Sequence record: MN414250.1 | Source of the DNA: Escherichia phage RDN8.1 | DNA: 39,508 bases | Direction: 5' to 3' (one strand) | Part shown: positions 1 through 39,508 of the stretch, in pieces | Numbering within the stretch: the first letter of the stretch is position 1 | Layout: every line of letters begins with the position of its first letter | Notes under the pieces: generated by a model | Seen by the model: the letters and a program-made list of their open reading frames with translations, nothing else | Database searches by the model: none | What the model was told of the DNA's origin: nothing | Made by a program: the position numbers and the translations under genes

Positions 1-639
1 CTGTACCAACTCAACGGCTACATCTTCGCTATGGAAGTTGGCGGTATGCGTGGTGGTTATGAAGACTCTACGCTGGAAGCCTTGGCTAAGATTGGTCGTA
101 AGTGGAAGGTCAACGAGTACGTCATTGAGGGTAACTTCGGTGATGGTATGTACCTTGAGCTATTCAAGCCTGTAGCGGCCCGTATCCATCCTGCGGCTGT
201 AACTGAAGTGAAGAGTAAGGGTCAGAAAGAACTCCGCATCTGTGACGTTCTGGAGCCTATCATGGGGTCTCACAGACTTATCGTTAACGCTGCTGCCATA
301 GTACAAGACTACCAGTCGGCCTCTGATAAGGATGGTGTTCGTAACCCTATCTACTCTCTCTTCTACCAGATGACACGTATCTCTCGTGAACGTGGAGCCT
401 TGGCACACGATGACAGACTTGATGCGCTGGCTATCGGTGTACAGTTCTTCGTTGAGTCTATGGCTAAGGATGCCAACAAAGGCGAACGTGAAGTCACCGA
501 GGAGTGGCTGGAGGAACAGATGGAGAACCCACGGAAAGGCTTCGAGTCCATCCACACTGAGTTCTGGGACAATGGGGTCCGGGTGACTCACGATACGGAC
601 GACGAGCTTGGACTAGGGTCGTACGTTGCGTTCCACTAG
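1..639 (+). CDS. Large terminase subunit (T7 gp19-like), C-terminal part; 5' end lies at 38024..39508 because the window is circularly permuted
   Basis: Reading frame continuous from window start; translation ([15 protein letters not shown]...LFYQMTRISRERGALAHDDRLDALA) matches recalled T7 gp19 C-terminus; 1..357 identical to 39152..39508. Confidence 0.93.
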   Translation: MYQLNGYIFAMEVGGMRGGYEDSTLEALAKIGRKWKVNEYVIEGNFGDGMYLELFKPVAARIHPAAVTEVKSKGQKELRICDVLEPIMGSHRLIVNAAAIVQDYQSASDKDGVRNPIYSLFYQMTRISRERGALAHDDRLDALAIGVQFFVESMAKDANKGEREVTEEWLEEQMENPRKGFESIHTEFWDNGVRVTHDTDDELGLGSYVAFH

Positions 640-733
640 CTGAATGAATAACTATGGGTGAAAGCTGCATTAATACGCAGTTAGTAACCTATAGTTACTA
701 CCAGTATAACCTACTGTTTTACAAGGAGTTTGG

Positions 734-756
734 ACTTAACTATCACTATAGGGAAG
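734..756 (+). promoter_or_regulatory. Phage RNAP promoter (variant TTAACTATCACTATAGGGAAGA), predicted +1 at 751; phi-OR-like position after terminase
   Basis: Matches the 11-copy promoter motif; T7-type CACTATA-G core. Confidence 0.6.
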
Positions 757-936
757 ACCCCCGGTTACTTATAGTATTACTGTAGTGAATATACATATGC
801 AGACTTTATGCAAGACCTTAGGAGGCAGACTCCGAGTTCTTACCTAAGGCTTGCACCGATGGAAGGAGGGTGATATTAATCATAATCCCTCCAATACAGA
901 TAGTCACCGACCATAGATACAGGAGGTATGTAGCAT

Positions 937-1095
937 ATGGCAAAGACCAAAGCTGTACTTAAAGCTCTGGCGACCAATCGAGCTACATACAGGTTTCTTG
1001 CTGCTGTTCTACTTACTGCTGGCGTTACTGCTGGAAGTCAGTGGGTCGGGTGGGTCGAGACTCTCGTATGTACTCTGGTGTCTGAGTGTCATTAA
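937..1095 (+). CDS. Small hydrophobic protein, 52 aa (T7 gene 19.5 position)
   Basis: ATG 8 nt after AGGAGG; MAKTKAVLKALATNRATYRFLAAVLLTAGVTAGSQWVGWVETLVCTLVSECH; not in ORF track (<60 aa). Confidence 0.3.
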   Translation: MAKTKAVLKALATNRATYRFLAAVLLTAGVTAGSQWVGWVETLVCTLVSECH

Positions 1096-1332
1096 CGCTG
1101 TAATGGTAACAATCAACGAAAGACGGACCTAAGGTCAGTTCATAGCTGACGCTACTCTACTGACCTTAGCTACTGTAGTCAAGGACTTTAGGTAACACCT
1201 TAAGAGAAGCTCACTTAGGGTCATCCTACTTACTGGTCTATCCTAGTGTCGCCTGACCTACGGTCCTTGACCTACAGCAGCTTGGTCCTACAGTAGGGAC
1301 GATGAGTTTTGGACCAAAAGTTTGAGACCACA

Positions 1333-1523
1333 TCTCACAGTTCAAGAACCTCAAGTCTCCCCATAGGCCCTCTTTAAGTCCAGACCAAAGGCCCTACCCC
1401 TAGACCTTCGGTCTAAACTTCAAGTCATTGACCAAAGGTTGACCAGAAGTCTGGACCATCGGTGTCCTATATCTAGTGGTCATGACCCAAGGTTGGGACT
1501 ATATGTTGTGTCCTTGAGTCTCT
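1333..1523. repeat. Putative genome terminus / terminal-repeat region, collapsed to one copy in this assembly; boundaries approximate
   Basis: TCTCACAG at 1333 matches the first bases of the T7 left end; CCCCATAGG and GTGTCC..TCTCTATCTGT blocks resemble recalled T7 terminal-repeat sequence. Confidence 0.4.
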
Positions 1524-1547
1524 ATCTGTATCAGCCTCAAGTCATCA

Positions 1548-1642
1548 CCTACAGTCATCACCTACAGTCTGACAACCTACAGTCTCACAGCCTACAGTCA
1601 TCCACTGGTAATGGGACAACCTACAGTCATAGACCTACGGTC
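1548..1642. repeat. Array of short direct repeats (CCTACAGTC x5 plus GACCTACGGTC), analogous to T7 end-adjacent CCTAAAG repeats
   Basis: CCTACAGTC at 1548, 1561, 1576, 1591, 1620; related GACCTAAGGTC / CCTAAAGTC copies at about 1128, 1678, 1801. Confidence 0.7.
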
Positions 1643-1885
1643 TGGTAGACACTCAGTGGACCTTTAGTTTATCAGAGACCTAAGGTCTGGGTCTCAAGGG
1701 TTATCGTTATAGTCTCTATTTAGCAGTCAGGGAGACTATCAGTCTGACTAGGGTTATTGTTGGTGTCTGCCAACTGGACTCTTATTATCCATAGTCCTGA
1801 CCTAAAGTCAACCATCTGTAGTCGTTATCTGGTCATCCTTATATAGTCACTGGACTACTGTATAAATTACCATGATAAATAGTTG

Positions 1886-1914
1886 TTGACATAGGGTCTA
1901 ACTTTTGGTTTAAT
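1886..1914 (+). promoter_or_regulatory. Host sigma70-type early promoter (T7 A1-like): -35 TTGACA 1886..1891, 17-bp spacer, -10 TTTAAT 1909..1914
   Basis: Consensus -35, 17-bp spacer, near-consensus -10, AT-rich upstream; spacer GTCTAAC as in T7 A1. Confidence 0.6.
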
Positions 1915-2035
1915 AGCTTCCGTCAACACGACACGGCAAACACCGGATAGTGAAGACGCCGGGTCACACGGTTAAGTAGACAGCCTGATAAGTCATACGA
2001 ACAACAGGCAGTGACAAGAAGTAAGAAATAAACGC

Positions 2036-2065
2036 TTGACAAGCAGTAACGACTCAACGTAGTAT
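2036..2065 (+). promoter_or_regulatory. Host sigma70-type early promoter (T7 A3-like): -35 TTGACA 2036..2041, -10 TAGTAT 2060..2065
   Basis: TTGACA + 18 bp + TAGTAT; downstream GTACCACATCGAAACGG resembles recalled T7 A3 region. Confidence 0.5.
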
Positions 2066-2264
2066 GTACCACATCGAAACGGTGAGGCCCAACACTGAAA
2101 CGGGATAGCGAGGCGACGACAGCTAAGCGAATGTTCTTTAACAATCTGGATAAACTCTTAATGTGCGCCGATAGCGACTAACTACAGGGTCTTTGAGTCT
2201 ACATCTGAAGGCCCTGACTGATAGTCACTAACATACACACAAACAACTTCGAGAGGATATAACT

Positions 2265-2768
2265 ATGGAACGTAACGCTAACGCATACTATGACCTGCTG
2301 GCTGCAACTGTTGGGCTGTTCAATGAGCGTATTCAGTACGACGAAATAGCTGAAGGTGATGACTACAGTGACGCGCTGCATGAAGTCGTAGACGGTCAGG
2401 TTCCGCACTATTACCACGAGATTTTCACGGTGATGGCTGCTGATGGTATAAGCCATGAGTTTAATGACTCTGGGCTGATGCCTGAGACCAAGGACGTGAC
2501 GCGTATACTGCAAGCTCGCATCTATGAGGCGCTTTATAACGATGTGTCTAATAGCTCCGATGTGGTCTGGTTCGAGGCTGAAGAGAGCGACGAGGAGGAG
2601 GACGAATACTGGGTGGTTGACGCTAAGACAGGTGTATTCATTGAGCAAGCTGTATCACTTGACGTCGCTACTGCATGTGCCAAAGACCATTATGCGATAG
2701 GTCGCCACCTGAAGGTCGAAGACATCAACGATAACGTAGTGTTCGACCCTGAGGAGGACTGCGAGTGA
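2265..2768 (+). CDS. ocr: Ocr-like anti-restriction protein (T7 gp0.3 homologue) with about 45-aa C-terminal extension
   Basis: GAGAGGA RBS; VPHYYHEIFTVMAADGI..FNDSGLMPETKDVTRILQARIYE matches recalled T7 Ocr; 167 aa vs 117 aa. Confidence 0.85.
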   Translation: MERNANAYYDLLAATVGLFNERIQYDEIAEGDDYSDALHEVVDGQVPHYYHEIFTVMAADGISHEFNDSGLMPETKDVTRILQARIYEALYNDVSNSSDVVWFEAEESDEEEDEYWVVDAKTGVFIEQAVSLDVATACAKDHYAIGRHLKVEDINDNVVFDPEEDCE

Positions 2769-2962
2769 TAGTAACTTATGGTCTCTGCCAACACCACGTC
2801 ACCAACGCCCGGCTTATGGTCAAGACCGGGCAGTTAAACCATGATGCGACTATGCGTCACCTGAAAGCGGTCTACGAGGGCCGCAAGCGCATACACGACA
2901 GCTTACACTCTGAGGACAAGCAAACATGTACCAGATAACTTATAGCAGTGAACAGGCGTTCT

Positions 2963-3160
2963 ATGATGGGTGCACTATTGATAGTCATAGGTTATGGACT
3001 TATCGCCTACGTGCTGGTGAGAGACATCAACAAAGCGCGTAAAGTCTACAAATTCAACTATGTACGTCTGGGCCGCTGGACTGTACGTCAACCTAACGGA
3101 CGATTTATGCGCAACTTAGCGAACGTCTGGGATATAGCAACACTTGGGAGCAAACTGTAA
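2963..3160 (+). CDS. Small early membrane protein (one predicted TM helix); start uncertain (GTG 2948 or ATG 2963/2966)
   Basis: ORF track 2948..3160; hydrophobic GALLIVIGYGLIAYVLV then basic tail; early-region position. Confidence 0.35.
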   Translation: MMGALLIVIGYGLIAYVLVRDINKARKVYKFNYVRLGRWTVRQPNGRFMRNLANVWDIATLGSKL

Positions 3161-3420
3161 TGAAAACCGAATACACTAACAAACCATCTAGCCGTAGCCG
3201 TGTGGAGCAAGCGCACCGTGACATGTTCTTACAGCGCCGCATGAGGGCTGAGGGCCATAAGTCCGAACTAATGTGTCTGGCGTATGGTGGACGACCAATC
3301 ACTGACGATGGCAAACTTCTGGTCTCAGGCTGGAAGGCGATAGACCAACGGTCAACCATCAAGCACACGACTCATGGTGACTTCAGTCATCTTCAAGCTA
3401 ACCCACTGATATGCAAGTGA
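3160..3420 (+). CDS. Hypothetical early protein, 86 aa
   Basis: ATG overlaps upstream stop (TAATGA); fills the gap before gene 1; no recognised motif. Confidence 0.4.
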   Translation: MKTEYTNKPSSRSRVEQAHRDMFLQRRMRAEGHKSELMCLAYGGRPITDDGKLLVSGWKAIDQRSTIKHTTHGDFSHLQANPLICK

Positions 3421-3425
3421 TTCTG

Positions 3426-3448
3426 ACTTAACTATCACTATAGGACTC
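3426..3448 (+). promoter_or_regulatory. Phage RNAP promoter-like sequence upstream of the RNAP gene, predicted +1 at 3443
   Basis: TTAACTATCACTATAGGACTCAAGG; same variant as at 734 and 26754. Confidence 0.5.
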
Positions 3449-3517
3449 AAGGTCTAAGACTCCAAGTGAAAGACCGAAGAGACTTTAAGTGAAAGACTAA
3501 TAACAAGGACTTTAAGT

Positions 3518-6199
3518 ATGAGCGTCATCTCTATTAACAAACACGACTTCTCTGATGTGTCGAACGCCATTGAGCCGTTTAACCTGCTGGCCGACCACTA
3601 CGGGCAAGACCTTGCAGTCAAACAGCTTCAGCTTGAGCATGAGGCATACACTGAAGGCGAGCGACGTTTCATCAAGAACCTTGAGCGACAGACTGAGCGC
3701 GGGGAACTGGCAGACAATCAGGTAGCCAGGCCTCTTATGCAGACTCTGGTCCCTAAGATTGCGCAAGCCGTCAAGGAGTGGCACGAAGGTACAGACGGGA
3801 AGCTATCAACCTCTCGTCCGAGCGTAGCGTTCACCATGTTGAGCACTGAAGAGAAGGCCGTCAAGGACCGCTCTCTGCGCATCTCCTGTGAGTCTGCTGC
3901 GGTTATCATACTGAAGGTCGTCCTCTCCAAGCTGGTCAAGCCTGAAGGGATACCGATTACACCGATGGCCTCCGCGATAGGTCGCACACTTGAGGATGAA
4001 ATCCGCTTCGGTCGCATCCGTGACAAGGAGCAGGAGCACTTCAAGAAGGCGATAGCTGAGAACCTGAACAAGCGAGCCGGGGCATCCTACAAGAAAGCCT
4101 ACATGCAAGCGGTTGAGACCTCCATGCTGGAGCAAGGCCAACTGGAAGATGCGTGGGGAACTTGGAGTCCGACCGAGGCTGTCCACGTTGGAATCAAGAT
4201 GCTTGAGATTGTCATCCAGTCAACACAACTGGTAGAGCTTAAGCGTTATGGTGCTGGCAATGCTGCGGCTGACGTTGAGATGGTCCACCTGTCAGACTTC
4301 TGGGTCAAGAAGATGGCTCAGCGTGGCTTCTCTCTTGCGGGAATCGCTCCAGTCTACCAGCCATGCGTCGTTCCACCTAAGCCGTGGACTGGTGTCGTAG
4401 GCGGTGGGTATTGGGCCAAAGGTCGCAGACCATTGCCTCTGATTCGCTTGGGGTCTAAGTCTGCGGTAGCACGTTACGAAGACGTGTACATGCCTGAAGT
4501 CTATGACGCTGTGAACATCATCCAGAATACACCTTGGAAAGTTAACAAGAAGGTTCTGGACGTGGTGAACATGGTCGAGAAGCTGAACAACACGCCTATT
4601 GATGACATCCCTCAGATGGAACCGCTGAAGCCTGAGGACTATGCGGGTGAGACTGAAGAAGAACTCAAGGCATGGAAGAAAGCTGCTGCTGGTATCTATC
4701 GTCGCGAGAAGGCCCGACAGTCACGCAGATTGTCACTGAGCTTTATCGTTAACCAAGCGAACAAGTTTTCTCAGTTTAAGGCCATCTGGTTCCCGTATAA
4801 CATGGACTGGCGCGGGCGCGTCTACGCTGTACCGATGTTCAACCCTCAGGGTAACGACATGCAGAAGGGCCTCCTTACTCTGGCGGTAGGCAAGCCTATT
4901 GGTGCTGACGGTTTCAAATGGCTGAAGGTACACGGCGCAAACTGTGCCGGTGTCGATAAAGTCACCTTCGAGGAGCGCATCAAGTGGGTGGAAGACAACC
5001 ACGACAACATCATGGCTGCTGCTAAAGCACCGATGGACAGTATTGAGTGGTGGGGAAGGTTAGACTCTCCGTTCTGCTTCCTTGCGTTCTGCTTCGAGTA
5101 TGCTGGCGTAATGCACCACGGACTGTCCTACAACTGCTCGCTACCGATAGCGTTCGATGGGTCCTGCTCTGGTATTCAGCACTTCAGCGCGATGCTTCGT
5201 GACCACATCGGTGGACATGCAGTAAACCTGACGCCTTCCGGTAAGGTACAAGACATATACCGCATTGTATCTGACCGCATTGAGGAGGAGCTTAAAGTCC
5301 TGCTGGTTAACGGTACGGACAACGAGATGATAACCCACGAGGACAAGAAAACTGGCGAGATTACCGAGCGTCTCAAGCTGGGGACACGAGAGCTGTCCCG
5401 TCAGTGGCTGACCTACGGTATGTCACGCAAGGTCACTAAGCGTTCGGTCATGACTCTAGCCTACGGGTCGAAAGAGTACGGCTTCGCAGACCAAGTTTAC
5501 GAGGACATCGTGATGCCAGCGATTGACTCAGGGTCTGGAGCTATGTTCACTGAGCCAAGCCAAGCGTCTCGCTTCATGGCTAAGATGATTTGGGAAGCTG
5601 TGAGTGTGACCGTAGTTGCTGCGGTTGACGCGATGAAGTGGCTTCAAGGTGCTGCCAAGCTGCTGGCTGCTGAAGTGAAGGACAAGAAGACTGGCGAAAT
5701 CCTGAAGCCTTGCCTTCCGGTACACTGGGTCACACCTGATGGTTTCCCGGTCTGGCAGGAATATCGCAAGAAGGATACAACTCGTCTGAACCTGATGTTC
5801 TTAGGGTCATTCAACCTTCAGCCTACAGTCAACAAAGGCACGAAGAAAGAGCTGGACAAGCACAAGCAGGAGTCAGGCATTAGCCCGAACTTCGTCCACT
5901 CACAAGATGGTAGCCACCTACGCAAGACTGTAGTCCACACTCACCGCAAGTACGGCGTGATGTCGTTCGCAGTGATTCACGATAGTTTCGGGACCATACC
6001 TGCTGACGCTGAGTATCTGTTCCGTGGCGTCCGTGAGACGATGGTCGAGACCTACCGCGATAACGATGTGCTGCTTGACTTCTACGAGCAGTTCGAATAC
6101 CAGCTTCACGAGAGCCAGCGCGACAAGTTGCCTGAGCTTCCGAAGAAAGGTAAACTGAATATCGAAGACATCTTGTCTTCAGACTTTGCATTCGCTTAA
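3518..6199 (+). CDS. Single-subunit DNA-directed RNA polymerase (T7 gp1 homologue)
   Basis: 893 aa; long blocks match recalled T7 RNAP (NKFSQFKAIWFPYNMDWRGRVYAV, PFCFLAFCFEYAG, FAVIHDSFGT, C-terminal SDFAFA). Confidence 0.98.
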   Translation: MSVISINKHDFSDVSNAIEPFNLLADHYGQDLAVKQLQLEHEAYTEGERRFIKNLERQTERGELADNQVARPLMQTLVPKIAQAVKEWHEGTDGKLSTSRPSVAFTMLSTEEKAVKDRSLRISCESAAVIILKVVLSKLVKPEGIPITPMASAIGRTLEDEIRFGRIRDKEQEHFKKAIAENLNKRAGASYKKAYMQAVETSMLEQGQLEDAWGTWSPTEAVHVGIKMLEIVIQSTQLVELKRYGAGNAAADVEMVHLSDFWVKKMAQRGFSLAGIAPVYQPCVVPPKPWTGVVGGGYWAKGRRPLPLIRLGSKSAVARYEDVYMPEVYDAVNIIQNTPWKVNKKVLDVVNMVEKLNNTPIDDIPQMEPLKPEDYAGETEEELKAWKKAAAGIYRREKARQSRRLSLSFIVNQANKFSQFKAIWFPYNMDWRGRVYAVPMFNPQGNDMQKGLLTLAVGKPIGADGFKWLKVHGANCAGVDKVTFEERIKWVEDNHDNIMAAAKAPMDSIEWWGRLDSPFCFLAFCFEYAGVMHHGLSYNCSLPIAFDGSCSGIQHFSAMLRDHIGGHAVNLTPSGKVQDIYRIVSDRIEEELKVLLVNGTDNEMITHEDKKTGEITERLKLGTRELSRQWLTYGMSRKVTKRSVMTLAYGSKEYGFADQVYEDIVMPAIDSGSGAMFTEPSQASRFMAKMIWEAVSVTVVAAVDAMKWLQGAAKLLAAEVKDKKTGEILKPCLPVHWVTPDGFPVWQEYRKKDTTRLNLMFLGSFNLQPTVNKGTKKELDKHKQESGISPNFVHSQDGSHLRKTVVHTHRKYGVMSFAVIHDSFGTIPADAEYLFRGVRETMVETYRDNDVLLDFYEQFEYQLHESQRDKLPELPKKGKLNIEDILSSDFAFA

Positions 6200-6211
6200 C
6201 AGGAGAGAGTT

Positions 6212-6412
6212 ATGAAATTTGTACACAAGCAGACTGGCGTTGAGGGCGGGACTCAAATCGTGACCGTAACAGAACACAACGGCAAGGGTATGGTTAAGAC
6301 CACGGTCATCCCTACCGAGATGTCAAAGCAGCTTAATGTCCCATTCAAGTGGCTTGTTAAGCAGGTGGAGCAGGTACACGAGCAAGCTCTCAAAGAGGCG
6401 GCAGCCAAATGA
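6212..6412 (+). CDS. Hypothetical protein, 66 aa, between gene 1 and the phi1.1 promoter
   Basis: ATG preceded by AGGAGAG; no T7 counterpart recalled at this position. Confidence 0.45.
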   Translation: MKFVHKQTGVEGGTQIVTVTEHNGKGMVKTTVIPTEMSKQLNVPFKWLVKQVEQVHEQALKEAAAK

Positions 6413-6486
6413 CAGACCTACAGTTACTGATCTTGTGGCTGGGAGCACTCGCAGTATTCATTTTAATACAACGCAGAAGAGGTTAA

Positions 6487-6509
6487 CCTAAACTATCACT
6501 ATAGGATTA
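6487..6509 (+). promoter_or_regulatory. Phage RNAP promoter (phi1.1-like), predicted +1 at 6504
   Basis: CCTAAACTATCACTATAGGATTAG. Confidence 0.65.
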
Positions 6510-6553
6510 GACTCAAGGTCATGACTAAAAGTCGAGGCCTTCATGATTAACCA
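6506..6553 (+). promoter_or_regulatory. RNase III-like processing hairpin (T7 R1.1 position)
   Basis: Motif TAGACTCAAGGTCAT..GGCCTT(C/T)ATGATTA shared with 14025..14070 and 37062..37100; GGUCAU / GAGGCC arms can pair. Confidence 0.4.
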
Positions 6554-6579
6554 TAATAAACTACTGGAGATTTAACCAT

Positions 6580-6759
6580 ATGTATCAGAACACTATCAAC
6601 TTCGAGCGCATCCGTGAACGTCAGCAGACTGAAGGTTACATTCCGAAGGGCCGCAAGCTGAACAAGACCAAGCGTGGCGGTGGTGTCAAGGGTGCTTTCC
6701 GTAACGCTGAAGGTAAAGACTCTATGGTCAACCAAGAGAAATACTTCGTAGGAGCATAA
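6580..6759 (+). CDS. Gene 1.1-like small basic protein, 59 aa
   Basis: KGRKLNKTKR motif as recalled for T7 gp1.1; not in ORF track (<60 aa). Confidence 0.5.
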   Translation: MYQNTINFERIRERQQTEGYIPKGRKLNKTKRGGGVKGAFRNAEGKDSMVNQEKYFVGA

Positions 6760-6761
6760 GA

Positions 6762-7049
6762 ATGGGCATGTTCTCAAGAGCACATAGTGGAAACCTGAAC
6801 GCTCTGCGTCAGTCCATCAACAACTGGCAGTCCGAGACGGATTACAACGCAGTGGTCAGCACTTGGTTCGACCCGGTGACGAACAGACACTGCGTCCGAG
6901 CGGTCATAGTTCACGTCCACACACGGGAGGTCCTCATTGAGAAGGACTTCACTGAGTACCCGAATATCCGCGACGAAGATGTGCAGACCGTAGCGGTCGC
7001 CACTTGGTTTAACAAACAGTTCAACGACTATACTGGTCGATTCCTTTAA
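6762..7049 (+). CDS. Gene 1.2-like protein (T7 gp1.2 is the host dGTPase inhibitor)
   Basis: AGGAG RBS; N-terminus MG..SGNL resembles T7 gp1.2; synteny between 1.1 and ligase. Confidence 0.55.
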   Translation: MGMFSRAHSGNLNALRQSINNWQSETDYNAVVSTWFDPVTNRHCVRAVIVHVHTREVLIEKDFTEYPNIRDEDVQTVAVATWFNKQFNDYTGRFL

Positions 7050-7066
7050 TTCTGGAGACATTATCA

Positions 7067-8113
7067 ATGACTACTACCATCAAGACCAACCCGCACCGCG
7101 CTGTAGATTACTCTGAGTCTGGCGTTAAGAAGGCACTAGAAGCAGCCGGGTCTCTGGAAGCTGAAGTGAAGTATGACGGTGTGCGGTTGAATATTCCGGT
7201 CTTCCCTGATGGGCGAACTGAATGGTTAAGCCGTGAGTCAAAGACGCTTCCGGCCTTAGACCATTTGTCAACAGTTGGTCAGGACATCGGAGCTTGCCGT
7301 GCGTCCGACTGGCGATGGTTCCTGAAGCAAGCAGGACATGAAGTATCTGGCCTGATGATTGATGGCGAGGTGATGGTCAAGGGTGTAGACTTCAACACGT
7401 CCTCAGGTCTTATCCGCACCATGTGGTCTGACCGCAAGAACTACAAGTGGAACATGAACCCTAAGGCCGATATGGAGACCAAGAAGTCTAACAAGGTTCC
7501 ATTCCAGATTAGCCCTGAGTTCCTACAAGTGGTCGTCTACGGGGTCATCGACCTTAACGTCATCAACGACCCGAAAGCCGAAGGCCCTATCCATAGCGTA
7601 ACTCGCCTGAAGGCCGAAGCTATTGTCCCTCTCCTCCAGAAATACTTCCCGGAAATCGACTGGGTTCTATCGGAGAGTCATACAGTGTTTAGTCTTGAGT
7701 CCCTTCGTGATTTGTACGAGGAGAAACGGGCAGATGGACACGAGGGTCTGGTAGTTAAAGACCCACTTGGGCGCTGGAAGCGTGGTAAGAAGTCGGGCAT
7801 GTGGAAAATGAAGCCAAGCGAAGAGGCAGACGGTCACGTTGTTAGACCCGTATGGGGAACAGAAGGTCTCGCAAACGAAGGTCTAGTAATTGGTTTCGAC
7901 GTTATGCTTGAGAACGGGATGGAGGTCTCCGCAACTAACATTAGTCGCGCCCTTATGTCCGAGTTCACCGAGAACGTCAAGTCCGACCCTGACTACTATA
8001 AAGGCTGGGCTTGCCAGATTACCTACATGGAGGAGACACCTGATGGCTCATTGCGGCACCCGTCATTCGACCAATGGCGAGGGACTGAGGACAATCCTAC
8101 AGTCAAGATTTAA
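7067..8113 (+). CDS. ATP-dependent DNA ligase (T7 gp1.3 homologue)
   Basis: 348 aa; IKTNP, EVKYDGVR (adenylation lysine motif), GWACQITYMEETPDGSLRHPSF match recalled T7 ligase. Confidence 0.95.
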   Translation: MTTTIKTNPHRAVDYSESGVKKALEAAGSLEAEVKYDGVRLNIPVFPDGRTEWLSRESKTLPALDHLSTVGQDIGACRASDWRWFLKQAGHEVSGLMIDGEVMVKGVDFNTSSGLIRTMWSDRKNYKWNMNPKADMETKKSNKVPFQISPEFLQVVVYGVIDLNVINDPKAEGPIHSVTRLKAEAIVPLLQKYFPEIDWVLSESHTVFSLESLRDLYEEKRADGHEGLVVKDPLGRWKRGKKSGMWKMKPSEEADGHVVRPVWGTEGLANEGLVIGFDVMLENGMEVSATNISRALMSEFTENVKSDPDYYKGWACQITYMEETPDGSLRHPSFDQWRGTEDNPTVKI

Positions 8114-8525
8114 AGTAGACGAGAGGTCAGCCTCAGGGCTGTCCCTTCACTCTGGACGTAAGGTAGGCAGTAAGAAAGCATCCGGTTATTGGACAGTGAA
8201 CGTCAGGACGCCGTGGGGACGCAAGCACCTACAGGTCCATCGGGTAATCTGGGAGTTGACATATGGCCCAATACCAGATGGCATGGAGATTGACCACATT
8301 GACCGAGACCCTTCCAACAACAGGCTTTCCAATCTGCGACTGGTGACTCACTCCGAGAACAACCAGAACAAAGGACAGATGTCCACCAACACTACCGGAG
8401 AGCGCCACATCTCCAAGGTTAAAGGTCGAAAGCTCTATTGCATCAAGAAGGTGATTAACGGAGAGCGTGTGGTCCGGTACACCAAGACCATAGCCGAGGC
8501 GGTAGCCTTAAGAGATTCATTATAA
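8043..8525 (+). CDS. HNH endonuclease; start uncertain (first in-frame ATG 8043 lies inside ligase; GTG 8196 also possible)
   Basis: [44 protein letters not shown]; paralogous to 37591..38031. Confidence 0.65.
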   Translation: MAHCGTRHSTNGEGLRTILQSRFKVDERSASGLSLHSGRKVGSKKASGYWTVNVRTPWGRKHLQVHRVIWELTYGPIPDGMEIDHIDRDPSNNRLSNLRLVTHSENNQNKGQMSTNTTGERHISKVKGRKLYCIKKVINGERVVRYTKTIAEAVALRDSL

Positions 8526-8585
8526 CGTCAACCCAGTGGTCTTCGGACTGCTGGGTTTCTTTGCGTCTGGACCCAGCGCGATGGG

Positions 8586-8608
8586 ACTAAACTATCACTG
8601 TAGGACCA
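8586..8608 (+). promoter_or_regulatory. Phage RNAP promoter variant (CACTGTAGG core), predicted +1 at 8603
   Basis: CTAAACTATCACTGTAGGACC; G replaces the usual A at -3. Confidence 0.5.
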
Positions 8609-8640
8609 CACTCGGTCCAAGACTTTAAGGAGCTAACCTT

Positions 8641-8901
8641 ATGTTCAAAAACTTAATGTTCAACCGTTATTCAAAGACCTTCCACCTGTCCCACAACCCG
8701 TTCGCTTGCATTAAGGGCAACGAGAAGCTGGGATACTTCGGGAAGGCCGTTAAGCTGTCACCTACAGTCTACGCTCTGATTACTCCAGGTAAAGCTGAAG
8801 AGGCTCGCCAGAAGCGTGAGACCAACGTACCAGTTGTCTACACTAAGTGGCCTCGCGTTCGTCTGTTCGTTGAGTTCGTGAAGGAGGTGGCCCATGTCTG
8901 A
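8641..8901 (+). CDS. Hypothetical protein, 86 aa (T7 gene 1.6 position)
   Basis: ORF follows promoter 8586; no recognised motif. Confidence 0.45.
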   Translation: MFKNLMFNRYSKTFHLSHNPFACIKGNEKLGYFGKAVKLSPTVYALITPGKAEEARQKRETNVPVVYTKWPRVRLFVEFVKEVAHV

Positions 8902-9244
8902 GCATCATCCTCTCTGCGACTACATGATATCTAACTGTGTTGAGCGTTGTGATTGTAAAACCGAGGAGTTTAAGAAAAGGATGCTAAAGTTGGAAGCTGA
9001 CGATGATGGTGTCCGCAAGCCGTCCCACTATCAGGTCTTTGACGGTGTGGAGTCCATTGAGATTATCGCCCGGTCCATGACTGTCAGTGAGTTCCGTGGT
9101 TTCTGCATGGGTAACGTCCTGAAGTATCGACTCCGAGCTGGTAAGAAGTCCGAGCTGGCTACTATGGAGAAGGACCTGAGCAAAGCAGCCTTCTATCAGG
9201 AGCTTTTCGACCGGCATAAAGGTAAGTGCTATGACTCCAAGTAG
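8894..9244 (+). CDS. Conserved phage protein, Cys-rich N-terminus, tentatively gene 1.7-like
   Basis: AAGGAGG RBS; PSHYQVFDGVESIEIIARSMTVSEFRGFCMGNVLKYRLRAGKKSEL block recognised from T7-group phages; family assignment uncertain. Confidence 0.5.
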   Translation: MSEHHPLCDYMISNCVERCDCKTEEFKKRMLKLEADDDGVRKPSHYQVFDGVESIEIIARSMTVSEFRGFCMGNVLKYRLRAGKKSELATMEKDLSKAAFYQELFDRHKGKCYDSK

Positions 9245-9322
9245 TTGGTGCGAAATGATGTTCGAAAAGACTCTCAACCCGGACTATATTACGTTATACA
9301 ACCAATGGAAGGAGCGCGGTTT

Positions 9323-9481
9323 ATGACTGAGGTTGAGAAGAAATACATCGTGGAGCTTGAGGGTCGCGTTCAGTCCTTCGAGGTTCCGGTGTACGCAAAG
9401 TCTCTTGAAGAGGCTACCCTGAAGTCCCAAGAGTATGAGGACGCTGGGTTTGTGGTCGGACGGATTCGTCCTGAGACCTAA
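9323..9481 (+). CDS. Gp2-like inhibitor of host RNA polymerase (start may be ATG 9305)
   Basis: [14 protein letters not shown]...[10 protein letters not shown] matches recalled T7 Gp2; AGGAG 9 nt upstream of ATG 9323. Confidence 0.7.
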
Positions 9482-9499
9482 ACTATCACTGTAGGATAG
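9477..9499 (+). promoter_or_regulatory. Phage RNAP promoter variant (CACTGTAGG core), phi2.5-like, predicted +1 at 9494
   Basis: CCTAAACTATCACTGTAGGATAG; overlaps Gp2 stop codon. Confidence 0.5.
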
Positions 9500-9538
9500 A
9501 CGTCCAGTTCGTAACTTTAAATTAGGAGATTTACACCG

Positions 9539-10237
9539 ATGGCTAAAGAGCAACTGAAGACTTTCACCACTCCGGTAGCTGGTATCGTTGAGCCTTACGC
9601 ATGGCTAAACAAAGCAGACACCAAGTTTACCGAGCGTGGTGAGCATAAGGTTAACCTGACTTTCAGTCTGGATGACCCGAAGGTACGCAAGATGATTGAC
9701 GTCTTGCAGAAGATTCACGACGATGCGTATGCGAAAGCACTCGCAGACCACGAGAAGAACCCGCCTCAGGTTCAGCGTGGCAAGAAGCCTATTGAACCAC
9801 GAGAAGGCGACATGCCGTGGATTGAGAACGGTGATGGCACTGTCACCCTGAAGTTTAAATGCTATGCGTCTTACCTGAAAGACGGCAAGTCCGAGCCTAT
9901 CGTATTACGGTTCTACGACACCGATGCTAAACTCATCCGTGACGTCCCGAATATTGGCACCGGGTCTAAGCTGAAAGTCAAGTTCAAAGTCCTGCCGTTC
10001 AAGTGGAACGCTGCGACTGGTGCGAGCGTTAAACTGCAACTCGAATCTGTGCTGCTGGTCGAACTCAAAGAGTGGTCCGGCGATGGCACTGGTGGTGATG
10101 GTGGCTGGGGTGATGACGAAGACATCGGGTCTGGTGGCTACAAGGCTTCGACCGATGGCGACTTCGGGTCTGACGACTTCGGCGGTGATGCTGATGGTCA
10201 GGACTCTGCGTCCGATGCTGGTGACTACGACTTCTAA
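9539..10237 (+). CDS. Single-stranded DNA-binding protein (T7 gp2.5 homologue)
   Basis: 232 aa; GSKLKVKFKVLPFKWNAATGASVKLQLESVLLVEL and acidic C-terminus ending DF match recalled T7 gp2.5. Confidence 0.95.
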   Translation: MAKEQLKTFTTPVAGIVEPYAWLNKADTKFTERGEHKVNLTFSLDDPKVRKMIDVLQKIHDDAYAKALADHEKNPPQVQRGKKPIEPREGDMPWIENGDGTVTLKFKCYASYLKDGKSEPIVLRFYDTDAKLIRDVPNIGTGSKLKVKFKVLPFKWNAATGASVKLQLESVLLVELKEWSGDGTGGDGGWGDDEDIGSGGYKASTDGDFGSDDFGGDADGQDSASDAGDYDF

Positions 10238-10239
10238 TC

Positions 10240-10692
10240 GTGGCTGCATGGACACCAAAACGGGGGCACTCTGTGGGTGCCTACCGCTCTGGACTTGAAG
10301 CCAAGAACCAGCAGTGGCTGGAACAGAACGGCGTCAAAGCGGAGTACGAAAGCCATTATATCAACTATGTGATTCCGGCTTCCGACCACAAGTACACACC
10401 AGACTTCATCCTTCCGAACGGAATCATCGTCGAGACCAAAGGTATCTTCGACAGTGAGGACCGTAAGAAGCATATGCTGGTGCGCGAGCAGCACCCTGAG
10501 CTGGACATCCGGTTCGTGTTCTCGTCCTCCCGCTCCAAGCTGTACAAAGGGTCCCCGACCACGTATGGCGCATGGTGCGAAAAGAACGGCTTTAAGTTTG
10601 CCGACAAGTTTATCCCGGTTGAGTGGCTGAAAGAGGCGACTGTACGTCTGCCCTCAGGTATACTCATCCCAAAGAAAGGAGTTAAGAAATGA
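10240..10692 (+). CDS. Endonuclease I / Holliday-junction resolvase (T7 gp3 homologue), GTG start
   Basis: VGAYRSGLE, YTPDFILPNGIIVETKG, REQHPELDIRFVFSSSRSKLYKGSPT match recalled T7 gp3. Confidence 0.9.
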   Translation: MAAWTPKRGHSVGAYRSGLEAKNQQWLEQNGVKAEYESHYINYVIPASDHKYTPDFILPNGIIVETKGIFDSEDRKKHMLVREQHPELDIRFVFSSSRSKLYKGSPTTYGAWCEKNGFKFADKFIPVEWLKEATVRLPSGILIPKKGVKK

Positions 10693-11141
10693 CTCGTAAA
10701 GCAATCATAGTTGACCTGACGTATGGTGGTGCATATTCAGACAACTTCAAGGTAGGACAGGAGGTCTTCGTTAAGTTCTCCCATAAGTCCCTCAGCCCTA
10801 GTGATGGAGACCTGTGGCGTGTGTCGCACGATGGTGTCAAGTGGCTGGACACAATGTATGGTCGCCGCCTGAAGTTTATCGCTTCTGGTGAGAAACCTCA
10901 AGTCCTGCCAGCTTCGAGCGTACCGCCTGTGACTGTGAAGCGTGAAGTCCTGACCATCGACAAGATTGGAGTGGGCCAGACGTTCATCGTTCATGGAAAG
11001 CCTGAAGAAGTGTACGTGAAGATTAGTAACTCACACGTCTTCAACCATAAGCGCCTCCAGATGCACGCTACGGACGCACAGCGCTTCACCCAACACCTGA
11101 ATCTCGTAATCGTTGAGCTGGTGGTGTACAATGGTAAGTAA
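10689..11141 (+). CDS. Hypothetical protein, 150 aa, inserted between endonuclease I and lysozyme
   Basis: ATG with AAAGGAG RBS; overlaps neighbours by a few nt; T7 has genes 3 and 3.5 adjacent. Confidence 0.6.
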   Translation: MTRKAIIVDLTYGGAYSDNFKVGQEVFVKFSHKSLSPSDGDLWRVSHDGVKWLDTMYGRRLKFIASGEKPQVLPASSVPPVTVKREVLTIDKIGVGQTFIVHGKPEEVYVKISNSHVFNHKRLQMHATDAQRFTQHLNLVIVELVVYNGK

Positions 11142-11589
11142 GGTTCAGTTCAAACCGCGTACAGTAACTGACGCAATCTTCGTCCACTGTAGTGCGACCC
11201 AGCCGTCTCAGGACATCGGGGTAGACACTATCCGCATGTGGCACAAGCAGCAGGGCTGGCTGGACGTAGGCTACCACTTCGTCATCAAGCGAGATGGCAC
11301 TGTGGAAGAGGGTCGCCCGGTCGATGTAGTAGGGTCCCACGTTAAGGATTGGAACTCCCGGTCCGTAGGCGTCTGCCTTGTTGGTGGAATCGACGCTAAG
11401 GGCAAGTTTGAAGCCAACTTCACGCCTGCTCAGATGAACGCTCTACGAAACAAGCTGGCTGAACTTAAGGCCCTGTATCCTCAGGCAGACATCAAGGCTC
11501 ACCACGACGTAGCACCAAAGGCCTGCCCAAGTTTTGACTTGCAGCGCTGGCTGAACACTAACGAAATGGTCACTTCCGACCGAGGCTAA
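11131..11589 (+). CDS. Lysozyme / N-acetylmuramoyl-L-alanine amidase (T7 gp3.5 homologue)
   Basis: VQFKPRTVTDAIFVHCSAT, GWLDVGYHFVIKRDGTVE, AHHDVAPKACPSFDL, C-terminal VTSDRG match recalled T7 lysozyme. Confidence 0.93.
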   Translation: MVSKVQFKPRTVTDAIFVHCSATQPSQDIGVDTIRMWHKQQGWLDVGYHFVIKRDGTVEEGRPVDVVGSHVKDWNSRSVGVCLVGGIDAKGKFEANFTPAQMNALRNKLAELKALYPQADIKAHHDVAPKACPSFDLQRWLNTNEMVTSDRG

Positions 11590-11607
11590 TAACAAAGGAG
11601 GCATTAT

Positions 11608-11799
11608 ATGTGCAACTTGGTAGAGCTTATCAGAGTTACCATGATTCAGAACGAGGTGCGCAACTATGCGTATCTTGACTTAATGCGGATACTTCAGGTC
11701 AGCAAGCCCGTGGTTAAGAAGCTGGTATTCGCGTGGATGTATCGGGCAACCGAGGAAAGGCTTCAATCAATCTTAAGAGGAGAAGACAACAATGATTAA
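11608..11799 (+). CDS. Hypothetical protein, 63 aa
   Basis: ATG with AAGGAGG RBS; T7 gene 3.8 position but not HNH-like. Confidence 0.5.
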   Translation: MCNLVELIRVTMIQNEVRNYAYLDLMRILQVSKPVVKKLVFAWMYRATEERLQSILRGEDNND

Positions 11800-12004
11800 A
11801 CTTATCGAATTTCTGGGTCGTCTGGTTGTGCGTGGCTATGCTCGCGCTGCGAGTGTTGAACGAAAGGTCGCCAGCGTGGAGGCGAAACTTGCTGAGGAAC
11901 TGGCGGCTAAGTCGCAGGCTGCACAACTGGCATCTCAGGACGCAAGCTGGGAAGCTAAACGTCTGGAGACCAAGGCCGCGCAGCTGAGCGCCTTCTTCAA
12001 GTAA
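11792..12004 (+). CDS. Hypothetical protein, 70 aa, hydrophobic N-terminus then Ala/Glu/Lys-rich helix
   Basis: ATG with GAGGAG RBS. Confidence 0.5.
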   Translation: MIKLIEFLGRLVVRGYARAASVERKVASVEAKLAEELAAKSQAAQLASQDASWEAKRLETKAAQLSAFFK

Positions 12005-12006
12005 CA

Positions 12007-12029
12007 ACTAAACTATCACCTTAGGGATG
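12007..12029 (+). promoter_or_regulatory. Degenerate phage promoter-like sequence (CACCTTAGGG core), upstream of gene 4
   Basis: CTAAACTATCACCTTAGGGATGG; two core mismatches. Confidence 0.3.
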
Positions 12030-12076
12030 GGACCATGAGTCCTGTCCCTTTGTTCGCATTTGTGATTAAGGAGTGA

Positions 12077-13777
<1,701 letters not shown>

Positions 13778-13857
13778 CCTTGAGCCTGACTGGAAGTTAA
13801 CAACTCAATGTAGCTGCCCGTGGGACCGACCGTGCTCATGTGCAGATAGGAGAACCG

Positions 13858-14022
13858 ATGTTTAAGAAACTTAAAGCAGCCTACCACGTGTTTATGTACA
13901 AGTGGTGGAACGAAGAGGCAAACTGCCTGTCCCGAATCCTCGGTGACCAGCGGTTCAACTCTGCGGCGTGGAAGAGAGCTAACCGGAAGTTTATGTATCA
14001 CTTCTTGCGTACAGACTTCTAG
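13858..14022 (+). CDS. Hypothetical small protein, 54 aa (T7 gene 4.x position)
   Basis: ATG after AGGAGAAC; ORF-track ORF 13840..14022. Confidence 0.4.
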   Translation: MFKKLKAAYHVFMYKWWNEEANCLSRILGDQRFNSAAWKRANRKFMYHFLRTDF

Positions 14023-14024
14023 GT

Positions 14025-14070
14025 CTAGACTCAAGGTCATTCAAATCGAGTGGCCTTTATGATTAGACTA
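14025..14070 (+). promoter_or_regulatory. RNase III-like processing hairpin (T7 R4.7 position)
   Basis: TAGACTCAAGGTCATTCAAATCGAGTGGCCTTTATGATTAGAC; GGUCAUUC pairs with GAGUGGCC. Confidence 0.45.
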
Positions 14071-14085
14071 AACGGAGGATTAACC

Positions 14086-16257
14086 ATGTTTGACCTTAAG
14101 GATATTTGGGGTTCTGACATCGAGACCAACGGTCTCCTTGACACCGTGTCCCAGTTCCATTGTGGGGTCCTGATTAATGCCGAGTCGAATGAGACCCTTA
14201 AGTATGGGGTAGCACCGATGGTCGGTATCGTCGGTGGCTTCAAAGAGTATGTACAGAAGGTGGAAGAGATTGCCGCAACACCTACAGGTATGCTGGTCTT
14301 CCATAACGGTATCAACTATGACGTCCCAGCTATCGACAAGCTGAAGCGTTTGTACTTTGGGAAACGATTTAACTTCCCGAAACACAAGATGATTGATACC
14401 TTGGTGTTGGGCCGCTTGATGTATCCCAACATTAAGTTCTCAGACATGGGCGCGGTGAAAGCTGGTCGTCTGCCTCCTAAGATGATGGGACGCCAGTCTC
14501 TTGAGGCTTGGGGCTATCGTCTCGGTGAGATGAAGGGTGAGTACAAACACGATTACGTTGCCAAGTGCAAGGCCGAAGGTATCGAATATAAGGCTGGGGA
14601 CGAATGGTTGTTCCCATCTCAGGAGATGCTGGACTATAACGTTCAAGACGTTGTGGTCACACTGGCGTTGTTCAAGAAGTTCCTGACTGACAAGTATTAC
14701 TTCCAGTATGAACAGTTCGCTTTCGAACAGATTCATGCGTTGCGTCTGGAACATGATGCTGCGTGGACATGTGCGAAGATGGAACGTAATGGCTATCCGA
14801 TGAACACAGAGATGGTCGAAGGCTTATATCGTGAACTCACTGTCAAACGTGCGGAGTTGCTGGACAAGCTGCGCTCGACTTTCGGTAGCTGGTACGCACC
14901 AAAGGGAGGCAAGGAGTTCTTCAGACACCCACGGACAGGTAAGGACCTTCCGAAGTACCCGAGAGTCGTGTATCCTAAGGTCGGTGGCATCTTTAAGAAG
15001 CCGAAGAACAAAGCTCAACGCTTAGGTCTTGAACCTTGTGAACGTGATACGCGAGACACGATGGAAGGAGCACCCTTCACGCCAATCACTTACGTTGAGT
15101 TTAATCCGGGAAGCGGAGACCACTTAGCGAAAGTCCTGATGGAGCGTGGCTGGGAGCCTGTTGATTTCACTGACACCGGGAAACCTGTAGTCGATGACGA
15201 GACGTTAGAACACGTTAAGTTGCCAGACGCAGAGGCTCAGGCTTGCGTAGAGCTGGTCCGTGAGTATCTGGTGGTCCAGAAGCGCATCGGTCAGGCTGCT
15301 GAAGGTAAGAACGCATGGTTGAAACTTGTGGGTCCAGACGGACGTATGCATGGTTCAATCAACCCTTGTGGTGCAGTAACCGGACGTGCGACCCATAGCT
15401 CACCAAACATGGCTCAGGTCCCAGCTAACGGTGCTCCATATGGTGAGACTTGCCGTGGTGCTTTCGGTGCAGCGTGGAACAAGAAGGACGGTAAGCCAGA
15501 CCCTTGGATTCAAGTAGGTGTAGATGCCTCAGGTCTTGAGCTTCGTTGTCTGGGGAACCGAGCGGCTCCGTTTGATGGTGGCGCATATGCGAAGACTGTA
15601 GTCGAAGGGGACATCCACTGGGCAAACGCAGTCAACGCTGGGTTAGCACCTAACGTCCCACGCGATAAGTCGAGCCACGACCATGATGCTTTCCGTAACA
15701 ACGCTAAGACGTTCATCTATGCGTTCCTGTATGGTGCAGGGGCCGCTAAGATTGGACTGATAGTCGGAGGTGGTAAGAAGGAAGGTTCAGCTCTCATGAA
15801 GAAATTCATTGAGGGTACACCAGCCATCAAGGACCTCAGGGAAGCTGTGAGTAATACGTTAATCTCAGACTCTAAGTGGGTGGATGGGGAGAACATCGTG
15901 AAGTGGAAACGCCGCTGGCTTAAAGGTCTGGATGGTCGACGCATTCACATCCGGTCCCCACACTCAGCGCTCAACGCCTTACTTCAGGGTGACGGTGCGG
16001 TGGTCTGTAAGCACTGGATTGTCGAGACTGAACGTATGCTCGAAGAGGCAGGGTATGTCCACGGCTGGGAAGGAGACTTCGCGTACATGGCATGGGTTCA
16101 CGACGAATTACAGATTGCGTGTCGTACTCAGGAGATTGCCGAAGAAGTCGTCAAGATTGCTCAACTTGCTATGCGTAAGGTGGGTGAGTTCTATAACTTT
16201 AAATGTGTCCTTGATACCGAAGGTAAGATTGGACCAACGTGGAAGGAGTGTCACTAA
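14086..16257 (+). CDS. DNA polymerase (T7 gp5 homologue)
   Basis: 723 aa from ATG after GGAGG; SLEAWGYRLGEMKGEYK, DYNVQDVVVT, DASGLELRC, AKTFIYAFLYGAG, FAYMAWVHDE match recalled T7 gp5. Confidence 0.97.
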   Translation: MFDLKDIWGSDIETNGLLDTVSQFHCGVLINAESNETLKYGVAPMVGIVGGFKEYVQKVEEIAATPTGMLVFHNGINYDVPAIDKLKRLYFGKRFNFPKHKMIDTLVLGRLMYPNIKFSDMGAVKAGRLPPKMMGRQSLEAWGYRLGEMKGEYKHDYVAKCKAEGIEYKAGDEWLFPSQEMLDYNVQDVVVTLALFKKFLTDKYYFQYEQFAFEQIHALRLEHDAAWTCAKMERNGYPMNTEMVEGLYRELTVKRAELLDKLRSTFGSWYAPKGGKEFFRHPRTGKDLPKYPRVVYPKVGGIFKKPKNKAQRLGLEPCERDTRDTMEGAPFTPITYVEFNPGSGDHLAKVLMERGWEPVDFTDTGKPVVDDETLEHVKLPDAEAQACVELVREYLVVQKRIGQAAEGKNAWLKLVGPDGRMHGSINPCGAVTGRATHSSPNMAQVPANGAPYGETCRGAFGAAWNKKDGKPDPWIQVGVDASGLELRCLGNRAAPFDGGAYAKTVVEGDIHWANAVNAGLAPNVPRDKSSHDHDAFRNNAKTFIYAFLYGAGAAKIGLIVGGGKKEGSALMKKFIEGTPAIKDLREAVSNTLISDSKWVDGENIVKWKRRWLKGLDGRRIHIRSPHSALNALLQGDGAVVCKHWIVETERMLEEAGYVHGWEGDFAYMAWVHDELQIACRTQEIAEEVVKIAQLAMRKVGEFYNFKCVLDTEGKIGPTWKECH

Positions 16258-16412
16258 TGAAGACTTACACCGAACAGGAGGTCAAAGACCTTATGCGCTC
16301 AGCGTGGTGGCATGGGCACGAGGAGTCTCGTTATAGCCCAAACCTCAGCGGCTCTTGTAGTCGTGACGTCCGTGACATTCTGAAAGACCATAATGAAGAA
16401 GGAGAAAGCTAA
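16257..16412 (+). CDS. Hypothetical small protein, 51 aa
   Basis: ATG overlaps pol stop (TAATG); not in ORF track. Confidence 0.3.
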   Translation: MKTYTEQEVKDLMRSAWWHGHEESRYSPNLSGSCSRDVRDILKDHNEEGES

Positions 16413-16699
16413 TGGCTATGACTAAACGCGCCCGTATTGGGTTTGACCTTAAGCTTGTCATCCCTGAAGAGATTAAGCAAGCTCTCATCCGAAAGTATAT
16501 TCGGGACTCTAAGCGAATCATTGAGGGAGATAAGACTCTTAGCGGGTTTGACCGTAAGGTGGCTCTTATGGCTGCTGAGTTAGGGCCTGAGGCTGCGATT
16601 GAGCTGGACCTGAAGTCAGGCATCGTGTATAAGATTAAGGCAGAGATGATGGAGAATGGAGCAACGTTCAGCAATTTCAGTGTGGGGTTCAAACGATGA
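16412..16699 (+). CDS. Gene 5.5-like protein (T7 gp5.5 is an H-NS binder), by position and size
   Basis: 95 aa; translationally coupled; assignment by synteny only. Confidence 0.45.
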   Translation: MAMTKRARIGFDLKLVIPEEIKQALIRKYIRDSKRIIEGDKTLSGFDRKVALMAAELGPEAAIELDLKSGIVYKIKAEMMENGATFSNFSVGFKR

Positions 16700-16905
16700 G
16701 TGAATACTTACGGGTCCTTGCGGCCCTTAAGTCCTGCCCGAAGACCTTCCAGTCCAACTATGTGCGCAACAACGCTGCACTTGTGGCTGAGGCTGCGAGT
16801 CGTGGACATCTGAGCTGCCTGTCTATGGACGGGCGTAACAACGGTGCGTGGGAGATTACCGCTGCTGGCACCAAGTTCCTGAACCAACACGGAGGATGCC
16901 TATGA
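16696..16905 (+). CDS. Gene 5.7-like protein
   Basis: 69 aa; LKSCPKTFQSNYVRNNA..VAEAASRGH..GAWEITA matches recalled T7 gp5.7. Confidence 0.6.
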   Translation: MSEYLRVLAALKSCPKTFQSNYVRNNAALVAEAASRGHLSCLSMDGRNNGAWEITAAGTKFLNQHGGCL

Positions 16906-17291
16906 GTAAGCTGATTGAAGACCTGAGGTCACAACTGATTGATAACCCGAGGTCGGGCGGCCTGTCTGCCGACTGGGAGCTTATTGAATCTGGTGAGTGG
17001 ACTGACAGTCATAAGTCAGAATCCAAAGCTGACATCGTTAAGCACATGCCTACTGGTCGCCTCTTTGAGGTGGACTTCTACCGCACTGGGGACCACTGGC
17101 AGGGCTACGAGACTGAGTTCTCAGGCGCTGTGGAGGTTGAACCATACGAGGCTGTTGTAGTCCTATACCGCCCGGTCAAGCTGCTGGACGTTGTGGTCCC
17201 GGCGATGAGTAAAGCCAAGGCTATCGAGCCATGCTGGGGCTGCATCGAGAGGGATGACCGCTTCCCACACACCTGCGGTAAGGAGGACTGA
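16902..17291 (+). CDS. Hypothetical protein with C-terminal Cys cluster (CWGC...HTC), about 129 aa
   Basis: ATG after GGAGGA, overlaps upstream stop (ATGA); ORF track 16848..17291. Confidence 0.5.
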   Translation: MSKLIEDLRSQLIDNPRSGGLSADWELIESGEWTDSHKSESKADIVKHMPTGRLFEVDFYRTGDHWQGYETEFSGAVEVEPYEAVVVLYRPVKLLDVVVPAMSKAKAIEPCWGCIERDDRFPHTCGKED

Positions 17292-18163
17292 TGCGCATGG
17301 GCGACAAGAAGATTGCTCTGGTTCTGGATGGCGACTACCTAGTGTTCTCGTCTATGGCTGCGGCTGAGGAAGAGACCGATTGGGGCGACTCAATCTGGAC
17401 GCTAATCTGCGACCACGAGAAGGCTAAGCGTATTCTGATGAACTCCATCAACGAGATAATCAAGAAGCGAAAGGCGTGGAAAGACGCTAAGATTGTGATG
17501 TGCTTCACTGATGATTATAACTGGCGTAAGGACGTCCTGCCCACCTATAAGGCCAACCGTAAAGGTTCTCGCAAGCCTGTAGGATACAAGAAGTTCGTAG
17601 CTGAAGTGATGGCCGACCCACGGTTCAACAGCTTCCTGAAGCCAACGCTTGAGGGCGATGACTGCATGGGCATCATTGGTACACGACCTCAGATTGTTGG
17701 CTGTGACCATGCGGTGTTGGTGTCCTGTGATAAGGACTTCAAGACTATCCCGAACTGTGAGTTCTTCTGGTTAACCACTGGTGAAATCCTGAGTCACACG
17801 ACTGCCGAGGCAGACTACTGGCACATGGAGCAGACCATCAAGGGTGACATGACGGATGGCTACGGCGGTATTCCGGGGTACGGTGAGGACACTACCCGTG
17901 CTTTCCTTGATGAGCCGTACTACTTCGTGCAAGAGACCCGCGAGCTGAAGACTGGTAAGAACAAAGGTCAGCTCAAAGTCGAGTGGAAGAAGTATCCGAA
18001 GCGCGAAGACCAGACGCTGTGGGACTGCATGGTGACTCTGGCTGCTAAAGCTGGGATGACCGAGGAGGAACTACTGGTCCAAGCTCAGGTAGCTCGCATC
18101 TGTCGCGCATCTGACTACGACCCTAAGTCCAAGGAGGTCATTCTGTGGACACCCTCCATGTAG
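17291..18163 (+). CDS. 5'-3' exonuclease (T7 gp6 homologue)
   Basis: 290 aa; LEGDDCMGIIG, SCDKDFKTIPNCEFFW, TLWDC..AKAGMTEEE match recalled T7 gp6. Confidence 0.95.
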   Translation: MRMGDKKIALVLDGDYLVFSSMAAAEEETDWGDSIWTLICDHEKAKRILMNSINEIIKKRKAWKDAKIVMCFTDDYNWRKDVLPTYKANRKGSRKPVGYKKFVAEVMADPRFNSFLKPTLEGDDCMGIIGTRPQIVGCDHAVLVSCDKDFKTIPNCEFFWLTTGEILSHTTAEADYWHMEQTIKGDMTDGYGGIPGYGEDTTRAFLDEPYYFVQETRELKTGKNKGQLKVEWKKYPKREDQTLWDCMVTLAAKAGMTEEELLVQAQVARICRASDYDPKSKEVILWTPSM

Positions 18164-18169
18164 TGTATT

Positions 18170-18194
18170 GGGCCGGACTTCTGGCCCTTTACTT
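18170..18194 (+). terminator. GC-rich hairpin plus T-tract after gene 6 (terminator-like or processing element)
   Basis: GGGCC-GGACTTCT-GGCCC then TTTACTT. Confidence 0.3.
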
Positions 18195-18286
18195 ACTGTA
18201 CACGTTCAGTGGGACAAACCGCCCTAAACACTGAGTCTAACCGATAGTCATATCCTATCAATCCAACAGTCATCCATAGGTGAAAC

Positions 18287-18309
18287 ACTAAACTATCACT
18301 ATAGGGACT
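18287..18309 (+). promoter_or_regulatory. Phage RNAP promoter (phi6.5-like), predicted +1 at 18304
   Basis: CACTAAACTATCACTATAGGGACT. Confidence 0.65.
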
Positions 18310-18370
18310 TTAGGACCTAAGATATGACTATAAGATAGACTTTAGTCTTAACTTAAAGAGGAGATTCAAG

Positions 18371-18643
18371 ATGGCGATTAATGCTATTGAAAACGTTGTT
18401 AAGCAGTTACAGGAAGAAAGACTTGATGTCCCGAACATCTCCCAGTCTGCCATCCAGTTCCTGCATGTACTGTTCAACGCAAGCTACGCTGAGAAGATGG
18501 GAGCTATCAGTCTCCTCAAGCAGCAAGGCTACAGCGATGCGTTCATTGCCGGGTTCATCAAGGGTCTCCAGTATTGTTCTGACACTCTCGACTCTGCGAT
18601 TGCTATGCGTCGTGAGCTGAAAGATACCGTTCAGTTCGATTAA
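18371..18643 (+). CDS. Hypothetical protein, 90 aa (T7 gene 6.5 position)
   Basis: ATG after AGAGGAG. Confidence 0.5.
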   Translation: MAINAIENVVKQLQEERLDVPNISQSAIQFLHVLFNASYAEKMGAISLLKQQGYSDAFIAGFIKGLQYCSDTLDSAIAMRRELKDTVQFD

Positions 18644-18657
18644 CTGTAGGAGGGACT

Positions 18658-18882
18658 ATGTGTTTCAGTCCAAAGATTAGCACTCCGAAGCCTTCGGTCC
18701 AAGCACCTGAACCAGCACCTCTAAGTGAGGAAGTTGCGTCAGTTGACATCGGGGCTGAATCGGATGTTGACACCAACGAGACCAAAGGCATCAAAGACCT
18801 TAAGGTTAAGAAGGAGTCTGCACCTAAAGATAAGTCGTCCGTTAGCCGCGCTATGCGAGCTTCCGGCGTGAACATGGGGTAA
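18658..18882 (+). CDS. Gene 6.7-like virion protein
   Basis: N-terminus MCFSPKI matches recalled T7 gp6.7; TAGGAGGG RBS. Confidence 0.65.
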   Translation: MCFSPKISTPKPSVQAPEPAPLSEEVASVDIGAESDVDTNETKGIKDLKVKKESAPKDKSSVSRAMRASGVNMG

Positions 18883-18886
18883 GACT

Positions 18887-19291
18887 ATGCTCCACTACCG
18901 AAACTCAAGCGAAGGTCGCCACATGTGCGCTAGTCGCCTCTGGGAAGACGGGCAGTCTAACTTCAAGTCATTCGAGGACTTCAAGGCTCATACTTACCGT
19001 ATGGCTGACGAGTTCGACGGTGAAGAGTACACAATCTACGATGTCTCAGGTCAACCAGTAGCGTATCTCTACATGCTGGCTACCGCATCTTGGCACCGAC
19101 CGACTCCCGGTCTTGACCTTTCAATCGTCGCTATTCGTCGTGACTCGCAGTCCTCCCGCAAGGTTCTTGAGACTGTCAGGCACATCATAGACGAAGAGTG
19201 CAAGCGTTGGGGTCTTGGCTGGTATTCTCGTGTCAAGCATGTTTCCGGGTCGGTAGACATCGTAACAACTAAGGAGATTAACCGTGGGTAA
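18887..19291 (+). CDS. Gene 7-like protein, by position
   Basis: 134 aa ORF between 6.7 and 7.3; start uncertain. Confidence 0.5.
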   Translation: MLHYRNSSEGRHMCASRLWEDGQSNFKSFEDFKAHTYRMADEFDGEEYTIYDVSGQPVAYLYMLATASWHRPTPGLDLSIVAIRRDSQSSRKVLETVRHIIDEECKRWGLGWYSRVKHVSGSVDIVTTKEINRG

Positions 19292-19532
19292 ATCAATCAG
19301 TAAGGCTTTCAAGAAAGTAGTGGGTGGCGCATTGAACACTGTTGGTCTGGGCCAAGCGCCTACGCCTAAAGCTGCCGACACTCAGGTGGCTGCGGCCCCG
19401 GTGGAAGTCCCTCAGGACCAAGTGACTGACGTTGAGACCGATGTGACCGAGACCGATAAGAAGAAAGTGAAGCGTTCCGGTAAGCGTAGCCTTCAGGTCT
19501 CTCGCACCTCTGGTGGCGGTATTTCTATTTGA
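19284..19532 (+). CDS. Gene 7.3-like tail-associated protein, GTG start
   Basis: AAGGAG RBS; MGK..K N-terminus and C-terminal SGGGISI match recalled T7 gp7.3. Confidence 0.65.
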   Translation: MGKSISKAFKKVVGGALNTVGLGQAPTPKAADTQVAAAPVEVPQDQVTDVETDVTETDKKKVKRSGKRSLQVSRTSGGGISI

Positions 19533-19945
19533 CCGGGTGCATCGAGTGGAAGTGGGCCAAATCCTCAGCAGGATACGGGCAGAAGCGTATAGACGGTAAG
19601 TTAGTGTATATGCACCGACTCGCTTACGCCGATGCGCATGGTCCAATACCAGACGGAATGCTCGTCCGTCATAAGTGTGATAATCCAGCGTGTTTCAACG
19701 TAAACCACTTAGAGTTAGGAACTCAGCGTGATAACATGCAGGACGCCTCAAAGCGTGGTCGCGTCAATAAAACCAAAATGGCTAGAGGTGAAGACCAAGG
19801 GTTATCGGTTTTAACAGAAGACCTTGTTCGAGAAATCCGCAAGTCAACCGTAGGTTGTACAACACTGGCTCGTGAGCTAGGAGTTAGCAAGTCTACAGTT
19901 TTGCGTGTTCGCCAAGGTAAAACATGGAGGCACGTAGATGGCTGA
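19529..19945 (+). CDS. HNH endonuclease (T7 gene 7.7 position), probable TTG start
   Basis: CIEWKWAKSSAGYGQ...YMHRLAY...HKCDNPACFNVNHLELGTQRDN. Confidence 0.7.
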   Translation: MTGCIEWKWAKSSAGYGQKRIDGKLVYMHRLAYADAHGPIPDGMLVRHKCDNPACFNVNHLELGTQRDNMQDASKRGRVNKTKMARGEDQGLSVLTEDLVREIRKSTVGCTTLARELGVSKSTVLRVRQGKTWRHVDG

Positions 19946-21506
19946 ACGTGAAGGATTTGCTGCTGAAGGCGCGAAGTCAGTTTATGATAGATTGAAGAAC
20001 GGACGACAGCCTTACGAGACCCGCGCACAGAACTGCGCTGCCGTGACCATCCCGTCACTGTTTCCTAAGGAGTCCGACAACTCGTCTACGGAATATACAA
20101 CCCCGTGGCAGGCTGTAGGTGCTCGATGTCTGAATAACCTTGCGGCTAAGCTGATGCTGGCCCTGTTCCCTCAGTCACCGTGGATGCGACTTACGGTCTC
20201 CGAATATGAGGCCAAGACCTTGAGTCAGGACTCTGAGGCTGCTGCCCGTGTTGACGAGGGGCTGGCTATGGTCGAGCGTGTATTGATGGCCTACATGGAG
20301 ACTAACAGTTTCCGTGTCCCATTGTTTGAAGCTCTGAAGCAGCTTATCGTCTCCGGTAACTGTCTGCTCTACATTCCAGAGCCTGAACAGGGAACCTACA
20401 GTCCCATGCGAATGTACCGCTTAGTGTCTTACGTTGTTCAACGTGATGCATTCGGTAACATCTTGCAGATTGTGACTCTCGACAAGGTAGCGTTTAGTGC
20501 TCTACCGGAAGACGTGAAGTCTCAACTCAACGCAGACGACTATGAGCCTGACACCGAGCTTGAAGTGTATACGCACATCTACCGTCAGGACGACGAGTAT
20601 CTGCGATACGAGGAAGTGGAAGGCATTGAGGTAACAGGGACCGATGGTTCCTACCCGCTGACTGCGTGTCCGTACATCCCGGTACGAATGGTTCGACTGG
20701 ATGGTGAAGACTACGGTCGTTCTTACTGCGAGGAGTATCTGGGAGACCTGAACTCGCTGGAGACGATTACAGAAGCTATCACCAAAATGGCTAAGGTAGC
20801 CTCCAAGGTGGTGGGCCTCGTTAACCCGAACGGCATCACGCAACCTCGACGTCTGAACAAGGCGGCTACAGGTGAGTTCGTTGCTGGTCGCGTTGAGGAC
20901 ATCAACTTCCTGCAACTGACGAAAGGTCAGGACTTTACGATTGCTAAGTCGGTGGCTGATGCTATCGAGCAACGTTTAGGCTGGGCCTTCCTTCTTAATA
21001 GCGCTGTTCAGCGTAATGCCGAGCGGGTAACTGCTGAAGAGATTCGTTATGTTGCTGGCGAACTGGAGGCGACCTTAGGTGGCGTGTACTCAGTACAGTC
21101 ACAAGAGCTTCAGTTACCTATCGTCCGTGTGCTGATGAACCAGCTTCAGTCTGCTGGCATGATTCCTGACCTTCCGAAAGAAGCGGTAGAGCCTACGGTC
21201 TCCACTGGTCTGGAAGCGTTAGGTCGTGGTCAAGACTTAGAGAAGCTGACTCAGGCAGTCAACATGATGACCGGGCTACAGCCTCTGCAACAGGACCCAG
21301 ACATTAACTTGCCGACCCTGAAGCTGCGACTTCTGAATGCCTTGGGCATTGACACTGCTGGTCTACTGCTGACTCAGGACGAGAAGCTGCAACGTATGGC
21401 TGAACAATCTGCTCAAGGAGCTGTGGTCAACGGTGCGTCTGCTGCTGGTGCTAACATGGGCGCTGCCGTAGGTCAAGGAGCTGGTGAGGACATGGCTCAA
21501 GCCTAA
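19938..21506 (+). CDS. Portal (head-tail connector) protein (T7 gp8 homologue)
   Basis: 522 aa; GAKSVYDRLKN, YETRAQNCA, PSLFPK, YRLVSYVVQRDAFGN, RVTAEEIRYVAGELE match recalled T7 gp8. Confidence 0.97.
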   Translation: MAEREGFAAEGAKSVYDRLKNGRQPYETRAQNCAAVTIPSLFPKESDNSSTEYTTPWQAVGARCLNNLAAKLMLALFPQSPWMRLTVSEYEAKTLSQDSEAAARVDEGLAMVERVLMAYMETNSFRVPLFEALKQLIVSGNCLLYIPEPEQGTYSPMRMYRLVSYVVQRDAFGNILQIVTLDKVAFSALPEDVKSQLNADDYEPDTELEVYTHIYRQDDEYLRYEEVEGIEVTGTDGSYPLTACPYIPVRMVRLDGEDYGRSYCEEYLGDLNSLETITEAITKMAKVASKVVGLVNPNGITQPRRLNKAATGEFVAGRVEDINFLQLTKGQDFTIAKSVADAIEQRLGWAFLLNSAVQRNAERVTAEEIRYVAGELEATLGGVYSVQSQELQLPIVRVLMNQLQSAGMIPDLPKEAVEPTVSTGLEALGRGQDLEKLTQAVNMMTGLQPLQQDPDINLPTLKLRLLNALGIDTAGLLLTQDEKLQRMAEQSAQGAVVNGASAAGANMGAAVGQGAGEDMAQA

Positions 21507-21524
21507 ACTATCACTATAGGAACA
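21502..21524 (+). promoter_or_regulatory. Phage RNAP promoter (phi9-like), predicted +1 at 21519
   Basis: GCCTAAACTATCACTATAGGAACA; overlaps portal stop. Confidence 0.65.
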
Positions 21525-21526
21525 AC

Positions 21527-21620
21527 TAGAGCCACTCAAGGTGGGACTTACTGTAGCGCAAACAATGACCGTGGGTATTGAGCCTAAGTCATCCTACAGG
21601 TCCCACCTTGAGTGGCTCTA
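21527..21620 (+). other. Long hairpin in the gene 9 leader: perfect 21-bp inverted repeat (21527..21547 / 21600..21620) plus inner 6-bp pair
   Basis: TAGAGCCACTCAAGGTGGGAC and its exact reverse complement; CTGTAG (21551..21556) / CTACAG (21594..21599). Confidence 0.8.
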
Positions 21621-21650
21621 CCTATTAACGACTTAAAGGAGAATGACTCA

Positions 21651-22535
21651 ATGTCTCAATCAGTTTATGCCGAGTTCGGCGTTAGCTCTAACGCAATCAC
21701 TGGTTCCGTTGAGGACCTGAACGAACACCAGAAGTCTATGCTTGAACGGGACGTAGCTGTTCGTGATGGCGACGACGCTATTACCTTCAAGCAACTGGAA
21801 GCCGAGAACGAAGAGGCTACCGAAGAAGACGCGAACGTCGAAGAGACTGAAGGTGAAGAAGACCACGAGTACGATGGAGAAGAGCCTGAGACCGATGGTG
21901 AACAACCTGAGTTCGTCGAACTGGGTGATGCACCTAAAGAGCTGACCGAAAGTGTCACCGCTCTGGATGAAAACGAAGCTGCATTCGACGATATGGTGTC
22001 TTCTGCTGTAGAAGCTGGCAAGGTCACTGCTGATGAAATTACCGCTATCAAGGCTGAATACGCCAAGGACGGTAAGCTGTCTGACGCATCCTACGCTAAG
22101 TTGCAGGAAGCAGGTTACACCAAGCGTTTCGTAGATTCGTTTGTCCGTGGTCAGGAAGCTCTGGCTGAACAGTATGCTGCTGGTGTGGTTCGCTACGCTG
22201 GTGGGGCTGAACAGTTTAATCGCATCCTGTCCCACCTTGAGTCAAACGACCCGTCAACTCGTGAAGCACTGGAAGCTGCTATCGTTCGTAAGGACATTGC
22301 GACTACCAAAGCTCTGCTGAATCTTGCTGGAAAGACTCTGGGTAAAGCTGTAGGCGTTAAACCTCAGCGTACCATCACCACTCAGGCTAAACCTGTGGTA
22401 GCACCTAAGGCTCCTCAGACCGAAGCATTCAGCTCAAAGGCTGACATGATTAAGGCTATGAGTGACCCACGATACCTGCGTGACGCTAAGTACACTATGG
22501 AAGTTCGCGCTAAGGTAGCTGCCTCAAGCCTGTAG
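21651..22535 (+). CDS. Scaffolding protein (T7 gp9 homologue)
   Basis: ATG after AAGGAG; VYAEFGV, acidic central region, KAMSDPRY match recalled T7 gp9; upstream GTG 21612 lies inside the hairpin. Confidence 0.9.
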   Translation: MSQSVYAEFGVSSNAITGSVEDLNEHQKSMLERDVAVRDGDDAITFKQLEAENEEATEEDANVEETEGEEDHEYDGEEPETDGEQPEFVELGDAPKELTESVTALDENEAAFDDMVSSAVEAGKVTADEITAIKAEYAKDGKLSDASYAKLQEAGYTKRFVDSFVRGQEALAEQYAAGVVRYAGGAEQFNRILSHLESNDPSTREALEAAIVRKDIATTKALLNLAGKTLGKAVGVKPQRTITTQAKPVVAPKAPQTEAFSSKADMIKAMSDPRYLRDAKYTMEVRAKVAASSL

Positions 22536-22536
22536 G

Positions 22537-22559
22537 ACTAAACTATCACTATAGGGAGA
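22537..22559 (+). promoter_or_regulatory. Phage RNAP promoter (phi10-like), full consensus with GGGAGA start, predicted +1 at 22554
   Basis: TAAACTATCACTATAGGGAGACC; followed by structured leader and AGGAG RBS. Confidence 0.75.
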
Positions 22560-22663
22560 CCAAGAGACAGACTCAAGGTTTCCCCCTATTACTTCGGTCC
22601 ATACGGATTGGGCGTACAGTAAGTAATATACTTTATCTTTCAATTGAATAGGAGAATTATCAT

Positions 22664-23125
22664 ATGGCAAACGTTCCGGGTCAGAAAGTTGGTACAGACC
22701 AAGGTAAAGGCAAATCTGGTTCCGACGCTCTGGCGTTGTTCCTGAAGGTATTTGCTGGTGAAGTCCTGACCGCATTCACTCGCCGCTCCGTAACTGCTGA
22801 CAAGCATATTGTCCGCACCATTCAGAACGGTAAGTCTGCTCAGTTCCCGGTAATGGGTCGCACCTCTGGTGTCCCGGCTGCATCCGATGAAAACATCGCT
22901 GGTCTGGGCAAAGCGTCTGTGCTGGAAGTTGGTACTAAAGCCGACCTGAACACTCCGGCTAAACTGGGTGAAGCAATCATCGGTCAACTGACCATTGCTC
23001 GTGCGAAGCTGACCTCCAACTACGTTCCTGCTGGCGACCGTTACTTCTACACAACGCCGGACAACTACTCTGCAATCCTCGCGGCTCTGATGCCTAACGC
23101 TGCTCGGGCAACATCCGTAACGTAA
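22664..23125 (+). CDS. Major capsid protein (T7 gp10A homologue), N-terminal ORF; lacks about 73 residues relative to T7 and ends at an out-of-frame junction
   Basis: GKSAQFPV.GRT then ENI.GLG...NYVPA.DR.FY..PD.YSAILAALMPNAA match T7 gp10A residues about 58-71 and 152-226; stop at 23123. Confidence 0.85.
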   Translation: MANVPGQKVGTDQGKGKSGSDALALFLKVFAGEVLTAFTRRSVTADKHIVRTIQNGKSAQFPVMGRTSGVPAASDENIAGLGKASVLEVGTKADLNTPAKLGEAIIGQLTIARAKLTSNYVPAGDRYFYTTPDNYSAILAALMPNAARATSVT

Positions 23126-23460
23126 TGGGCTTCGTTGTGGTTGAGGTTCCGCACCTGACCGCTGGTGGTGCTGGTGAGACCCGTGGTGACGATGGTATTT
23201 CCATTGCATCTGGTCAGAAGCACGGCTTCCCAGAAACCTCTAGCTCTACCGTTAAGGTGGCGCTGGACAACGTTGTGGGCCTGTTCTCTCACCGCTCTGC
23301 TGTGGGTACTGTTAAGCTGCGTGATTTGGCGCTGGAACGTGACCGTGACGTCGATGCTCAGGGCGACCTGATTGTCGGTAAGTACGCTATGGGTCACGGC
23401 GGTCTGCGTCCTGAAGCGGCTGGCGCACTGGTTTTCAAAGCAGCAGCTCCGCAGGGTTAA
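23125..23460 (+). CDS. Major capsid protein, C-terminal ORF (-1 frame relative to 22664..23125)
   Basis: IRNVMGFVVVEVPHLTAGGAG...SAVGTVKLRDLALER...YAMGHGGLRPEAAGALVFK matches T7 gp10A C-terminus. Confidence 0.85.
   Translation: MGFVVVEVPHLTAGGAGETRGDDGISIASGQKHGFPETSSSTVKVALDNVVGLFSHRSAVGTVKLRDLALERDRDVDAQGDLIVGKYAMGHGGLRPEAAGALVFKAAAPQG
23430..23439 (+). other. Putative -1 ribosomal frameshift site (G GTT TTC AAA) giving the minor capsid form
   Basis: Same GGTTTTCAAA motif as recalled at the end of T7 gene 10A; -1 frame open to 23723. Confidence 0.5.
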
Positions 23461-23723
23461 TGACCTTTAAGTTGGCTGGGGATTCGTCCCCGGTCGTTGA
23501 GACACTCGAATCGACAGTAGGTGCGAGCCTAAAGGTGGAACTGACCGAACTAGCAGATGTGACCGACTGGTCCCTGCTTGAGGTCTCCACGGATAGTGCC
23601 GTGTCCTACTCCCGCCGAGCGAATAGTCTCTACTTTAAGGCTGCGGTGGCTGGTGACTACCAGATTATCATCGGCTATGATGGCTCGCCTGTGCGGTCCT
23701 TCAAGCTGCAAGTCTCTAACTAA
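23460..23723 (+). CDS. Minor-capsid C-terminal extension (about 87 aa, beta-rich), reached by -1 frameshift or from ATG 23460
   Basis: -1 frame relative to capsid C-terminal ORF; followed directly by terminator. Confidence 0.5.
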   Translation: MTFKLAGDSSPVVETLESTVGASLKVELTELADVTDWSLLEVSTDSAVSYSRRANSLYFKAAVAGDYQIIIGYDGSPVRSFKLQVSN

Positions 23724-23729
23724 TTGAAA

Positions 23730-23766
23730 CCCCTTGGGTGCCTTCGGGTGCTTGAGGGGGTTTTTT
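23730..23766 (+). terminator. T-phi-like terminator after the capsid gene
   Basis: CCCCTTGGGTGCCTTCGGGTGCTTGAGGGGG + TTTTTT; G-U-rich stem as in T7 T-phi. Confidence 0.8.
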
Positions 23767-23781
23767 GCTTAAGGAGGGCCT

Positions 23782-24348
23782 ATGGCTCAGTACATCCCAC
23801 TGAACGCTAATGATGACTTAGATGCTATCAACGACATGTTAGCGGCTATCGGTGAACCAGCAGTCCTACAGCTTGACGAAGGGAACGCAGACGTCTCGAA
23901 CGCTCAGCGCATCCTGCACCGTGTCAATCGTCAGGTCCAAGCTAAGGGCTGGAACTTTAACATCAACGAGTCTGCTGTACTCACACCGGACATCCAAGAC
24001 CAAAGGATTCGATTCCTGCCGTCTTACCTCCGGGTCATGACTACAGGCTCGACCAGTTACTACAGCAACATGGGAGGCTACCTATATGACCTCAGTACCC
24101 AATCCACGACCTTCACCGGGCCTGTTACCGTAGAACTGGTGGAGATGAAGCCCTTCGCAGAGATGCCAGTGGTCTTCCGGGACTACATCGTGACCAAGGC
24201 CAGCCGAGAGTTTAACGCCAAGTTCTTCGGTAGCCCTGAGTCCGAGCAGTACCTACGGGAGCAGGAGGCTGAGCTGTACCAGCAGGTCATGGAGTATGAG
24301 CTGGACACCGGACGCTACAACATGATGTCTTCCATCGGTCGAGACTAA
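23782..24348 (+). CDS. Tail tubular protein A (T7 gp11 homologue)
   Basis: 188 aa; IGEP, GWNFNI, IVTKASREFNAKFFG, MEYELD..GRYNM match recalled T7 gp11. Confidence 0.93.
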   Translation: MAQYIPLNANDDLDAINDMLAAIGEPAVLQLDEGNADVSNAQRILHRVNRQVQAKGWNFNINESAVLTPDIQDQRIRFLPSYLRVMTTGSTSYYSNMGGYLYDLSTQSTTFTGPVTVELVEMKPFAEMPVVFRDYIVTKASREFNAKFFGSPESEQYLREQEAELYQQVMEYELDTGRYNMMSSIGRD

Positions 24349-24359
24349 TAGGAGGTGAT

Positions 24360-26729
24360 ATGCCACTTTATACACAATCAATCAAGAACCTGAAGGGTGG
24401 CATTAGCCAACAGCCTGACATCCTGAGGTTCTCGGACCAAGGGGAGCAGCAGATTAACGGCTGGTCTTCCGAGAGTGATGGTCTACAGAAGCGCCCGCCT
24501 ACCGTCTGGAAGCGGAGGCTCTCAGCGGTGAACTGGGTTATTCCTAACACAGCGAAGTTCCACCTCATCAACCGGGACGAGACCGAGCAGTATTACATCG
24601 TCTTCACCGGGAAGGACATCATGGTCTTTGACCTTGAGGGGAACCAGTACGCTGTTACAGGTGGCATGACCTACGTAAACACTGATAAGCCGAGAGACGA
24701 CATCCGGGTAATCACCGTGGCTGACTATACGTTCATCGTGAATCGCCGCACTACGGTCCTCGCAGATAAGGCCACGGCGCACGTTGGATACAACATGAAG
24801 AACCGGGCGCTGATTAACCTTCGGGGTGGTCAATACGGTCGCAAGCTGAAGGTCGGTATTAATGGTGGGACCAAGGTTGAACACCAGTTGCCTCCGGGCG
24901 ATAACGCTAAGGATGACCCACCTAAGGTTGATGCTCAGGCTATCGGTGCCGCTCTTATTGCTCTGCTGACTCCAGCGTATCCGGGCTACACGTTCACCCT
25001 TGGGTCTGGCTACATTGAGATTAAGGCCCCTGCTGGCGGTTCTATTACCTCAGTGGAGACCGAGGACGGGTACGCTAACCAGTTAATCAACGCTGTGCTG
25101 GACACTGTGCAGACTATCAGCAAGCTGCCTCTGGCAGCACCTGAGGGCTACATTATCCGCATCCAAGGGGAGACCAATAGTTCTGCCGATGAATACTTCG
25201 TTCGGTATGACTCAGCGCGTAAGACTTGGCGTGAGACCGTGGAGCCGGGGACTATAACCCGCTTCGATTCGTCCACTATGCCACACGCTCTGGTCCGTCA
25301 GGCCGATGGTAGCTTTAAGTTTCAGACTCTGGACTGGGGCGAGCGTGGAGCGGGTAACGAGGACACCAACCCTATGCCGAGCTTCGTGAACTCTCGGATT
25401 AACGATGTGTTCTTCTACCGCAACCGCTTGGGGTTCCTCTCTGGTGAGAACGTCATTATGTCCCGTTCGGCTGGATACTTTGCGTTCTTCCCGAAAAGTG
25501 TGGCGACCTTAAGTGATGACGACCCGATTGATGTGGCTGTGAGCCACCCTCGAATCTCCATCCTGAAGTATGCCGTACCGTTCGCTGAGCAGCTCCTCCT
25601 TTGGTCCGATGAGGTCCAGTTCGTGATGACCAGCTCTGGGGTACTGACCTCTAAGTCCATCAAGCTTGACGTTGGCTCTGAGTTCGCTGTGAGTGATAAC
25701 GCCAGACCTTTCGCTATTGGACGCTCAGTCTTCTTTGCGGCCCCTCGTGGCTCGTTCACCAGCATTAACCGCTACTTTGCGGTGGCTGACGTAACGGACG
25801 TGAAGGACGCTGACGACACGACAGGTCACGTTCTGTCTTACATCCCCAACGGAGTGTTTGACATCCAAGGTTCCTCGACTGAGAACTTCATCACGGTATC
25901 CACTGAGGGCGCGCCCAATAATCTGTTTGTGTACAAGTTCCTCTTTAAGGATGGCGTACAGCTTCAGGCATCGTGGTCTCACTGGGAGCTGGAGCAGGGA
26001 GAGCAGATTATGGCCTCAGCCTGTATCGGGTCCTCTATGTACCTCGTTCGCAAGCATGGATATGGGGTGGACTTGGAGAAGCTGGAGTTCATCAAGGAGA
26101 CCGTGGACATCGGAGGTGAGCCGTACCGACTGCACATCGACGGTAAGACGACTATGGTCGTGCCGACTAATGCGTTCAACCCGGACACCTACACTACGTC
26201 CTTCGACGTGGGGGCCGCTTACGGTGGGGTCTTCCCGCCAGCAGGTCGATACCTCATGGTAGACTCAAGCGGGCGATTCGTCGCTCTACCGGATACCGTG
26301 TGGTCCAGCACTCGCTGGGTGACAGTGAAGGGTGACTGGTCCGGGAAGACTGTATTCCTCGGTCGTGTCTATAAGTTCACCTACGCCTTCTCTCGGTTCC
26401 TCATCAAGTATGAAGACCAGAACGGGACGGTGACGGAGGACTCTGGGCGCTTGCAGCTTCGTCGCGCTTGGGTGAACTACCAGCGGACTGGTGCGCTTGC
26501 TATGCGAGTCGTCAACCAGCAGCGTGAGTTCGTTAACACCTTGAACGGCTACAAGCTGGGACTACAGGATGTAGGGACGGTGAACATCGGAGATGGTCAA
26601 TTCCGCTTCCCGATGAATGGAGATGCCCTGCAAACTCGGTTAATCCTTGAGTCCGACTATCCGACCCCAGTGTCAATCGTTGGGTGCGGCTGGGAGGCCT
26701 CCTACGCACGGAAAGCTAAATCCATCTAA
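24360..26729 (+). CDS. Tail tubular protein B (T7 gp12 homologue)
   Basis: 789 aa; QSIKNLKGGISQQPDILR, VTVADYTFIVNR, RNRLGFLSGEN, RLQLRRAWVNY, GCGWE match recalled T7 gp12. Confidence 0.95.
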   Translation: MPLYTQSIKNLKGGISQQPDILRFSDQGEQQINGWSSESDGLQKRPPTVWKRRLSAVNWVIPNTAKFHLINRDETEQYYIVFTGKDIMVFDLEGNQYAVTGGMTYVNTDKPRDDIRVITVADYTFIVNRRTTVLADKATAHVGYNMKNRALINLRGGQYGRKLKVGINGGTKVEHQLPPGDNAKDDPPKVDAQAIGAALIALLTPAYPGYTFTLGSGYIEIKAPAGGSITSVETEDGYANQLINAVLDTVQTISKLPLAAPEGYIIRIQGETNSSADEYFVRYDSARKTWRETVEPGTITRFDSSTMPHALVRQADGSFKFQTLDWGERGAGNEDTNPMPSFVNSRINDVFFYRNRLGFLSGENVIMSRSAGYFAFFPKSVATLSDDDPIDVAVSHPRISILKYAVPFAEQLLLWSDEVQFVMTSSGVLTSKSIKLDVGSEFAVSDNARPFAIGRSVFFAAPRGSFTSINRYFAVADVTDVKDADDTTGHVLSYIPNGVFDIQGSSTENFITVSTEGAPNNLFVYKFLFKDGVQLQASWSHWELEQGEQIMASACIGSSMYLVRKHGYGVDLEKLEFIKETVDIGGEPYRLHIDGKTTMVVPTNAFNPDTYTTSFDVGAAYGGVFPPAGRYLMVDSSGRFVALPDTVWSSTRWVTVKGDWSGKTVFLGRVYKFTYAFSRFLIKYEDQNGTVTEDSGRLQLRRAWVNYQRTGALAMRVVNQQREFVNTLNGYKLGLQDVGTVNIGDGQFRFPMNGDALQTRLILESDYPTPVSIVGCGWEASYARKAKSI

Positions 26730-26736
26730 CCTCTTG

Positions 26737-26787
26737 AAAGGCCTATAGTTTCTACTTAACTATCACTATAGGGACTATAGGCCCTTT
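26737..26787 (+). other. Inverted repeat bracketing the phi13 promoter (AAAGGCCTATAG / CTATAGGCCCTTT); possible R13-like processing structure
   Basis: 12-bp complementary arms with one bulged C around promoter 26754..26776. Confidence 0.35.
26754..26776 (+). promoter_or_regulatory. Phage RNAP promoter (phi13-like), predicted +1 at 26771
   Basis: CTTAACTATCACTATAGGGACT. Confidence 0.6.
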
Positions 26788-26804
26788 AAGTTATAGGAGA
26801 CTTT

Positions 26805-27266
26805 ATGTATATTCGTAAGGCTACTGAACAGGACGTAAGGTCCTTTGAAATCGCTATAGATGACATTAACGAGCTGATGGCGCATGACCCACGGAGAGAC
26901 CTTAAGTCTGTCCTGCTGTCTCACCTCACTCCGTCATCTGTGGTTTTGGTCGATGCTCTTGGGACCGTGTACGCCTATGGTGGAAACCAAGGGGATAACG
27001 TATGGTTCCTGACTTCACGTCTGGTCTCCCGGCTGTCAAAGGCTGAGAAGCGAGAGTTCGGTCATCACATTGCATCGTACAGAGACTTAATGTTAGACCA
27101 GTTCCCAGTCCTTTGGAATTACGTCTGGTCGGGCAACAAGTCTCACATTAGGTTTCTCAAGTTGTTGGGCGCTAAGTTTCACCCTGAGGTGACTATCAGC
27201 CCGGTGACTGGGGAGAGATTCCAACTATTCACTATCTCTAAGGAGGACGTATGTGCGAACCCGTGA
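26805..27266 (+). CDS. Internal virion protein A (gp13-like), by synteny
   Basis: 153 aa ORF after AGGAGA, between gp12 and gp14 homologues. Confidence 0.55.
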   Translation: MYIRKATEQDVRSFEIAIDDINELMAHDPRRDLKSVLLSHLTPSSVVLVDALGTVYAYGGNQGDNVWFLTSRLVSRLSKAEKREFGHHIASYRDLMLDQFPVLWNYVWSGNKSHIRFLKLLGAKFHPEVTISPVTGERFQLFTISKEDVCANP

Positions 27267-27838
27267 GCATTGGTATGGGTATCATGGCTGTGGCGGGTGC
27301 CACTATGTCCGCTTCAAGTCAGGCCAAGGCCGAAGGTGCAGCGATTGACGCTCAGAACCGACAGGCTCAGGAAATGATTAAGCAGATGAACTACTCTGAC
27401 GCTAACCTGAAGATGCAGGAGCGAGACCTTAAGGAACAGCAGGTCGCTGAACTGACTGAGACGACCCTTAACGGTATTCGCAATCAGGGCATGGTCCGAG
27501 CAGCAGTCGCTGAGTCTGGGCTTGAAGGCAACTCCATGAACCGCATTGAGCGAGAAGTAGAGGGTCAGACTGTGAAAGAGCGGGCTGGCATCACCGAGAG
27601 TTACAACCGTGACTACGCGGCTATCTTCGGCAACCGCATCGCCAACATTGAGAACACCAAGTCTGCCATCAAAGGTCAGCAGAAGATTATCAAGACCAGC
27701 CCTCTGGCTCATGCACTTAACGTCGCGTCTGCTGGTATGCAGGGGTACGCTGCTGGTAGTTCTATCGCCGGGGCTAAGCCTTCGGGCGGTGCAGCTCCAA
27801 TCAGTGCCGCTAAAGGCACACCTACAGGTCATAGCTAA
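27251..27838 (+). CDS. Internal virion protein B (T7 gp14 homologue)
   Basis: 195 aa; MC N-terminus, Gln/Ala-rich, EGNSMNRI, NYRRDY blocks resemble recalled T7 gp14. Confidence 0.8.
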   Translation: MCEPVSIGMGIMAVAGATMSASSQAKAEGAAIDAQNRQAQEMIKQMNYSDANLKMQERDLKEQQVAELTETTLNGIRNQGMVRAAVAESGLEGNSMNRIEREVEGQTVKERAGITESYNRDYAAIFGNRIANIENTKSAIKGQQKIIKTSPLAHALNVASAGMQGYAAGSSIAGAKPSGGAAPISAAKGTPTGHS

Positions 27839-27849
27839 CAGGAGGACCA

Positions 27850-30132
27850 ATGGCTAGTAATATCGAATCAGCTTTAGCTAACCGGACTATGGGCCGTGGT
27901 CGCGCTCCGGGCAAGACTATTAGTCTGGACTATCAGGCGGCTAACGTTCAGGGGCAGACTGGGGACTCTGGTCTCGCTCGTGCGTTAACCAACTTCGTGG
28001 AATCAGGAGCTGGCGTCTACAAGCAGTTTCAGGAGAAGGCCAAGAACCTCGGAGACGAACGGTCTAACGAGATTATCCGCAAGCTGACTCCTCAGCAGCG
28101 ACGAGATGCTATCCAGAACGGGACCCTGCTTTATCAGGATGACCCATACGCTATGGAGGCACTCCGAGTCAAGACTGGTCGTAATGCTGCCTATGCGGTG
28201 GACGATGAGATTAACGTCAAGATTCAGAACGGTGAGTTCCGTACCCGTCAGGACATGGAGGAGTACCGCCACCAGCGACTCCAAGATGCCGCTAAGTCTT
28301 ACGCTGAGGAAGCCGGGATTAACCCGAACGATGAACACTTCCAGCGAGGCTTTAACGCTGACATCACCGACCGCAACGTAGCCATCTATGGGTCGTTCAA
28401 TAAGTATTTCTCTAAGCAGTCAGAGAATACCGCTATGCTGAACACCCGCGTGGAGCTTAACTCGTTCCTGAACGATGGGGACCTGATGCGCTCAACTGAG
28501 GCTGGTAAATCCTTCATGGGATACATCCGTGATGGGCTAACCACCGCTGCCATTCCGTCCGACCAAAGGGCTACTGAGGTCATCACTCAGACGGTGCGGG
28601 ACGCTATCCAGAAGTCCGGTGGCTCTAACTTCCTACAGCAGATTCGCAATGAGCGCATCACACTTAATGGTGTGGACGCTACGGTCGAGGAGATTGTGGG
28701 ACCTGAGGTCTTCAACGCTTCGTTGATTGAGGCCCAAAGCACTGAGTACAAGCTGGTGGCTAAGTATCAGGAAGACTTGTCTTTAGGCGTTCAGTCTGCG
28801 ATTCTTCAGGATGACCCGACCATCGGTCTGGCCCAGATTCAGAAACTCAAGGAGCAGAACAACCTGCTTCAACCGGGAGAAGAACTCACGCCTCAGCGTC
28901 AGATGCTTATTAATGCCGAAGCCAGCTTACTGGAAGCGGTCAAGCGTAAGTCCGCTGAACAGGCGAAGGAGAACACTAAGCTCATCCAGACGCAGAACAA
29001 GCAACTGGTCATTGACCAAGTGTATCAGCGCCGACTGGCTGGGGACAACGTGTCCACCAACTATGAGGACCTCCCTGTCTCTGCGGCTACAGGCGAGTTT
29101 AAGCGTTCGGACATGAACAACTACGCTATGGGTAAACTCCAACAGATTGACCAGATGGACATCCCTGAGGCTGCTAAAGACGCTCAGAAGGTGGCATTGT
29201 TAAGAGCTGACACTAACAACGGTCCGTTCCGTAATGCCTTCCAGACTCTAACTCAGGACGCTGCTGGAGAGTGGCAAGCTGCGGTCATCCGTGGACAGTA
29301 CGACCCAGACAAGATGCAACGCTTCGAGTCTCTTCGTCGTGCCTACACTCAGGACCCTTCAAGTTTTGCTGCCCTGTATCCTGACCAAGCTCAGCTATTC
29401 TCTACGTTCGACCAGATGGGCAAGATGGGTCTGGACCCTCAGACGATGATTGAAGCTGATAAGCAAGCTGCAAGTCAAAGCCGTGAGATGCGCATGGAGT
29501 CAGACAAGGCGTGGCAGGAGTTGAAGAACGACTCCAAGAACATCCAGTTGTCTCGCCTCCCAACGTCTCTGGACTCAAGTGCTCGTAAGGTCTGGGACTC
29601 ATGGTACTATCGTACAGGGAACGCTGACGCTGCAACTCAGCAGACTCAACGCTGGCTTAACGAGAACACCGTAACGTTCCAGTCTGAAGGTTCTGACGGT
29701 AAGTCAATCGGCATGGTGTCCAAGCACCAGCTTATGGTCGGGGATAACCCAGAGTCGTGGCAGGTGGGTCGAGACATTATCGACACCGCTCGTCAGCAAC
29801 TCATTAAGGCTAACCCTTGGGTAGTGAACTCTCAGTTGTCCGTTGTTGAACAGAACGGCTCTATCTTCCTCCAAGACGCTACAGGTACTATTCGTATTCG
29901 CTACGATAAGGAACTTGTAGGTAAACTCTACCGCGAACAACAGCAGAAGGCACAAGATGCCGCATATGCTCAGGCAGAACGTGACGCTAACAAGCGAGCG
30001 CGTATCGTCGGGACTAAAGCTGATGGCGACAAACGTCGAGCTGACCGAGAGGCCAACATCGATAAGCGTGGTGGTATGTACAATGACGTCTCACTGGAGG
30101 GTATCGCAAACGTACTAATCGGTAAGGAGTAA
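27850..30132 (+). CDS. Internal virion protein C (gp15-like)
   Basis: 760 aa after AGGAGG; size and position match T7 gp15 (747 aa). Confidence 0.85.
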   Translation: MASNIESALANRTMGRGRAPGKTISLDYQAANVQGQTGDSGLARALTNFVESGAGVYKQFQEKAKNLGDERSNEIIRKLTPQQRRDAIQNGTLLYQDDPYAMEALRVKTGRNAAYAVDDEINVKIQNGEFRTRQDMEEYRHQRLQDAAKSYAEEAGINPNDEHFQRGFNADITDRNVAIYGSFNKYFSKQSENTAMLNTRVELNSFLNDGDLMRSTEAGKSFMGYIRDGLTTAAIPSDQRATEVITQTVRDAIQKSGGSNFLQQIRNERITLNGVDATVEEIVGPEVFNASLIEAQSTEYKLVAKYQEDLSLGVQSAILQDDPTIGLAQIQKLKEQNNLLQPGEELTPQRQMLINAEASLLEAVKRKSAEQAKENTKLIQTQNKQLVIDQVYQRRLAGDNVSTNYEDLPVSAATGEFKRSDMNNYAMGKLQQIDQMDIPEAAKDAQKVALLRADTNNGPFRNAFQTLTQDAAGEWQAAVIRGQYDPDKMQRFESLRRAYTQDPSSFAALYPDQAQLFSTFDQMGKMGLDPQTMIEADKQAASQSREMRMESDKAWQELKNDSKNIQLSRLPTSLDSSARKVWDSWYYRTGNADAATQQTQRWLNENTVTFQSEGSDGKSIGMVSKHQLMVGDNPESWQVGRDIIDTARQQLIKANPWVVNSQLSVVEQNGSIFLQDATGTIRIRYDKELVGKLYREQQQKAQDAAYAQAERDANKRARIVGTKADGDKRRADREANIDKRGGMYNDVSLEGIANVLIGKE

Positions 30133-30136
30133 CATA

Positions 30137-33100
30137 ATGGCGACTCGTGGTATTCGCAATAACAATCCGGGTAATATCCGGGTAAGTAAGGACCAATGGG
30201 AAGGGATGACTGGAGATGATGGCGCATTCGTCACCTTCGATAGTCCAGAGTCTGGCGTCCGAGCTTTGGGTAAAAACCTGCTGTCCTACGGTCGCCAAGG
30301 TTATGACTCCATCGAGAAGATTATCAACCGATGGGCTCCTCCTAACGAGAACGACACTCAGGCTTATATTGACTCAGTGGTGGCTGCGACTGGTATTCCA
30401 GCTACACAGAGTCTCGACCTCTCGAACCCGGACACCCTGTCTTCTCTGGCGCAAGCTATCAGCTTCCATGAGACAGGCTCCCGGTACGACCCTGAAGTCT
30501 ATCAGCAGGGAGTCGCAAGAGCACTCAACGGTATCAGCCCAAAGACTCCACCAGTAAGCGCTAACGTATTTGACGCACTCACGGAAGGACTCAAGGCTAA
30601 ACCTAAAGTAGCTCTGGGTGAGAACCTTCCGACCGCTGCTGGTCTGAACATTGAGGGTCAAGCACCTGAAGCTCCCAACGAATCGTTCGGTGAGATGTTC
30701 TATAAGGCTACTGGCGAGACCATGCAGGAACGAGAGGACCGCTCTACGTGGTTCGGTTTCGGTGCGGCTACAGAAGCTGAAGTGAAGAACTCTATGGTCG
30801 GCGTGGCTATCCGCGCTGGTCAGACTGAGGACTCACTGGATGTCATTGGCGATGTGTTCAACCCAACCAGATGGAACAACCATAAGTGGTCTCGTGAGGA
30901 GCTGGACCAGATTCGTAACGCTGGGGTTCTGCCTCAGTATTACGGAGTCATTACTGGTGGCTCTCCTCAAAACCTGACCGAGCTTATTAACTTGGCGCTT
31001 GAGAACCAGAAGTTGGACCAAGAGAAGGCCAAGGCCGGGACTGGTGCTCAGTTAGCTGCTGGTGTGATTGGAGCTGGTGTGGACCCTCTGACATACGTTC
31101 CTATTGCTGGACAGGCTGGTAAGGGCGGTAAGCTGGTAAACAAGATGTTCACCGTGGCTGCTCAATCTGGAGCACTGGCTGGTGTGTCTGAGATGGCCCG
31201 TACCTCAGTGGCGGGTGGTGACGCTCATGTGGCTGAAGCTATCCTTGGTGGTGCTCTCTTCGGTGGTGGCATGACTGCTATCGCTGACGGTCTAGGAAGA
31301 GCCTTAGGTCGCAACACTAACGAGTTTGCTGGCCCCGCTACACGTCTGGAAGCGCGTGAGACTGCTCGTAACGTTGATGGTCAGGACCTGTCTCGTCTAC
31401 CTATTCAGGAAGGCGAGCAGACCTTCAGTCATCAAGGTGTTAAGTTCGCAGACGTTCCGAACGAGCCGGGCAGTGTACGACTGGAAGATGGTTCAATCCT
31501 GATTGGTGAGAACCCTCTGAACCCTAAGACACGTCAAGTCTTTGACGAAGTGATTGAGCCTGAACGTGCCGCTGCTGGTGTGAACCTTGGTGGACTTACC
31601 GAGATTGGCCTGAAGCTGCTTCGGTCTGAGAACCCTGAGATTCGTGGAGTAGCTGCTGACTTAGTACGTTCACCGACTGGTATGCAGTCTGGGGCCTCAG
31701 GTAAAATAGGGACAACTGCGTCGGACGTATTCGAGAGACTTCGTGCTGTGGACCATCGGTTCTACAACGACATCGACGATGCGGTTACTGAGGCACTAAA
31801 GGACCCGTACTTCCAGACAGCATTCTGGCGAGACTCTGGCGCATTCCGTCAGGACATCTACCAGCGTGTGTCTATGGCTATCGAAGATGGTAGCGGAAAC
31901 CTGAAGGCTGAACTTACTCCGGGAGAACTGAAAGTCTATGACCTACTGAAGAGCCAGTTTGACGCCAAGCGTGAGATGATGGAGAACCCAGCTATGTTTG
32001 GTCGTCCAGACGCTAAGTCTATCTTTCCGGGTAGCCGCTTCAAGGGAACCTACGTCCCTCATGTGTATAGCAAACAGATGAAGGAGCTGTATATCAATGA
32101 GCTGGGGAATCCAGAGGCGTTGCAGGAGGCCATCAAGAAGTCATGGTTGACCAGCTATGCGTCTCGACCTGAAGTCAAGAAACGCGTGGACGAGGCACTC
32201 TTAGAGGCTGACCCTACGTTGACTCCAGAGGGACTTGCTGCTGCGGTCGATAAATACGCAAACGATAAGGCTTACGGTATCTCTCACACCGAGCAGTTCG
32301 AACGTTCATCCGTAATGGAAGAGAACATCAACGGTCTGGTTGGTCTGGAGAACAACAGCTTCCTTGAGGCTCGTAACCTGTTCGATAGCGATATGTCAAT
32401 CGTCCTGCCTAACGGTCAGACCTTCAGTGTCAACAACCTGCGTGAGTGGGACATGGACAAGATTGTCCCGGCCTACAACCGTCGAGTTAATGGCGATATT
32501 GCTATCATGGCTGGTACAGGCAAAACCACGAAGGACATGAAGGACTTGGTTGAGACCATGATGAACAAGGCTGGGGATGACGGCAAGTTGAAAGGTGAGG
32601 TCTCGACCTTACGTGACACCTTGAAGATTCTCACTGGTCGTGCTAGACGTGATGGTGCTGACGATGCAGCCTTAGCTACTGTTATGCGCACAATGACGGA
32701 CCTATCGTTCTTCGCTAAGAATGCCTACATGGGTGTTCAGAACTTAACGGAGATTGGGGGTATGCTGGCCCGTGGTAACGTCCGGGCGATGCTGCACGGA
32801 ATCCCGATGTTCAGAGACCTAGCCTTCCGCAACAAGAAGGTGGGAGCCTCTGAGATTAAGGACCTGCATAACGTGGTCTTCGGTAAGGAACTTGACGACT
32901 CTATCCGTCCGTCTAAACAGGATGTCATTGACCGCCTTCGAGCGTACAGCGACCTGAGTAAACCAGTAGCTACCGCTTTAGGTTCCGCCAAGTATTACAC
33001 TGGGGAACTTGCGGTCCGCTCTCCGTTTACGAAGGTCCTGAACGGGACGACTAACTACCTGCTGGATGCTGGACGTCAAGGCTTCCTGTCTGACATCGTG

Positions 33101-34024
33101 GAGCACAGCCTGACCGGAAGTAAGCGTAAGTTTGATGACCGCTGGTTGAAGACCGCTGGTATCTCCGATGACCAATGGAAGGGCATCAAGTCCCTCATCC
33201 GTGAGTCAGTGACTCGTGGTCCAGACGGGAAGTACACCATCAAGGATAAGAAGGCGTTCAGTCAGGACCCAAGGGCTATGGACCTCTGGCGTATGGGTGA
33301 CACCATCGCTGATGAGACCCTGCTACGTCCGCACAAGCTGAGCAACATGGATGCCAAATCGTATGGCCCGGTGGCAAAGACTGTTCTTCAGTTCAAGAAC
33401 TTCGTTATCAAGTCCATCAACGGTCGAACCATGCGTACATTCTACAATGCTACCAAGAACAACCGGGCGATTGATGCTGCGTTATCCACGGTTATGTCTA
33501 TGGGCCTTGCTGGGGTGTACTATATGGCTCAGGCGCACATCAAGGCTTACGCGATGCAGGATGGTCGAGACAAGGAGTATCTGAAGCAAGCCCTCAACCC
33601 GACGATGATTGGCTATGCGGCCCTGTCCCGTAGCTCTCACCTCGGTGGGCCTCTTGGGGTCGCCAACATTCTGGGTGGAATCGCTGGGTATGAGGACACT
33701 AAGTTGCTCCGTTCGTCTATCCTCCCGCGTTCACCTACTGAGAAGCCTGAACGTGCCATTACCTATGGTGCTGCTAAGAGCGACCCGGTGATGAACGTGG
33801 TGGGGAACTTCCTTGAGCAGGTCCCGGCCTTTGGCTACGCTGCTAACGTCGGGGCTTCGGCTTATAACTTGGCTGGATACCTCAAGGCTGATACCCGTGT
33901 GAGCGAGCGGGACTACATGACCGGGATGTATAACACCTTCCGTGAGCTGGTCCCGAACGACCCGATTACTCAGAAGCTGCTGCTTGGAACCTTTGAGGAA
34001 CAGGGTATTCACATCAAAGACTAA
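30137..34024 (+). CDS. Internal virion protein D (T7 gp16 homologue) with non-T7 N-terminal domain of about 130 aa
   Basis: 1295 aa; from about residue 190 long blocks match recalled T7 gp16 (VRSPTGMQSGASGK, AYGISH..QF..SS..EENI.GLVG.ENNSFLEARNLFDSD, DAALS...SMGLAG); N-terminus (GIRNNNPGNIR...FHETGSRYD) does not. Confidence 0.92.
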   Translation: MATRGIRNNNPGNIRVSKDQWEGMTGDDGAFVTFDSPESGVRALGKNLLSYGRQGYDSIEKIINRWAPPNENDTQAYIDSVVAATGIPATQSLDLSNPDTLSSLAQAISFHETGSRYDPEVYQQGVARALNGISPKTPPVSANVFDALTEGLKAKPKVALGENLPTAAGLNIEGQAPEAPNESFGEMFYKATGETMQEREDRSTWFGFGAATEAEVKNSMVGVAIRAGQTEDSLDVIGDVFNPTRWNNHKWSREELDQIRNAGVLPQYYGVITGGSPQNLTELINLALENQKLDQEKAKAGTGAQLAAGVIGAGVDPLTYVPIAGQAGKGGKLVNKMFTVAAQSGALAGVSEMARTSVAGGDAHVAEAILGGALFGGGMTAIADGLGRALGRNTNEFAGPATRLEARETARNVDGQDLSRLPIQEGEQTFSHQGVKFADVPNEPGSVRLEDGSILIGENPLNPKTRQVFDEVIEPERAAAGVNLGGLTEIGLKLLRSENPEIRGVAADLVRSPTGMQSGASGKIGTTASDVFERLRAVDHRFYNDIDDAVTEALKDPYFQTAFWRDSGAFRQDIYQRVSMAIEDGSGNLKAELTPGELKVYDLLKSQFDAKREMMENPAMFGRPDAKSIFPGSRFKGTYVPHVYSKQMKELYINELGNPEALQEAIKKSWLTSYASRPEVKKRVDEALLEADPTLTPEGLAAAVDKYANDKAYGISHTEQFERSSVMEENINGLVGLENNSFLEARNLFDSDMSIVLPNGQTFSVNNLREWDMDKIVPAYNRRVNGDIAIMAGTGKTTKDMKDLVETMMNKAGDDGKLKGEVSTLRDTLKILTGRARRDGADDAALATVMRTMTDLSFFAKNAYMGVQNLTEIGGMLARGNVRAMLHGIPMFRDLAFRNKKVGASEIKDLHNVVFGKELDDSIRPSKQDVIDRLRAYSDLSKPVATALGSAKYYTGELAVRSPFTKVLNGTTNYLLDAGRQGFLSDIVEHSLTGSKRKFDDRWLKTAGISDDQWKGIKSLIRESVTRGPDGKYTIKDKKAFSQDPRAMDLWRMGDTIADETLLRPHKLSNMDAKSYGPVAKTVLQFKNFVIKSINGRTMRTFYNATKNNRAIDAALSTVMSMGLAGVYYMAQAHIKAYAMQDGRDKEYLKQALNPTMIGYAALSRSSHLGGPLGVANILGGIAGYEDTKLLRSSILPRSPTEKPERAITYGAAKSDPVMNVVGNFLEQVPAFGYAANVGASAYNLAGYLKADTRVSERDYMTGMYNTFRELVPNDPITQKLLLGTFEEQGIHIKD

Positions 34025-34042
34025 ACTATCACTATAGGAAAC
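34020..34042 (+). promoter_or_regulatory. Phage RNAP promoter (phi17-like), predicted +1 at 34037
   Basis: CTAAACTATCACTATAGGAAAC; overlaps gp16 stop. Confidence 0.65.
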
Positions 34043-34067
34043 GGGAGGCTTCGGTCTCCCTTTATTT
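34043..34067 (+). terminator. Stem-loop with UUCG loop plus U-tract just downstream of the phi17 start (terminator-like / 5' stabilising hairpin)
   Basis: GGGAGGC-TTCG-GTCTCCC then TTTATTT; 7-bp stem. Confidence 0.5.
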
Positions 34068-34084
34068 GACAACAGGAGGCATTA

Positions 34085-36559
34085 ATGGCAGACAACAAGA
34101 CCCTCATCAAGTATCCCACTGGTGAGACACAATATCGTATTCCATTCGATTACCTCGCAAGGTCTTTCGTAAAGGTAAGCCTTGAGGTCTCCACCGACTC
34201 CACTCTTAGTTATCCGCTGACACCGGGTAATGACTATCGGTTCCTGAATGCCACTACCATTGAAATCCTCATTCCGCAGGGTTCCTATGATGTGCTGCAA
34301 ATTCGTCGATTCACTGACACTACTCCTCTGGTCGGATTCCGCGATGGCTCAGTGCTGACAGCTAACGACCTTACAGTCTCTGAGCTTCAGGCAATCCATA
34401 TCGCAGAAGAAGGCCGTGACCAAACGTTAGAGCTGACCGAGAGCTACGTTGAGACTGCTGCTAATATCCGCGACGAAGTTAAGGAGATGCTGGAGGAAAT
34501 GCGGGATGACTTAATCATTCAGCGTGTGTATAAGGATAGCTTTGAGAAGGGTCAGACACTCAACCTTCCCGGCGAGTCCCTGCGACTGGAAGCTACTAAC
34601 ATCTACTATGAGTGGACGGGTAGCTTCCCTAAAGTAGTACCTGCTGGCTCTACACCTGATACGACTGGTGGTGTGACTGCTGGTGCGTGGCGTATGGTAG
34701 GTAACAGCAATATGGAAGCGTTCATGCTCAGTGGGTCTTACCATGTGTTCTCAACCATAGATGACCTGAAGTCCCTTAAGATTAACCCTTCGGTGACAGT
34801 CAACATGCAGGTAGGCTCCAGAGCGATGACCCTTAAGCTGGTTCAGGCAGCTGGTAAGTTCTACAACAAGCGTGTCTACTGGGACATAGTTGCAGCGGAA
34901 AACCCGAACACGTTGAGCGTTCAGCTTGTTAATGGGCTGTGGGCTGCCATGGTAGTGGAAGACGAGCTGTACCCTGCGGTCTTTGGATGGGGCGAGAAGG
35001 ATGACCCTGCTGCTAATGCCGCTGCTTACCATAGAGCATGTGCTGTGGCTGAGGCAAACCCTAACGTCCACACCATTCGTCTACACGCTGGCGCCTTCCG
35101 CAGTGATGGTATAGTGGCTCAGGTTGCACGTAGACGCTTCCGGTTCACTGGGGCTGGCTGGGATAATACCTTTATCCTCTCTGAGTCCTCTGACATCTCG
35201 TTCCACCACAAAGGGTTCAACGAGTCTAACCCAGCACTGGACAAGCGATACTTCCAGCAGATTGTCGATGGCTTCACCGTAGACGGTCAGATGGGTACAC
35301 GTAAAGTCCAAGCCGCTCAACGTACACTCTCCACAGTCCACTACGCCGAGCTTGGCTATAAGTCTGTAAACCATAGGGTGTCACAGGTGGATATTTGTGG
35401 ACTAGTTGTCAAGTGGTACGGTATGACTGGTGCTGGTGTGTATGACGGTGTGTGGTCACAGCATGGCCTACGAGTACGCTACAACTCTATCAAGCTGAAT
35501 GGCTATATTGGTGGAGCGCCTAATCAAATCAACACCATGATTGGTGGCTTCCGTACCAAGCTTATAGCCCCTGCTAAGGCTGGTGACACCACGATTCAGG
35601 TAGAGAACCTGCGCAACGGTCAGACCTACGACATCCTAGAGGTTGGCGGTGGTACACTTGAGGCTCCACGCATAAAGTCAAGAACAGGGAACACCATCAC
35701 ACTGTTCGCCCCTCTGGAGTACGACCACACGGTTAACGCAGTGGTTAGACTTCCGGTTGTTGGGACTGAGGTTCAGGGTACTCTTGAGGTTGGTATCATC
35801 TACATTGCTGACGCTGAGGCTACAACCGTTCATGGCATCTACTCAGAGGAATCTAAGTTCTACCTTTCTGGACTTCTTCAAGGTTGTGAGATTCACGGCA
35901 ACAGTATTGCGGAAGCAAACCCTACTGTACAGGTTGACTCTAACGTAGACCCTAGAAGTCACATCCGAATTGTGTCTAACAACACGTACTTCCCAGTGAC
36001 AATCGCAGTGGCCGATGAGACCGGAGCAGTAAACAACAGGCTTGACCTCAAGCGCTTCCCTAACATCGAGATTAAGGGCAACACACGCGCTCAGAACTCA
36101 ATCTGGGTAAATGGTGTATACTCCTTTAGTTCTCTCCGAGTATACCGAACGTATGACTCTGGGATGAGCGATGTGTCAATGACCACTATGGAATTCGACG
36201 GTCTATCTGCTCAGTTGGCTGGCGGAGCTGTAAGTGATGCCCTCCTGCTCGCATCGTTCCCAGCAACAAGGCCGTATAAATGGGATGGCTACACCTTTGA
36301 CCTTACGGCTACTTATCGTCGAGTTGGTAAGATGGGTGGCGGCACACTCAAACGTGCTGGTCACGCGCTAACCGATGGTACGACCCACGATGTGAACGTT
36401 CAACGCTACGTCTCAACTGGCAGTACTTGGTCTGAGGCTGGCGTAGACCTTCTGTTCGGTGCCACTGGTACCCGCGCGTCTGTTACTGCTCGAGGTGAGG
36501 CTAGTGGTGCTTGGCCTACGAGTATGTCAATCAGAGGTATCATCACCCACGCAAACTGA
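34085..36559 (+). CDS. Tail fibre / tailspike: T7 gp17-like N-terminal adaptor domain fused to a large non-T7 C-terminal domain (putative receptor-binding or polysaccharide-degrading domain)
   Basis: 824 aa; N-terminal about 150 aa (YRIPFDYLARSFVKV, FRDGSVLTANDL, LQAIHIAEEGRD) match recalled T7 gp17; remainder shows no T7 similarity. Confidence 0.88.
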   Translation: MADNKTLIKYPTGETQYRIPFDYLARSFVKVSLEVSTDSTLSYPLTPGNDYRFLNATTIEILIPQGSYDVLQIRRFTDTTPLVGFRDGSVLTANDLTVSELQAIHIAEEGRDQTLELTESYVETAANIRDEVKEMLEEMRDDLIIQRVYKDSFEKGQTLNLPGESLRLEATNIYYEWTGSFPKVVPAGSTPDTTGGVTAGAWRMVGNSNMEAFMLSGSYHVFSTIDDLKSLKINPSVTVNMQVGSRAMTLKLVQAAGKFYNKRVYWDIVAAENPNTLSVQLVNGLWAAMVVEDELYPAVFGWGEKDDPAANAAAYHRACAVAEANPNVHTIRLHAGAFRSDGIVAQVARRRFRFTGAGWDNTFILSESSDISFHHKGFNESNPALDKRYFQQIVDGFTVDGQMGTRKVQAAQRTLSTVHYAELGYKSVNHRVSQVDICGLVVKWYGMTGAGVYDGVWSQHGLRVRYNSIKLNGYIGGAPNQINTMIGGFRTKLIAPAKAGDTTIQVENLRNGQTYDILEVGGGTLEAPRIKSRTGNTITLFAPLEYDHTVNAVVRLPVVGTEVQGTLEVGIIYIADAEATTVHGIYSEESKFYLSGLLQGCEIHGNSIAEANPTVQVDSNVDPRSHIRIVSNNTYFPVTIAVADETGAVNNRLDLKRFPNIEIKGNTRAQNSIWVNGVYSFSSLRVYRTYDSGMSDVSMTTMEFDGLSAQLAGGAVSDALLLASFPATRPYKWDGYTFDLTATYRRVGKMGGGTLKRAGHALTDGTTHDVNVQRYVSTGSTWSEAGVDLLFGATGTRASVTARGEASGAWPTSMSIRGIITHAN

Positions 36560-36600
36560 GGACAATTCGGTCAAGGATGACCATTACAATAGGAGACTTT

Positions 36601-36798
36601 ATGTTACAGATTGACTTCAAGAATGAGGTACTTAAAGCCTCACCTATAGTCGGGACCGCAGCGGCTGATGGTGCCAGTCGGTTCTTTTTCGGCCTTACGC
36701 TGAACGAGTGGTTTTACGTCGCTGCTATCGCTTACACTGTGGTACAGATTGGTGTGCTCATTTACAAGACTATCAAGAGTGGAGGTGCCACCACATGA
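36601..36798 (+). CDS. Class II holin (T7 gp17.5 homologue)
   Basis: ATG after AGGAG; DFKNEVLKASPIVGT...FFGLTLNEWFYVAAIAYTVVQIG matches recalled T7 holin. Confidence 0.85.
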   Translation: MLQIDFKNEVLKASPIVGTAAADGASRFFFGLTLNEWFYVAAIAYTVVQIGVLIYKTIKSGGATT

Positions 36799-37058
36799 CG
36801 CAAATGGACTTAGAGAAGTTCCTCTTAATGCTGGACACTGAACGTGCCCGACTCATGCTGCAAGACCTGCGGGATGACTCCAAGCGCTCACCCCAGTTGT
36901 ACAACGCCATTGAGAAGCTTCTGGCCAGACACAACTTTGTGTTGAGTAAGGTGTCTGTAGACGAGAAGCAGCTGGCAGACATGGAGGCCCTCAACGCGGA
37001 GTATGACAAAGTGCTCTCAGCTACTGAGGATAACGACACCGGGTATGGTGTACAGTAA
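36795..37058 (+). CDS. Small terminase subunit (T7 gp18 homologue)
   Basis: ATG overlaps holin stop; FLLMLDTERARLMLQDL..SKRSPQLYNAIEKLL matches recalled T7 gp18. Confidence 0.85.
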   Translation: MTQMDLEKFLLMLDTERARLMLQDLRDDSKRSPQLYNAIEKLLARHNFVLSKVSVDEKQLADMEALNAEYDKVLSATEDNDTGYGVQ

Positions 37059-37061
37059 GTG

Positions 37062-37100
37062 TTAGACTCAAGGTCATCTATTGGTGGCCTTTATGATTAA
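37062..37100 (+). promoter_or_regulatory. RNase III-like processing hairpin (T7 R18.5 position)
   Basis: TTAGACTCAAGGTCATCTATTGGTGGCCTTTATGATTAAC; third copy of the motif. Confidence 0.4.
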
Positions 37101-37150
37101 CACTAACGTAGGTGACTCTACGTGAATTCTTTTAAAACAGGAGGGCAACT

Positions 37151-37594
37151 ATGCTCGAACTTTTACGTAAAGCGCTCCCGTGGTTAGCGGCAGGACTCCT
37201 GTTCTGTTCAGGCTACTGGGTGGCAGACACAAAGTGGGAGGCGAAAGTAAGCAATGAGTACATCACTAAATTACAAGCAGAGGACAGAACGCGCACTTCG
37301 GTACAGCGAGAGGTGTCACGTATTGCAGCGGACTACCAAGACAAGCTGTCCGCGCTGGAAGGCTCTACTGATAGGATTATTGCTGACCTTAACCGCGATA
37401 ACAAGCGGTTGCGCATCAGAGTCCAACCTACCAGTGGAACGGTCCAAAGTGACGGTCGATGCGTCATTGATGGTTACGCCGACCTTGATGAGCGAGATGC
37501 TAAACGTCTTATCGCCATCGGACTGAAGGGCGACGAGTGGATTAAAGCCTTGCAGGGGACCATCAGGGCCTTGCAGCAGGAGAAGGAGAAATGA
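37151..37594 (+). CDS. Rz-like i-spanin (T7 gp18.5 homologue)
   Basis: 147 aa; N-terminal TM LPWLAAGLLF; EGSTDRIIADLNRDNKRLRIRV, DERDAKRLIA match recalled T7 Rz. Confidence 0.85.
   Translation: MLELLRKALPWLAAGLLFCSGYWVADTKWEAKVSNEYITKLQAEDRTRTSVQREVSRIAADYQDKLSALEGSTDRIIADLNRDNKRLRIRVQPTSGTVQSDGRCVIDGYADLDERDAKRLIAIGLKGDEWIKALQGTIRALQQEKEK
37254..37526 (+). CDS. Rz1-like o-spanin lipoprotein embedded in Rz in the +1 frame; start uncertain (possibly TTG about 37323)
   Basis: Embedded ORF with hydrophobic segment ALLIGLLLTLTAI and lipobox-like TSGC. Confidence 0.45.
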   Translation: MSTSLNYKQRTERALRYSERCHVLQRTTKTSCPRWKALLIGLLLTLTAITSGCASESNLPVERSKVTVDASLMVTPTLMSEMLNVLSPSD

Positions 37595-38031
37595 TGCTCA
37601 GTGATTCGTATGTCTATGATGAGTCCAGTAAGTCTGGCCTGAAGTCCCTGCGTTCTGGTAAGGATGTGGGGTGTGTGGGAAACCACGGGTATTATCAGGT
37701 AGGAACTCGACGTCATGGACTCCTGCTGGCCCATAGAGTCGTCTGGGAGCTAACCAACGGTCCTATACCAGAAGGTATGGAGATTGACCATATTGACCGC
37801 TGCCGGACTAACAACAGGCTTGACAACCTCCGGCTAGTTACTTCAAGCGAGAACTCCTGCAACACCTCAGGACATTCTGACTCAAAGACTGGAGTTAAGA
37901 ACATATCGTTCCATCAGAATGGCTACGCTATCGAGGTCATGCGTAAGGGAGTCCGTATGCGAACAACACGTCCTACTTTAGAGGAGGCTATCTCTGTCCG
38001 GGACCTAATGCTGGAGGGACTATATGTCTAA
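37591..38031 (+). CDS. HNH endonuclease inserted between Rz and terminase
   Basis: AGGAG RBS; [41 protein letters not shown]; paralogue of 8043..8525. Confidence 0.8.
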
Positions 38032-39508
38032 GAAAACACCTGCTGAAAGACAGGCTGAAATGACCCAAAGGATGAGGGACGACTTCGTGTTCTTCATCTT
38101 TGTTCTCTGGAAAGCGCTGAGCCTTCCGGTTCCAACTAGATGTCAGATAGATATGTGTAAGAAGCTGGCTGCTGGCGATAACCGACGATTCATCCTTCAG
38201 GCGTTCCGAGGTATTGGCAAATCGTTTCTGACCTGTGGTTTCGTGGTCTGGAAATTATGGAACAACCCAGACTTAAAGTTCATGATTGTGTCGGCCTCAA
38301 AGGAGCGAGCCGATGCGAACTCCATCTTCATCAAGCGAATCATCGACCTAATGCCTCAGCTTCAGGAACTCAAACCTAAGCAGGGACAGCGAGATGCGGT
38401 TATCAGCTTCGACGTAGGGCCAGCCAAGCCAGACCACTCACCTTCGGTTAAGTCCGTTGGTATCACTGGTCAGTTGACTGGTAGTCGTGCTGACATCCTG
38501 ATTGCCGATGACGTGGAGGTTCCGAACAACTCAGCGACTCAGGCCGCACGAGACCGTCTGTCAGAGCTTGTGAAAGAGTTCGACGCTATTCTGAAGCCGG
38601 GAGGTACAATCATCTATCTGGGTACTCCTCAGAACGAGATGACTTTGTATCGTGAGCTGGAAGGCCGTGGGTACACCACTACTATCTGGCCTGCTCGTTA
38701 TCCACGCGACAGGAAGGACTGGCAGTCTTACGGCGACCGTCTGGCGCCGATGCTTCAGGCGGAGCTGGAAGAGGACCCTGAGTCCTTCTACTGGCGTCCG
38801 ACCGATGAAGTTCGATTCGACGATACTGACCTGAAGGAACGCGAGCTGTCCTACGGTAAAGCTGGCTTCGCTCTACAGTTCATGCTTAACCCGAACCTGA
38901 GTGATGCCGAGAAGTACCCTCTGAAGCTCCGTGACCTTATCGTAGCAGACTTGGACCCAGCGTCCAGCCCAATGGTCTACCAATGGTTGCCGAACCCTCA
39001 GAACAAGCGTGAGGACGTTCCTAACGTTGGACTCATGGGTGACTCATACCACACGTATCAGACTGTAGGTTCTGCCTTCAGTTCGTACACCCAGAAGATT
39101 CTGGTCATAGACCCTAGTGGTCGTGGCAAGGATGAAACTGGCTATGCGGTACTGTACCAACTCAACGGCTACATCTTCGCTATGGAAGTTGGCGGTATGC
39201 GTGGTGGTTATGAAGACTCTACGCTGGAAGCCTTGGCTAAGATTGGTCGTAAGTGGAAGGTCAACGAGTACGTCATTGAGGGTAACTTCGGTGATGGTAT
39301 GTACCTTGAGCTATTCAAGCCTGTAGCGGCCCGTATCCATCCTGCGGCTGTAACTGAAGTGAAGAGTAAGGGTCAGAAAGAACTCCGCATCTGTGACGTT
39401 CTGGAGCCTATCATGGGGTCTCACAGACTTATCGTTAACGCTGCTGCCATAGTACAAGACTACCAGTCGGCCTCTGATAAGGATGGTGTTCGTAACCCTA
39501 TCTACTCT
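38024..39508 (+). CDS. Large terminase subunit (T7 gp19 homologue), N-terminal part; runs off the window end and continues at 1..639
   Basis: ATG 38024 overlaps HNH stop; [13 protein letters not shown] (Walker A), [55 protein letters not shown] match recalled T7 gp19. Confidence 0.95.
39152..39508. repeat. Exact copy of window positions 1..357 (assembly / circular-permutation overlap inside the terminase gene)
   Basis: Direct comparison of both ends; reading frame preserved across the join. Confidence 0.95.

What the first reader, a model, noticed from the sequence alone, without database searches (positions are those of the whole stretch)
640..1860. Physical genome ends and end-adjacent repeat arrays inferred inside the window
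The region between terminase and the early promoters contains a phi-OR-like promoter, a small gp19.5-position ORF, TCTCACAG at 1333 (identical to the first bases of the T7 left end) followed by T7-like terminal-repeat sequence, and arrays of CCTACAGTC / GACCTAAGGTC short repeats. The mature linear genome probably begins near 1333, with a direct terminal repeat of roughly 160-190 bp collapsed to one copy here.
Basis: partly seen in the sequence, partly recalled or inferred. Interest (0 to 1): 0.45.

Follow-up and report, generated by a model that had tools for sequence, protein, structure and literature searches.

The report
T7-type genome ends in K1F-like phage
This stretch is the ordinary head-to-tail junction of a K1F-like (T7-family) phage genome: the packaged DNA should start at base 1333 and carry a 191-base repeat (1333-1523) at both ends, as already mapped in close relatives.

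Summary
The window is a circularly closed assembly: its first 357 nt equal its last 357 nt, inside gene 19. The phage is a Kayfunavirus (K1F-like, T7 group).

Features found, in order:
- T7-type terminase gene, ending at 639
- perfect phage promoter in the phiOR position (734-756)
- gp19.5 homologue (937-1095)
- 209-nt strongly conserved block with an 11-nt inverted repeat (1124-1332)
- predicted terminal repeat (1333-1523)
- ATCTGTA (1524-1530)
- short-repeat arrays (1535-1809)
- host-type early promoters (from 1886)

Base 1333 aligns with base 1 of K1F (68 nt identical), SH5 and T7. The repeat's right edge aligns with the mapped ends of T7, T3, K11 and SH5, all of the form ...CCCT|ATCTGT. 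The repeat is therefore 191 bp (±2), present once here. The predicted mature genome is 39,342 bp.

TCTCACAG alone is not diagnostic, because it occurs three times in the genome. The extended homology is what places the end.

The mechanism is inferred by homology to T7. Physical ends were not tested, because no reads were available.

Minor points: the junction motif is ATCTGTA, not T7's ATCTGTT, and an inverted repeat after gene 19.5 is structurally conserved across genera.

This is an already known kind of feature and of low interest.

The parts
1..639 (+). 3' part of gene 19 (large terminase, T7 type). The 5' part is at 38024-39151. Positions 1-357 are repeated at 39152-39508 as an assembly overlap.
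   Evidence: ORF. Reconstituted 588-aa protein, with ATG at 38024. Pfam PF22530 (Terminase-T7_RNaseH-like) at E = 6e-38. 357-nt terminal overlap.
734..756 (+). Phage-RNA-polymerase promoter in the phiOR position (-17 to +6; +1 = G751). It reads rightwards across gene 19.5 and the terminal repeat.
   Evidence: Perfect match to the window's own promoter consensus: 9 sites, all on the + strand, 0.02 expected. Same position as the annotated phiOR of T7, T3 and K11.
937..1095 (+). Gene 19.5 homologue (52 aa, function unknown).
   Evidence: Annotated as gp19.5 in PE3-1.
1124..1332 (.). Strongly conserved non-coding block immediately left of the terminal repeat. It is the counterpart of the T7 right-end repeat region and a candidate packaging-recognition region. 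It contains GACCTAAGGTC-type motifs in both orientations.
   Evidence: Nearly identical in K1F, SH5 and PE3-1. Identity is 0.76-1.00 in 20-nt bins among 13 relatives. The distance from the inverted repeat to TCTCACAG stays at 204-207 nt in most contigs (max 236), even where insertions follow gene 19.5.
1129..1169 (.). Inverted repeat CTAAGGTCAGT / ACTGACCTTAG with perfect 11-nt arms and a 19-nt spacer. Its centre is 184 nt left of the repeat.
   Evidence: As single-stranded DNA it folds at -11.2 kcal/mol, z = -3.5 to -4.8. The arms are invariant in 24 of 25 related contigs, with 3 spacer lengths of differing sequence (19, 21 and 23 nt). The divergent contig L059 has TTAAGGTCTGT...ACAGACCTTAA, which is two compensated pairs.
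1333..1523 (.). Predicted direct terminal repeat (191 bp, ±2 at the right edge), present once in this assembly. 1333 is the predicted left end of mature DNA and 1523 is the predicted right end.
   Evidence: Termini mapped in relatives: PMC4925675.
1524..1530 (+). ATCTGTA, the positional homologue of the T7 concatemer-junction class II pause/termination signal ATCTGTT. It differs at the 7th base.
   Evidence: The same site is annotated 'concatemeric junction' in PE3-1 (sequence) and in K11. The signal is defined in 10.1101/2021.01.11.426313.
1535..1642 (+). Array of short direct repeats just inside the left end: CCTCAAGTC, five CCTACAGTC, one CCTACGGTC. It is the counterpart of the T7 CCTAAAG repeats.
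   Evidence: T7 sequence. Copy number varies among relatives.
1677..1809 (+). Scattered further copies of the same motif: GACCTAAGGTC at 1677-1687 and GACCTAAAGTC at 1799-1809.
1886..1914 (+). First host-type early promoter, A1-like: TTGACA, 17 nt, TTTAAT. It marks the right limit of the end region.
   Evidence: Read. Aligns with the annotated T7 A1 region. The consensus scan did not flag it, because the -10 hexamer has T at position 2.

Best explanation
Region 640-1860 is the concatemer junction of a Kayfunavirus (K1F-like member of the T7 group). The assembler captured it because the two copies of a short exact direct terminal repeat collapsed into one, which closed the contig into a circle.

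Predicted mature DNA:
- It starts at 1333 (TCTCACAG...).
- It runs rightwards around the assembly.
- It ends at 1523 (...GAGTCTCT).
- So 1333-1523 (191 bp) is present at both ends, and the genome is 39,151 + 191 = 39,342 bp.

Inferred mechanism, by homology with T7 and T3:
1. Replication produces head-to-tail concatemers with one repeat copy per junction.
2. The phage RNA polymerase starts at the phiOR-type promoter (+1 at 751). It transcribes through gene 19.5 and the repeat, and reaches the ATCTGT motif exactly at the repeat's right edge.
3. The T7-type terminase (gp18/gp19) with a prohead recognises the strongly conserved DNA from about 1124 to 1392.
4. The terminase cuts at the two repeat boundaries.
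5. The repeat is copied during packaging, so both neighbouring genomes receive one.

The inverted repeat at 1129-1169 is a candidate for the hairpin intermediate reported for T7. The short-repeat arrays on both sides correspond to the T7 arrays, whose role I recall as unestablished.

Shown here: the sequence homology, the synteny, the boundary alignment to mapped ends, the single-copy state and the terminase type.

Inferred: the physical ends of this phage, polymerase pausing, the recognition site and hairpin use.
For: Identity of the phage:
- 404 phage records match 600-2300. Most are T7-group podoviruses of enterobacteria, including Kayfunavirus records.

Left end:
- 68/68 nt identical to K1F nt 1-68, with the same junction context ACCAAAAGTTTGAGACCACA|TCTCACAG as at the right ends of K1F and SH5.
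- 10 of 60 sampled related records begin at exactly this base. Some carry annotated terminal repeats: SH5 1-191, T7M, Kpn-11mx and AP5.

Right edge:
- T7 (160 bp), T3 (231), K11 (181) and SH5 (191) all end ...CCCT|ATCTGT.
- IMG/VR copies of related genomes end at ...GAGTCTCT or ...GAGTCCCT, 179-191 nt after the left-end motif.

Mapped termini in relatives:
- Run-off sequencing of virion DNA mapped the SH3, SH4 and SH5 termini. The same paper cites 179 bp for K1F (PMC4925675).

Synteny with T7, T3 and K11: gene 19, then phiOR, then gene 19.5, then about 237 nt, then the repeat, then the early promoters.

Terminase: T7 type.

Assembly state: the repeat is single copy and the contig is circularly overlapped.

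Conservation profile: 733-1392 and 1493-1532 are highly conserved. The middle of the repeat and the arrays are not.

Literature support:
- Concatemers carry one repeat copy per junction, and the repeat is duplicated during packaging (PMC5000459).
- A hairpin containing the repeat is seen in T7 infection (PMC4281155).
- Packaging initiation depends on transcription. Packaging termination includes selective replication of the repeat (PMC1828717).
Against: - No read data or virion DNA exist for this phage, so the ends are placed by homology only. The right edge is uncertain by 1-2 nt. The K1F record repeats 178 nt while the paper states 179. The SH5 record gives 191 while its paper gives 190.
- The junction motif is ATCTGTA, not ATCTGTT. 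For T7 RNA polymerase any base change is reported to abolish class II termination.
- ATCTGT is not depleted on the transcribed strand (9 on + versus 9 on -). ATCTGTT itself occurs three times within the coding part of the genome (6015, 12282, 25921). A pause function here is therefore unproven.
- The conservation profile is partly biased. 10 of the 12 comparison sequences were picked by an exact 27-mer at 1331-1357.
- The inverted repeat could act in RNA rather than DNA.
Confidence: 0.9

Rival explanations
1. The genome is circularly permuted and packaged by the headful mechanism. There are then no fixed ends, and the circular assembly reflects that permutation rather than a collapsed exact repeat.
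For: The contig closes on itself with a 357-nt overlap. Headful phages also assemble this way.
Against: - The terminase is T7 type (PF22530).
- The region is collinear with, and in key parts identical to, phages whose fixed ends were mapped.
- The 357-nt overlap lies inside the terminase coding sequence. It looks like an assembler artefact.
Confidence: 0.03
2. The ends are fixed but lie elsewhere. Candidates are the other TCTCACAG copies (268 or 1583), or a repeat that is appreciably shorter or longer than 191 bp.
For: The octamer occurs at 268, 1333 and 1583. Inferred repeat lengths in the genus range from 166 to 231 bp.
Against: - 268 is inside gene 19.
- 1583 lies inside the CCTACAGTCTCACAGCCTACAGTC array. 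Its K1F counterpart, near nt 249-274, is in unique DNA to the right of the repeat.
- Only 1333 has the conserved flank ...TTTGAGACCACA|TCTCACAGTTCAAGAACC.
- The right boundary motif GAGTCTCT|ATCTGTAT occurs once. CTATCTGT is unique on the + strand.
Confidence: 0.05
3. The conserved inverted repeat and the conserved DNA from 755 to 1332 serve RNA functions of the phiOR transcript, such as stability, processing, or translation of gene 19.5. On this view they are not packaging signals.
For: - The repeat lies about 35 nt after the gene 19.5 stop, on the transcribed strand.
- Hairpins of the same topology follow gene 19.5 in T7, T3 and K11.
- A second hairpin precedes gene 19.5 (865-892, read).
Against: - The distance from the repeat to the terminal repeat is held at 204-207 nt in most contigs (max 236), even though insertions occur between gene 19.5 and the repeat.
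- A hairpin intermediate containing the terminal repeat is reported for T7 (PMC4281155).
- Rfam has no match.
- The two roles do not exclude each other.
Confidence: 0.3

Closest known systems
Direct terminal repeats of Kayfunavirus phages: K1F (NC_007456, 178-179 bp) and Citrobacter phages SH3, SH4 and SH5 (183-191 bp, mapped by run-off sequencing)
   Same: - Identical left-end sequence: 68 nt with K1F.
- Identical 20-nt flank before the right-hand repeat copy.
- The same right-boundary motif, GAGTC(T/C)CT|ATCTGTAT.
- The same length as SH5 (191 bp), with 84% identity.
- The same inverted repeat and the same gene order.
   Different: - The middle of the repeat (about 1393-1492) diverges. It resembles SH5 and PE3-1 rather than K1F.
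- The window lacks the small insertions that K1F and SH5 carry between gene 19.5 and the inverted repeat.
- The copy number of the post-repeat arrays differs.
Bacteriophage T7 concatemer junction: phiOR, gene 19.5, right-end short repeats, 160-bp terminal repeat, class II pause site ATCTGTT, left-end CCTAAAG repeats, and early promoters A1-A3
   Same: - Same order and similar spacing. The gene 19.5 stop to the repeat is 237 nt here and 239 nt in T7.
- Same first 9 bases, TCTCACAGT.
- The repeat ends immediately before ATCTGT.
- Arrays of 9-nt motifs that differ by one base: CCTACAGTC here, CCTAAAGTC in T7.
- An inverted repeat centred 184 nt (here) and 190 nt (T7) left of the repeat.
   Different: - The repeat is 191 bp against 160 bp, with only 59% aligned identity.
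- The 7th base of the pause motif is A, not T.
- No phiOL-type phage promoter lies between the repeat and A1.
- The inverted repeat has a different sequence.
Annotated 'concatemeric junction' features in Klebsiella phage K11 (NC_011043, 180-188) and Escherichia phage PE3-1 (KJ748011, 728-735)
   Same: These features mark the same (C)TATCTGT motif at the right edge of the repeat.
   Different: K11 has ATCTGTT and a 181-bp repeat. PE3-1 is a permuted record like this window and has ATCTGTAA.

Membership tests
T7-group (Studiervirinae) short exact direct terminal repeat / concatemer junction | T7-type large terminase (gp19) encoded immediately upstream | tested here: met
   PF22530 Terminase-T7_RNaseH-like, E = 6e-38, on the 588-aa protein rebuilt across the assembly overlap.
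T7-group (Studiervirinae) short exact direct terminal repeat / concatemer junction | Gene order: gene 19, phiOR promoter, gene 19.5, repeat, host early promoters, gene 0.3 | tested here: met
   Compared with the annotated T7, T3 and K11 records.
T7-group (Studiervirinae) short exact direct terminal repeat / concatemer junction | Left end homologous to experimentally mapped left ends (TCTCAYAG...) | tested here: met
   1333-1400 equals K1F nt 1-68. SH5, IMM-002 and T7 start at the same base. 10 of 60 sampled records start there.
T7-group (Studiervirinae) short exact direct terminal repeat / concatemer junction | Right edge of the repeat homologous to mapped right ends (...C(T/C)CT just before ATCTGT) | tested here: met
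   T7, T3, K11 and SH5 boundaries. Contig ends of relatives. In the window, GAGTCTCT|ATCTGTAT at 1523|1524.
T7-group (Studiervirinae) short exact direct terminal repeat / concatemer junction | The repeat is physically present at both ends of virion DNA (two-fold coverage, read-start pile-ups, run-off stops) | not testable with these tools
   No reads or DNA were available. Indirect evidence only: a single copy in a contig that closes on itself.
T7-group (Studiervirinae) short exact direct terminal repeat / concatemer junction | Arrays of short repeats on both sides of the repeat | tested here: met
   T7 arrays are visible.
T7 RNA polymerase class II pause/termination signal (concatemer-junction site) | Exact heptamer ATCTGTT on the non-template strand, preceded by A, C or T | tested here: not met
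   The window has T-ATCTGTA, with A at the 7th base. All 11 distinct Kayfunavirus junctions examined have ATCTGTA. T7, T3 and K11 have ATCTGTT. I therefore file it only as the positional homologue.
T7 RNA polymerase class II pause/termination signal (concatemer-junction site) | The cognate polymerase pauses or terminates 6-8 nt downstream | not testable with these tools
   This needs in vitro transcription with this phage's own polymerase.
Genus Kayfunavirus (K1F-like) | High nucleotide similarity and collinearity with K1F, SH4/SH5 and PE3-1 | tested here: met
   Best hits are 85-93% identical across 600-2300 and 1300-1560. Several are classified in or named Kayfunavirus. Only this end region was compared, not the whole genome.

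The most novel reading that the evidence does not exclude
Kayfunaviruses may process concatemers with a variant of the T7 scheme. Two observations point that way.

First, the junction motif is invariably ATCTGTA, which T7 polymerase reportedly would not recognise. Either K1F-type polymerases pause at an altered signal, or the motif is really a terminase cleavage or recognition determinant and not a polymerase signal.

Second, the inverted repeat after gene 19.5 is kept by compensatory changes and held at a nearly fixed distance from the repeat. It may be the site where a hairpin primes duplication of the terminal repeat.
Probability: 0.25. Interest if true: 0.35.

Novelty: already known. Interest (0 to 1): 0.12.

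Why it matters
Mostly for bookkeeping. The result lets the genome be re-oriented to its true start at 1333 and given its correct mature length of 39,342 bp with a 191-bp repeat at each end. It also flags the 357-nt assembly overlap for removal.

Correct ends matter for annotation, for comparative genomics, for engineering or rebooting the phage, and for building packageable phagemids. Biologically it is a standard T7-type junction.

The only mildly interesting points are the genus-wide ATCTGTA variant and the structurally conserved inverted repeat left of the repeat. Both could help test long-standing models of how T7-like phages duplicate their terminal repeat.

Tried and rejected
- **Octamer as evidence.** Rejected. 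TCTCACAG occurs three times in the genome.
- **Depletion of ATCTGT on the transcribed strand.** It would have supported a pause function. It is not depleted (9 on + versus 9 on -), it ranks mid-range among 6-mers of the same composition, and ATCTGTT occurs three times elsewhere on the + strand.
- **Other ORFs in the region.** The 43-aa ORF at 654-785 and the 69-aa ORF at 1439-1648 have no PHROGs match. The second lies across the repeat and the arrays, so I treat both as non-genes.
- **Rfam scan of 600-2400.** Only a chance microRNA match at E = 0.34.
- **The intrinsic-terminator-like site at 1285-1300.** No more such sites than in shuffles.
- **Perfect-arm inverted repeats at the same place in T7, T3 and K11.** None of 7 nt or longer at the right position. 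Imperfect 15-19-nt arms of the AGGGAT...ATCCCT type were then found with a tolerant search.
- **Degenerate palindrome scan of IMG/VR.** Intended to test covariation at one pair. Only one compensated variant turned up among T7-like contigs. The other hits were unrelated contigs.
- **Literature.** The K1F and phiYeO3-12 genome papers are not held. A search for 'pacB' returned PacBio papers. Details of the Chung and Hinkle pac-site mapping, and the exact T7 hairpin position (about 190 nt left of the repeat), therefore rest on my recollection.
- **The 357-nt window overlap as the terminal repeat.** Rejected, because it lies inside gene 19.

Full report
**What the window is.** The first 357 nt of the window are identical to its last 357 nt, and the overlap lies inside the large-terminase gene. 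That gene runs 38024-39151 and continues at 1-639. The rebuilt 588-aa protein carries the T7-type terminase domain PF22530 at E = 6e-38. The window is therefore a circularly closed assembly with 39,151 unique bases. A search with 600-2300 finds 404 phage records. Most are T7-group podoviruses of enterobacteria, including Kayfunavirus records, and the best matches are 85-89% identical. With 1300-1560 the best matches reach up to 93%. The phage is a K1F-like member of the T7 group.

**Checking the observation.**
- A perfect copy of the phage's own promoter consensus (TAACTATCACTATAGGGA) lies at 737-754. It is one of nine matches, all on the + strand, against 0.02 expected. It sits 98 nt after the terminase stop, as phiOR does in T7, T3 and K11.
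- The 52-aa ORF at 937-1095 belongs to phrog_2193 at E = 3e-23. It is weakly but recognisably similar to T7 gp19.5. Its homologue in PE3-1 is annotated gp19.5.
- TCTCACAG is at 1333. It also occurs at 268 and 1583, so the octamer alone proves nothing.
- CCTACAGTC occurs five times within 1548-1628, against 0.55 copies expected in the whole window.
- GACCTAAGGTC-like motifs cluster in 1126-1809.
- Tandem Repeats Finder reports a 13-15-nt period array at 1540-1602.

**Placing the left end.**
- Bases 1333-1400 are identical to bases 1-68 of the deposited K1F genome.
- The 20 nt before 1333 (ACCAAAAGTTTGAGACCACA) are identical to the sequence that precedes the right-hand repeat copy in K1F and SH5.
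- SH5, IMM-002 and T7 also begin at this base. Among 60 related records sampled evenly down the hit list, 10 begin exactly here. Several of those carry annotated terminal repeats.
- The SH3, SH4 and SH5 termini were determined by sequencing off the ends of virion DNA. The same paper quotes 179 bp for K1F (PMC4925675).

**Placing the right edge of the repeat.**
- Exact comparison of left and right ends gives repeats of 160 bp (T7), 231 bp (T3), 181 bp (K11), 178 bp (K1F record) and 191 bp (SH5).
- In T7, T3, K11 and SH5 the repeat ends ...CCCT and the next bases are ATCTGT.
- IMG/VR copies of related genomes stop at ...GAGTCTCT or ...GAGTCCCT, 179-191 nt after the left-end motif.
- In the window, GAGTCTCT ends at 1523 and ATCTGTAT starts at 1524.
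- The repeat is therefore 1333-1523, which is 191 bp with an uncertainty of one or two bases. It occurs only once in the assembly.
- The predicted mature genome is 39,342 bp.

**Anatomy and conservation.** I aligned the window with 12 relatives. Ten of them were picked by an exact 27-mer at 1331-1357, so that stretch is conserved by construction. The alignment shows:
- a long conserved non-coding-plus-19.5 stretch from about 733 to 1392 (identity 0.75-1.0 in 20-nt bins);
- a variable middle of the repeat (0.50-0.74);
- a conserved repeat end at 1493-1532 (0.85-0.88);
- poorly conserved post-repeat arrays (0.28-0.78).

The block 1124-1332 is nearly identical in K1F, SH5 and PE3-1. The arrays change copy number between relatives. 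PE3-1, for example, has five tandem CAACAACCATAGGTCT units.

**The inverted repeat.**
- Positions 1129-1139 and 1159-1169 form a perfect 11-nt inverted repeat. Its centre is 184 nt left of the repeat.
- As single-stranded DNA it folds better than all 200 shuffles.
- Its arms are unchanged in 24 of 25 related contigs, while the spacer occurs in 3 lengths of differing sequence.
- Its distance to TCTCACAG stays at 204-207 nt in most contigs (max 236), even where insertions follow gene 19.5.
- The most divergent contig has TTAAGGTCTGT...ACAGACCTTAA, which amounts to two compensated pairs.
- T7, T3 and K11 carry a different inverted repeat (AGGGAT...ATCCCT) at the equivalent place. It is centred 190, 184 and 145 nt left of their repeats. 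T7 and T3 share the same fold topology and have compensated inner pairs.

**Mechanism.** Established work on T7 and T3, as summarised in papers I could read, says the following.
- Concatemers carry one repeat copy per junction, and the repeat is duplicated during packaging (PMC5000459).
- A hairpin containing the repeat is seen during infection (PMC4281155).
- Packaging initiation in vivo depends on the phage RNA polymerase. Termination includes selective replication of the repeat (PMC1828717).
- The pause signal is the class II heptamer ATCTGTT.
- Plasmids carrying a T7 origin, a pac site and the repeat are packaged (PMC13236587).

The window has every corresponding part in the same order and at similar spacing, so the same mechanism is the best explanation. 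That is inference by homology. Nothing about pausing, recognition or hairpin use was tested here. My recollection that the T7 hairpin maps about 190 nt left of the repeat could not be checked in the library.

**Departures from T7.**
- The junction heptamer is ATCTGTA here and in all 11 distinct Kayfunavirus junctions examined. T7, T3 and K11 have ATCTGTT.
- For T7 polymerase, any base change is said to abolish class II termination.
- ATCTGT is not avoided on the transcribed strand, and ATCTGTT itself occurs three times elsewhere on the transcribed strand, at 6015, 12282 and 25921.
- I therefore call 1524-1530 the positional homologue of the junction signal and not a proven pause site.
- No phiOL-type phage promoter lies between the repeat and the first host-type promoter.

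**Rivals.**
- Headful packaging is unlikely, given the terminase type and the mapped fixed ends of near relatives.
- Ends at the other TCTCACAG copies are excluded by context. One copy is in gene 19. The other is in the repeat array, whose K1F counterpart lies in unique DNA.
- An RNA-level role for the inverted repeat remains open and is compatible with a DNA role.

**Verdict.** This is a standard, already described feature of T7-like phages, in a genome whose close relatives have had their ends mapped. Its practical value is correct genome orientation and length. Scientific interest is low.

Noticed in passing
window 1-357 and 39152-39508: The two ends of the window are identical over 357 nt, inside the terminase gene (gene 19 = 38024-39151 plus 1-639). 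This is an assembly overlap from circular closure, not a biological repeat. The unique length is 39,151 bp.
   Followed up: yes
window 1129-1169; L006 669-709 (T7 39568-39608); L033 575-615 (T3); L034 735-779 (K11); L059 2175-2219: An inverted repeat just after gene 19.5 is present in four genera, with different sequences but a similar position (centre 145-190 nt left of the terminal repeat). Compensated pair changes occur within each sequence type. It could be the DNA hairpin proposed for duplicating the repeat, or an RNA stem at the end of the gene 19.5 message.
   Followed up: partly
window 1524-1530 and the homologous sites in L001, L003, L007 and IMG/VR loci: All 11 distinct Kayfunavirus junctions have ATCTGTA at the right edge of the repeat. 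T7, T3 and K11 have the canonical class II signal ATCTGTT.
   Followed up: partly
window 3429-3446: A phage-type promoter (TAACTATCACTATAGGAC) lies 72 nt upstream of the RNA polymerase gene, which starts at 3518. It is conserved in all 4 related contigs that cover the region. It would allow the polymerase to transcribe its own gene. T7, as I recall, has no phage promoter there.
   Followed up: partly
window 1524-1885: No phiOL-type phage promoter lies between the terminal repeat and the first host-type promoter, unlike T7, T3 and K11, whose records annotate phiOL. A leftward sigma-70-like match (TTGACT, 16 nt, GATAAT) at 1811-1784 might correspond to the T7/T3 leftward promoter A0, but it is only a consensus match in poorly conserved DNA.
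   Followed up: no
window 865-892: A hairpin-forming sequence, GGAGGGTGATATTAATCATAATCCCTCC, lies upstream of gene 19.5 in a highly conserved stretch. T7 has GGTGAT...ATCACC at the equivalent place. Its function is unknown.
   Followed up: no
L001 (PE3-1) 740-830 compared with window 1535-1642: The post-repeat arrays expand and contract between relatives. PE3-1 has five tandem CAACAACCATAGGTCT units, and K1F mixes CCATAAGTC with CCTACAGTC. This suggests replication slippage with little sequence constraint.
   Followed up: partly
window 1096-1123 compared with L004 (K1F) 930-1020 and L008 (SH5): K1F and SH5 carry small insertions, possibly mini-ORFs, between gene 19.5 and the inverted repeat. 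The window lacks them. In the contigs with extra DNA in this interval, it lies upstream of the inverted repeat.
   Followed up: partly

What the first reader, a model, noticed from the sequence alone, without database searches (positions are those of the whole stretch)
2001..2030. A2-like early promoter appears degenerate
The region aligning to T7 promoter A2 retains a GTGACA (2011..2016) but has lost the spacer and -10 element, leaving two clear sigma70-type promoters (1886, 2036) instead of three.
Basis: partly seen in the sequence, partly recalled or inferred. Interest (0 to 1): 0.2.

Follow-up and report, generated by a model that had tools for sequence, protein, structure and literature searches.

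The report
Relic of a lost early promoter
In this K1F-like relative of phage T7, the place where T7 has its second host-polymerase promoter (A2) holds only a mutated -35 box with no usable -10 box; this is an ordinary relic shared by the whole genus, and two early promoters remain.

Summary
GTGACA sits at 2011-2016, exactly where T7 and T3 have the -35 box (TTGACA) of early promoter A2. It directly follows a nearly invariant 38-nt block (1973-2010). Compared with T7, the window lacks about 96 nt (T7 606-701): the distal A2 spacer, the -10 box, the start site and most of the A2 leader. No -10-like hexamer lies 14-20 nt downstream of GTGACA; the best score is 0.5, against 12-14 for T7 A1-A3. The two best sigma70-type sites in the window's early region are 1886 (A1-like) and 2036 (A3-like). 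The relic is not special to this phage. All 19 K1F-like (Kayfunavirus) early regions surveyed have GTGAC[A/G] or ATGACA here, and all 31 non-Kayfunavirus regions have TTGACA plus a good -10. Promoter number varies from 2 to 4 across the subfamily, and T7 lacking A2 and A3 is viable. Two caveats apply. The A1-like -10 (TTTAAT) lacks the canonical A at -11. Loss versus never-gained is inferred, not proven. This is ordinary and of low interest. The side observation of more interest is a conserved, covarying RNA structure in the A1 leader that ends at this hexamer.

The parts
1886..1914 (+). A1-like sigma70 promoter: -35 TTGACA 1886-1891, 17-nt spacer, TG at 1906-1907, -10 TTTAAT 1909-1914. The predicted +1 is G1922, by homology with T7 A1.
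   Evidence: Top PWM score in the whole window (16.9). It aligns with T7 and T3 A1. It is not called by the stricter scan, which requires A at position 2 of the -10. The -10 varies as nnTAAT across the genus.
1922..1957 (+). 5'-terminal three-part hairpin of the predicted A1 transcript.
   Evidence: Seen in the MFE and centroid folds. The same architecture, with different stem sequences, is found in T7, T3, L010, L041 and L012.
1958..1972 (+). Small G+C hairpin with a GTCA-containing loop.
   Evidence: All 23 distinct variants fold. The arms covary: CCGG/CCGG, CCAG/CTGG, CCAC/GTGG, CCCG/CGGG, CGGG/CCCG, CCTGG/CCAGG.
1973..2010 (+). Nearly invariant non-coding block TAAGTAGACAGCCTGATAAGTCATACGAACAACAGGCA. 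It is the upstream flank of the A2 position.
   Evidence: The 22-mer is exact in 42 IMG/VR contigs, including T7-, T3- and K1F-like phages. It is conserved across groups whose RNA polymerases are only 58-63% identical to the window's. A possible internal stem GCCTG/CAGGC has one compensatory variant.
2011..2016 (+). GTGACA, the relic of the A2 -35 hexamer (T to G at its first base).
   Evidence: It aligns to TTGACA of T7 and T3 A2. No -10 lies at 14-20 nt. The same column is GTGAC[A/G] or ATGACA in 19 of 19 K1F-like regions.
2017..2035 (+). AGAAGTAAGAAATAAACGC: leftover proximal A2 spacer (about 2017-2025) fused to the A3 upstream flank (about 2026-2035). It is A-rich and lies at about -54 to -36 of the A3-like promoter. 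In the alternative register, TAAGAA 2022-2027 is the -10 relic.
   Evidence: Pairwise alignments with T7 and T3. The relatives SAKp10309 and L058 carry AAGGTGAAACAAAACGC here, matching T7's A3 upstream flank AAGGTGAAACAAAACGG.
2036..2065 (+). A3-like sigma70 promoter: -35 TTGACA 2036-2041, 18-nt spacer, -10 TAGTAT 2060-2065. The predicted +1 is A2073, by homology with T7 A3.
   Evidence: Best + strand hit of the consensus scan (10/12). PWM score 13.6. The downstream sequence GTACCACATCGAAACGGTGAGG aligns with the T7 A3 leader.
2132..2144 (+). boxA-like sequence TGTTCTTTAACAA. Relatives, T7 and T3 have GCTCTTTAACAA.
   Evidence: Conserved column block. The resemblance to rrn boxA rests on my own knowledge.
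2162..2241 (+). Long stem-loop before gene 0.3, at the position of the T3 and T7 RNase III site R0.3.
   Evidence: Fold energy -26 kcal/mol, z = -3.1, 0 of 200 shuffles as stable. T3 annotates R0.3 at the equivalent place.
2265..2768 (+). First early gene, ocr-like gene 0.3 (167 aa).
   Evidence: ORF list. The homologous ORF is annotated Ocr/Gp0.3 in SAKp10309 and K1F.

Best explanation
GTGACA at 2011-2016 is the non-functional relic of the second sigma70 early promoter (the A2 position) of the T7 subfamily. In an ancestor of the K1F-like phages, about 100 nt were deleted. The deleted stretch ran from within the A2 spacer, through its -10 box and start site, to just upstream of the A3 -35 box. 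The likely cause is recombination between the near-repeated promoter modules. The orphaned -35 box then drifted (T to G). Host RNA polymerase therefore starts early transcription, and the transcription-coupled entry of the genome, from two promoters only: A1-like (+1 near 1922) and A3-like (+1 near 2073). The relic and its A-rich remainder now simply form the upstream flank (about -60 to -36) of the A3-like promoter, where the A-rich proximal part may give some UP-element-like contact. Shown: positional homology, absence of a -10, genus-wide distribution, and two strong candidate promoters. Inferred: the direction of change, the deletion mechanism, lack of activity in vivo, and any UP-element effect.
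For: The alignments put GTGACA in the A2 -35 column after a near-identical 38-nt flank. They also show a clean gap covering T7 606-701, which includes the -10 at 613-618 and the +1 at 626. No -10 is present: the best score with this -35 is 0.5, against 12.2-14.3 for T7 A1-A3 and 16.9/13.6 for sites 1886/2036. In the survey, 31 of 52 distinct block-containing regions have TTGACA plus a good -10 (12.6-16.8), and all are non-Kayfunavirus. Another 19 of 52 have GTGAC[A/G] or ATGACA with a best score of 6.0 or less, and all are K1F-like. The widespread state is therefore an intact promoter, and the derived state is confined to one genus. The relatives SAKp10309, L058 and ST15 keep AAGGTGAAAC(A)AAACGC between the relic and TTGACA. 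This matches T7's A3 upstream flank, so both the A2 and A3 flanks are present with the A2 core missing. Junctions differ among lineages: 6, 8 or 19 nt, or about 160 nt in BHUENT8. Promoter copy number also varies from 2 to 4, as expected from recurrent recombination among tandem promoters. The loss is tolerable: T7 lacking A2 and A3 forms plaques (PMC13128918). T7 with all early promoters replaced by one synthetic promoter is viable (bioRxiv 10.1101/2021.08.23.457391). No single A promoter is dominant in T7 (PMC11863960).
Against: No transcription data exist for this phage or, as far as I could find, for any Kayfunavirus, so inactivity is predicted and not measured. The PWM was built from my recollection of published hexamer frequencies and is good only for ranking. 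The homology of 2017-2035 is ambiguous because the A2 spacer, the A2 -10 region and the A3 upstream flank resemble one another. The polarity was not tested on a phylogeny. TGACA is kept in nearly all K1F-like variants, which could mean selection for something other than a promoter.
Confidence: 0.8

Rival explanations
1. Never a promoter in this lineage. On this view the two-promoter layout with block + GTGACA + A3 is ancestral, and T7- and T3-like phages gained A2 by tandem duplication of the A3 core inserted at this spot.
For: A2 and A3 of T7 and T3 are obvious paralogues (both TTGACAACATGAAGTAA...). Copy number changes readily, with 4 promoters in some T7-like contigs. Some non-Kayfunavirus regions are short between block and boxA (L024, 53 nt).
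Against: Every non-Kayfunavirus region, including those most distant by RNA polymerase (58-59% identity, L041/L095) and short ones such as L024, has TTGACA plus a good -10 directly after the block. The block-TTGACA junction therefore looks ancestral. A 5/6 -35 match in exactly that column in 19 of 19 K1F-like regions would have to be coincidence.
Confidence: 0.12
2. The xTGACA hexamer is kept not as a dead promoter box but as the 3' edge of a conserved functional element, namely the structured A1 leader RNA or a DNA site formed by the 38-nt block. This is compatible with loss of A2 activity.
For: The block is almost invariant across groups with 58-63% RNA polymerase identity to the window. The upstream hairpins covary, indicating RNA-level selection. 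TGACA persists in nearly all K1F-like variants despite variable downstream junctions. The distance from block to next promoter varies (12, 15, 25 and about 190 nt), so the block is not a fixed-spacing activator site.
Against: The hexamer does vary (GTGACA, GTGACG, ATGACA with an inserted A, CCGACA in ST35, CTAATC in L012), unlike the block itself. No predicted pairing involves it in the consensus fold. Rfam has no family for it.
Confidence: 0.2
3. GTGACA still nucleates a weak or unconventional promoter, for example activator-dependent, or using the downstream TTGACA region or TAAGAA as a surrogate -10.
For: A 5/6 -35 match with an A-rich downstream stretch. TAAGAA (2022-2027) resembles the A2 -10 TAAGAT.
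Against: TAAGAA is only 5 nt from the hexamer and has A rather than T at its last position. All spacings from 14 to 20 nt give scores of 0.5 or less. There is no TG-extended -10. A polymerase bound here would overlap the strong A3-like promoter 25 nt downstream.
Confidence: 0.03
4. The region is coding: the minus-strand ORF 1923-2144 (73 aa, TTG start) constrains the sequence.
For: The ORF is listed, and a stop-free minus-strand frame is also present in relatives. Some records annotate 'hypothetical protein' here.
Against: An open frame of this length occurs in 891 of 5000 composition-preserving shuffles, because the + strand is T-poor. Relatives differ by indels that are not multiples of three. 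All genes of T7-like phages lie on the other strand, and the stretch aligns to the non-coding promoter region annotated in T7 and T3.
Confidence: 0.01

Closest known systems
Phage T7 early promoter A2 (start at T7 nt 626) and its T3 counterpart
   Same: Same position: directly after the conserved block ...GACAGCCTGATAAGTC(N)ACGAA(A/C)AACAGG(C/T)A. The -35 hexamer is in the same alignment column, and the first 8-10 spacer bases (GAAGTAA) are recognisable.
   Different: T to G at the first base of the -35. The distal spacer, the -10 TAAGAT, the start site and about 75 nt of leader are absent. The predicted score is 0.5 against 13.8.
Phage T7/T3 early promoter A3
   Same: The window's 2036 promoter shares A3's upstream flank (GAAA-TAAACGC against GAAACAAAACGG), TTGACA, and the leader GTACCACAT(C)GAAACG..GTGAG..CACTGAAA.
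   Different: 18-nt rather than 17-nt spacer, and -10 TAGTAT rather than TACGAT. It lies 25 nt, not 125 nt, after the A2-position hexamer.
Early region of phage K1F and other Kayfunavirus genomes
   Same: Same genus: about 90% DNA identity over the left 12 kb and 93-99% RNA polymerase identity to many members. The layout is the same: A1-like promoter, block, degenerate hexamer, then a TTGACA promoter.
   Different: The K1F type has G-ATGACA followed by only 8 nt (GAAAGTAG) before TTGACA. The window type (shared with SAKp10309, ST15 and L058) has GTGACA plus 19 nt. Some members carry a third promoter about 150 nt further on (EcpYZU01, ST35, L011). No record is more than 92% identical over 1973-2075.

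Membership tests
Functional sigma70 (housekeeping) promoter | -35 hexamer close to TTGACA | tested here: met
   GTGACA, 5 of 6. By itself this is expected by chance hundreds of times in the window.
Functional sigma70 (housekeeping) promoter | -10 hexamer close to TATAAT (A at position 2, T at position 6) 16-19 nt downstream of the -35 | tested here: not met
   The hexamers at spacings of 14-20 nt are AACGCT, ACGCTT, CGCTTG, GCTTGA, CTTGAC, TTGACA and TGACAA. Total scores run from -5.0 to 0.5. The consensus scan does not list it.
Functional sigma70 (housekeeping) promoter | Alternatively, a TG-extended -10 that can replace a -35 | tested here: not met
   There is no TGnTAnnnT-like motif in 2001-2035.
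Functional sigma70 (housekeeping) promoter | Mapped transcription start or open complex | not testable with these tools
   No transcript data were available. Literature searches found none for Kayfunavirus.
Positional homologue (orthologue) of the T7/T3 A2 promoter | Conserved upstream flank immediately 5' of the hexamer | tested here: met
   The 38-nt block at 1973-2010 matches T7 and T3 at nearly every base.
Positional homologue (orthologue) of the T7/T3 A2 promoter | Order A1 - A2 - A3 - boxA - R0.3 - gene 0.3 on the same strand | tested here: met
   The A1-like (1886), relic (2011), A3-like (2036), boxA-like (2132), stem-loop (2162-2241) and ocr (2265) features are collinear with T7 and T3.
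Genus Kayfunavirus (K1F-like Studiervirinae) | High nucleotide and RNA polymerase similarity to classified members, and a T7-like gene order | tested here: met
   The best hits are classified Kayfunavirus at about 90% DNA identity over 12 kb. RNA polymerase identity is 93-99% to many K1F-like contigs against 58-63% to other Studiervirinae. Classified relatives appear.

The most novel reading that the evidence does not exclude
The hexamer marks the 3' edge of an undescribed, subfamily-wide functional RNA in the leader transcribed from A1. This RNA would comprise a 5'-terminal three-part hairpin, a second covarying hairpin and a 38-nt invariant segment (window 1922-2010). It is conserved from T7 to K1F-like phages independently of whether an A2 promoter follows. 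It might stabilise the early transcript, modify host RNA polymerase (antitermination together with the downstream boxA), or bind a host factor during transcription-driven genome entry.
Probability: 0.3. Interest if true: 0.5.

Novelty: new member of a known kind. Interest (0 to 1): 0.1.

Why it matters
It matters little on its own. It shows that the tandem host-polymerase promoters that pull a T7-type genome into the cell are redundant and turn over by recombination, and that K1F-like phages routinely manage with two. Practically, it tells annotators and phage engineers which early promoters to expect in Kayfunavirus genomes (none of the records examined annotates them). It also warns that the A1-like -10 box in this genus is non-canonical. 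The conserved structured A1 leader next to the relic is the part that could repay experimental work.

Tried and rejected
An Rfam search of 1100-3600 found only a chance microRNA hit (E 0.48), so there is no known RNA family. A search of 1950-2016 against 5,426 complete E. coli genomes found no match even at E 10, so the block is not a copy or mimic of host sequence. The minus-strand ORF 1923-2144 is explained by base composition (18% of shuffles). RNAalifold on a plain MAFFT alignment missed hairpin II because of gap placement and gave only weak covariation; folding each variant on its own was more informative. Literature searches for K1F or Kayfunavirus host promoters returned nothing relevant. 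The K1F genome paper is not held. Searching papers for the block sequence found only T7 constructs that happen to contain it. I considered IHF, Fis and CRP sites in the block by eye and saw no convincing match; this was not computed.

Full report
WHAT THE WINDOW IS. The window is a circularly permuted T7-type phage genome of the K1F-like genus Kayfunavirus. The left 12 kb is about 90% identical to many classified Kayfunavirus records. Its 893-aa RNA polymerase (3518-6199) is 93-99% identical to K1F-like contigs, but only 58-63% identical to other Studiervirinae such as T7- and T3-like phages. The order of features is as follows:
- end of gene 19 (to 639);
- a phage-type promoter at about 736;
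- a small ORF, followed by repeats of the genome-end region;
- the host-polymerase promoter cluster (1886-2075);
- a boxA-like sequence (2132-2144);
- a long stem-loop (2162-2241; z = -3.1), at the place of the T3 and T7 RNase III site R0.3;
- the ocr-like gene 0.3 (2265-2768).

GTGACA is at 2011-2016, and TTGACA is at 1886-1891 and 2036-2041. In multiple and pairwise alignments with T7 and T3, GTGACA lies in the column of the A2 -35 hexamer. It comes directly after the block TAAGTAGACAGCCTGATAAGTCATACGAACAACAGGCA (1973-2010), which is almost identical in T7 and T3. After GTGACA the window keeps about 8-10 bases that align with the start of the A2 spacer (A-GAAGTAA against ACATGAAGTAA). It then lacks T7 606-701, and resumes in the A3 upstream flank (GAAA-TAAACGC|TTGACA against GAAACAAAACGG|TTGACA). 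The missing piece holds the distal spacer, the -10 TAAGAT (T7 613-618), the start at 626 and about 75 nt of A2 leader.

An alternative register, seen against T3, aligns GTGACAAGAAGTAAG with GTAACAAGTAGTAAG of the T3 A2 spacer and -10. In that register TAAGAA (2022-2027) would be the -10 relic and the spacing would have collapsed to 5 nt. The ambiguity arises because the A2 spacer, the A2 -10 region and the A3 upstream flank resemble one another. In either register no workable promoter geometry remains.

IS IT MORE THAN CHANCE? A 5/6 match to TTGACA is not. The simple consensus scan finds 8 promoter-like sites in 1-4000, against 4.9 +/- 2.1 in shuffles. What carries weight is positional homology, which is very strong (38 near-identical flanking bases).

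PROMOTER SCORING. I scored all positions with a -35/spacer/-10 weight matrix. The frequencies came from my recollection of published compilations, so the scores are useful for ranking only. With GTGACA as the -35, spacings of 14-20 nt give -5.0 to 0.5, and 15,380 sites in the window score at least 0. Sites 1886 and 2036 score 16.9 and 13.6, ranking 1st and 3rd in the whole window on both strands. The same matrix gives T7 A1, A2 and A3 scores of 12.2, 13.8 and 14.3, and T3 A1-A3 scores of 14.3, 13.8 and 14.3, recovering exactly the annotated promoters. By homology the starts should be G1922 and A2073.

CAVEAT ON THE A1-LIKE PROMOTER. Its -10 is TTTAAT, with T at -11 where A is normally required. 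For that reason the stricter scan does not list it. It does have a perfect -35, a 17-nt spacer and TG at -15/-14. Across the genus this hexamer is nnTAAT (TTTAAT, CTTAAT, CCTAAT, TGTAAT) or GACTAT, so the first two positions vary. The alternative register TAATAG would need a 19-nt spacer and G at -7.

Indirect support that A1 is used comes from the sequence downstream of the predicted +1, which forms a conserved structured leader:
- a three-part 5' hairpin (1922-1957), whose stems differ in sequence but not in architecture between the window, T7, T3, L010, L041 and L012;
- a second hairpin (1958-1972), whose arms covary in six different combinations and which folds in all 23 distinct variants.

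COMPARATIVE SURVEY. The 22-mer from the block is exact in 42 IMG/VR contigs, and 80 more loci were fetched through the RNA polymerase. Among 52 distinct block-containing early regions:
- 31 have TTGACA directly after the block with a good -10 at 17-18 nt (scores 12.6-16.8). These are T7-like, T3-like and other non-Kayfunavirus phages, including L041/L095, whose polymerase is only 58% identical to the window's.
- 19 have GTGAC[A/G] or ATGACA with a best score of 6.0 or less. All are K1F-like: polymerase at least 93% identical to the window where it is present in the fetched loci, or classified as Kayfunavirus.
- 2 were not classified by the script. BHUENT8 shows GTGACA in the alignment, and L012 has CTAATC.

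The degenerate hexamer is therefore a genus-wide trait. The junction to the next TTGACA differs between lineages: 19 nt (window, SAKp10309, L058, ST15), 6 nt (L006), 8 nt after an inserted A (K1F type) and about 160-190 nt (BHUENT8). SAKp10309 and L058 carry AAGGTGAAACAAAACGC there, matching T7's A3 upstream flank at 16 of 17 bases. The K1F-like genomes thus contain the A2 flank and the A3 flank with the A2 core missing between them. The number of strong candidates between A1 and boxA ranges from 2 to 4 across the subfamily. Some Kayfunavirus genomes have three (EcpYZU01, ST35, L011, L035, L046).

MOST LIKELY EXPLANATION. A recombinational deletion between near-repeated promoter modules removed the A2 core in the K1F-like lineage, and the orphaned -35 then drifted. 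I consider this likely (0.8) but inferred. The rival, that T7- and T3-like phages gained A2 by duplication and GTGACA was never a promoter, is disfavoured. Every non-Kayfunavirus region has an intact promoter at the block junction, and a 5/6 match in exactly that column in all K1F-like regions would have to be coincidence. I did not run an ancestral-state reconstruction.

Loss of A2 should be tolerated:
- T7 lacking A2 and A3 plaques (PMC13128918).
- T7 whose whole early control region was replaced by one synthetic promoter is viable (bioRxiv 10.1101/2021.08.23.457391).
- CRISPRi found no dominant promoter in the T7 array (PMC11863960).

The relic plus the A-rich stretch now lie at about -60 to -36 of the A3-like promoter. 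GAAATAAAC at about -46 to -38 loosely resembles a proximal UP-element half-site. That resemblance rests on my own knowledge and comparison by eye and was not tested.

OTHER READINGS CONSIDERED. A minus-strand ORF (1923-2144) is explained by composition. No Rfam family and no E. coli homologue were found. The hexamer might be retained as the edge of the conserved leader element. TGACA does persist, but it varies more than the block does and is not paired in the consensus fold.

COMPARISON WITH WHAT IS KNOWN, AND VERDICT. The site works like nothing: it is a dead promoter box. As a member of the functional sigma70 promoter class it fails the defining -10 test. As a positional homologue of T7 and T3 A2 it passes on flank and synteny. 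None of the public records examined annotates host promoters here, and I found no paper describing them for this genus. Variation in the number of early promoters among T7-like phages is nevertheless unremarkable. Interest is low (0.1), and I class it as a new member of a known kind. The conserved, covarying A1 leader structure next to it is the more intriguing by-product.

Noticed in passing
window 1922-2010 (also T7 498-588 = L003, T3 = L005, and loci L006-L047): The predicted A1 leader is a conserved structured RNA. It has a 5'-terminal three-part hairpin whose stems differ in sequence but keep the same architecture across genera. A second hairpin has arms that covary in six combinations. 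A 38-nt segment is almost invariant across phages whose RNA polymerases are 58-63% identical to the window's. There is no Rfam family and no E. coli homologue; the function is unknown to me.
   Followed up: partly
window 1906-1914: The A1-like -10 is TTTAAT (T at -11) preceded by TG. Across Kayfunavirus the hexamer is nnTAAT with variable first two bases (CT, CC, TT, TG) or GACTAT. This is an odd conservation pattern for a sigma70 -10 box and raises the question of how strong A1 is in this genus.
   Followed up: partly
window 2132-2144: The boxA-like sequence is TGTTCTTTAACAA, while close relatives, T7 and T3 all have GCTCTTTAACAA. The window therefore carries a C-to-T change in an otherwise invariant motif.
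   Followed up: no
window 736-3428: No phage-RNA-polymerase promoter (own consensus TTAACTATCACTATAGG, up to 3 mismatches) lies between 736 and 3428. There is thus no counterpart of T7/T3 phiOL upstream of A1; eleven such promoters were found genome-wide.
   Followed up: partly
window 1784-1811 (- strand) and 1154-1182 (- strand): Two leftward sigma70-like sites are present: TTGACT-16-GATAAT (10/12) and TTGACT-17-TAGAGT. They are reminiscent of the leftward A0 promoter annotated in T7 and T3.
   Followed up: no
window 1540-1640: An array of short direct repeats built on ACCTACAGTC lies in the genome-end region upstream of the early promoters. The weak promoter-like hits at 1267 and 1569 fall in this kind of sequence.
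   Followed up: no
window 2768-3518: Only three small ORFs (57, 70 and 86 aa) lie between ocr and the RNA polymerase gene. No ORF is long enough to be a T7 gene 0.7-type protein kinase.
   Followed up: no
L128 (EcpYZU01), L129 (ST35), L130 (BHUENT8), L001 (Ro103C3lw): The interval between the block and boxA is an indel hotspot within the genus. Extra promoter copies, a promoter-less insert of about 160 nt, or a small inserted ORF (Ro103_1) occur at the same place.
   Followed up: partly

What the first reader, a model, noticed from the sequence alone, without database searches (positions are those of the whole stretch)
2265..3420. Early region: extended Ocr, small ORFs and no gp0.7-like kinase
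The Ocr homologue is 167 aa with a roughly 45-aa C-terminal extension absent from T7 Ocr. It is followed by a small membrane protein and an 86-aa protein with no recognisable similarity. There is no room for a gp0.7-like protein kinase (only about 750 bp to gene 1). Early genes of T7-like phages are where host-takeover and anti-defence functions sit, so these ORFs are candidate new anti-restriction or anti-defence factors.
Basis: partly seen in the sequence, partly recalled or inferred. Interest (0 to 1): 0.55.

Follow-up and report, generated by a model that had tools for sequence, protein, structure and literature searches.

The report
Ordinary K1F-type early region, one hidden gp0.4

Summary
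The window is Escherichia phage RDN8.1, a Kayfunavirus about 90% identical in DNA to K1F-like phages. Ocr is 167 aa, about 53 aa longer than T7 Ocr. Gene 1 starts 749 bp after Ocr, and no gp0.7-like kinase is detectable anywhere in the window.

None of this is peculiar to this phage. K1F gp0.3 is 169 aa, the extension occurs in 70 phage records, and neither K1F record annotates a kinase.

It is K1F gp0.35 and a remote homologue of T7 gp0.4, the FtsZ inhibitor (hhalign 96.9%). A 2022 paper reports that K1F blocks FtsZ through an "unknown" protein, so this ORF is the obvious candidate.

The membrane protein belongs to the T3 gp0.6 / K11 gp0.6A family and is probably 65 aa. The 86-aa protein is K1F gp0.38, confined to Kayfunavirus-like phages, with no functional clue.

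The Ocr extension is a small folded α/β domain between two acidic tracts. Close relatives lack it through clean in-frame indels bounded by GAGGAGGAC repeats. Its function is unknown.

Anti-defence roles for the small ORFs are unsupported. Interest is modest.

The parts
2036..2065 (+). Sigma-70-like early promoter candidate (TTGACA, 18 nt spacer, TAGTAT) upstream of ocr
   Evidence: 10 of 12 consensus matches. The region as a whole is not enriched over shuffles, so this is only a candidate. Its position matches the A-promoter region of T7 and T3.
2265..2576 (+). ocr core, residues 1-104: DNA-mimic anti-restriction domain
2577..2606 (+). Acidic linker, residues 105-114 (AEESDEEEDE); contains the first GAGGAGGAC repeat at 2595-2603
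   Evidence: Its length varies among homologues from 0 to about 25 aa. AF2 pLDDT is below 50 at residues 107-111.
2607..2750 (+). Ocr C-terminal extension, residues 115-162: small folded β-β-α-β-β domain
2751..2768 (+). Acidic tail EEDCE plus stop; second GAGGAGGAC repeat (2751-2759); also serves as the Shine-Dalgarno sequence for the next gene
   Evidence: The same tail ends both long and short Ocr forms. GAGGAGGA lies 6-7 nt upstream of GTG 2765.
2765..2938 (+). 57-aa ORF, equivalent to K1F gp0.35; remote homologue of T7 gp0.4 (FtsZ inhibitor family)
   Evidence: phrog_5058 at E=7.8e-28, with cross-hits to phrog_7202, the T7 gp0.4 family. A gp0.4-family HMM scores it at 34 bits, and hhalign gives 96.9% probability, E=1.8e-10, over 42 columns. 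It is the best tblastn hit of T7 gp0.4 in the window. dN/dS 0.29.
2926..3042 (+). 38-aa remnant ORF: the first 16 codons of a conserved 41-aa gene (MYQITYSSEQAFYDGC...), truncated by a deletion with its junction at 2971-2973
   Evidence: The intact 41-aa ORF is present in L012-L014, L016, L017, L019 and L020 and belongs to phrog_33188. blastn shows the window lacks 248-327 bp relative to L014 and L017.
2963..3160 (+). 65-aa single-pass membrane protein (the longest ORF starts at GTG 2948, giving 70 aa); K1F gp0.37 / T3 gp0.6 / K11 gp0.6A family
   Evidence: phrog_2385 at E=6.9e-33, the same PHROG as T3 gp0.6. It is 95% identical to K1F gp0.37, 44% to K11 gp0.6A and 38% to T3 gp0.6. It occurs in 632 phage records. 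dN/dS 0.25.
3160..3420 (+). 86-aa basic protein, K1F gp0.38 family; its start overlaps the stop of the membrane-protein gene (TAATG)
   Evidence: phrog_7066 at E=2.5e-42. It occurs in 131 protein clusters and 223 phage records, all Kayfunavirus-like, and lies directly upstream of gene 1 in all 21 relatives' loci examined. dN/dS 0.29. AF2 pLDDT is only 56.
3433..3444 (+). Phage-RNA-polymerase promoter core (TATCACTATAGG) between the last early ORF and gene 1; marks the right-hand end of the region
   Evidence: 10 copies in the window against 0.12 expected by chance.

Best explanation
The region 2265-3420 is the canonical host-RNA-polymerase-transcribed early operon of a K1F-like phage (Kayfunavirus; the window is Escherichia phage RDN8.1), in a version compacted by deletion. 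It encodes four proteins.

1. A two-module Ocr. The N-terminal 104 residues are an orthodox Ocr DNA mimic. From the homology to T7 Ocr I infer that it blocks type I restriction enzymes, and probably BREX, by occupying their DNA-binding sites. A flexible acidic linker tethers a 48-residue α/β domain. This domain is an optional add-on that relatives have lost, probably at least twice, by recombination between GAGGAGGAC repeats. I infer that it is an accessory protein-binding module that widens or protects Ocr function. This step is speculative.

2. A translationally coupled 57-aa gp0.4-family protein. From homology, and from the published K1F phenotype, I infer that it binds FtsZ and blocks host division.

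3. A 65-aa N-out/C-in membrane-anchored basic protein of the T3 gp0.6 family. Its function is unknown.

4. A coupled 86-aa basic protein (gp0.38). Its function is unknown.

There is no gp0.7 kinase, as in K1F itself.
For: - Identity and relatives.
- Ocr core.
- Extension: folded; conserved; restricted to Ocr of this group.
- Long and short forms differ by an in-frame indel bounded by 9-bp repeats, with two different 5' breakpoints.
- gp0.4 homology: with negative controls.
- K1F infection mislocalises FtsZ and filaments cells while 'lacking gene 0.4': PMC9372555.
- T3 gp0.6 family.
- Kinase absent: and the K1F annotations.
- Deletion.
- Start/stop overlaps and Shine-Dalgarno sequences.
Against: - No function was tested here. 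The gp0.4 link rests on about 39% identity over 41 residues plus profiles, and the FtsZ-contacting residues of T7 gp0.4 are not known to me.
- The 57-aa protein is basic (pI 9.5), whereas T7 gp0.4 is acidic (pI 4.75). The binding mode may therefore differ.
- The role of the extension has no direct evidence. The fold matches (ClpS, L7/L12 C-terminal domain, small BFVD proteins) are weak, concern a 46-residue domain, and show no sequence signal.
- Its repeated loss shows it is dispensable in some hosts.
- The model of gp0.38 is unusable.
- After the deletion, the membrane-protein start has only a weak Shine-Dalgarno sequence.
Confidence: 0.8

Rival explanations
1. The Ocr extension is a second, independent anti-defence module, making Ocr bifunctional. 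For example, it could mask Ocr from Ocr-sensing systems such as PARIS, or inhibit another defence protein. The small ORFs gp0.37 and gp0.38 would then be new anti-defence factors that replace gp0.7 functions.
For: - Early position next to a known anti-restriction gene.
- The extension evolves about three times faster than the Ocr core (dN/dS 0.46 against 0.15) and has two divergent helix alleles.
- Presence/absence polymorphism among close relatives, typical of arms-race genes.
- The slot upstream of the gp0.4-like gene is a swap site that holds long Ocr, short Ocr or an unrelated 174-aa protein.
- BFVD holds many stand-alone small phage proteins of similar fold.
Against: - No hit to any anti-defence or defence-related profile.
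- No homologues of the extension outside Ocr.
- gp0.37 is highly conserved across several genera, including phages that carry a kinase (K11, T3, L021, L022). It is therefore not a kinase substitute and does not look like an arms-race gene.
- No experimental data in the papers searched.
Confidence: 0.25
2. The extension is only a structural appendage, for example a stabilising, solubility or oligomerisation cap on the distal tip of the Ocr dimer. It would have no target of its own and be nearly neutral.
For: - Probably lost at least twice by simple repeat-mediated deletion without loss of Ocr.
- About 70 of 231 K1F-type Ocr records carry it.
- It is only mildly acidic (pI 4.9), so it is not an obvious continuation of the DNA mimic.
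- It is joined by a linker of freely variable length.
Against: - Purifying selection is still evident (dN/dS 0.46).
- Invariant core residues (A135, G146, H148, V151, D156, D161, P162) are kept across 39 diverse sequences.
- It is maintained in more than 120 sequence clusters. A neutral appendage in a 39-kb phage genome would be expected to decay.
Confidence: 0.3
3. The 57-aa ORF resembles gp0.4 only by ancestry and no longer targets FtsZ. The K1F division block would be caused by another early protein, for example the membrane protein gp0.37 or gp0.38.
For: - Charge reversal relative to T7 gp0.4 (pI 9.5 against 4.75).
- Only about 39% identity.
- Small membrane proteins of other phages also block division (established knowledge for λ Kil and others, cited in PMC9372555).
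Against: - Conserved position, conserved coupling to ocr, and the conserved motif YGL(T/C)...G...aM..LK.(l/v)Y..(n/r)K.
- K1F shows the same multi-ring filament phenotype as T7.
Confidence: 0.25

Closest known systems
Escherichia phage K1F early region (gp0.3, gp0.35, gp0.36, gp0.37, gp0.38; AM084414 / DQ111067)
   Same: Same gene order and the same proteins: Ocr 84% identical (169 against 167 aa, extension included), gp0.35 75%, gp0.37 95%, gp0.38 87%. No kinase is annotated, and gene 1 follows directly.
   Different: The window lacks gp0.36 (a 55-aa membrane protein). It carries a 248-327-bp deletion that truncates a 41-aa ORF found in other relatives and re-creates the gp0.37 start. Its extension carries the 'DVATACAKDHYAIGRHLK' helix allele rather than K1F's 'YEAIACAKELYEEGFHMQ'.
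T7 Ocr (gp0.3; PDB 1S7Z)
   Different: T7 Ocr ends after its acidic tail at residue 117. Here a 48-aa α/β domain is inserted between two acidic tracts.
T7 gp0.4 (FtsZ inhibitor; Kiro et al. 2013, as cited in PMC9372555)
   Same: About 50 aa, located immediately after gene 0.3 with its start overlapping the 0.3 stop. Profile-profile homology is 96.9% over 42 columns, and the YGLT...LK.LY..NK pattern is shared.
   Different: Only 39% identity, and ordinary BLAST at database scale does not connect them. The protein here is basic rather than acidic. FtsZ binding is untested.
T3 gp0.6 / Klebsiella phage K11 gp0.6A
   Same: 65 aa, with an N-terminal transmembrane helix followed by a basic tail carrying RDxxK..KV.K and TVR.PNGRF motifs. 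Same PHROG (2385) and an early position.
   Different: 38-44% identity. In T3 and K11 it sits upstream of the gp0.7 kinase; here it sits upstream of gp0.38. It is unrelated to T7 gp0.6A/B, the MreB inhibitor (hhalign probability below 1%).
ClpS / ribosomal L7/L12 C-terminal-domain fold (resemblance of the Ocr extension only)
   Different: No sequence signal (hhalign probability below 1%). Only about half of ClpS is covered, and the Foldseek E-values are not significant. This is a fold lead, not membership.

Membership tests
Ocr (PF08684, DNA-mimic anti-restriction protein) | Sequence match to the family profile above the curated threshold | tested here: met
   108.2 bits against a cut-off of 25, residues 7-96. 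phrog_2568 at E=5e-55.
Ocr (PF08684, DNA-mimic anti-restriction protein) | Homology and fold match to the solved T7 Ocr structure | tested here: met
Ocr (PF08684, DNA-mimic anti-restriction protein) | Highly acidic surface | tested here: met
   41 Asp+Glu against 9 Lys+Arg, pI 4.05.
Ocr (PF08684, DNA-mimic anti-restriction protein) | Dimer that binds and inhibits type I R-M enzymes or BREX PglX | not testable with these tools
   Requires biochemistry or plaque assays.
T7 gp0.4 family (FtsZ inhibitor) | Detectable homology to T7 gp0.4 | tested here: met
   hhalign gives 96.9%, E=1.8e-10. A gp0.4-family HMM scores the ORF at 34 bits. PHROG cross-hits are reciprocal. Controls give below 6%.
T7 gp0.4 family (FtsZ inhibitor) | About 50-aa ORF directly downstream of gene 0.3, with its start overlapping the 0.3 stop | tested here: met
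   GTG at 2765 overlaps the TGA at 2766-2768. In T7, gene 0.3 ends and gene 0.4 starts at 1278.
T7 gp0.4 family (FtsZ inhibitor) | Binds FtsZ and blocks Z-ring assembly | not testable with these tools
   The only support is indirect: K1F infection gives FtsZ mislocalisation with an unidentified effector (PMC9372555).
T7 gp0.7 (Ser/Thr kinase and host shut-off protein) | A kinase-like ORF between gene 0.3 and gene 1, or anywhere in the genome | tested here: not met
   Best tblastn E=2.1 in the whole window. Only 749 bp are available, and they are filled by other ORFs. The method does detect kinase-bearing relatives: a 244-aa protein in L021 and L022 matches T7 gp0.7 at E=1e-33.
T7 gp0.7 (Ser/Thr kinase and host shut-off protein) | gp0.38 as a detached equivalent of the gp0.7 C-terminal shut-off domain | tested here: not met
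   hhalign probability 0.2%.
T3 gp0.6 / K11 gp0.6A (phrog_2385) | Same profile family and architecture (N-terminal transmembrane helix plus basic tail, 65 aa) | tested here: met
   Both the window protein and T3 gp0.6 hit phrog_2385 (E=7e-33 and 9e-30). blastp gives 38-44% identity.
T7 gp0.6A/B (MreB inhibitor) | Homology to T7 gp0.6 | tested here: not met
   hhalign probability is 0.4% or lower for the membrane protein, the 86-aa protein and the 57-aa protein. There is no tblastn hit.
ClpS-like fold (Ocr extension) | Structural superposition on ClpS | tested here: inconclusive
ClpS-like fold (Ocr extension) | Sequence or profile similarity to ClpS | tested here: not met
No Pfam ClpS hit.

The most novel reading that the evidence does not exclude
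The 48-residue α/β domain fused to Ocr in about 30% of K1F-type phages may be a separate counter-defence module riding on the DNA mimic. It could recruit or block a second host protein, or hide Ocr from Ocr-sensing abortive-infection systems such as PARIS. The polymorphism between long Ocr, short Ocr and no Ocr would then reflect an ongoing arms race. Separately, gp0.35 would be the 'unknown' K1F FtsZ inhibitor.
Probability: 0.2. Interest if true: 0.6.

Novelty: new member of a known kind. Interest (0 to 1): 0.3.

Why it matters
For genome annotation, the region is ordinary and already deposited, so it should not be flagged as a new system. Two points are worth passing on.

- The gp0.35-type ORF of K1F-like phages can now be named as a gp0.4-family protein. 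This gives a direct, cheap test for the FtsZ-targeting factor that a 2022 K1F study left unidentified. K1F-type phages are used in phage-therapy work against K1 E. coli, so their host-takeover genes are of practical interest.
- Natural long, short and absent Ocr variants among phages about 90% identical form a ready-made comparison set for asking what an appended domain adds to a DNA mimic.

Tried and rejected
- AF2 model of the 86-aa protein: pLDDT 56, unusable, so no fold search was run on it.
- The word-indexed homologue search with the extension alone returned only one 41-aa fragment.
- A profile search of the extension against 1.84 billion representatives gave only five long repetitive proteins. 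One of them, P0242, shares a local 'ARSMxVEDINKAVGYDP' motif (hhalign 90% over 28 columns). I treat this as a local motif, not a domain relative.
- Foldseek against the PDB gave nothing significant and did not even recover T7 Ocr.
- The afdb50 library was unavailable.
- Pfam, NCBIfam, PADLOC and PDB sequence searches of the small ORFs and of the extension gave no meaningful hits.
- gp0.38 as a detached gp0.7 C-terminal domain: rejected.
- The membrane protein as T7 gp0.6 or gp0.5: rejected.
- An Rfam scan of 1-7000 found nothing.
- The original K1F genome paper (Scholl & Merril 2005) is not held in the library. 'K1F lacks a kinase' therefore rests on the two GenBank annotations and my own searches.
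- No paper found discusses the Ocr extension.

Full report
**What the window is.** The 39,508-bp window is a circularly permuted T7-family genome. The Ocr and the 86-aa protein are 100% identical to proteins of Escherichia phage RDN8.1, whose contig is also 39,508 bp. At the DNA level it is about 90% identical over about 84% of its length to many Kayfunavirus (K1F-like) genomes. The finding therefore concerns the early region of a deposited K1F-like phage.

**Checking the observation.** ORF 2265-2768 encodes a 167-aa protein that matches Pfam 'ocr' at 108 bits over residues 7-96. A profile of this protein family aligns to T7 Ocr (PDB 1S7Z, 2Y7C) residues 5-114 of 117 using only profile positions 5-111, with E=1.3e-33. 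About 53 C-terminal residues therefore have no counterpart in T7 Ocr. Gene 1 starts at 3518, 749 bp after the ocr stop. tblastn of T7 gp0.7 against all six frames of the window gives nothing better than E=2.1. The same approach does detect a 244-aa gp0.7-type kinase domain in two more distant relatives (L021, L022; E=1e-33), so the absence is real and not a sensitivity failure. These parts of the observation stand.

The interval between ocr and gene 1 holds more than two ORFs.
- A 57-aa ORF (2765-2938) starts at a GTG that overlaps the ocr stop codon (GTGA). It has a strong GAGGAGGA Shine-Dalgarno sequence lying inside the codons of Ocr's acidic tail.
- A 38-aa ORF (2926-3042) is a remnant. 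Its first 16 codons equal those of a conserved 41-aa gene (MYQITYSSEQAFYDGCYEMMKRGACYVANHHSLTITLTGGY) that is intact in many relatives (phrog_33188).
- blastn shows the window lacks 248-327 bp relative to L014 and L017, with the junction at 2971-2973.
- This deletion removed the rest of the 41-aa gene, the gp0.36 gene where relatives have one, and the first codons of the membrane-protein gene. That gene now most plausibly starts at ATG 2963. This gives the 65-aa length seen in every relative rather than the 70 aa of the longest ORF.
- The unusually short distance to gene 1 is therefore partly a recent deletion. Relatives use 1.6-2.35 kb for the same interval.

**All ORFs look like real genes.** Across 7-11 related loci, mean dN/dS values are as follows:

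| Gene or segment | dN/dS |
|---|---|
| Ocr core | 0.15 |
| Ocr extension | 0.46 |
| 57-aa ORF | 0.29 |
| Membrane protein | 0.25 |
| 86-aa ORF | 0.29 |

All four have close counterparts in K1F, annotated in 2005-2006 as gp0.3 (169 aa, 84% identical, extension included), gp0.35 (75%), gp0.37 (95%) and gp0.38 (87%). Neither K1F record annotates a kinase.

**The Ocr extension.**
- The acidic linker at residues 105-114 is disordered. A confident (about 88) compact β-β-α-β-β unit spans residues 115-160.
- The linker varies from 0 to about 25 residues among homologues. One variant (P0060) even carries 'DSGDAYAAFCRENE', a fragment of the gp0.7-type kinase seen in L021 and L022.
- The extension occurs in 70 phage records and always inside Ocr. 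K1F-type Ocr cores at 80% identity or more occur in 231 records.
- Among 21 related loci plus the window, eight have long Ocr. Seven have a 110-114-aa short Ocr. The other seven have no Ocr core. In five of these a 174-aa protein (phrog_11084) sits in the same slot. Two carry a gp0.7-type kinase further downstream.
- Long and short forms both end in ...EEDCE.
- At the DNA level they differ by a clean in-frame indel bounded, in the window, by the 9-bp repeat GAGGAGGAC at 2595-2603 and 2751-2759. Short forms show two different 5' breakpoints. This suggests repeated deletion from a long ancestor.
- The terminal acidic codons are probably also constrained because they supply the Shine-Dalgarno sequence and start of the next gene.
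- The extension has no sequence relatives in Pfam, PHROGs, the PDB or a 1.84-billion-protein representative library.
- There is no sequence signal to ClpS or L7/L12.
- The domain is only mildly acidic (pI 4.9), so it does not obviously prolong the DNA mimic.
- I conclude it is a genuine, optional, faster-evolving accessory domain of unknown function. An accessory binding or anti-sensor role is inference only.

**The 57-aa ORF is a gp0.4 homologue.**
- It hits phrog_5058 (E=8e-28) and, more weakly, phrog_25044 and phrog_7202. T7 gp0.4 hits phrog_7202 (E=5e-33) and, more weakly, the same two other families.
- blastp gives 39% identity over 41 residues. The ORF is the best six-frame hit of T7 gp0.4 in the whole window.
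- I built a gp0.4-family alignment from T7, phiYe-F10, Morganella MP2, Pectobacterium PP74 and PP81, K11 and EFA-2. Its HMM scores the window ORF at 34 bits and K1F gp0.35 at 25.5 bits.
- hhalign of the two family alignments gives 96.9% probability, E=1.8e-10, over 42 columns. Control comparisons with T7 gp0.5 and gp0.6A/B, T3 gp0.65 and K1F gp0.36 all give below 6%.
- Position and coupling are the same as in T7, where gene 0.4 starts at the stop of gene 0.3.
- Database-scale tblastn with T7 gp0.4 barely reaches this group. The one marginal hit (E=0.07) is in a phage of uncertain placement, EFA-2.
- That explains a statement in Front Cell Infect Microbiol 2022 (PMC9372555). The paper reports that K1F causes multi-ring filamentation and FtsZ mislocalisation. 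[quoted passage not shown]
- The gp0.35-type ORF is the obvious candidate.
- Caveats: the protein is basic (pI 9.5) whereas T7 gp0.4 is acidic, and binding is untested.

**The membrane protein.** It has one N-terminal transmembrane helix followed by a strongly basic 45-aa tail, so by the positive-inside rule the tail is cytoplasmic (my inference). It belongs to phrog_2385, as does T3 gp0.6. It is 44% identical to K11 gp0.6A and 38% to T3 gp0.6. The family is found in 632 phage records across several Studiervirinae genera. This explains why one K1F record labels it '0.6'. It is not related to T7 gp0.6A/B, the MreB inhibitor. Because it coexists with gp0.7 kinases in T3, K11, L021 and L022, it is not a kinase substitute.

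**The 86-aa protein.** It is K1F and EcoDS1 'gp0.38'. It occurs in 131 protein clusters and 223 phage records, all Kayfunavirus-like. In all 21 relatives' loci examined it lies directly upstream of gene 1, and its start overlaps the stop of the membrane-protein gene. Some relatives have 108- or 130-aa forms with an N-terminal extension. The Cys residues are not conserved, H69 is invariant, and the C-terminal half is nearly invariant. It has no Pfam, NCBIfam, PADLOC or PDB hit. It has no relation to the gp0.7 C-terminal domain. The AF2 model is unusable (pLDDT 56). Its function remains unknown. The conserved coupling suggests it may work with the membrane protein, which is inference.

**Verdict.** The region is a normal Kayfunavirus early operon, compacted by deletion. 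The long Ocr and the missing kinase are genus-level traits, not discoveries. The suggestion that the small ORFs are new anti-defence factors is unsupported.

Two results have some value. First, the gp0.35-type ORF is assigned to the gp0.4 family, which makes a published open question about K1F directly testable. Second, the Ocr extension is shown to be a modular, recurrently lost α/β domain bounded by direct repeats. I rate novelty as 'new member of a known kind' and interest at about 0.3.

Noticed in passing
L007, L014, L015, L017, L019 (e.g. L014:1138-1662): In five of the seven related loci that lack an Ocr core, a conserved 174-aa protein (MKLIGKGAFTKCYLKD..., phrog_11084, no Pfam hit) occupies the slot directly upstream of the gp0.4-like gene. 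Its N-terminus looks like a kinase glycine loop by eye, but no homology to gp0.7 was detected. Some databases label K1F-type Ocr 'protein kinase', which is a mis-annotation.
   Followed up: partly
L021:2417-3151, L022:2939-3673: Two more distant relatives that also have the gp0.37 and gp0.38 genes encode a 244-aa gp0.7-type kinase domain (32% identity to T7 gp0.7, E=1e-33) without the C-terminal shut-off domain. Kinase presence is therefore polymorphic in the wider group.
   Followed up: partly
protein P0060 (179-aa Ocr homologue): Its acidic linker contains 'DSGDAYAAFCRENE', nearly identical to a segment of the gp0.7-type kinase of L021 and L022 ('DSGAAYAAFCRENEG'). This looks like a recombination scar between ocr and a kinase gene.
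   Followed up: no
protein P0087 (167 aa): A natural fusion: the Ocr extension is joined at 'AIGRHLK' to the C-terminal half of the gp0.4-like protein ('RHLKAVYEGHKRIHDSLHAEDK'), apparently by a deletion through a shared RHLK microhomology.
   Followed up: no
window 3433-3444 (also 741-752 and eight further sites): A phage-RNA-polymerase promoter core (TATCACTATAGG) lies about 75 bp upstream of gene 1, between the last early ORF and the polymerase gene. The T7 and T3 records instead list an E. coli promoter (C) just upstream of gene 1. This could give the polymerase gene positive feedback.
   Followed up: no
window 1240-1640: The region between the terminal-repeat area and the early promoters is full of short direct repeats such as 'CCTACAGTC' and 'ACCTACGGTC' (seen while reading the sequence). 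No repeat search was run, so the similarity to the repeat arrays near T7 genome ends is only my impression.
   Followed up: no
window 937-1095: A 52-aa ORF (MAKTKAVLKALATNRATYRFLAAVLL...) upstream of the early promoters matches phrog_2193 (E=3e-23) and is 90-96% conserved in relatives. It is a small hydrophobic protein in an unusual location near the genome end.
   Followed up: no
L019:3507-3932, L021:3576-3998: Some relatives carry a 140-aa Cys-rich ORF inserted between the gp0.37 and gp0.38 genes. I read its Cys/His pattern by eye as HNH-endonuclease-like, but no family search was run.
   Followed up: no
protein P0242 (2313 aa, metagenomic): A repeat in this giant surface-type protein shares a local motif with the Ocr extension ('ARSMMVEDINKAVGYDP' against 'GRHLKVEDINDNVVFDP'; hhalign 90% over 28 columns). 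This is probably a chance or local motif similarity.
   Followed up: partly
L023:922-1080 (Bacteriophage CHX131): The gp0.4-like ORF is annotated 'NinH protein' in this record, which is probably an automatic mis-annotation.
   Followed up: no

What the first reader, a model, noticed from the sequence alone, without database searches (positions are those of the whole stretch)
3426..3448. Phage-type promoter directly upstream of the phage RNA polymerase gene
A sequence matching the phage promoter family lies about 75 bp upstream of gene 1. In T7 the polymerase gene is transcribed only by host RNAP. A cognate promoter in front of the polymerase gene would create positive autoregulation, or at least late read-through transcription of gene 1.
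Basis: seen in the sequence. Interest (0 to 1): 0.45.

Follow-up and report, generated by a model that had tools for sequence, protein, structure and literature searches.

The report
Phage promoter before its polymerase gene
A genuine phage-type promoter does sit 75 bases in front of the phage's own RNA polymerase gene, so the enzyme can probably boost its own production, but the identical element is already annotated in close relatives and is a standard trait of this phage genus.

Summary
Observation confirmed. Window 3426-3448 (ACTTAACTATCACTATAGGACTC, +1 G at 3443) is a full-length match to this phage's own promoter family. It lies in the 97-bp gap between a gp0.38-like gene and gene 1 (RNAP, 3518-6199).

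The window is a circularly permuted K1F-like phage (Kayfunavirus). A leave-one-out matrix scores the site at 30.2 bits, against 31.6-35.9 for the nine other promoters and a genome mean of -27.

The element is present in all 21 close IMG/VR relatives with sequence upstream of gene 1. The 100-bp promoter plus leader is in 218 GenBank phage records. It is the most conserved segment of its neighbourhood.

Where relatives changed RNAP specificity loop and promoter type (GW1-like ACCCT type; Citrobacter phage CR8), the copy before gene 1 changed with them. This argues strongly that the cognate polymerase recognises it.

T7-, T3- and K11-like phages lack it and carry an R1-type hairpin there instead.

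It is not new. The identical 23-mer is annotated "promoter phi" in RefSeq EcoDS1, and the homologous site "predicted promoter" in CR8. Pseudomonas phage LUZ100 has a mapped promoter before its RNAP with positive feedback proposed.

Self-amplification of gene 1 transcription is a reasonable inference and remains unmeasured. Low interest.

The parts
3426..3448 (+). phi1: phage-RNAP promoter, -17..+6, predicted start G3443, initially transcribed sequence GGACTC (class II-like, not GGGAGA)
   Evidence: 30.2 bits leave-one-out. Identical to the EcoDS1 annotated 'promoter phi' 2244-2266.
3443..3517 (+). 75-nt leader of the phi1 transcript. GACTCAAGGTC motif at its 5' end (shared with the leader after the 6504 promoter), two GACTTTAAG copies (3481-3489, 3508-3516), Shine-Dalgarno AAGGA at 3505-3509.
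   Evidence: Mean pairwise identity 0.83 among 21 Kayfunavirus sequences.
3432..3496 (+). Imperfect hairpin whose 5' arm is the promoter core (TCACT..AGG) and whose 3' arm is CTT..AGTGA. It can form fully only in read-through (host-made) transcripts. It lies where T7/T3/K11 relatives have the R1 RNase III hairpin. Function not established.
   Evidence: -18.5 kcal/mol, z -3.06, 0 of 200 shuffles. An 11-bp perfect version occurs in L012-type phages. The consensus fold is weak with no covariation.
3518..6199 (+). gene 1, single-subunit RNA polymerase, 893 aa
   Evidence: Pfam RNA_pol 6.5e-106, RPOL_N 8.8e-15. Specificity loop TRLNLMFLGSFNLQ.
3160..3420 (+). Upstream early gene, gp0.38-like (86 aa). 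Its stop codon is 5 nt before the promoter.
1886..1922 (+). Host sigma70-type early promoter (homologue of the EcoDS1 annotated host promoter 469-505). Source of the first gene 1 transcripts.
2036..2065 (+). Second host-type early promoter candidate (TTGACA-18-TAGTAT, 10 of 12 consensus matches)
8530..8557 (+). Early terminator TE homologue (AACCCAGTGGTCTTCGGACTGCTGGGTT), end of the host-RNAP early operon that contains phi1 and gene 1
6487..6509 (+). Next phage promoter (phi1.1-type), followed by an R1.1-like hairpin. Member of the family used for comparison.
734..756 (+). phiOR-equivalent promoter. It appears 'upstream' of gene 1 only because the assembly is circularly permuted; the true left end is at 1333.
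8586..8608 (+). Phage promoter (phi1.6-type)
9477..9499 (+). Phage promoter (phi2.5-type)
12007..12029 (+). Probable variant promoter ACTAAACTATCACCTTAGGGATG (25.8 bits)
18287..18309 (+). Phage promoter (phi6.5-type)
21502..21524 (+). Phage promoter (phi9-type)
22537..22559 (+). Phage promoter (phi10-type, GGGAGA start)
26754..26776 (+). Phage promoter (phi13-type)
34020..34042 (+). Phage promoter (phi17-type)

Best explanation
3426-3448 is a functional promoter (phi1) for the phage's own single-subunit RNA polymerase, placed inside the early operon directly in front of gene 1.

Proposed sequence of events:
1. Host sigma70 RNAP starts at the early promoters near the left end (about 1886 and 2036). 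It reads through genes 0.x and gene 1 and yields the first polymerase. This step is inferred from homology with EcoDS1 annotation and from the absence of terminators.
2. The new polymerase recognises phi1, starts at G3443 and transcribes gene 1 and the genes beyond it. Gene 1 mRNA synthesis thus becomes independent of the host enzyme and self-reinforcing. Recognition is strongly supported by covariation; initiation and its quantitative effect are inferred.
3. The GGACTC start, rather than GGGAGA, resembles T7 class II promoters. Output is therefore probably moderate and shut down later, as in T7, by the gp3.5 lysozyme homologue. This step is inferred from T7 biology.

The element is a fixed, already annotated trait of Kayfunavirus and Caroctavirus, not a peculiarity of this genome.
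For: Match quality:
- Full consensus match from -17 to +2, same strand as all other promoters, intergenic.
- Leave-one-out score 30.2 bits, within the family range and far from background.

Conservation:
- Present 75-102 nt before gene 1 in all 21 IMG/VR loci with RNAP at least 78% identical and with upstream sequence.
- The 100-bp promoter plus leader is found in 218 GenBank phage records, against 221 records with RNAP at least 80% identical.
- The 23-mer is the best conserved segment locally: 0.935 mean pairwise identity, against 0.80 for the upstream CDS, 0.71 for the spacer, 0.83 for the leader and 0.88 for gene 1.

Covariation with the polymerase:
- L018 and L039 (GW1-like) have a T3-like specificity loop (..RLDL..TFRLQ) and a different AT-rich recognition loop. 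All their promoters, including the one before gene 1, read ATTAAACCCTCACTATAGG.
- CR8 has yet another loop, and the AAGGAAGGTACACTATAGG type also sits before its gene 1.

Context:
- No terminator-like site between the host promoters, phi1 and gene 1.
- Independent annotators marked the same site as a phage promoter in EcoDS1 (identical 23-mer) and CR8.
- A mapped transcription start at the analogous phi1 of LUZ100 shows that such an arrangement is used in nature (PMC10134795).
Against: - No experimental 5'-end, in vitro transcription or expression data for any Kayfunavirus were found.
- The size of any feedback is unknown.
- The start sequence GGACTC is not the optimal GGGAGA, so the promoter may be weak.
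- From general knowledge: synthetic T7 autogenes are toxic, and T7 variants with gene 1 placed behind T7 promoters did not gain fitness (Dubendorff and Studier 1991; Endy et al. 2000). A strong loop is therefore not obviously advantageous.
- The benefit could lie in the genes downstream of gene 1, or in replication, rather than in polymerase dosage.
Confidence: 0.72

Rival explanations
1. phi1 is a real phage-RNAP promoter, but its selected role is not polymerase autoregulation. It may serve as the first class II promoter of the genome. Possible roles are to take over transcription of the whole early/middle region once the host RNAP is inhibited, to speed transcription-coupled genome entry, or to prime replication as T7 phiOL and phi1.1A/B do. 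Extra gene 1 mRNA would then be a by-product.
For: - T7-like loci have a promoter 26 nt after gene 1 (+2677 from the ATG, i.e. phiOL) plus phi1.1A/B. This window has only one promoter (6504) in that interval and has phi1 on the other side of gene 1.
- phi1 transcripts must continue into genes 1.1-1.3, because no terminator is seen before TE at 8530.
- The class II-like start sequence is consistent with this role.
Against: - The 6504 promoter already provides entry to the class II genes.
- By the time any polymerase exists, gene 1 and probably 6504 are already inside the cell, so phi1 adds little for genome entry.
- The leader is only about 60% A+T and shows no T7-origin-like AT-rich block.
- Nothing distinguishes this rival from autoregulation at sequence level. 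The two are not mutually exclusive.
Confidence: 0.2
2. The conservation reflects an RNA element, not a promoter. The element would be the R1-type RNase III or processing hairpin of the early polycistronic mRNA, which in T7-like phages sits at exactly this place. The promoter resemblance would be incidental or vestigial.
For: - T7-, T3- and K11-like loci have a strong hairpin directly before gene 1.
- The window's 3432-3496 folds better than all 200 shuffles (z -3.06).
- The leader begins with GACTCAAGGTC, the 5' half of the T7-group RNase III motif also seen after the 6504 promoter.
- L012-type relatives have an 11-bp perfect inverted repeat between promoter core and leader.
Against: - A hairpin cannot explain why positions -17 to -8 switch to the ACCCT type or the AAGGAAGGTA type exactly when the RNAP specificity loop and all other promoters switch.
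- The consensus fold is weak (-4.1 kcal/mol) with zero compensatory pairs.
- The 3' half of the RNase III motif (GGCCTTTATGAT) is absent.
- The hairpin may coexist with the promoter but does not replace it.
Confidence: 0.04
3. The site is a chance or decaying promoter copy with no function.
For: None beyond the non-optimal +3 to +6 bases.
Against: - Zero chance expectation.
- Highest local conservation.
- Presence in 218 records.
- Co-switching with polymerase specificity.
Confidence: 0.02

Closest known systems
Annotated 'promoter phi' at 2244-2266 of Enterobacteria phage EcoDS1 (RefSeq NC_011042, Kayfunavirus)
   Same: Identical 23-mer ACTTAACTATCACTATAGGACTC, same position between gp0.38 and gene 1, near-identical leader.
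   Different: Nothing of substance. The window is another isolate of the same genus, about 94% nt identity to K1F over the gene 1 region. The K1F GenBank records themselves carry no promoter features, though K1F has the identical site at +1 = 2491.
Predicted promoter 3356-3378 before gene 1 of Citrobacter phage CR8 (HG818824, Caroctavirus)
   Same: Own-type promoter between gene 0.38 and gene 1, about 90-100 nt before the ATG. RNAP 78% identical.
   Different: Different specificity region (AAGGAAGGTACACTATAGG), a GGGG start and a different leader.
phi1 of Pseudomonas phage LUZ100 (PMC10134795)
   Same: Phage-specific promoter directly upstream of the phage RNAP gene. Start site mapped by ONT-cappable-seq. 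The authors propose bootstrapping by host RNAP followed by a positive feedback loop.
   Different: Distant T7-relative with a lysogeny module, where a MarR-like repressor is proposed to gate phi1. Nothing comparable is seen here.
phi-A8 of Vibrio phage phiA318 (PMC4099482) and phi1 of phiIBB-PF7A (PMC3080317)
   Same: Predicted phage promoters upstream of the kinase plus RNAP genes (phiA318) or of gene 1 (phiIBB-PF7A). 'Autoregulation' was suggested for phiA318. I found own-type promoters about 125 nt before gene 1 in Pifdecavirus Roomu-1 and Ghunavirus P421.
   Different: Other genera or subfamilies and other promoter sequences. All are predictions only.
T7 early region (gene 1 transcribed from host promoters A1-A3, R1 RNase III site before gene 1, first T7 promoter phiOL just after gene 1) and the synthetic 'T7 autogene'
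   Same: Same overall genome plan: host promoters, early operon, TE after ligase, about 10-17 rightward phage promoters. The autogene is the engineered equivalent of a cognate promoter driving gene 1 (general knowledge; the term is in use, for example PMC6395690).
   Different: T7, T3 and K11 relatives have no phage promoter within 500 nt upstream of gene 1 and have a strong hairpin there instead. Here the promoter is natural and fixed.

Membership tests
T7-group (Studiervirinae) single-subunit RNAP promoter | About 23-bp element (-17..+6) matching the genome's own repeated promoter consensus | tested here: met
   all of -17..+2 fit the consensus (A/C)CT(A/T)AACTATCACT(A/G)TAGG. Score 30.2 bits against a family range of 31.6-35.9.
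T7-group (Studiervirinae) single-subunit RNAP promoter | Same orientation as the genes, and located between genes or at the 3' end of the preceding gene | tested here: met
   + strand like all others. It begins 5 nt after the stop of ORF 3160-3420.
T7-group (Studiervirinae) single-subunit RNAP promoter | Cognate polymerase encoded in the same genome | tested here: met
   (RNA_pol, RPOL_N). (specificity loop and AT-rich recognition loop present).
T7-group (Studiervirinae) single-subunit RNAP promoter | Specificity positions (-8 to -12, and -13 to -17) co-vary with the polymerase recognition loops across relatives | tested here: met
   three specificity types (ACTAT with N..N loop; ACCCT with D..R loop; CR8 type). 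In each, the gene-1-upstream copy is of the genome's own type.
T7-group (Studiervirinae) single-subunit RNAP promoter | Initiation at +1 G by the phage RNAP in vitro or in vivo | not testable with these tools
   No transcript data found for Kayfunavirus.
Positive autoregulatory loop ('autogene' arrangement) | Cognate promoter upstream of, and co-oriented with, the polymerase gene, with no intervening terminator | tested here: met
   75-nt leader, and no terminator-like site between 3443 and 3518 or within gene 1.
Positive autoregulatory loop ('autogene' arrangement) | Independent bootstrap expression of the polymerase | tested here: met
   Host-type promoters at 1886-1922 and 2036-2065 are homologous to EcoDS1-annotated host promoters, with read-through possible. 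This is sequence-level evidence only.
Positive autoregulatory loop ('autogene' arrangement) | Polymerase-dependent increase of gene 1 mRNA or protein | not testable with these tools
   Requires infection time-course with a phi1 mutant.
T7-type RNase III processing site (R1) | Extended irregular hairpin (about two helical turns with an internal loop) immediately upstream of gene 1 | tested here: inconclusive
   3432-3496 folds at -18.5 kcal/mol, z -3.06; the consensus fold is weak with no compensatory pairs.
T7-type RNase III processing site (R1) | Conserved arms CUCAAGGUC ... GGCCUUUAUGAU as at other sites of the group | tested here: not met
   Only the 5' arm motif (GACTCAAGGTC) is present. 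The 3' arm motif is absent.

The most novel reading that the evidence does not exclude
The promoter and the R1-position hairpin form one dual-use element. The promoter core (TCACTATAGG) is also the 5' arm of a hairpin that exists only in host-made read-through transcripts (11 perfect base pairs in L012-type phages). Host-made and phage-made gene 1 mRNAs would then differ in 5' structure, and hence in RNase III processing, stability or translation. That would give the phage a built-in switch that tunes or caps the positive feedback. A first computational test found no consistent difference in predicted accessibility of the ribosome-binding region between the two transcript forms in seven phages. 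Any effect would therefore have to act through processing or stability.
Probability: 0.1. Interest if true: 0.45.

Novelty: already known. Interest (0 to 1): 0.18.

Why it matters
The finding matters only modestly. T7 is the textbook model, and there gene 1 is strictly a host-transcribed early gene. This window and its relatives show that a whole, very common genus of T7-like coliphages, plus at least three other genera, keeps a cognate promoter in front of gene 1.

The textbook 'host RNAP only' rule is therefore a T7/T3/K11 peculiarity rather than a group rule. This is relevant when K1F-type polymerase/promoter pairs are used as orthogonal parts, and when these phages are engineered or modelled. 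Gene 1 expression should not be assumed to stop with host shut-off.

The co-switching of this promoter with polymerase specificity is a clean natural example of polymerase-promoter co-evolution. None of this is new in kind, and the element is already in public annotation.

Tried and rejected
(1) RNase III site in the phi1 transcript proper (3443-3530). The fold is no better than shuffles (z +0.37). No Rfam family matches anywhere in the window.

(2) Conserved RNA structure across 12 relatives. RNAalifold gives -4.1 kcal/mol with no compensatory pairs. The hairpin is therefore kept only as a weak, unexplained feature.

(3) Differential translation. I tested whether the ribosome-binding region is more open in host read-through RNA than in phi1-initiated RNA. 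Base-pair probabilities in seven phages show no consistent direction. Rejected.

(4) The second 'upstream' promoter at 751. This is an artefact of the circular permutation of the assembly; it is the phiOR equivalent.

(5) Host-type promoter overlapping the site. None is found in 3300-3520.

(6) Literature:
- The K1F genome paper (J Bacteriol 2005) and Chen and Schneider 2005 are not held, so I could not check whether they discuss this site.
- Searches for Kayfunavirus/K1F promoter discussions or transcript maps gave nothing specific.
- A 2026 genome note lists the repeat at the 3' end of the gene preceding the RNAP gene, without comment (PMC13298934).

Full report
**What the window is.** Megablast of 2900-6300 hits 431 phage records. 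The best hits are about 94-95% identical and belong to K1F-like coliphages (genus Kayfunavirus). Alignment with K1F (AM084414) shows that the window is a circular permutation of a T7-like genome:
- Window 1-1400 corresponds to K1F 38117-39589.
- Window 1333 corresponds to K1F position 1, with the typical TCTCACAG left end.
- Gene 1 (893 aa; Pfam RNA_pol and RPOL_N) is 3518-6199.
- The preceding ORF, 3160-3420, is the gp0.38 homologue.

**The observation.**
- Positions 3426-3448 read ACTTAACTATCACTATAGGACTC. With G3443 as +1 this is -17..+6 of a T7-type promoter, 75 nt before the ATG, exactly as reported.
- The window contains ten such sites, all on the + strand, at the positions expected from K1F: before genes 1.1, 1.6, 2.5, 6.5, 9, 10, 13 and 17, plus the phiOR equivalent at 751.
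- Chance expectation for the 23-mer with up to 3 mismatches is 0.00.
- A matrix built from the other nine sites scores this one at 30.2 bits. The others score 31.6-35.9, the next candidates 25.8 and 16.1, and the background mean is -26.9 with sd 8.3.

**Is it functional? Comparative evidence.** I fetched 80 IMG/VR loci encoding relatives of the polymerase.
- Every locus with RNAP at least 78% identical and with sequence upstream of gene 1 has a promoter of its own type 75-102 nt before gene 1: 20 Kayfunavirus-like loci plus L016, which is Citrobacter phage CR8 (confirmed de novo with repeated k-mers).
- In GenBank, the 100-bp promoter plus leader is found at 80% coverage or more in 218 phage records. 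This essentially equals the 221 records whose RNAP is at least 80% identical.
- Among 21 Kayfunavirus sequences the 23-mer is the most conserved local segment, with mean pairwise identity 0.935. The comparison values are 0.80 for the gp0.38 CDS, 0.71 for the 8-nt spacer, 0.83 for the leader and 0.88 for the first 600 nt of gene 1.

**The strongest argument is covariation.**
- L018 and L039 are GW1/Ro103C3lw-like. Their specificity loop reads ..TRLDLMFLGTFRLQ.., with D and R as in T3, where the window has ..TRLNLMFLGSFNLQ... Their AT-rich recognition loop also differs.
- All of their promoters, including the one before gene 1, read ATTAAACCCTCACTATAGG rather than ACTTAACTATCACTATAGG.
- CR8 has a third loop and a third promoter type (AAGGAAGGTACACTATAGG), again also before gene 1.
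- A sequence that tracks the polymerase's recognition loops is being selected for recognition by that polymerase.

**Contrast with T7.** T7-like (63% RNAP identity), T3-like and K11/KP32-like (58-59%) loci have no cognate promoter within 500 nt upstream of gene 1.
- Their first promoter lies at +2677 or +2748 from the ATG, which is the phiOL position just after gene 1.
- At the place occupied here by phi1 they have a strong hairpin. In T3-like loci this hairpin carries the repeated GGTGCCCTTTATGAT arm, so it is the R1 RNase III site.
- T7 is not representative, however. Pifdecavirus Roomu-1 and Ghunavirus P421 each have their own repeated promoter motif about 125 nt before gene 1.
- Morganella phage MP2 instead has a near-consensus sigma70 promoter there.

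**Anatomy and likely mechanism.**
- The early operon is intact. Host-type promoters at 1886-1922 and 2036-2065 align with promoters annotated in EcoDS1.
- No terminator-like site occurs before gene 1.
- The TE homologue is at 8530-8557, after the ligase gene and an inserted HNH endonuclease ORF.
- Gene 1 is therefore first transcribed by host RNAP. Once polymerase exists it can start at G3443 and transcribe gene 1 and the genes beyond. This is a positive loop, and gene 1 transcription becomes independent of the host enzyme.
- The start sequence GGACTC resembles T7 class II rather than class III (GGGAGA) promoters. By analogy with T7, it should then be moderate in strength and sensitive to the gp3.5 lysozyme homologue, which the window retains (K1F 9928-10630 aligns to window 10890-11592).
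- Recognition is well supported. Initiation, strength and physiological effect are inferred.

**A secondary feature.**
- The promoter core is the 5' arm of an imperfect hairpin at 3432-3496 (-18.5 kcal/mol, z -3.06). This hairpin can form fully only in read-through transcripts.
- In L012-type phages the promoter has A at -3, and the leader changes so that an 11-bp perfect stem (UAUCACUAAAG/CUUUAGUGAUA) forms.
- The leader starts with GACTCAAGGTC, the 5' half of the group's RNase III motif, which is also seen after the 6504 promoter.
- However, the consensus fold is weak with no compensatory pairs, the 3' half of the motif is missing, and the phi1 transcript alone folds no better than shuffles.
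- A test of whether the two transcript forms differ in ribosome-site accessibility was negative.
- I treat the hairpin as a possible remnant or variant of R1. It is not established.

**Comparison with what is known.**
- The identical 23-mer is annotated 'regulatory, promoter, phi' at 2244-2266 of RefSeq NC_011042 (EcoDS1), immediately before gene 1.
- CR8 (HG818824) carries a 'predicted promoter' at the homologous place.
- K1F itself has the identical site (+1 at 2491), although its records lack promoter features.
- A 2026 Kayfunavirus genome note lists the repeat at the 3' end of the gene preceding the RNAP gene (PMC13298934).
- The concept has been described elsewhere. LUZ100 has a mapped phi1 before its RNAP with a proposed positive feedback loop (PMC10134795). 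phiA318 has a promoter before its kinase and RNAP genes, with 'autoregulation' suggested (PMC4099482). phiIBB-PF7A lists a phi1 (PMC3080317).
- The engineered counterpart is the T7 autogene (general knowledge).
- I could not read the K1F genome paper or Chen and Schneider 2005.

**Verdict.** The autoregulation reading is reasonable but untested, and it is not separable by sequence from a 'first class II promoter' role. The feature is a fixed and already annotated genus trait with published precedents, so novelty is 'already known' and interest is low (0.18). The residual open points are the quantitative role of the loop and the meaning of the promoter-containing hairpin.

Noticed in passing
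window 1-1530: The assembly is circularly permuted. Window 1-1400 matches the right end of K1F, and the true genome left end (TCTCACAGTTCAAG...) is at 1333. A CTATCTGT motif identical to the 'concatemeric junction' annotated in EcoDS1 is at 1522-1529. The terminal repeat appears only once.
   Followed up: partly
window 1540-1640: Six or so tandem-like copies of (A/G)CCTACAGTC just inside the left end, like the short repeats annotated in CR8 ((acctacagtcaac)3).
   Followed up: no
window 12007-12029: Probable 11th phage promoter with a variant core (ACTAAACTATCACCTTAGGGATG, 25.8 bits). It is followed at once by a strong hairpin, GGGATGGGACCATGAGTCCTGTCCC.
   Followed up: partly
window 8118-8525: An HNH endonuclease ORF (Pfam HNH_3, 1.5e-23) lies between the ligase gene and the early terminator TE (8530-8557). 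This stretch has no counterpart in K1F.
   Followed up: partly
window 34085-36559: gp17 is an 824-aa tailspike with a T7-tail N-terminal adaptor plus a TSP1/Gp66 N-terminal domain. It is not homologous to the K1F endosialidase, so the receptor and host range differ from K1F.
   Followed up: partly
L018 10001-12664 and L039 10001-12664 (IMG/VR; GW1/Ro103C3lw-like): Inside an otherwise Kayfunavirus RNAP (88-89% identical), the specificity loop and the AT-rich recognition loop are T3-like. All promoters in these genomes have switched to ATTAAACCCTCACTATAGG. This is a natural polymerase/promoter specificity swap.
   Followed up: partly
L012 2406-2476 (also L013, L014, L020, L021): The promoter before gene 1 has A at -3 (CACTAAAGG). 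Together with a changed leader it forms an 11-bp perfect inverted repeat, TATCACTAAAG/CTTTAGTGATA.
   Followed up: partly
L088 about 3470-3505 (Morganella phage MP2): A near-consensus host promoter (TTGACA-17-TATTAT) sits directly upstream of gene 1 instead of a phage promoter. This is a different way to boost gene 1 transcription.
   Followed up: no
L087 3852 (Pseudomonas phage Roomu-1) and L089 3852 (Pseudomonas phage P421): Both have their own repeated promoter motif about 125 nt upstream of gene 1, followed by hairpin-prone leaders. The phi1 arrangement is therefore spread over several Studiervirinae genera.
   Followed up: partly
window 3481-3489, 3508-3516, 8621-8629: GACTTTAAG occurs 4 times in the window against 0.19 expected, twice in the gene 1 leader and once just before another ribosome-binding site. 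It may be a leader or translation-initiation motif of this phage group.
   Followed up: no
L086 about 2940-2960 and four other places (Vibrio phage phiA318): A repeated palindromic element, TCTCACACTGTGAGACAA, occurs upstream of the RNAP gene and at four other sites. It is unrelated to the annotated promoters.
   Followed up: no

What the first reader, a model, noticed from the sequence alone, without database searches (positions are those of the whole stretch)
8043..8525. Three HNH endonuclease ORFs, two of them paralogous
HNH ORFs occur after ligase (8043..8525), at the gene 7.7 position (19529..19945) and between Rz and terminase (37591..38031). The first and third share an extended motif ([20 protein letters not shown]...NNRL.NLRLVT.SEN), suggesting duplication or spread of one element into two intergenic sites. 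The ligase-adjacent copy has no start codon of its own near the domain: the first in-frame ATG is 71 nt inside the ligase gene. The 37591 copy sits immediately upstream of terminase, a position where HNH proteins are known to assist packaging.
Basis: partly seen in the sequence, partly recalled or inferred. Interest (0 to 1): 0.5.

Follow-up and report, generated by a model that had tools for sequence, protein, structure and literature searches.

The report
Three homing-endonuclease genes in T7-like phage
The three HNH reading frames are real, ordinary free-standing homing-endonuclease genes of a T7-like (Kayfunavirus) phage, and the odd one that starts 71 bases inside the ligase gene is a divergent copy of "gene 1.45", already annotated with the same overlap in Yersinia phage phiYeO3-12.

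Summary
All three ORFs exist as described and match Pfam HNH_3 (E 2e-23, 1.3e-15, 1.8e-21). The window is a circularly permuted Kayfunavirus genome.

- **HNH1 (8043..8525)** lies between the ligase stop and the early-terminator hairpin. This is the "gene 1.45" slot of phiYeO3-12, which is annotated with the same 71-nt overlap.
  - All 16 distinct HNH-bearing sequences examined, from at least two genera, keep an ATG or GTG at -71 and an open frame. All 15 tabulated also keep GGAGGA(G/A) upstream.
  - The HNH body is under strong purifying selection (dN/dS 0.07-0.12). It is therefore a working gene, most likely translated from ATG 8043.
  - Relatives show three states at this site: empty, occupied by one of two alleles about 50% identical, or a deletion footprint.
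- **HNH2 (19529..19945)** is a T7 gp7.7 homologue (46% identity) with a TTG start overlapping the gene 7.3 stop.
- **HNH3 (37591..38031)** occupies a polymorphic site between Rz and terminase.

HNH1 and HNH3 belong to one subfamily (47% identity, HNH plus an AP2-like tail). They are not a recent duplication, because each has a much closer counterpart at its own site in other phages. A packaging role for HNH3 is not supported. Overall this is ordinary biology and of low interest.

The parts
7067..8113 (+). DNA ligase gene (T7 gene 1.3 homologue), intact, 348 aa
   Evidence: Pfam DNA_ligase_A_M and DNA_ligase_C. The C-terminus ...YMEETPDGSLRHPSF...NPTVKI* is shared with relatives.
8029..8035 (+). 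Shine-Dalgarno-like GGAGGAG, 7 nt upstream of ATG 8043; formed by the ligase codons Met-Glu-Glu
   Evidence: Read directly from the sequence. GGAGGA(G/A) is present in all 15 HNH-bearing relatives tabulated.
8043..8525 (+). HNH1: gene 1.45-type free-standing HNH homing endonuclease, 160 aa if started at ATG 8043; allele 'A'
   Evidence: HNH_3 E 2e-23. PHROG 99. 91% aa identity to TH16. dN/dS 0.07 against TH16. Model pLDDT 88 with I-HmuI as the best fold match.
8043..8113 (+). 71-nt overlap of HNH1 (+1 frame) with the ligase 3' end; encodes a 22-23 residue N-terminal extension not homologous to the HNH family
   Evidence: The PHROG 99 match starts at residue 26. The same overlap is annotated in phiYeO3-12, where gene 1.45 is 7903..8376 and ligase ends at 7973.
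8124..8126 (+). AGG codon at the position where a few relatives carry a start codon of their own (ATG in L043 and PH1061, GTG in PMBT12)
8114..8525 (+). DNA present here but absent from empty-site relatives (Milel, L023, L024 have only CTAA between the ligase TAA and ACGTCAAC)
   Evidence: Junction listing.
8530..8564 (+). 12-bp GC-rich hairpin followed by UCUUUG; positional counterpart of the T7 early terminator TE
   Evidence: RNA fold -20.6 kcal/mol, z -2.97. Conserved in all relatives immediately after the HNH or the ligase. T7 annotates TE 34 nt after ligase. Not detected by the simple terminator scan.
8592..8605 (+). Phage RNA-polymerase promoter core (CTATCACTGTAGGA) ahead of gene 1.6
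   Evidence: 10 matches in the window against 0.24 expected by chance.
19529..19945 (+). HNH2: T7 gp7.7-type HNH endonuclease, 138 aa. Its TTG start overlaps the gene 7.3 stop (TTGA). Its last codons contain the SD and ATG of gene 8 (portal).
   Evidence: HNH_3 E 1.3e-15. 46% identity to T7 gp7.7 over the full length, E 7e-43. Near-identical (2 aa differences in 138) to CR44b gp7.7, whose translation also begins with Leu/TTG. Junctions.
37591..38031 (+). HNH3: gp3.8A/PHROG 99-type HNH endonuclease, 146 aa. Its ATG overlaps the Rz stop (ATGA). Its last codons contain the SD and ATG of the large terminase gene.
   Evidence: HNH_3 E 1.8e-21. 66% identity to CR44b 3.8A at the same site. Junctions.
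38024..39508 (+). Large terminase gene (continues at 358..639 because the assembly is circularly permuted); its start ATG lies inside the HNH3 3' end
   Evidence: tblastn with CR44b gp19. Pfam Terminase-T7_RNaseH-like and Terminase_6N.

Best explanation
The window is a complete, circularly permuted Kayfunavirus (T7-like) genome. It carries three free-standing HNH (His-Me finger) homing-endonuclease genes, each wedged at a gene boundary and translationally interlocked with its neighbours.

HNH1 is a divergent allele ('A') of the gene 1.45 element first annotated in phiYeO3-12. It sits as the last gene of the early operon, between the ligase stop codon and the early-terminator hairpin. Only the part from about codon 24 onward is endonuclease sequence: an N-terminal beta-motif, the HNH core and an AP2-like DNA-binding tail. 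The first 22-23 codons are the +1 reading of the ligase tail. Translation most likely starts at ATG 8043. That codon arises from the ligase codons Pro-Asp-Gly (CCT GAT GGC). It is served by GGAGGAG, which arises from the ligase codons Met-Glu-Glu.

HNH2 (gp7.7-type) starts at a TTG overlapping the gene 7.3 stop. HNH3 (3.8A-type) starts at an ATG overlapping the Rz stop. Both carry the ribosome-binding site and start codon of the essential downstream gene (portal, large terminase) within their own last codons.

By analogy with characterised phage HNH homing endonucleases such as I-HmuI, the proteins are inferred to nick or cut the HNH-less allele of a co-infecting relative near the insertion site and to be copied in by recombinational repair. 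Loss also occurs, by deletion between short repeats.

Shown here: gene identity, fold, conservation, selection, site polymorphism and junctions. Inferred: the initiation codon actually used, the cleavage target and homing itself.
For: - HNH identity: Pfam HNH_3 for all three. PHROG 99 for HNH1 and HNH3, PHROG 59 for HNH2.
- Structure: a family profile hits I-HmuI (1U3E, E 1.8e-12) and plant AP2/ERF domains (E 1.4e-9). The AlphaFold model has pLDDT 88, and I-HmuI is the best Foldseek match (prob 1.0). The family-invariant residues H66, D84, H85, N93, N97 and N109 are all present in HNH1.
- Site polymorphism: the ligase-to-gene-1.6 spacer is 501-539 nt when occupied, 131 nt when empty and 159-163 nt with a footprint. 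HNH2-type DNA is present in 34 of 221 matching records and HNH3-type in 38 of 399. Five whole-genome relatives carry 1-5 HNH genes at varying sites.
- Function of HNH1: dN/dS is 0.07 (window vs TH16, dS 0.71) and 0.07-0.12 among B alleles at dS 0.77-1.1.
- Start of HNH1: phiYeO3-12 gene 1.45 is annotated from the same ATG, 71 nt inside ligase. All 16 distinct HNH-bearing sequences have ATG or GTG there with an open frame, against 17 of 28 HNH-less ligases (Fisher p = 0.003, not corrected for phylogeny). All 15 tabulated also have GGAGGA(G/A) upstream. There is no stable RNA structure over the start (z -0.59).
- HNH2: 46% identical to T7 gp7.7 over the full length, with TTG aligned to the T7 ATG.
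- Downstream starts inside the cassettes: shown by the junction alignments.
- Gain and loss in real time: a 397-bp HEG at the HNH3 site is present or absent within one stock of Hafnia phage Ca (PMC8861465).
Against: - No direct evidence for initiation at 8043. The ATG and the open +1 frame also occur in 17 of 28 HNH-less ligases, because Asp-Gly is usually GAT GGN. Their presence is therefore partly a by-product of ligase coding, and the Fisher test is confounded by relatedness.
- A few relatives have an ATG or GTG of their own 11 nt past the ligase stop (L043, PH1061, PMBT12), so a second initiation site exists in some lineages. In the window that codon is AGG.
- Pfam AP2 does not match the window's own C-terminal region, even at E 10.
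- No cleavage site, homing or expression has been measured for any of these alleles.
Confidence: 0.75

Rival explanations
1. HNH1 is a decaying pseudogene that lost its start codon. The open frame back into ligase is accidental and no protein is made.
For: In the window the codon 11 nt after the ligase stop is AGG, whereas two relatives have ATG and one has GTG there. Annotators of several relatives called only fragments or nothing. Deletion footprints show that the element can be lost.
Against: dN/dS is 0.07-0.12 at dS 0.7-1.0, including pairs that both lack the downstream start. There are no frameshifts or stops in 16 distinct sequences. Family-invariant catalytic residues are intact. The fold is predicted with confidence. 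The upstream ATG/GTG and SD are conserved across at least two genera.
Confidence: 0.06
2. HNH1 is translated, but not from ATG 8043. Initiation would occur close to the ligase stop, either by termination-reinitiation or at a near-cognate codon (for example AGG 8124 or ATC 8094), giving a protein of about 133-143 aa.
For: The family N-terminus normally begins only 5-7 residues before the [FY]-x-[VY]-D motif. In L043, PH1061 and PMBT12 a canonical start sits 11 nt after the ligase stop. The first 10 residues of the 160-aa model are disordered.
Against: The window has no ATG, GTG or TTG between 8043 and 8196. The codon at +11 is GAG, ACG, GCG or AGG in most lineages. AGG, ACG and ATC are very poor initiators in E. 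coli (established knowledge). Residues 12-22 of the extension are predicted as a confident helix packed before the first strand.
Confidence: 0.14
3. HNH1 is made as a ligase-HNH fusion by +1 ribosomal frameshifting at the last ligase codon (AUU UAA A), in the manner of prfB (CUU UGA).
For: The HNH frame is +1 relative to ligase. A +1 slip of the P-site tRNA from AUU to UUU just before the stop would continue into AAA GUA GAC....
Against: There is no SD-like stimulator 3 nt upstream. The slipped tRNA-Ile would mispair at the first position. The slip context is not conserved where the arrangement is: phiYeO3-12 ends GUA UAA and PMBT12 ends AUA UAA. The -71 ATG/GTG and SD, by contrast, are conserved everywhere.
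Confidence: 0.02
4. HNH3 is a packaging cofactor of the terminase, like HK97 gp74, rather than a selfish element.
For: Its position is immediately upstream of the large terminase gene. In Hafnia phage Ca, genomes lacking the 397-bp HEG at this site predominate in small plaques (PMC8861465).
Against: The gene is absent from 2 of 5 whole-genome relatives and from most matching records. T7 and the empty-site relatives package without it. The terminase is T7-type (Terminase-T7_RNaseH-like, Terminase_6N), not Terminase_1, which is the family said to need HNH partners. HNH3 belongs to HNH_3/PHROG 99, together with the ligase-adjacent copy. The plaque effect is equally explained by the cassette carrying the terminase SD and ATG.
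Confidence: 0.05
5. HNH1 and HNH3 arose by a recent duplication or transposition of one element within this genome.
For: They share an extended motif and one 24-nt nearly identical stretch. An HNH3-type gene is found at a different site in phage NS1, so ectopic moves do occur.
Against: They are only 47-50% identical at the protein level. Each is much closer to genes at the same site in other phages: 91% to TH16, 96% to NS1_40, and about 90% nucleotide identity in 38 records. HNH1-A is no closer to HNH3 than to allele B at its own site (50% in both cases).
Confidence: 0.03

Closest known systems
Gene 1.45 of Yersinia phage phiYeO3-12 (NP_052076.1, HNH endonuclease) and its copies in Kayfunavirus phages (CLB_P1 1.45, PE3-1, PH1061)
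   Same: Same slot between the ligase stop and the early terminator or promoter. Same 71-nt overlap with ligase, starting at the ATG inside CCT GAT GGC, with GGAGGA upstream. Same domain order.
   Different: The window carries a divergent allele, about 45-50% aa identical to the 1.45/B alleles. Its only GenBank phage counterpart is the unannotated TH16. The C-terminal 13 residues and the junctions are shared with allele B, but the interior is not.
T7 gp7.7 and CR44b gp7.7 (HNH endonuclease between genes 7.3 and 8)
   Same: HNH2 is 46% identical to T7 gp7.7 over the full length and near-identical to CR44b gp7.7 (2 aa differences in 138), in the same position.
   Different: It has a TTG start overlapping the gene 7.3 stop, instead of the separate ATG of T7. 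It is absent from many Kayfunaviruses.
CR44b gene 3.8A and the Hafnia phage Ca ORF48 HEG (between Rz and the large terminase)
   Same: Same insertion site. Same overlap with the Rz stop and the same embedded terminase start. Identical C-terminal end ...[10 protein letters not shown].
   Different: HNH3 is a different allele, 66% identical to 3.8A, with ATG instead of a GTG start.
I-HmuI (PDB 1U3E), intron-encoded HNH homing endonuclease of Bacillus phage SPO1
   Same: Best sequence-profile match and best fold match for the N-terminal beta-motif plus HNH core.
   Different: I-HmuI is intron-encoded and has a helix-turn-helix C-terminal DNA-binding domain. HNH1 and HNH3 are free-standing and have an AP2-like tail.
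HNH-AP2 homing endonucleases (HNH_3 plus AP2 PF00847 architecture)
   Same: Several of the nearest database homologues carry both domains. The family profile matches AP2/ERF structures. The model has three strands and a helix at residues 124-159.
   Different: Pfam AP2 does not hit the window proteins themselves, and the terminal helix is shorter than in those relatives.
Terminase-associated HNH proteins (HK97 gp74 type)
   Same: Only the adjacency of HNH3 to a terminase gene.
   Different: HNH3 is not conserved among relatives, the terminase is not of the Terminase_1 family, and this is a T7-type packaging system.

Membership tests
HNH / His-Me finger endonuclease (Pfam HNH_3, PF13392) | Profile match above the curated gathering score | tested here: met
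   82.2, 57.2 and 75.9 bits against a cut-off of 24.8, for HNH1, HNH2 and HNH3.
HNH / His-Me finger endonuclease (Pfam HNH_3, PF13392) | Catalytic His and the Asn/Asp metal-site residues conserved | tested here: met
   The invariant columns H66, D84, H85, N93, N97 and N109 of a 19-member alignment are all present in HNH1 and HNH3. HNH2 was not in that alignment.
HNH / His-Me finger endonuclease (Pfam HNH_3, PF13392) | Beta-beta-alpha-metal fold resembling a solved HNH homing endonuclease | tested here: met
   HNH1 model pLDDT 88.4. Foldseek top hit I-HmuI 1U3E, E 4.9e-4, prob 1.00. Profile hit 1U3E, E 1.8e-12. HNH2 and HNH3 were not modelled.
Free-standing homing endonuclease gene (HEG) | Presence/absence polymorphism at one and the same site among close relatives | tested here: met
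   All three sites have both occupied and empty states with defined junctions.
Free-standing homing endonuclease gene (HEG) | Not inside an intron or intein; neighbouring genes intact | tested here: met
   Ligase, gene 7.3, gene 8, Rz and terL are full length and only their ends overlap the HNH ORFs.
Free-standing homing endonuclease gene (HEG) | The enzyme cleaves the HEG-less allele near the insertion site and is inherited super-Mendelianly in mixed infection | not testable with these tools
   Needs in-vitro cleavage assays and phage crosses.
phiYeO3-12 gene 1.45 lineage | Located between the ligase stop and the early terminator/promoter phi1.5-1.6 | tested here: met
phiYeO3-12 gene 1.45 lineage | ORF starts at the ATG 71 nt inside ligase, in the +1 frame | tested here: met
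   Gene 1.45 is 7903..8376 and ligase ends at 7973. The same geometry holds in the window and in 14 other HNH-bearing genomes.
phiYeO3-12 gene 1.45 lineage | Sequence homology to gp1.45 | tested here: met
   Allele B is about 70% nt identical to gene 1.45. The window's allele A is 45-50% aa identical to B alleles, including the 1.45-like PMBT12. It is therefore a divergent member.
T7 gp7.7 family (HNH2) | Full-length homology and a position between genes 7.3 and 8 | tested here: met
   46% identity, E 7e-43. Position.
HNH-AP2 architecture | C-terminal AP2 (PF00847) DNA-binding domain | tested here: inconclusive
   No Pfam AP2 hit on the window's own C-terminal regions at E <= 10. However, relatives carry PF00847, the family profile hits AP2/ERF structures at E 1.4e-9, the model shows three strands and a helix, and Foldseek matches to AP2 domains are weak (prob about 0.6).
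Terminase-associated HNH packaging factor (HK97 gp74 type) | Conserved next to the terminase genes in all related phages | tested here: not met
   HNH3-type DNA is in 38 of 399 matching records. Milel and phiHAO1-1 have empty sites.
Terminase-associated HNH packaging factor (HK97 gp74 type) | Partner large terminase of the Terminase_1 family | tested here: not met
   terL hits Terminase-T7_RNaseH-like (6.3e-38) and Terminase_6N. The Terminase_1 requirement is as summarised in PMC8861465.

The most novel reading that the evidence does not exclude
The three elements may be entrenched by sharing translation signals with their neighbours, in both directions.

HNH1 has no initiation signals of its own. 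It depends on an SD and ATG written into the codons of the conserved ligase motif Y-M-E-E-T-P-D-G, so the phage can remove them only through specific synonymous changes.

HNH2 and HNH3 have replaced the native ribosome-binding site and start codon of the essential portal and terminase genes with ones inside their own 3' ends. Simple deletion of either element would then cripple an essential gene. This would be an addiction-like retention mechanism for homing endonuclease genes. It is consistent with the small-plaque HEG-less genomes reported in Hafnia phage Ca.
Probability: 0.3. Interest if true: 0.4.

Novelty: new member of a known kind. Interest (0 to 1): 0.2.

Why it matters
The main value is for annotation and phage engineering. 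The gene 1.45-type endonuclease is selected and intact, yet public records treat it inconsistently. It is called as a 77-aa or 118-aa fragment, called from sporadic downstream starts, or not called at all, because its start lies inside the ligase gene. Recognising the conserved -71 start gives a uniform gene model.

The clean set of empty, occupied (two alleles) and footprint states at one site is a compact example of the gain, replacement and loss cycle of homing endonuclease genes in T7-like phages.

Anyone deleting these "non-essential" genes from therapeutic Kayfunavirus genomes should know that two of them carry the start signals of the portal and terminase genes.

None of this changes what is known about how such elements work.

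Tried and rejected
- **Pfam on C-terminal tails.** Scanning the C-terminal tails alone gave no AP2 hit, even at E 10. The AP2 assignment rests only on relatives, a family profile and the model.
- **Terminator scan.** The simple scan found nothing at 7800..8700, although folding shows a strong conserved hairpin.
- **RNA structure over ATG 8043.** Not different from shuffles (z -0.59), so there is no evidence for structural regulation of the start.
- **Metagenome pattern scan.** The junction pattern was too degenerate. It returned 120 stretches, of which 3 were real and all were allele A.
- **Literature on gene 1.45.** The phiYeO3-12 genome paper is not in the held library, so only the GenBank annotation could be used.
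- **+1 frameshift fusion with ligase.** Considered, then rejected because the slip context is not conserved where the arrangement is.
- **Base composition.** The three genes are 49-52% GC against 51.6% for the genome, so there is no sign of recent foreign origin.
- **Constraint on the 22-residue extension.** Its sequence varies freely with ligase synonymous sites, in HNH-bearing and HNH-less genomes alike. Its sequence does not appear to be selected.
Full report
**What the window is.** Megablast of three regions finds only Kayfunavirus (T7-like, Studiervirinae) genomes, at 80-95% identity. Gene order follows T7. The first 357 bases repeat at the end (1..357 = 39152..39508) and the large terminase gene runs across the join. 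The window is therefore a circularly permuted whole-genome assembly of about 39.15 kb.

**Checking the observation.**
- All three match Pfam HNH_3 well above threshold: E 2e-23, 1.3e-15 and 1.8e-21.
- A tblastn with eight HNH proteins finds exactly these three places in the window.
- HNH1 and HNH3 are 47% identical over 144 residues (E 1e-34) and share the quoted motif.
- HNH2 shares only the catalytic core with them. It belongs to another PHROG: 59, against 99 for HNH1 and HNH3.
- Ligase is 7067..8113. HNH1 is in the +1 frame and its first ATG is 8043, 71 nt inside ligase.

**What HNH1 is.** It lies between the ligase stop and a conserved 12-bp hairpin plus U-tract (8530..8564, -20.6 kcal/mol, z -2.97). 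T7 annotates its early terminator TE at that position. A phage promoter core follows at 8592.

Relatives show three states at this junction:
- **Empty.** The ligase TAA is followed by CTAA and then the hairpin (Milel, L023, L024).
- **Occupied.** Either allele A (the window, TH16 and metagenome contigs L043, L044, L084, L141) or allele B (PE3-1, JSS1, phiHAO1-1, CLB_P1, SR04, CHRF_30111, PH1061). A and B are about 50% identical but share the same junctions and the same last 13 residues.
- **Footprint.** ST10, CR44b and L020 retain 13 nt of the 5' end and about 23 nt of the 3' end of allele A, joined at a short imperfect repeat (GAGAGG|T..AGCC and GAGGCGG|TAGCC). These genomes therefore once carried the gene and deleted it.

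Allele A is rare in GenBank phages. TH16 is the only match, at 85% nucleotide and 91% amino-acid identity. Allele B covers at least 80% of the query in 12 records and is about 70% identical at nucleotide level to gene 1.45 of Yersinia phage phiYeO3-12 and its Klebsiella-phage relatives.

**The start-codon question.** The phiYeO3-12 record annotates gene 1.45 (HNH endonuclease) at 7903..8376 and ligase ending at 7973. That is the same 71-nt overlap, beginning at the ATG formed by CCT GAT GGC (Pro-Asp-Gly), with GGAGGA upstream.

I tabulated 15 HNH-bearing genomes from Kayfunavirus, Teetrevirus and Klebsiella phage PMBT12, whose genus is not given in its record. All have ATG at -71 (GTG where ligase reads Pro-Ser-Gly), GGAGGA(G/A) upstream and an uninterrupted +1 frame.

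Counting distinct sequences, 16 of 16 HNH-bearing ligases have a usable start and open frame, against 17 of 28 HNH-less ones (Fisher p = 0.003). This test is not corrected for relatedness. The high background shows that the ATG is partly a by-product of ligase coding.

The codon 11 nt after the ligase stop is ATG in L043 and PH1061 and GTG in PMBT12. It is AGG, ACG, GCG or GAG elsewhere, and AGG in the window. A downstream start therefore exists only sporadically.

The HNH body is under strong purifying selection:
- dN/dS is 0.07 for the window against TH16 (dS 0.71).
- dN/dS is 0.07-0.12 among B alleles at dS 0.77-1.1.
- These comparisons include pairs that both lack the downstream start.

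A gene kept this way must be translated, and the only conserved canonical initiation site is the one at -71.

The PHROG 99 match begins at residue 26, and family members normally start 5-7 residues before the [FY]-x-[VY]-D motif. The first 22-23 residues are therefore ligase-tail sequence read in another frame, not ancestral endonuclease sequence. In the AlphaFold model (pLDDT 88) residues 1-10 are disordered and residues 12-22 form a helix ahead of the first strand.

A +1 frameshift fusion with ligase at AUU-UAA was considered. I rejected it because that context is not conserved in phiYeO3-12 (GUA UAA) or PMBT12 (AUA UAA), where the arrangement is.

**Protein architecture.**
- A profile of 19 family members hits I-HmuI (1U3E, E 1.8e-12) over the N-terminal and HNH part. 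It hits plant AP2/ERF domains (WRI1, E 1.4e-9) over the tail.
- Several close homologues carry Pfam AP2 together with HNH_3.
- The model shows three strands and a helix at 124-159.
- Foldseek puts I-HmuI first.
- Pfam AP2 does not hit the window's own tails, so the AP2 assignment is probable rather than proven.

**HNH2.** It is 46% identical to T7 gp7.7 over the full length, with its TTG aligned to the T7 ATG. It differs from CR44b gp7.7 at only 2 of 138 residues.

The TTG overlaps the gene 7.3 stop (TTGA). Empty relatives read ...TAAGGAGGTGACGAATG into gene 8. In the window and CR44b that 13-nt spacer is replaced by the HNH gene, whose last codons (TGG AGG CAC GTA GAT GGC TGA) supply a new SD and the ATG of gene 8. 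HNH2-type DNA is present in 34 of 221 matching records.

**HNH3.** Its ATG overlaps the Rz stop (ATGA). Its last codons (GGA GGG ACT ATA TGT CTA A) contain the SD and ATG of the large terminase gene. Empty relatives (Milel, phiHAO1-1) instead start terL at a GTG overlapping the Rz stop.

CR44b, TH16 and ST10 carry a different allele at the same site (3.8A, 66% identical) with the same C-terminal end. The window's allele is present in 38 of 399 matching records.

In Hafnia phage Ca, a Kayfunavirus, a 397-bp HEG at this site is present or absent within one stock, and HEG-less genomes predominate in small plaques (PMC8861465). The authors raise a link to terminase. That effect is equally explained by the cassette carrying the terminase initiation signals.

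A gp74-type packaging role is not supported, for two reasons. The gene is dispensable in relatives. The terminase is T7-type (Terminase-T7_RNaseH-like and Terminase_6N), not Terminase_1.

**Relationship of the copies.** The identity matrix shows HNH1-A at 50% to HNH1-B and 50% to HNH3. HNH3 is 66% identical to 3.8A and 96% to a gene of Citrobacter phage NS1. The copies in this genome are old paralogues acquired separately, not a recent internal duplication.

Ectopic spread does happen elsewhere. In NS1 the HNH3-type gene, together with 38 nt of terL 5' coding sequence, sits upstream of the holin gene and is flanked by a direct repeat of about 90 bp.

Base composition gives no sign of recent foreign origin.

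**Verdict.** It is wrong, or unsupported, on recent duplication and on packaging. The apparent lack of a start for the ligase-adjacent copy is a conserved overlapping-gene arrangement, already annotated for phiYeO3-12 gene 1.45. The window adds a divergent allele and a clear set of site states. Interest is low.

Noticed in passing
window 1..357 and 39152..39508: The two ends of the window are identical over 357 bases and the large terminase gene runs across the join (38024..39508, then 358..639). The window is therefore a circularly permuted assembly, not the natural linear genome with terminal repeats.
   Followed up: yes
L008 (ST10), L004 (CR44b) 6485..6530, L020: HNH-less relatives keep a footprint of allele A after the ligase stop: AGTGGACGAAAGG joined to TAGCCTTGAGAGA.TCATTAT. 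This shows loss by deletion between short imperfect repeats, not an ancestral absence.
   Followed up: yes
L042 (Citrobacter phage NS1) 790..1460: A gene 96% identical to HNH3, carrying 38 nt of terL 5' coding sequence, sits ectopically between the tail-fibre and holin genes. It is flanked by a direct repeat of about 90 bp of the local sequence, which looks like a record of an illegitimate move of the cassette.
   Followed up: partly
L001/L003 2048..2281, L009 1711..1944, L166 526..882, L006 7245..7747, L011 1583..2085: Public records annotate the ligase-adjacent HNH inconsistently. It is called as 77-aa or 118-aa fragments from internal ATGs, or not called at all, although the full 153-aa frame is intact and under selection.
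   Followed up: yes
window 19920..19945 and 38005..38031: The ribosome-binding sites and ATGs of the essential genes 8 (portal) and 19 (large terminase) lie inside the last codons of HNH2 and HNH3. Empty-site relatives use different initiation signals (GGAGGTGACGAATG; a GTG overlapping the Rz stop).
   Followed up: partly
window 8592..8605 and 9483..9496: Two of the ten phage-promoter cores carry the same A-to-G variant (CTATCACTGTAGGA instead of CTATCACTATAGGA). Its significance is unknown.
   Followed up: no
hits H41 (OR786095.1) and H23/H74 (MT350292.1): Records named 'Staphylococcus phage MBBL139' and 'Enterococcus phage EFA-1' are 85-93% identical to this enterobacterial Kayfunavirus in the regions where they match. 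The stated Gram-positive hosts look doubtful.
   Followed up: no
L004 (CR44b) 11851..12252, 28080..28529, 37950..38366: CR44b carries three further HNH genes (7.7B before DNA polymerase, 7.7C between genes 15 and 16, 3.8B after gene 19) at sites that are empty in the window. Kayfunaviruses therefore have at least six polymorphic HNH sites.
   Followed up: partly

What the first reader, a model, noticed from the sequence alone, without database searches (positions are those of the whole stretch)
10689..11141. Extra 150-aa gene between endonuclease I and lysozyme
A well-formed ORF (AAAGGAG RBS, coupled to both neighbours) sits where T7 has genes 3 and 3.5 directly adjacent. The protein has no motif I recognise. 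It lies in the DNA-metabolism/host-interaction block and may be a lineage-specific accessory function.
Basis: seen in the sequence. Interest (0 to 1): 0.5.

Follow-up and report, generated by a model that had tools for sequence, protein, structure and literature searches.

The report
Modular K1F-type gene 3.2 protein
The extra gene between endonuclease I and lysozyme is real. It is the uncharacterised "gene 3.2" of K1F-like (Kayfunavirus) phages: a small protein with a near-invariant C-terminal beta-barrel and an N-terminal barrel that relatives swap or lack, so it is probably an accessory binding factor, but its function is untested.

Summary
The ORF is confirmed: 10689..11141 (+), 150 aa, with RBS AAAGGAG at 10675-10681. 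Its ATG overlaps the gene 3 stop (ATGA). Its last 11 nt overlap the gene 3.5 start at 11131.

The window is a complete Kayfunavirus genome, and the ORF is the homologue of K1F/EcoDS1 "gp3.2" (PHROG 16385). The gene is catalogued but never characterised. T7 has no counterpart, and its genes 3 and 3.5 abut.

The family is tiny: 16 clusters among 1.84 billion representatives. It always sits directly after endonuclease I in ~40-kb T7-like phages.

The protein has two parts.
- **C-terminal core (residues ~84-150):** almost invariant, under strong purifying selection (dN/dS 0.03-0.25), with the motif Y..SNSH.FN....QMH.T...RF. In about 100 of 219 phage records it occurs alone as a 74-aa protein.
- **N-terminal module (residues 1-65):** a ~200-nt cassette. 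It comes in at least five sequence-unrelated types, can be absent or doubled, and partly tracks host genus.

AlphaFold models give SH3-like small beta-barrels for both parts, joined by a proline-rich linker. There is no catalytic motif and no match in Pfam, NCBIfam, PADLOC or PDB sequences.

The best reading is a non-enzymatic binding or adaptor protein for host interaction. That mechanism is inferred, not shown. Interest is modest.

The parts
9477..9497 (+). Phage-RNAP promoter (CCTAAACTATCACTGTAGGAT) upstream of gene 2.5. It heads the transcription unit 2.5-3-3.2-3.5-3.7. The next promoter copy is at 12007.
   Evidence: It belongs to an 11-copy repeat family with consensus CTAAACTATCACTATAGG. 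No promoter copy and no convincing terminator lies between 9497 and 12007.
10240..10692 (+). Gene 3, endonuclease I (context). Its stop overlaps the start of gene 3.2.
   Evidence: PF05367, E 1e-80; PHROG 945.
10675..10681 (+). Ribosome-binding site AAAGGAG of gene 3.2, lying inside the end of gene 3.
   Evidence: Read directly from the sequence. The same AAAGGAG-type site is tabulated for the gp3.2 homologue ORF18 in the Citrobacter SH phages (PMC4925675).
10689..11141 (+). Gene 3.2 coding sequence (150 aa plus stop).
   Evidence: ORF; PHROG 16385 E 5e-52 and PHROG 15211 E 1.7e-39; 92% identical to a protein of Enterobacter phage 03_vB_Eclo_IJM; purifying selection.
10689..10883 (+). N-terminal exchangeable module, type A (residues 1-65). 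Predicted five-stranded SH3-like barrel.
10884..10937 (+). Proline-rich linker (residues 66-83, SGEKPQVLPASSVPPVTV). It is predicted to be flexible and marks where similarity to other gene 3.2 types resumes.
   Evidence: pLDDT below 60 in both models. Megablast matches to other types begin at query nt 202-209. S77-V81 are invariant in the long forms. The linker is absent from the 74-aa forms.
10938..11138 (+). C-terminal constant module (residues 84-150) with the invariant motif G..F......Y...SNSH.FN....QMH.T...RF. Predicted SH3-like barrel. Its last codons carry the RBS and start of gene 3.5.
11131..11589 (+). Gene 3.5, N-acetylmuramoyl-L-alanine amidase / T7-type lysozyme (context). It starts 11 nt before the gene 3.2 stop.
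   Evidence: PF01510 E 2.6e-17 and PHROG 822 E 1.3e-80. Its N-terminus MVSKVQF matches K1F gp3.5.

Best explanation
The ORF is the Kayfunavirus gene 3.2.

**Shown**
- It is a real protein-coding gene. It lies in the unit that starts at the phage promoter at 9477 and is positioned for translational coupling to endonuclease I upstream and lysozyme downstream.
- The protein has two independently evolving parts joined by a flexible proline-rich linker.
- The C-terminal ~67-residue core is nearly invariant across phages of many enterobacterial genera. It can exist alone as a 74-aa protein.
- The N-terminal ~65-residue module is a ~200-nt cassette. Relatives replace it with sequence-unrelated alternatives, delete it or double it.

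**Predicted**
- Both parts fold as SH3-like small beta-barrels. No catalytic motif is recognisable.

**Inferred**
- It is a non-enzymatic binding protein that acts on the host during the DNA-metabolism phase of infection.
- The constant barrel contacts a partner that is conserved across hosts, either a core host machine or a conserved phage protein.
- The exchangeable barrel adds, or retargets to, a strain- or genus-specific partner such as a variable host factor or defence component.

That makes it an accessory host-takeover or counter-defence adaptor or inhibitor. The identity and architecture are near certain. The mechanism is a best guess.
For: **Identity and synteny**
- PHROG 16385/15211 hits, and homology to K1F and EcoDS1 gp3.2.
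- The gene always lies directly after endonuclease I, in 23 IMG/VR loci and in the most distant members found.

**Real gene**
- The C core has dN/dS 0.03-0.25 at dS 0.4-1.0.
- There is no Rfam element in 9400-12200.

**Accessory and lineage-restricted**
- Absent from T7.
- Only 255 clusters at 90% identity and 16 at 50% identity in the two protein databases, all from ~40-kb T7-like contigs.

**Modularity**
- The alignment shows N types A/A2, B, C, D and E, an N-less form, and tandem forms such as P0034, P0078 and P0122.
- Profile comparison finds no homology between types except A with A2.
- Nucleotide identity drops from 80-100% in the flanks to undetectable across 10700-10890.
- The phages closest in their flanks (L009-L014) carry the N-less 74-aa form.
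- Among type-A phages the N module has dS 0.09-0.19 against 0.39-0.73 for the C part. This indicates recent lateral spread. Its dN/dS is higher, at 0.35-0.76.

**Fold**
- Variation within type A is highest in the loops that correspond to the RT and n-Src ligand-binding loops of SH3 domains: 1.7 bits, against 1.0 in the strands and 0.2 in the C core.

**Host bias of the N types**
- Type A: 7 of 9 records are Enterobacter phages.
- Type A2: 20 of 21 are Salmonella phages.
- Type B: 39 of 56 are Escherichia phages.
Against: - No experiment, interaction partner or expression data exists. The literature searches found nothing on function.
- The host association of the N types is confounded by phage phylogeny and by sampling. 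For example, the Salmonella records listed carry series-like names and identical match statistics, which suggests near-duplicate isolates.
- Loops vary more than strands in any protein, so the entropy pattern is weak evidence.
- dN/dS in the N module stays below 1 and rests on 4-14 substitutions per class.
- Deletion derivatives of the N module (P0125, P0135, P0138) show that it is easily lost. That fits a dispensable appendage as well as it fits a targeting domain.
Confidence: 0.4

Rival explanations
1. It is a nucleic-acid-binding accessory factor of phage DNA replication or recombination. On this view it is a small basic SH3-like barrel, comparable to the Sso7d/Cren7, integrase C-terminal or KOW/Tudor-like classes. 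It would bind DNA or RNA alongside SSB and endonuclease I.
Against: The basic charge is not conserved. The Providencia-type C module has pI 7.4, and N types B, C and D are acidic with pI 4.8-5.3. T7 replicates without such a factor. This view does not explain why an N-terminal cassette is exchanged so often. The fold matches are weak.
Confidence: 0.2
2. It is a dedicated partner or regulator of a neighbouring phage enzyme. It might moderate endonuclease I, or modulate the lysozyme and its inhibition of the phage RNA polymerase. The constant module would bind the phage protein.
For: Adjacency to gene 3 with overlapping stop and start is invariable in all loci examined, including the distant ones. 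The gene usually overlaps the start of gene 3.5. Near-invariance of the C module across many host genera fits a phage-encoded partner.
Against: T7 endonuclease I and lysozyme work without it. C-module alleles recombine independently of the flanking gene 3 and 3.5 alleles. An HNH gene in STP-SP3, or two other ORFs in PSTCR2, can separate it from gene 3.5. The hypothesis offers no role for the variable N module.
Confidence: 0.15
3. Only the 74-aa C module is functional. The N modules would be neutral passengers, such as fused remnants of small ORFs or recombination debris at a mosaic joint stimulated by homing endonucleases. They would have no function of their own.
For: About 100 of 219 phage records carry the C module alone. 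Truncated N modules exist (P0125, P0135, P0138). dN/dS in type A is 0.35-0.76, compatible with relaxed constraint. HNH homing endonucleases occur at this locus in relatives, and there are three HNH-type ORFs in this genome.
Against: Type A folds with high confidence into a compact barrel, with pLDDT about 90. Core strand positions are conserved within the type, and A and A2 remain recognisably homologous at about 40% identity. The reading frame is preserved in every type, including the tandem forms. Neutral inserts of ~200 nt would be expected to decay in a 39-kb streamlined genome.
Confidence: 0.12

Closest known systems
gp3.2 of coliphage K1F, EcoDS1 and Cronobacter phage Dev2 (PHROG 16385 / 15211; 'hypothetical protein')
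   Same: Same position between gene 3 and gene 3.5. The C-terminal 83 residues are 82-96% identical. The linker and the overlap with the gene 3.5 start are also the same.
   Different: K1F and EcoDS1 carry a sequence-unrelated N module, type B (GWPxGTIV...). Dev2 and the SH3-SH5 phages have no N module at all (74-75 aa). The window has the rarer type A, otherwise seen mainly in Enterobacter cloacae phages. None has an assigned function.
SH3-like small beta-barrel domains (eukaryotic SH3, FeoA / DtxR C-terminal domain, EF-P domain I, KOW, Tudor)
   Same: Both predicted domains are five-stranded barrels of ~60 residues. Their best structural matches are these classes.
Accessory-gene hotspots of phages that hold host-takeover and counter-defence genes (the concept of Silas et al., bioRxiv 10.1101/2023.04.06.535777; examples are T7 ocr, gp4.5 and gp5.9)
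   Same: A fixed genomic position between conserved genes carries fast-changing, lineage-restricted small ORFs of unknown function. In relatives the same slot also holds an HNH gene or other small ORFs.
   Different: Here the variation lies inside one gene: a constant domain plus a swapped domain, rather than whole-gene replacement. The protein's sequence motifs do not appear in that study's supplementary files. No counter-defence activity has been shown.

Membership tests
K1F-type gp3.2 family (PHROG 16385 / 15211) | Significant sequence match to the family profile | tested here: met
   PHROG 16385 E 5e-52 over residues 52-150. PHROG 15211 E 1.7e-39 over residues 81-150. 82-96% identity to K1F and EcoDS1 gp3.2 over the C part.
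K1F-type gp3.2 family (PHROG 16385 / 15211) | Position immediately downstream of endonuclease I and upstream of the gene 3.5 amidase in a ~40-kb T7-like genome | tested here: met
   The window shows this order. So do K1F, 23 IMG/VR loci and the distant members.
K1F-type gp3.2 family (PHROG 16385 / 15211) | Invariant C-terminal motif Y..SNSH.FN....QMH.T...RF | tested here: met
   Present at residues 109-133 of the query. These columns are invariant in alignments A2 and A3.
SH3-like small beta-barrel fold | Five-stranded barrel of about 60 residues with structural similarity to known SH3-like domains | tested here: inconclusive
Canonical SH3 / bacterial SH3b cell-wall-binding domains | Match to the Pfam SH3 or SH3b sequence profiles | tested here: not met
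   No Pfam family matches at E up to 1, either for the query or for three other family members.
Canonical SH3 / bacterial SH3b cell-wall-binding domains | Binding of proline-rich peptide or peptidoglycan ligand | not testable with these tools
   This needs binding assays.
Known anti-phage defence or counter-defence proteins | Homology to a catalogued defence-system protein or to a tested accessory gene | tested here: not met
   PADLOC gives no hit at E up to 1. The motif is absent from the supplementary files of the accessory-gene screen. No anti-defence profile library was available.
HNH / homing endonucleases (frequent small inserts in T7-like genomes) | HNH motif or Pfam HNH hit | tested here: not met
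   No Pfam hit for the query. By contrast, the ORF inserted after gene 3.2 in Salmonella phage STP-SP3 hits HNH_3 at E 1e-14.

The most novel reading that the evidence does not exclude
Gene 3.2 encodes a cassette-retargetable intracellular adaptor. A constant SH3-like effector barrel engages a conserved host machine. Phages exchange the N-terminal barrel by recombination in order to recognise strain-specific host proteins or immune sensors. This would be an intracellular analogue of the domain swapping seen in receptor-binding proteins, and the N-module repertoire would be a catalogue of new host- or defence-binding domains.
Probability: 0.2. Interest if true: 0.6.

Novelty: new member of a known kind. 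Interest (0 to 1): 0.3.

Why it matters
As a gene it is ordinary: a catalogued hypothetical protein of K1F-like phages. Its value lies in the architecture found here. An almost invariant 8-kDa barrel is joined to a swappable barrel at a fixed, recombination-prone slot. That points to a small, experimentally tractable protein at the phage-host interface. Kayfunaviruses are widely isolated for therapy against E. coli K1, Enterobacter, Salmonella Typhi and Citrobacter. If the N modules control growth on particular strains or evasion of particular defences, they would help predict and engineer host range. The constant module would identify a conserved host or phage target.

Tried and rejected
- **Sequence-family searches.** Pfam at E up to 1, NCBIfam, PADLOC, and PDB sequences with a single sequence and with two profiles gave nothing usable. 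The only PDB hits were RNA helicase HAS1 at E 0.38-1.7, taken as chance.
- **Deep HMMER search.** A profile search of 1.84 billion representatives found only the family itself. The one outside hit was a spurious match to a trypanosome FAZ1 repeat protein (P0131).
- **Internal duplication.** The idea that the N and C domains, or the N types, are diverged copies of one another gets no support from hhalign, except A with A2. A shared fold is still possible.
- **RNA element or promoter.** An RNA element or embedded phage promoter as the cause of C-part conservation was rejected. There is no Rfam hit, no promoter copy between 9497 and 12007, and synonymous sites diverge freely. Only the last ~20 nt serve as the RBS and start of gene 3.5.
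- **Foreign origin.** GC content is not clearly deviant: the N module has GC 0.50 and GC3 0.55, against 0.52 for the genome.
- **Literature.** Searches for 'gp3.2', K1F and the peptide motif, and the accessory-gene screen with its supplements, found no functional data. The K1F genome paper is not in the held library.
- **Zinc site.** The cysteine pattern in K1F's type-B module suggested a possible zinc site. The cysteines are not conserved within type B.

Full report
**1. Observation**

- AAAGGAG lies at 10675-10681, 7 nt upstream of the ATG.
- The ATG overlaps the TGA of the preceding gene (ATGA, 10689-10692).
- The preceding gene (10240..10692) is endonuclease I (PF05367, E 1e-80). The following gene is a T7-type amidase/lysozyme (PF01510; PHROG 822, E 1e-80).
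- By comparison with K1F gp3.5 (MVSKVQF...), the lysozyme starts at ATG 11131. That is 11 nt before the TAA of the ORF.
- T7 genes 3 and 3.5 abut at 10706. HMMs of every module of the new protein find nothing in T7's six reading frames.

**2. What the window is**

The window is a complete T7-like genome with an exact 357-bp terminal repeat.
- It is about 90% identical over most of its length to many Kayfunavirus (K1F-like) phages of E. coli, Salmonella, Citrobacter and Enterobacter.
- Eleven copies of a phage-polymerase promoter (CTAAACTATCACTATAGG) are present. One lies at 9477 before gene 2.5 and the next at 12007 before the primase-helicase.
- Between them there is no further promoter copy and no convincing terminator. 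The ORF therefore lies in the unit 2.5-3-3.2-3.5-3.7.

**3. Identity**

The ORF is the counterpart of "gene 3.2" as annotated in K1F, EcoDS1 and Dev2.
- It matches PHROG 16385 (E 5e-52) and PHROG 15211 (E 1.7e-39). Both have unknown function.
- Nothing matches in Pfam (E up to 1), NCBIfam, PADLOC or the sequences of solved structures.
- The family is very narrow. There are 255 clusters at 90% identity in a 5.8-billion-protein collection. There are only 16 clusters at 50% identity among 1.84 billion representatives, one of them a spurious repeat protein.
- Members whose source contig is long enough to judge come from ~39-41-kb T7-like contigs.
- Even the most divergent members keep the order endonuclease I, 3.2, amidase. 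These are the Providencia phage PSTCR2 type at ~35% identity and two metagenomic forms.
- Full-text searches for gp3.2 with K1F, and for the peptide motif, found no functional study.

**4. Anatomy: a constant and an exchangeable module**

Only 8 of 70 megablast hits and 35 of 219 tblastn hits cover the whole gene. The rest begin at nucleotide ~202-209, which is residue ~68.

The C-terminal part:
- Alignment shows that residues ~70-150 are almost invariant (47 invariant columns).
- When the distant members are included, the conserved core reduces to G..F......Y...SNSH.FN....QMH.T...RF.

The N-terminal ~65 residues:
- They fall into at least five types: A/A2 (this window), B (K1F), C, D and E.
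- hhalign cannot relate these types to each other or to the C module, except A with A2.

Other forms:
- About 100 deposited phages carry the C module alone as a 74-76-aa protein (Dev2, SH3-SH5, CLB_P1 and others).
- A few proteins carry two N modules in tandem: B+A, A+C or B+C (P0078, P0034, P0122).
- Others are deletion derivatives (P0125, P0135, P0138).

Evidence that the N module is a cassette:
- At the DNA level the flanks are 80-100% identical in all relatives, while 10700-10890 has no detectable similarity except in the few type-A phages.
- The phages closest to the window in genes 3 and 3.5 (96-100%) carry the N-less form. The best match for the N module (L026), the C module (L029, L003) and the flanks (L009-L014) are three different sets of phages.
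- This is fine-scale mosaicism at a fixed slot.
- Every tblastn hit to any N type lies directly after endonuclease I. The modules are not seen elsewhere in phage genomes.

**5. Selection**

- The C core is under strong purifying selection: dN/dS 0.03-0.25 with dS 0.4-1.0. It is therefore a functional protein and not just conserved DNA. No Rfam element was found.
- Among the four type-A genes, the N module has much lower dS (0.09-0.19) than the attached C part (0.39-0.73). This indicates recent lateral spread of the cassette. Its dN/dS is higher, at 0.35-0.76, but based on few substitutions.
- Within types A and A2, positional entropy is highest in two loops, residues 8-24 and 33-41 (1.7 bits). 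It is intermediate in the strands (1.0) and minimal in the C core (0.2).

**6. Predicted structure**

- With a 62-sequence alignment, AlphaFold2 models residues 1-65 confidently (pLDDT about 90) as a five-stranded barrel. The linker and C part were poorly modelled there, probably because the aligned C-part sequences are nearly identical.
- Re-modelling residues 68-150 with the divergent relatives included gave pLDDT 88-94 for the core: five strands plus a short helix.
- In BFVD the hits are the family itself plus many uncharacterised 70-85-aa phage proteins.
- The linker (SGEKPQVLPASSVPPVTV) has low confidence in both models and is proline-rich.
- The variable loops of type A correspond in position to the RT and n-Src loops, which form the ligand site of SH3 domains. 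This is suggestive only, because loops vary most in any fold.
- The Kayfunavirus C module is basic (pI 9.5-9.7), but the Providencia version is neutral (7.4). N types B, C and D are acidic (4.8-5.3) while type A is basic (9.45).

**7. Host distribution**

In the deposited phages:

| N type | Phage records | Host bias |
|---|---|---|
| A | 9 | 7 Enterobacter cloacae phages, 2 Escherichia |
| A2 | 21 | 20 Salmonella, 1 Enterobacter |
| B | 56 | 39 Escherichia |
| C | 27 | mixed |
| D | 2 | 1 Escherichia, 1 Dickeya phage (host given as Pectobacterium) |

This fits a host-related role for the N module. It is confounded by phage phylogeny and by what look like batches of near-identical isolates.

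**8. Interpretation**

Firmly established:
- It is a real, lineage-restricted accessory gene, K1F-type gene 3.2.
- It encodes a constant module that can function alone, plus an optional, recombinationally exchanged module.

Predicted:
- Both modules are small SH3-like barrels without a recognisable catalytic motif.

The most economical mechanistic reading has three steps, all inferred.
- The protein is a non-enzymatic binder.
- The constant barrel is invariant across phages of Escherichia, Salmonella, Enterobacter, Citrobacter, Cronobacter, Klebsiella, Hafnia and others. Its partner should therefore be equally conserved: a core host machine or a phage protein.
- The exchangeable barrel would engage something that differs between hosts.

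I rate this adaptor or host-interaction model at about 0.4. The rivals are:
- a nucleic-acid-binding accessory of replication or recombination (0.2; weakened by the non-conserved charge);
- a regulator of the neighbouring endonuclease I or of lysozyme/RNA polymerase (0.15; weakened by independent recombination of alleles and by T7's independence from such a factor);
- a functional C module with neutral N-terminal passengers (0.12; weakened by the well-folded, frame-preserving, type-conserved N domains).

**9. Novelty and verdict**

However, the gene is the norm for its genus and has carried a name in K1F since that genome was annotated. It is a new member, with the rarer N type A, of a known but uncharacterised family. 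Neither my literature searches nor the database annotations I saw mention the constant-plus-cassette architecture or the double SH3-like prediction. It makes a tractable hypothesis, but nothing here is very surprising for a T7-like accessory slot. Interest is 0.3.

Noticed in passing
window 1-357 and 39152-39508: An exact 357-bp direct terminal repeat. The window is therefore a complete linear T7-like (Kayfunavirus) genome.
   Followed up: partly
window 734, 3426, 6487, 8586, 9477, 12007, 18287, 21502, 22537, 26754, 34020 (start positions): Eleven copies of a phage RNA-polymerase promoter with consensus (A/C)CT(A/T)AACTATCAC(T/C)(A/G/T)TAGG. Four of them share a further ~25-nt conserved upstream stretch (repeat family D5: 707, 3399, 18260, 26727).
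   Followed up: partly
window 7890-8525, 19529-19945, 37591-38031: Three ORFs with HNH_3-type homing-endonuclease motifs (GPIPDGM..DH.D....N). They share 20-130-nt repeats with one another (repeat families D4 and D11). Such genes may contribute to the local mosaicism.
   Followed up: partly
L030 (Salmonella phage STP-SP3) 1916-2365: In this relative a 149-aa HNH homing endonuclease (Pfam HNH_3, E 1e-14) is inserted between gene 3.2 and the lysozyme. The 3-to-3.5 interval is therefore an insertion hotspot.
   Followed up: yes
L002 (Providencia phage PSTCR2) 2330-3362: Three ORFs lie between endonuclease I and the endolysin. They are a divergent gene 3.2 homologue (152 aa), an unmatched 117-aa ORF with a beta-rich N-terminal part and an acidic proline-rich tail, and a 79-aa homologue of gp3.7 (PHROG 1950).
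   Followed up: partly
window 11113-11133: The ORF lister starts the amidase at TTG 11113. Comparison with K1F gp3.5 indicates ATG 11131 as the real start. The last codons of gene 3.2 (GAGCTGGTGGTGTACAATGG) then double as its ribosome-binding region.
   Followed up: yes
window 11608-11799 and 11792-12004: Two small ORFs lie between the lysozyme and the primase-helicase. One is 63 aa (PHROG 9565, unknown function). The other is 70 aa (gp3.7, PHROG 1950; DUF5471 just below the Pfam cut-off). Neither is characterised.
   Followed up: partly
L026 (OP272492) and L027 (OR594184), annotation tables: Several deposited relatives are poorly annotated around this locus. Examples are SSB and endonuclease I merged or split, the lysozyme broken into fragments, and one gp3.2 cluster representative (P0084) named 'endolysin' because of a frameshift fusion. 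Database names here are unreliable.
   Followed up: no
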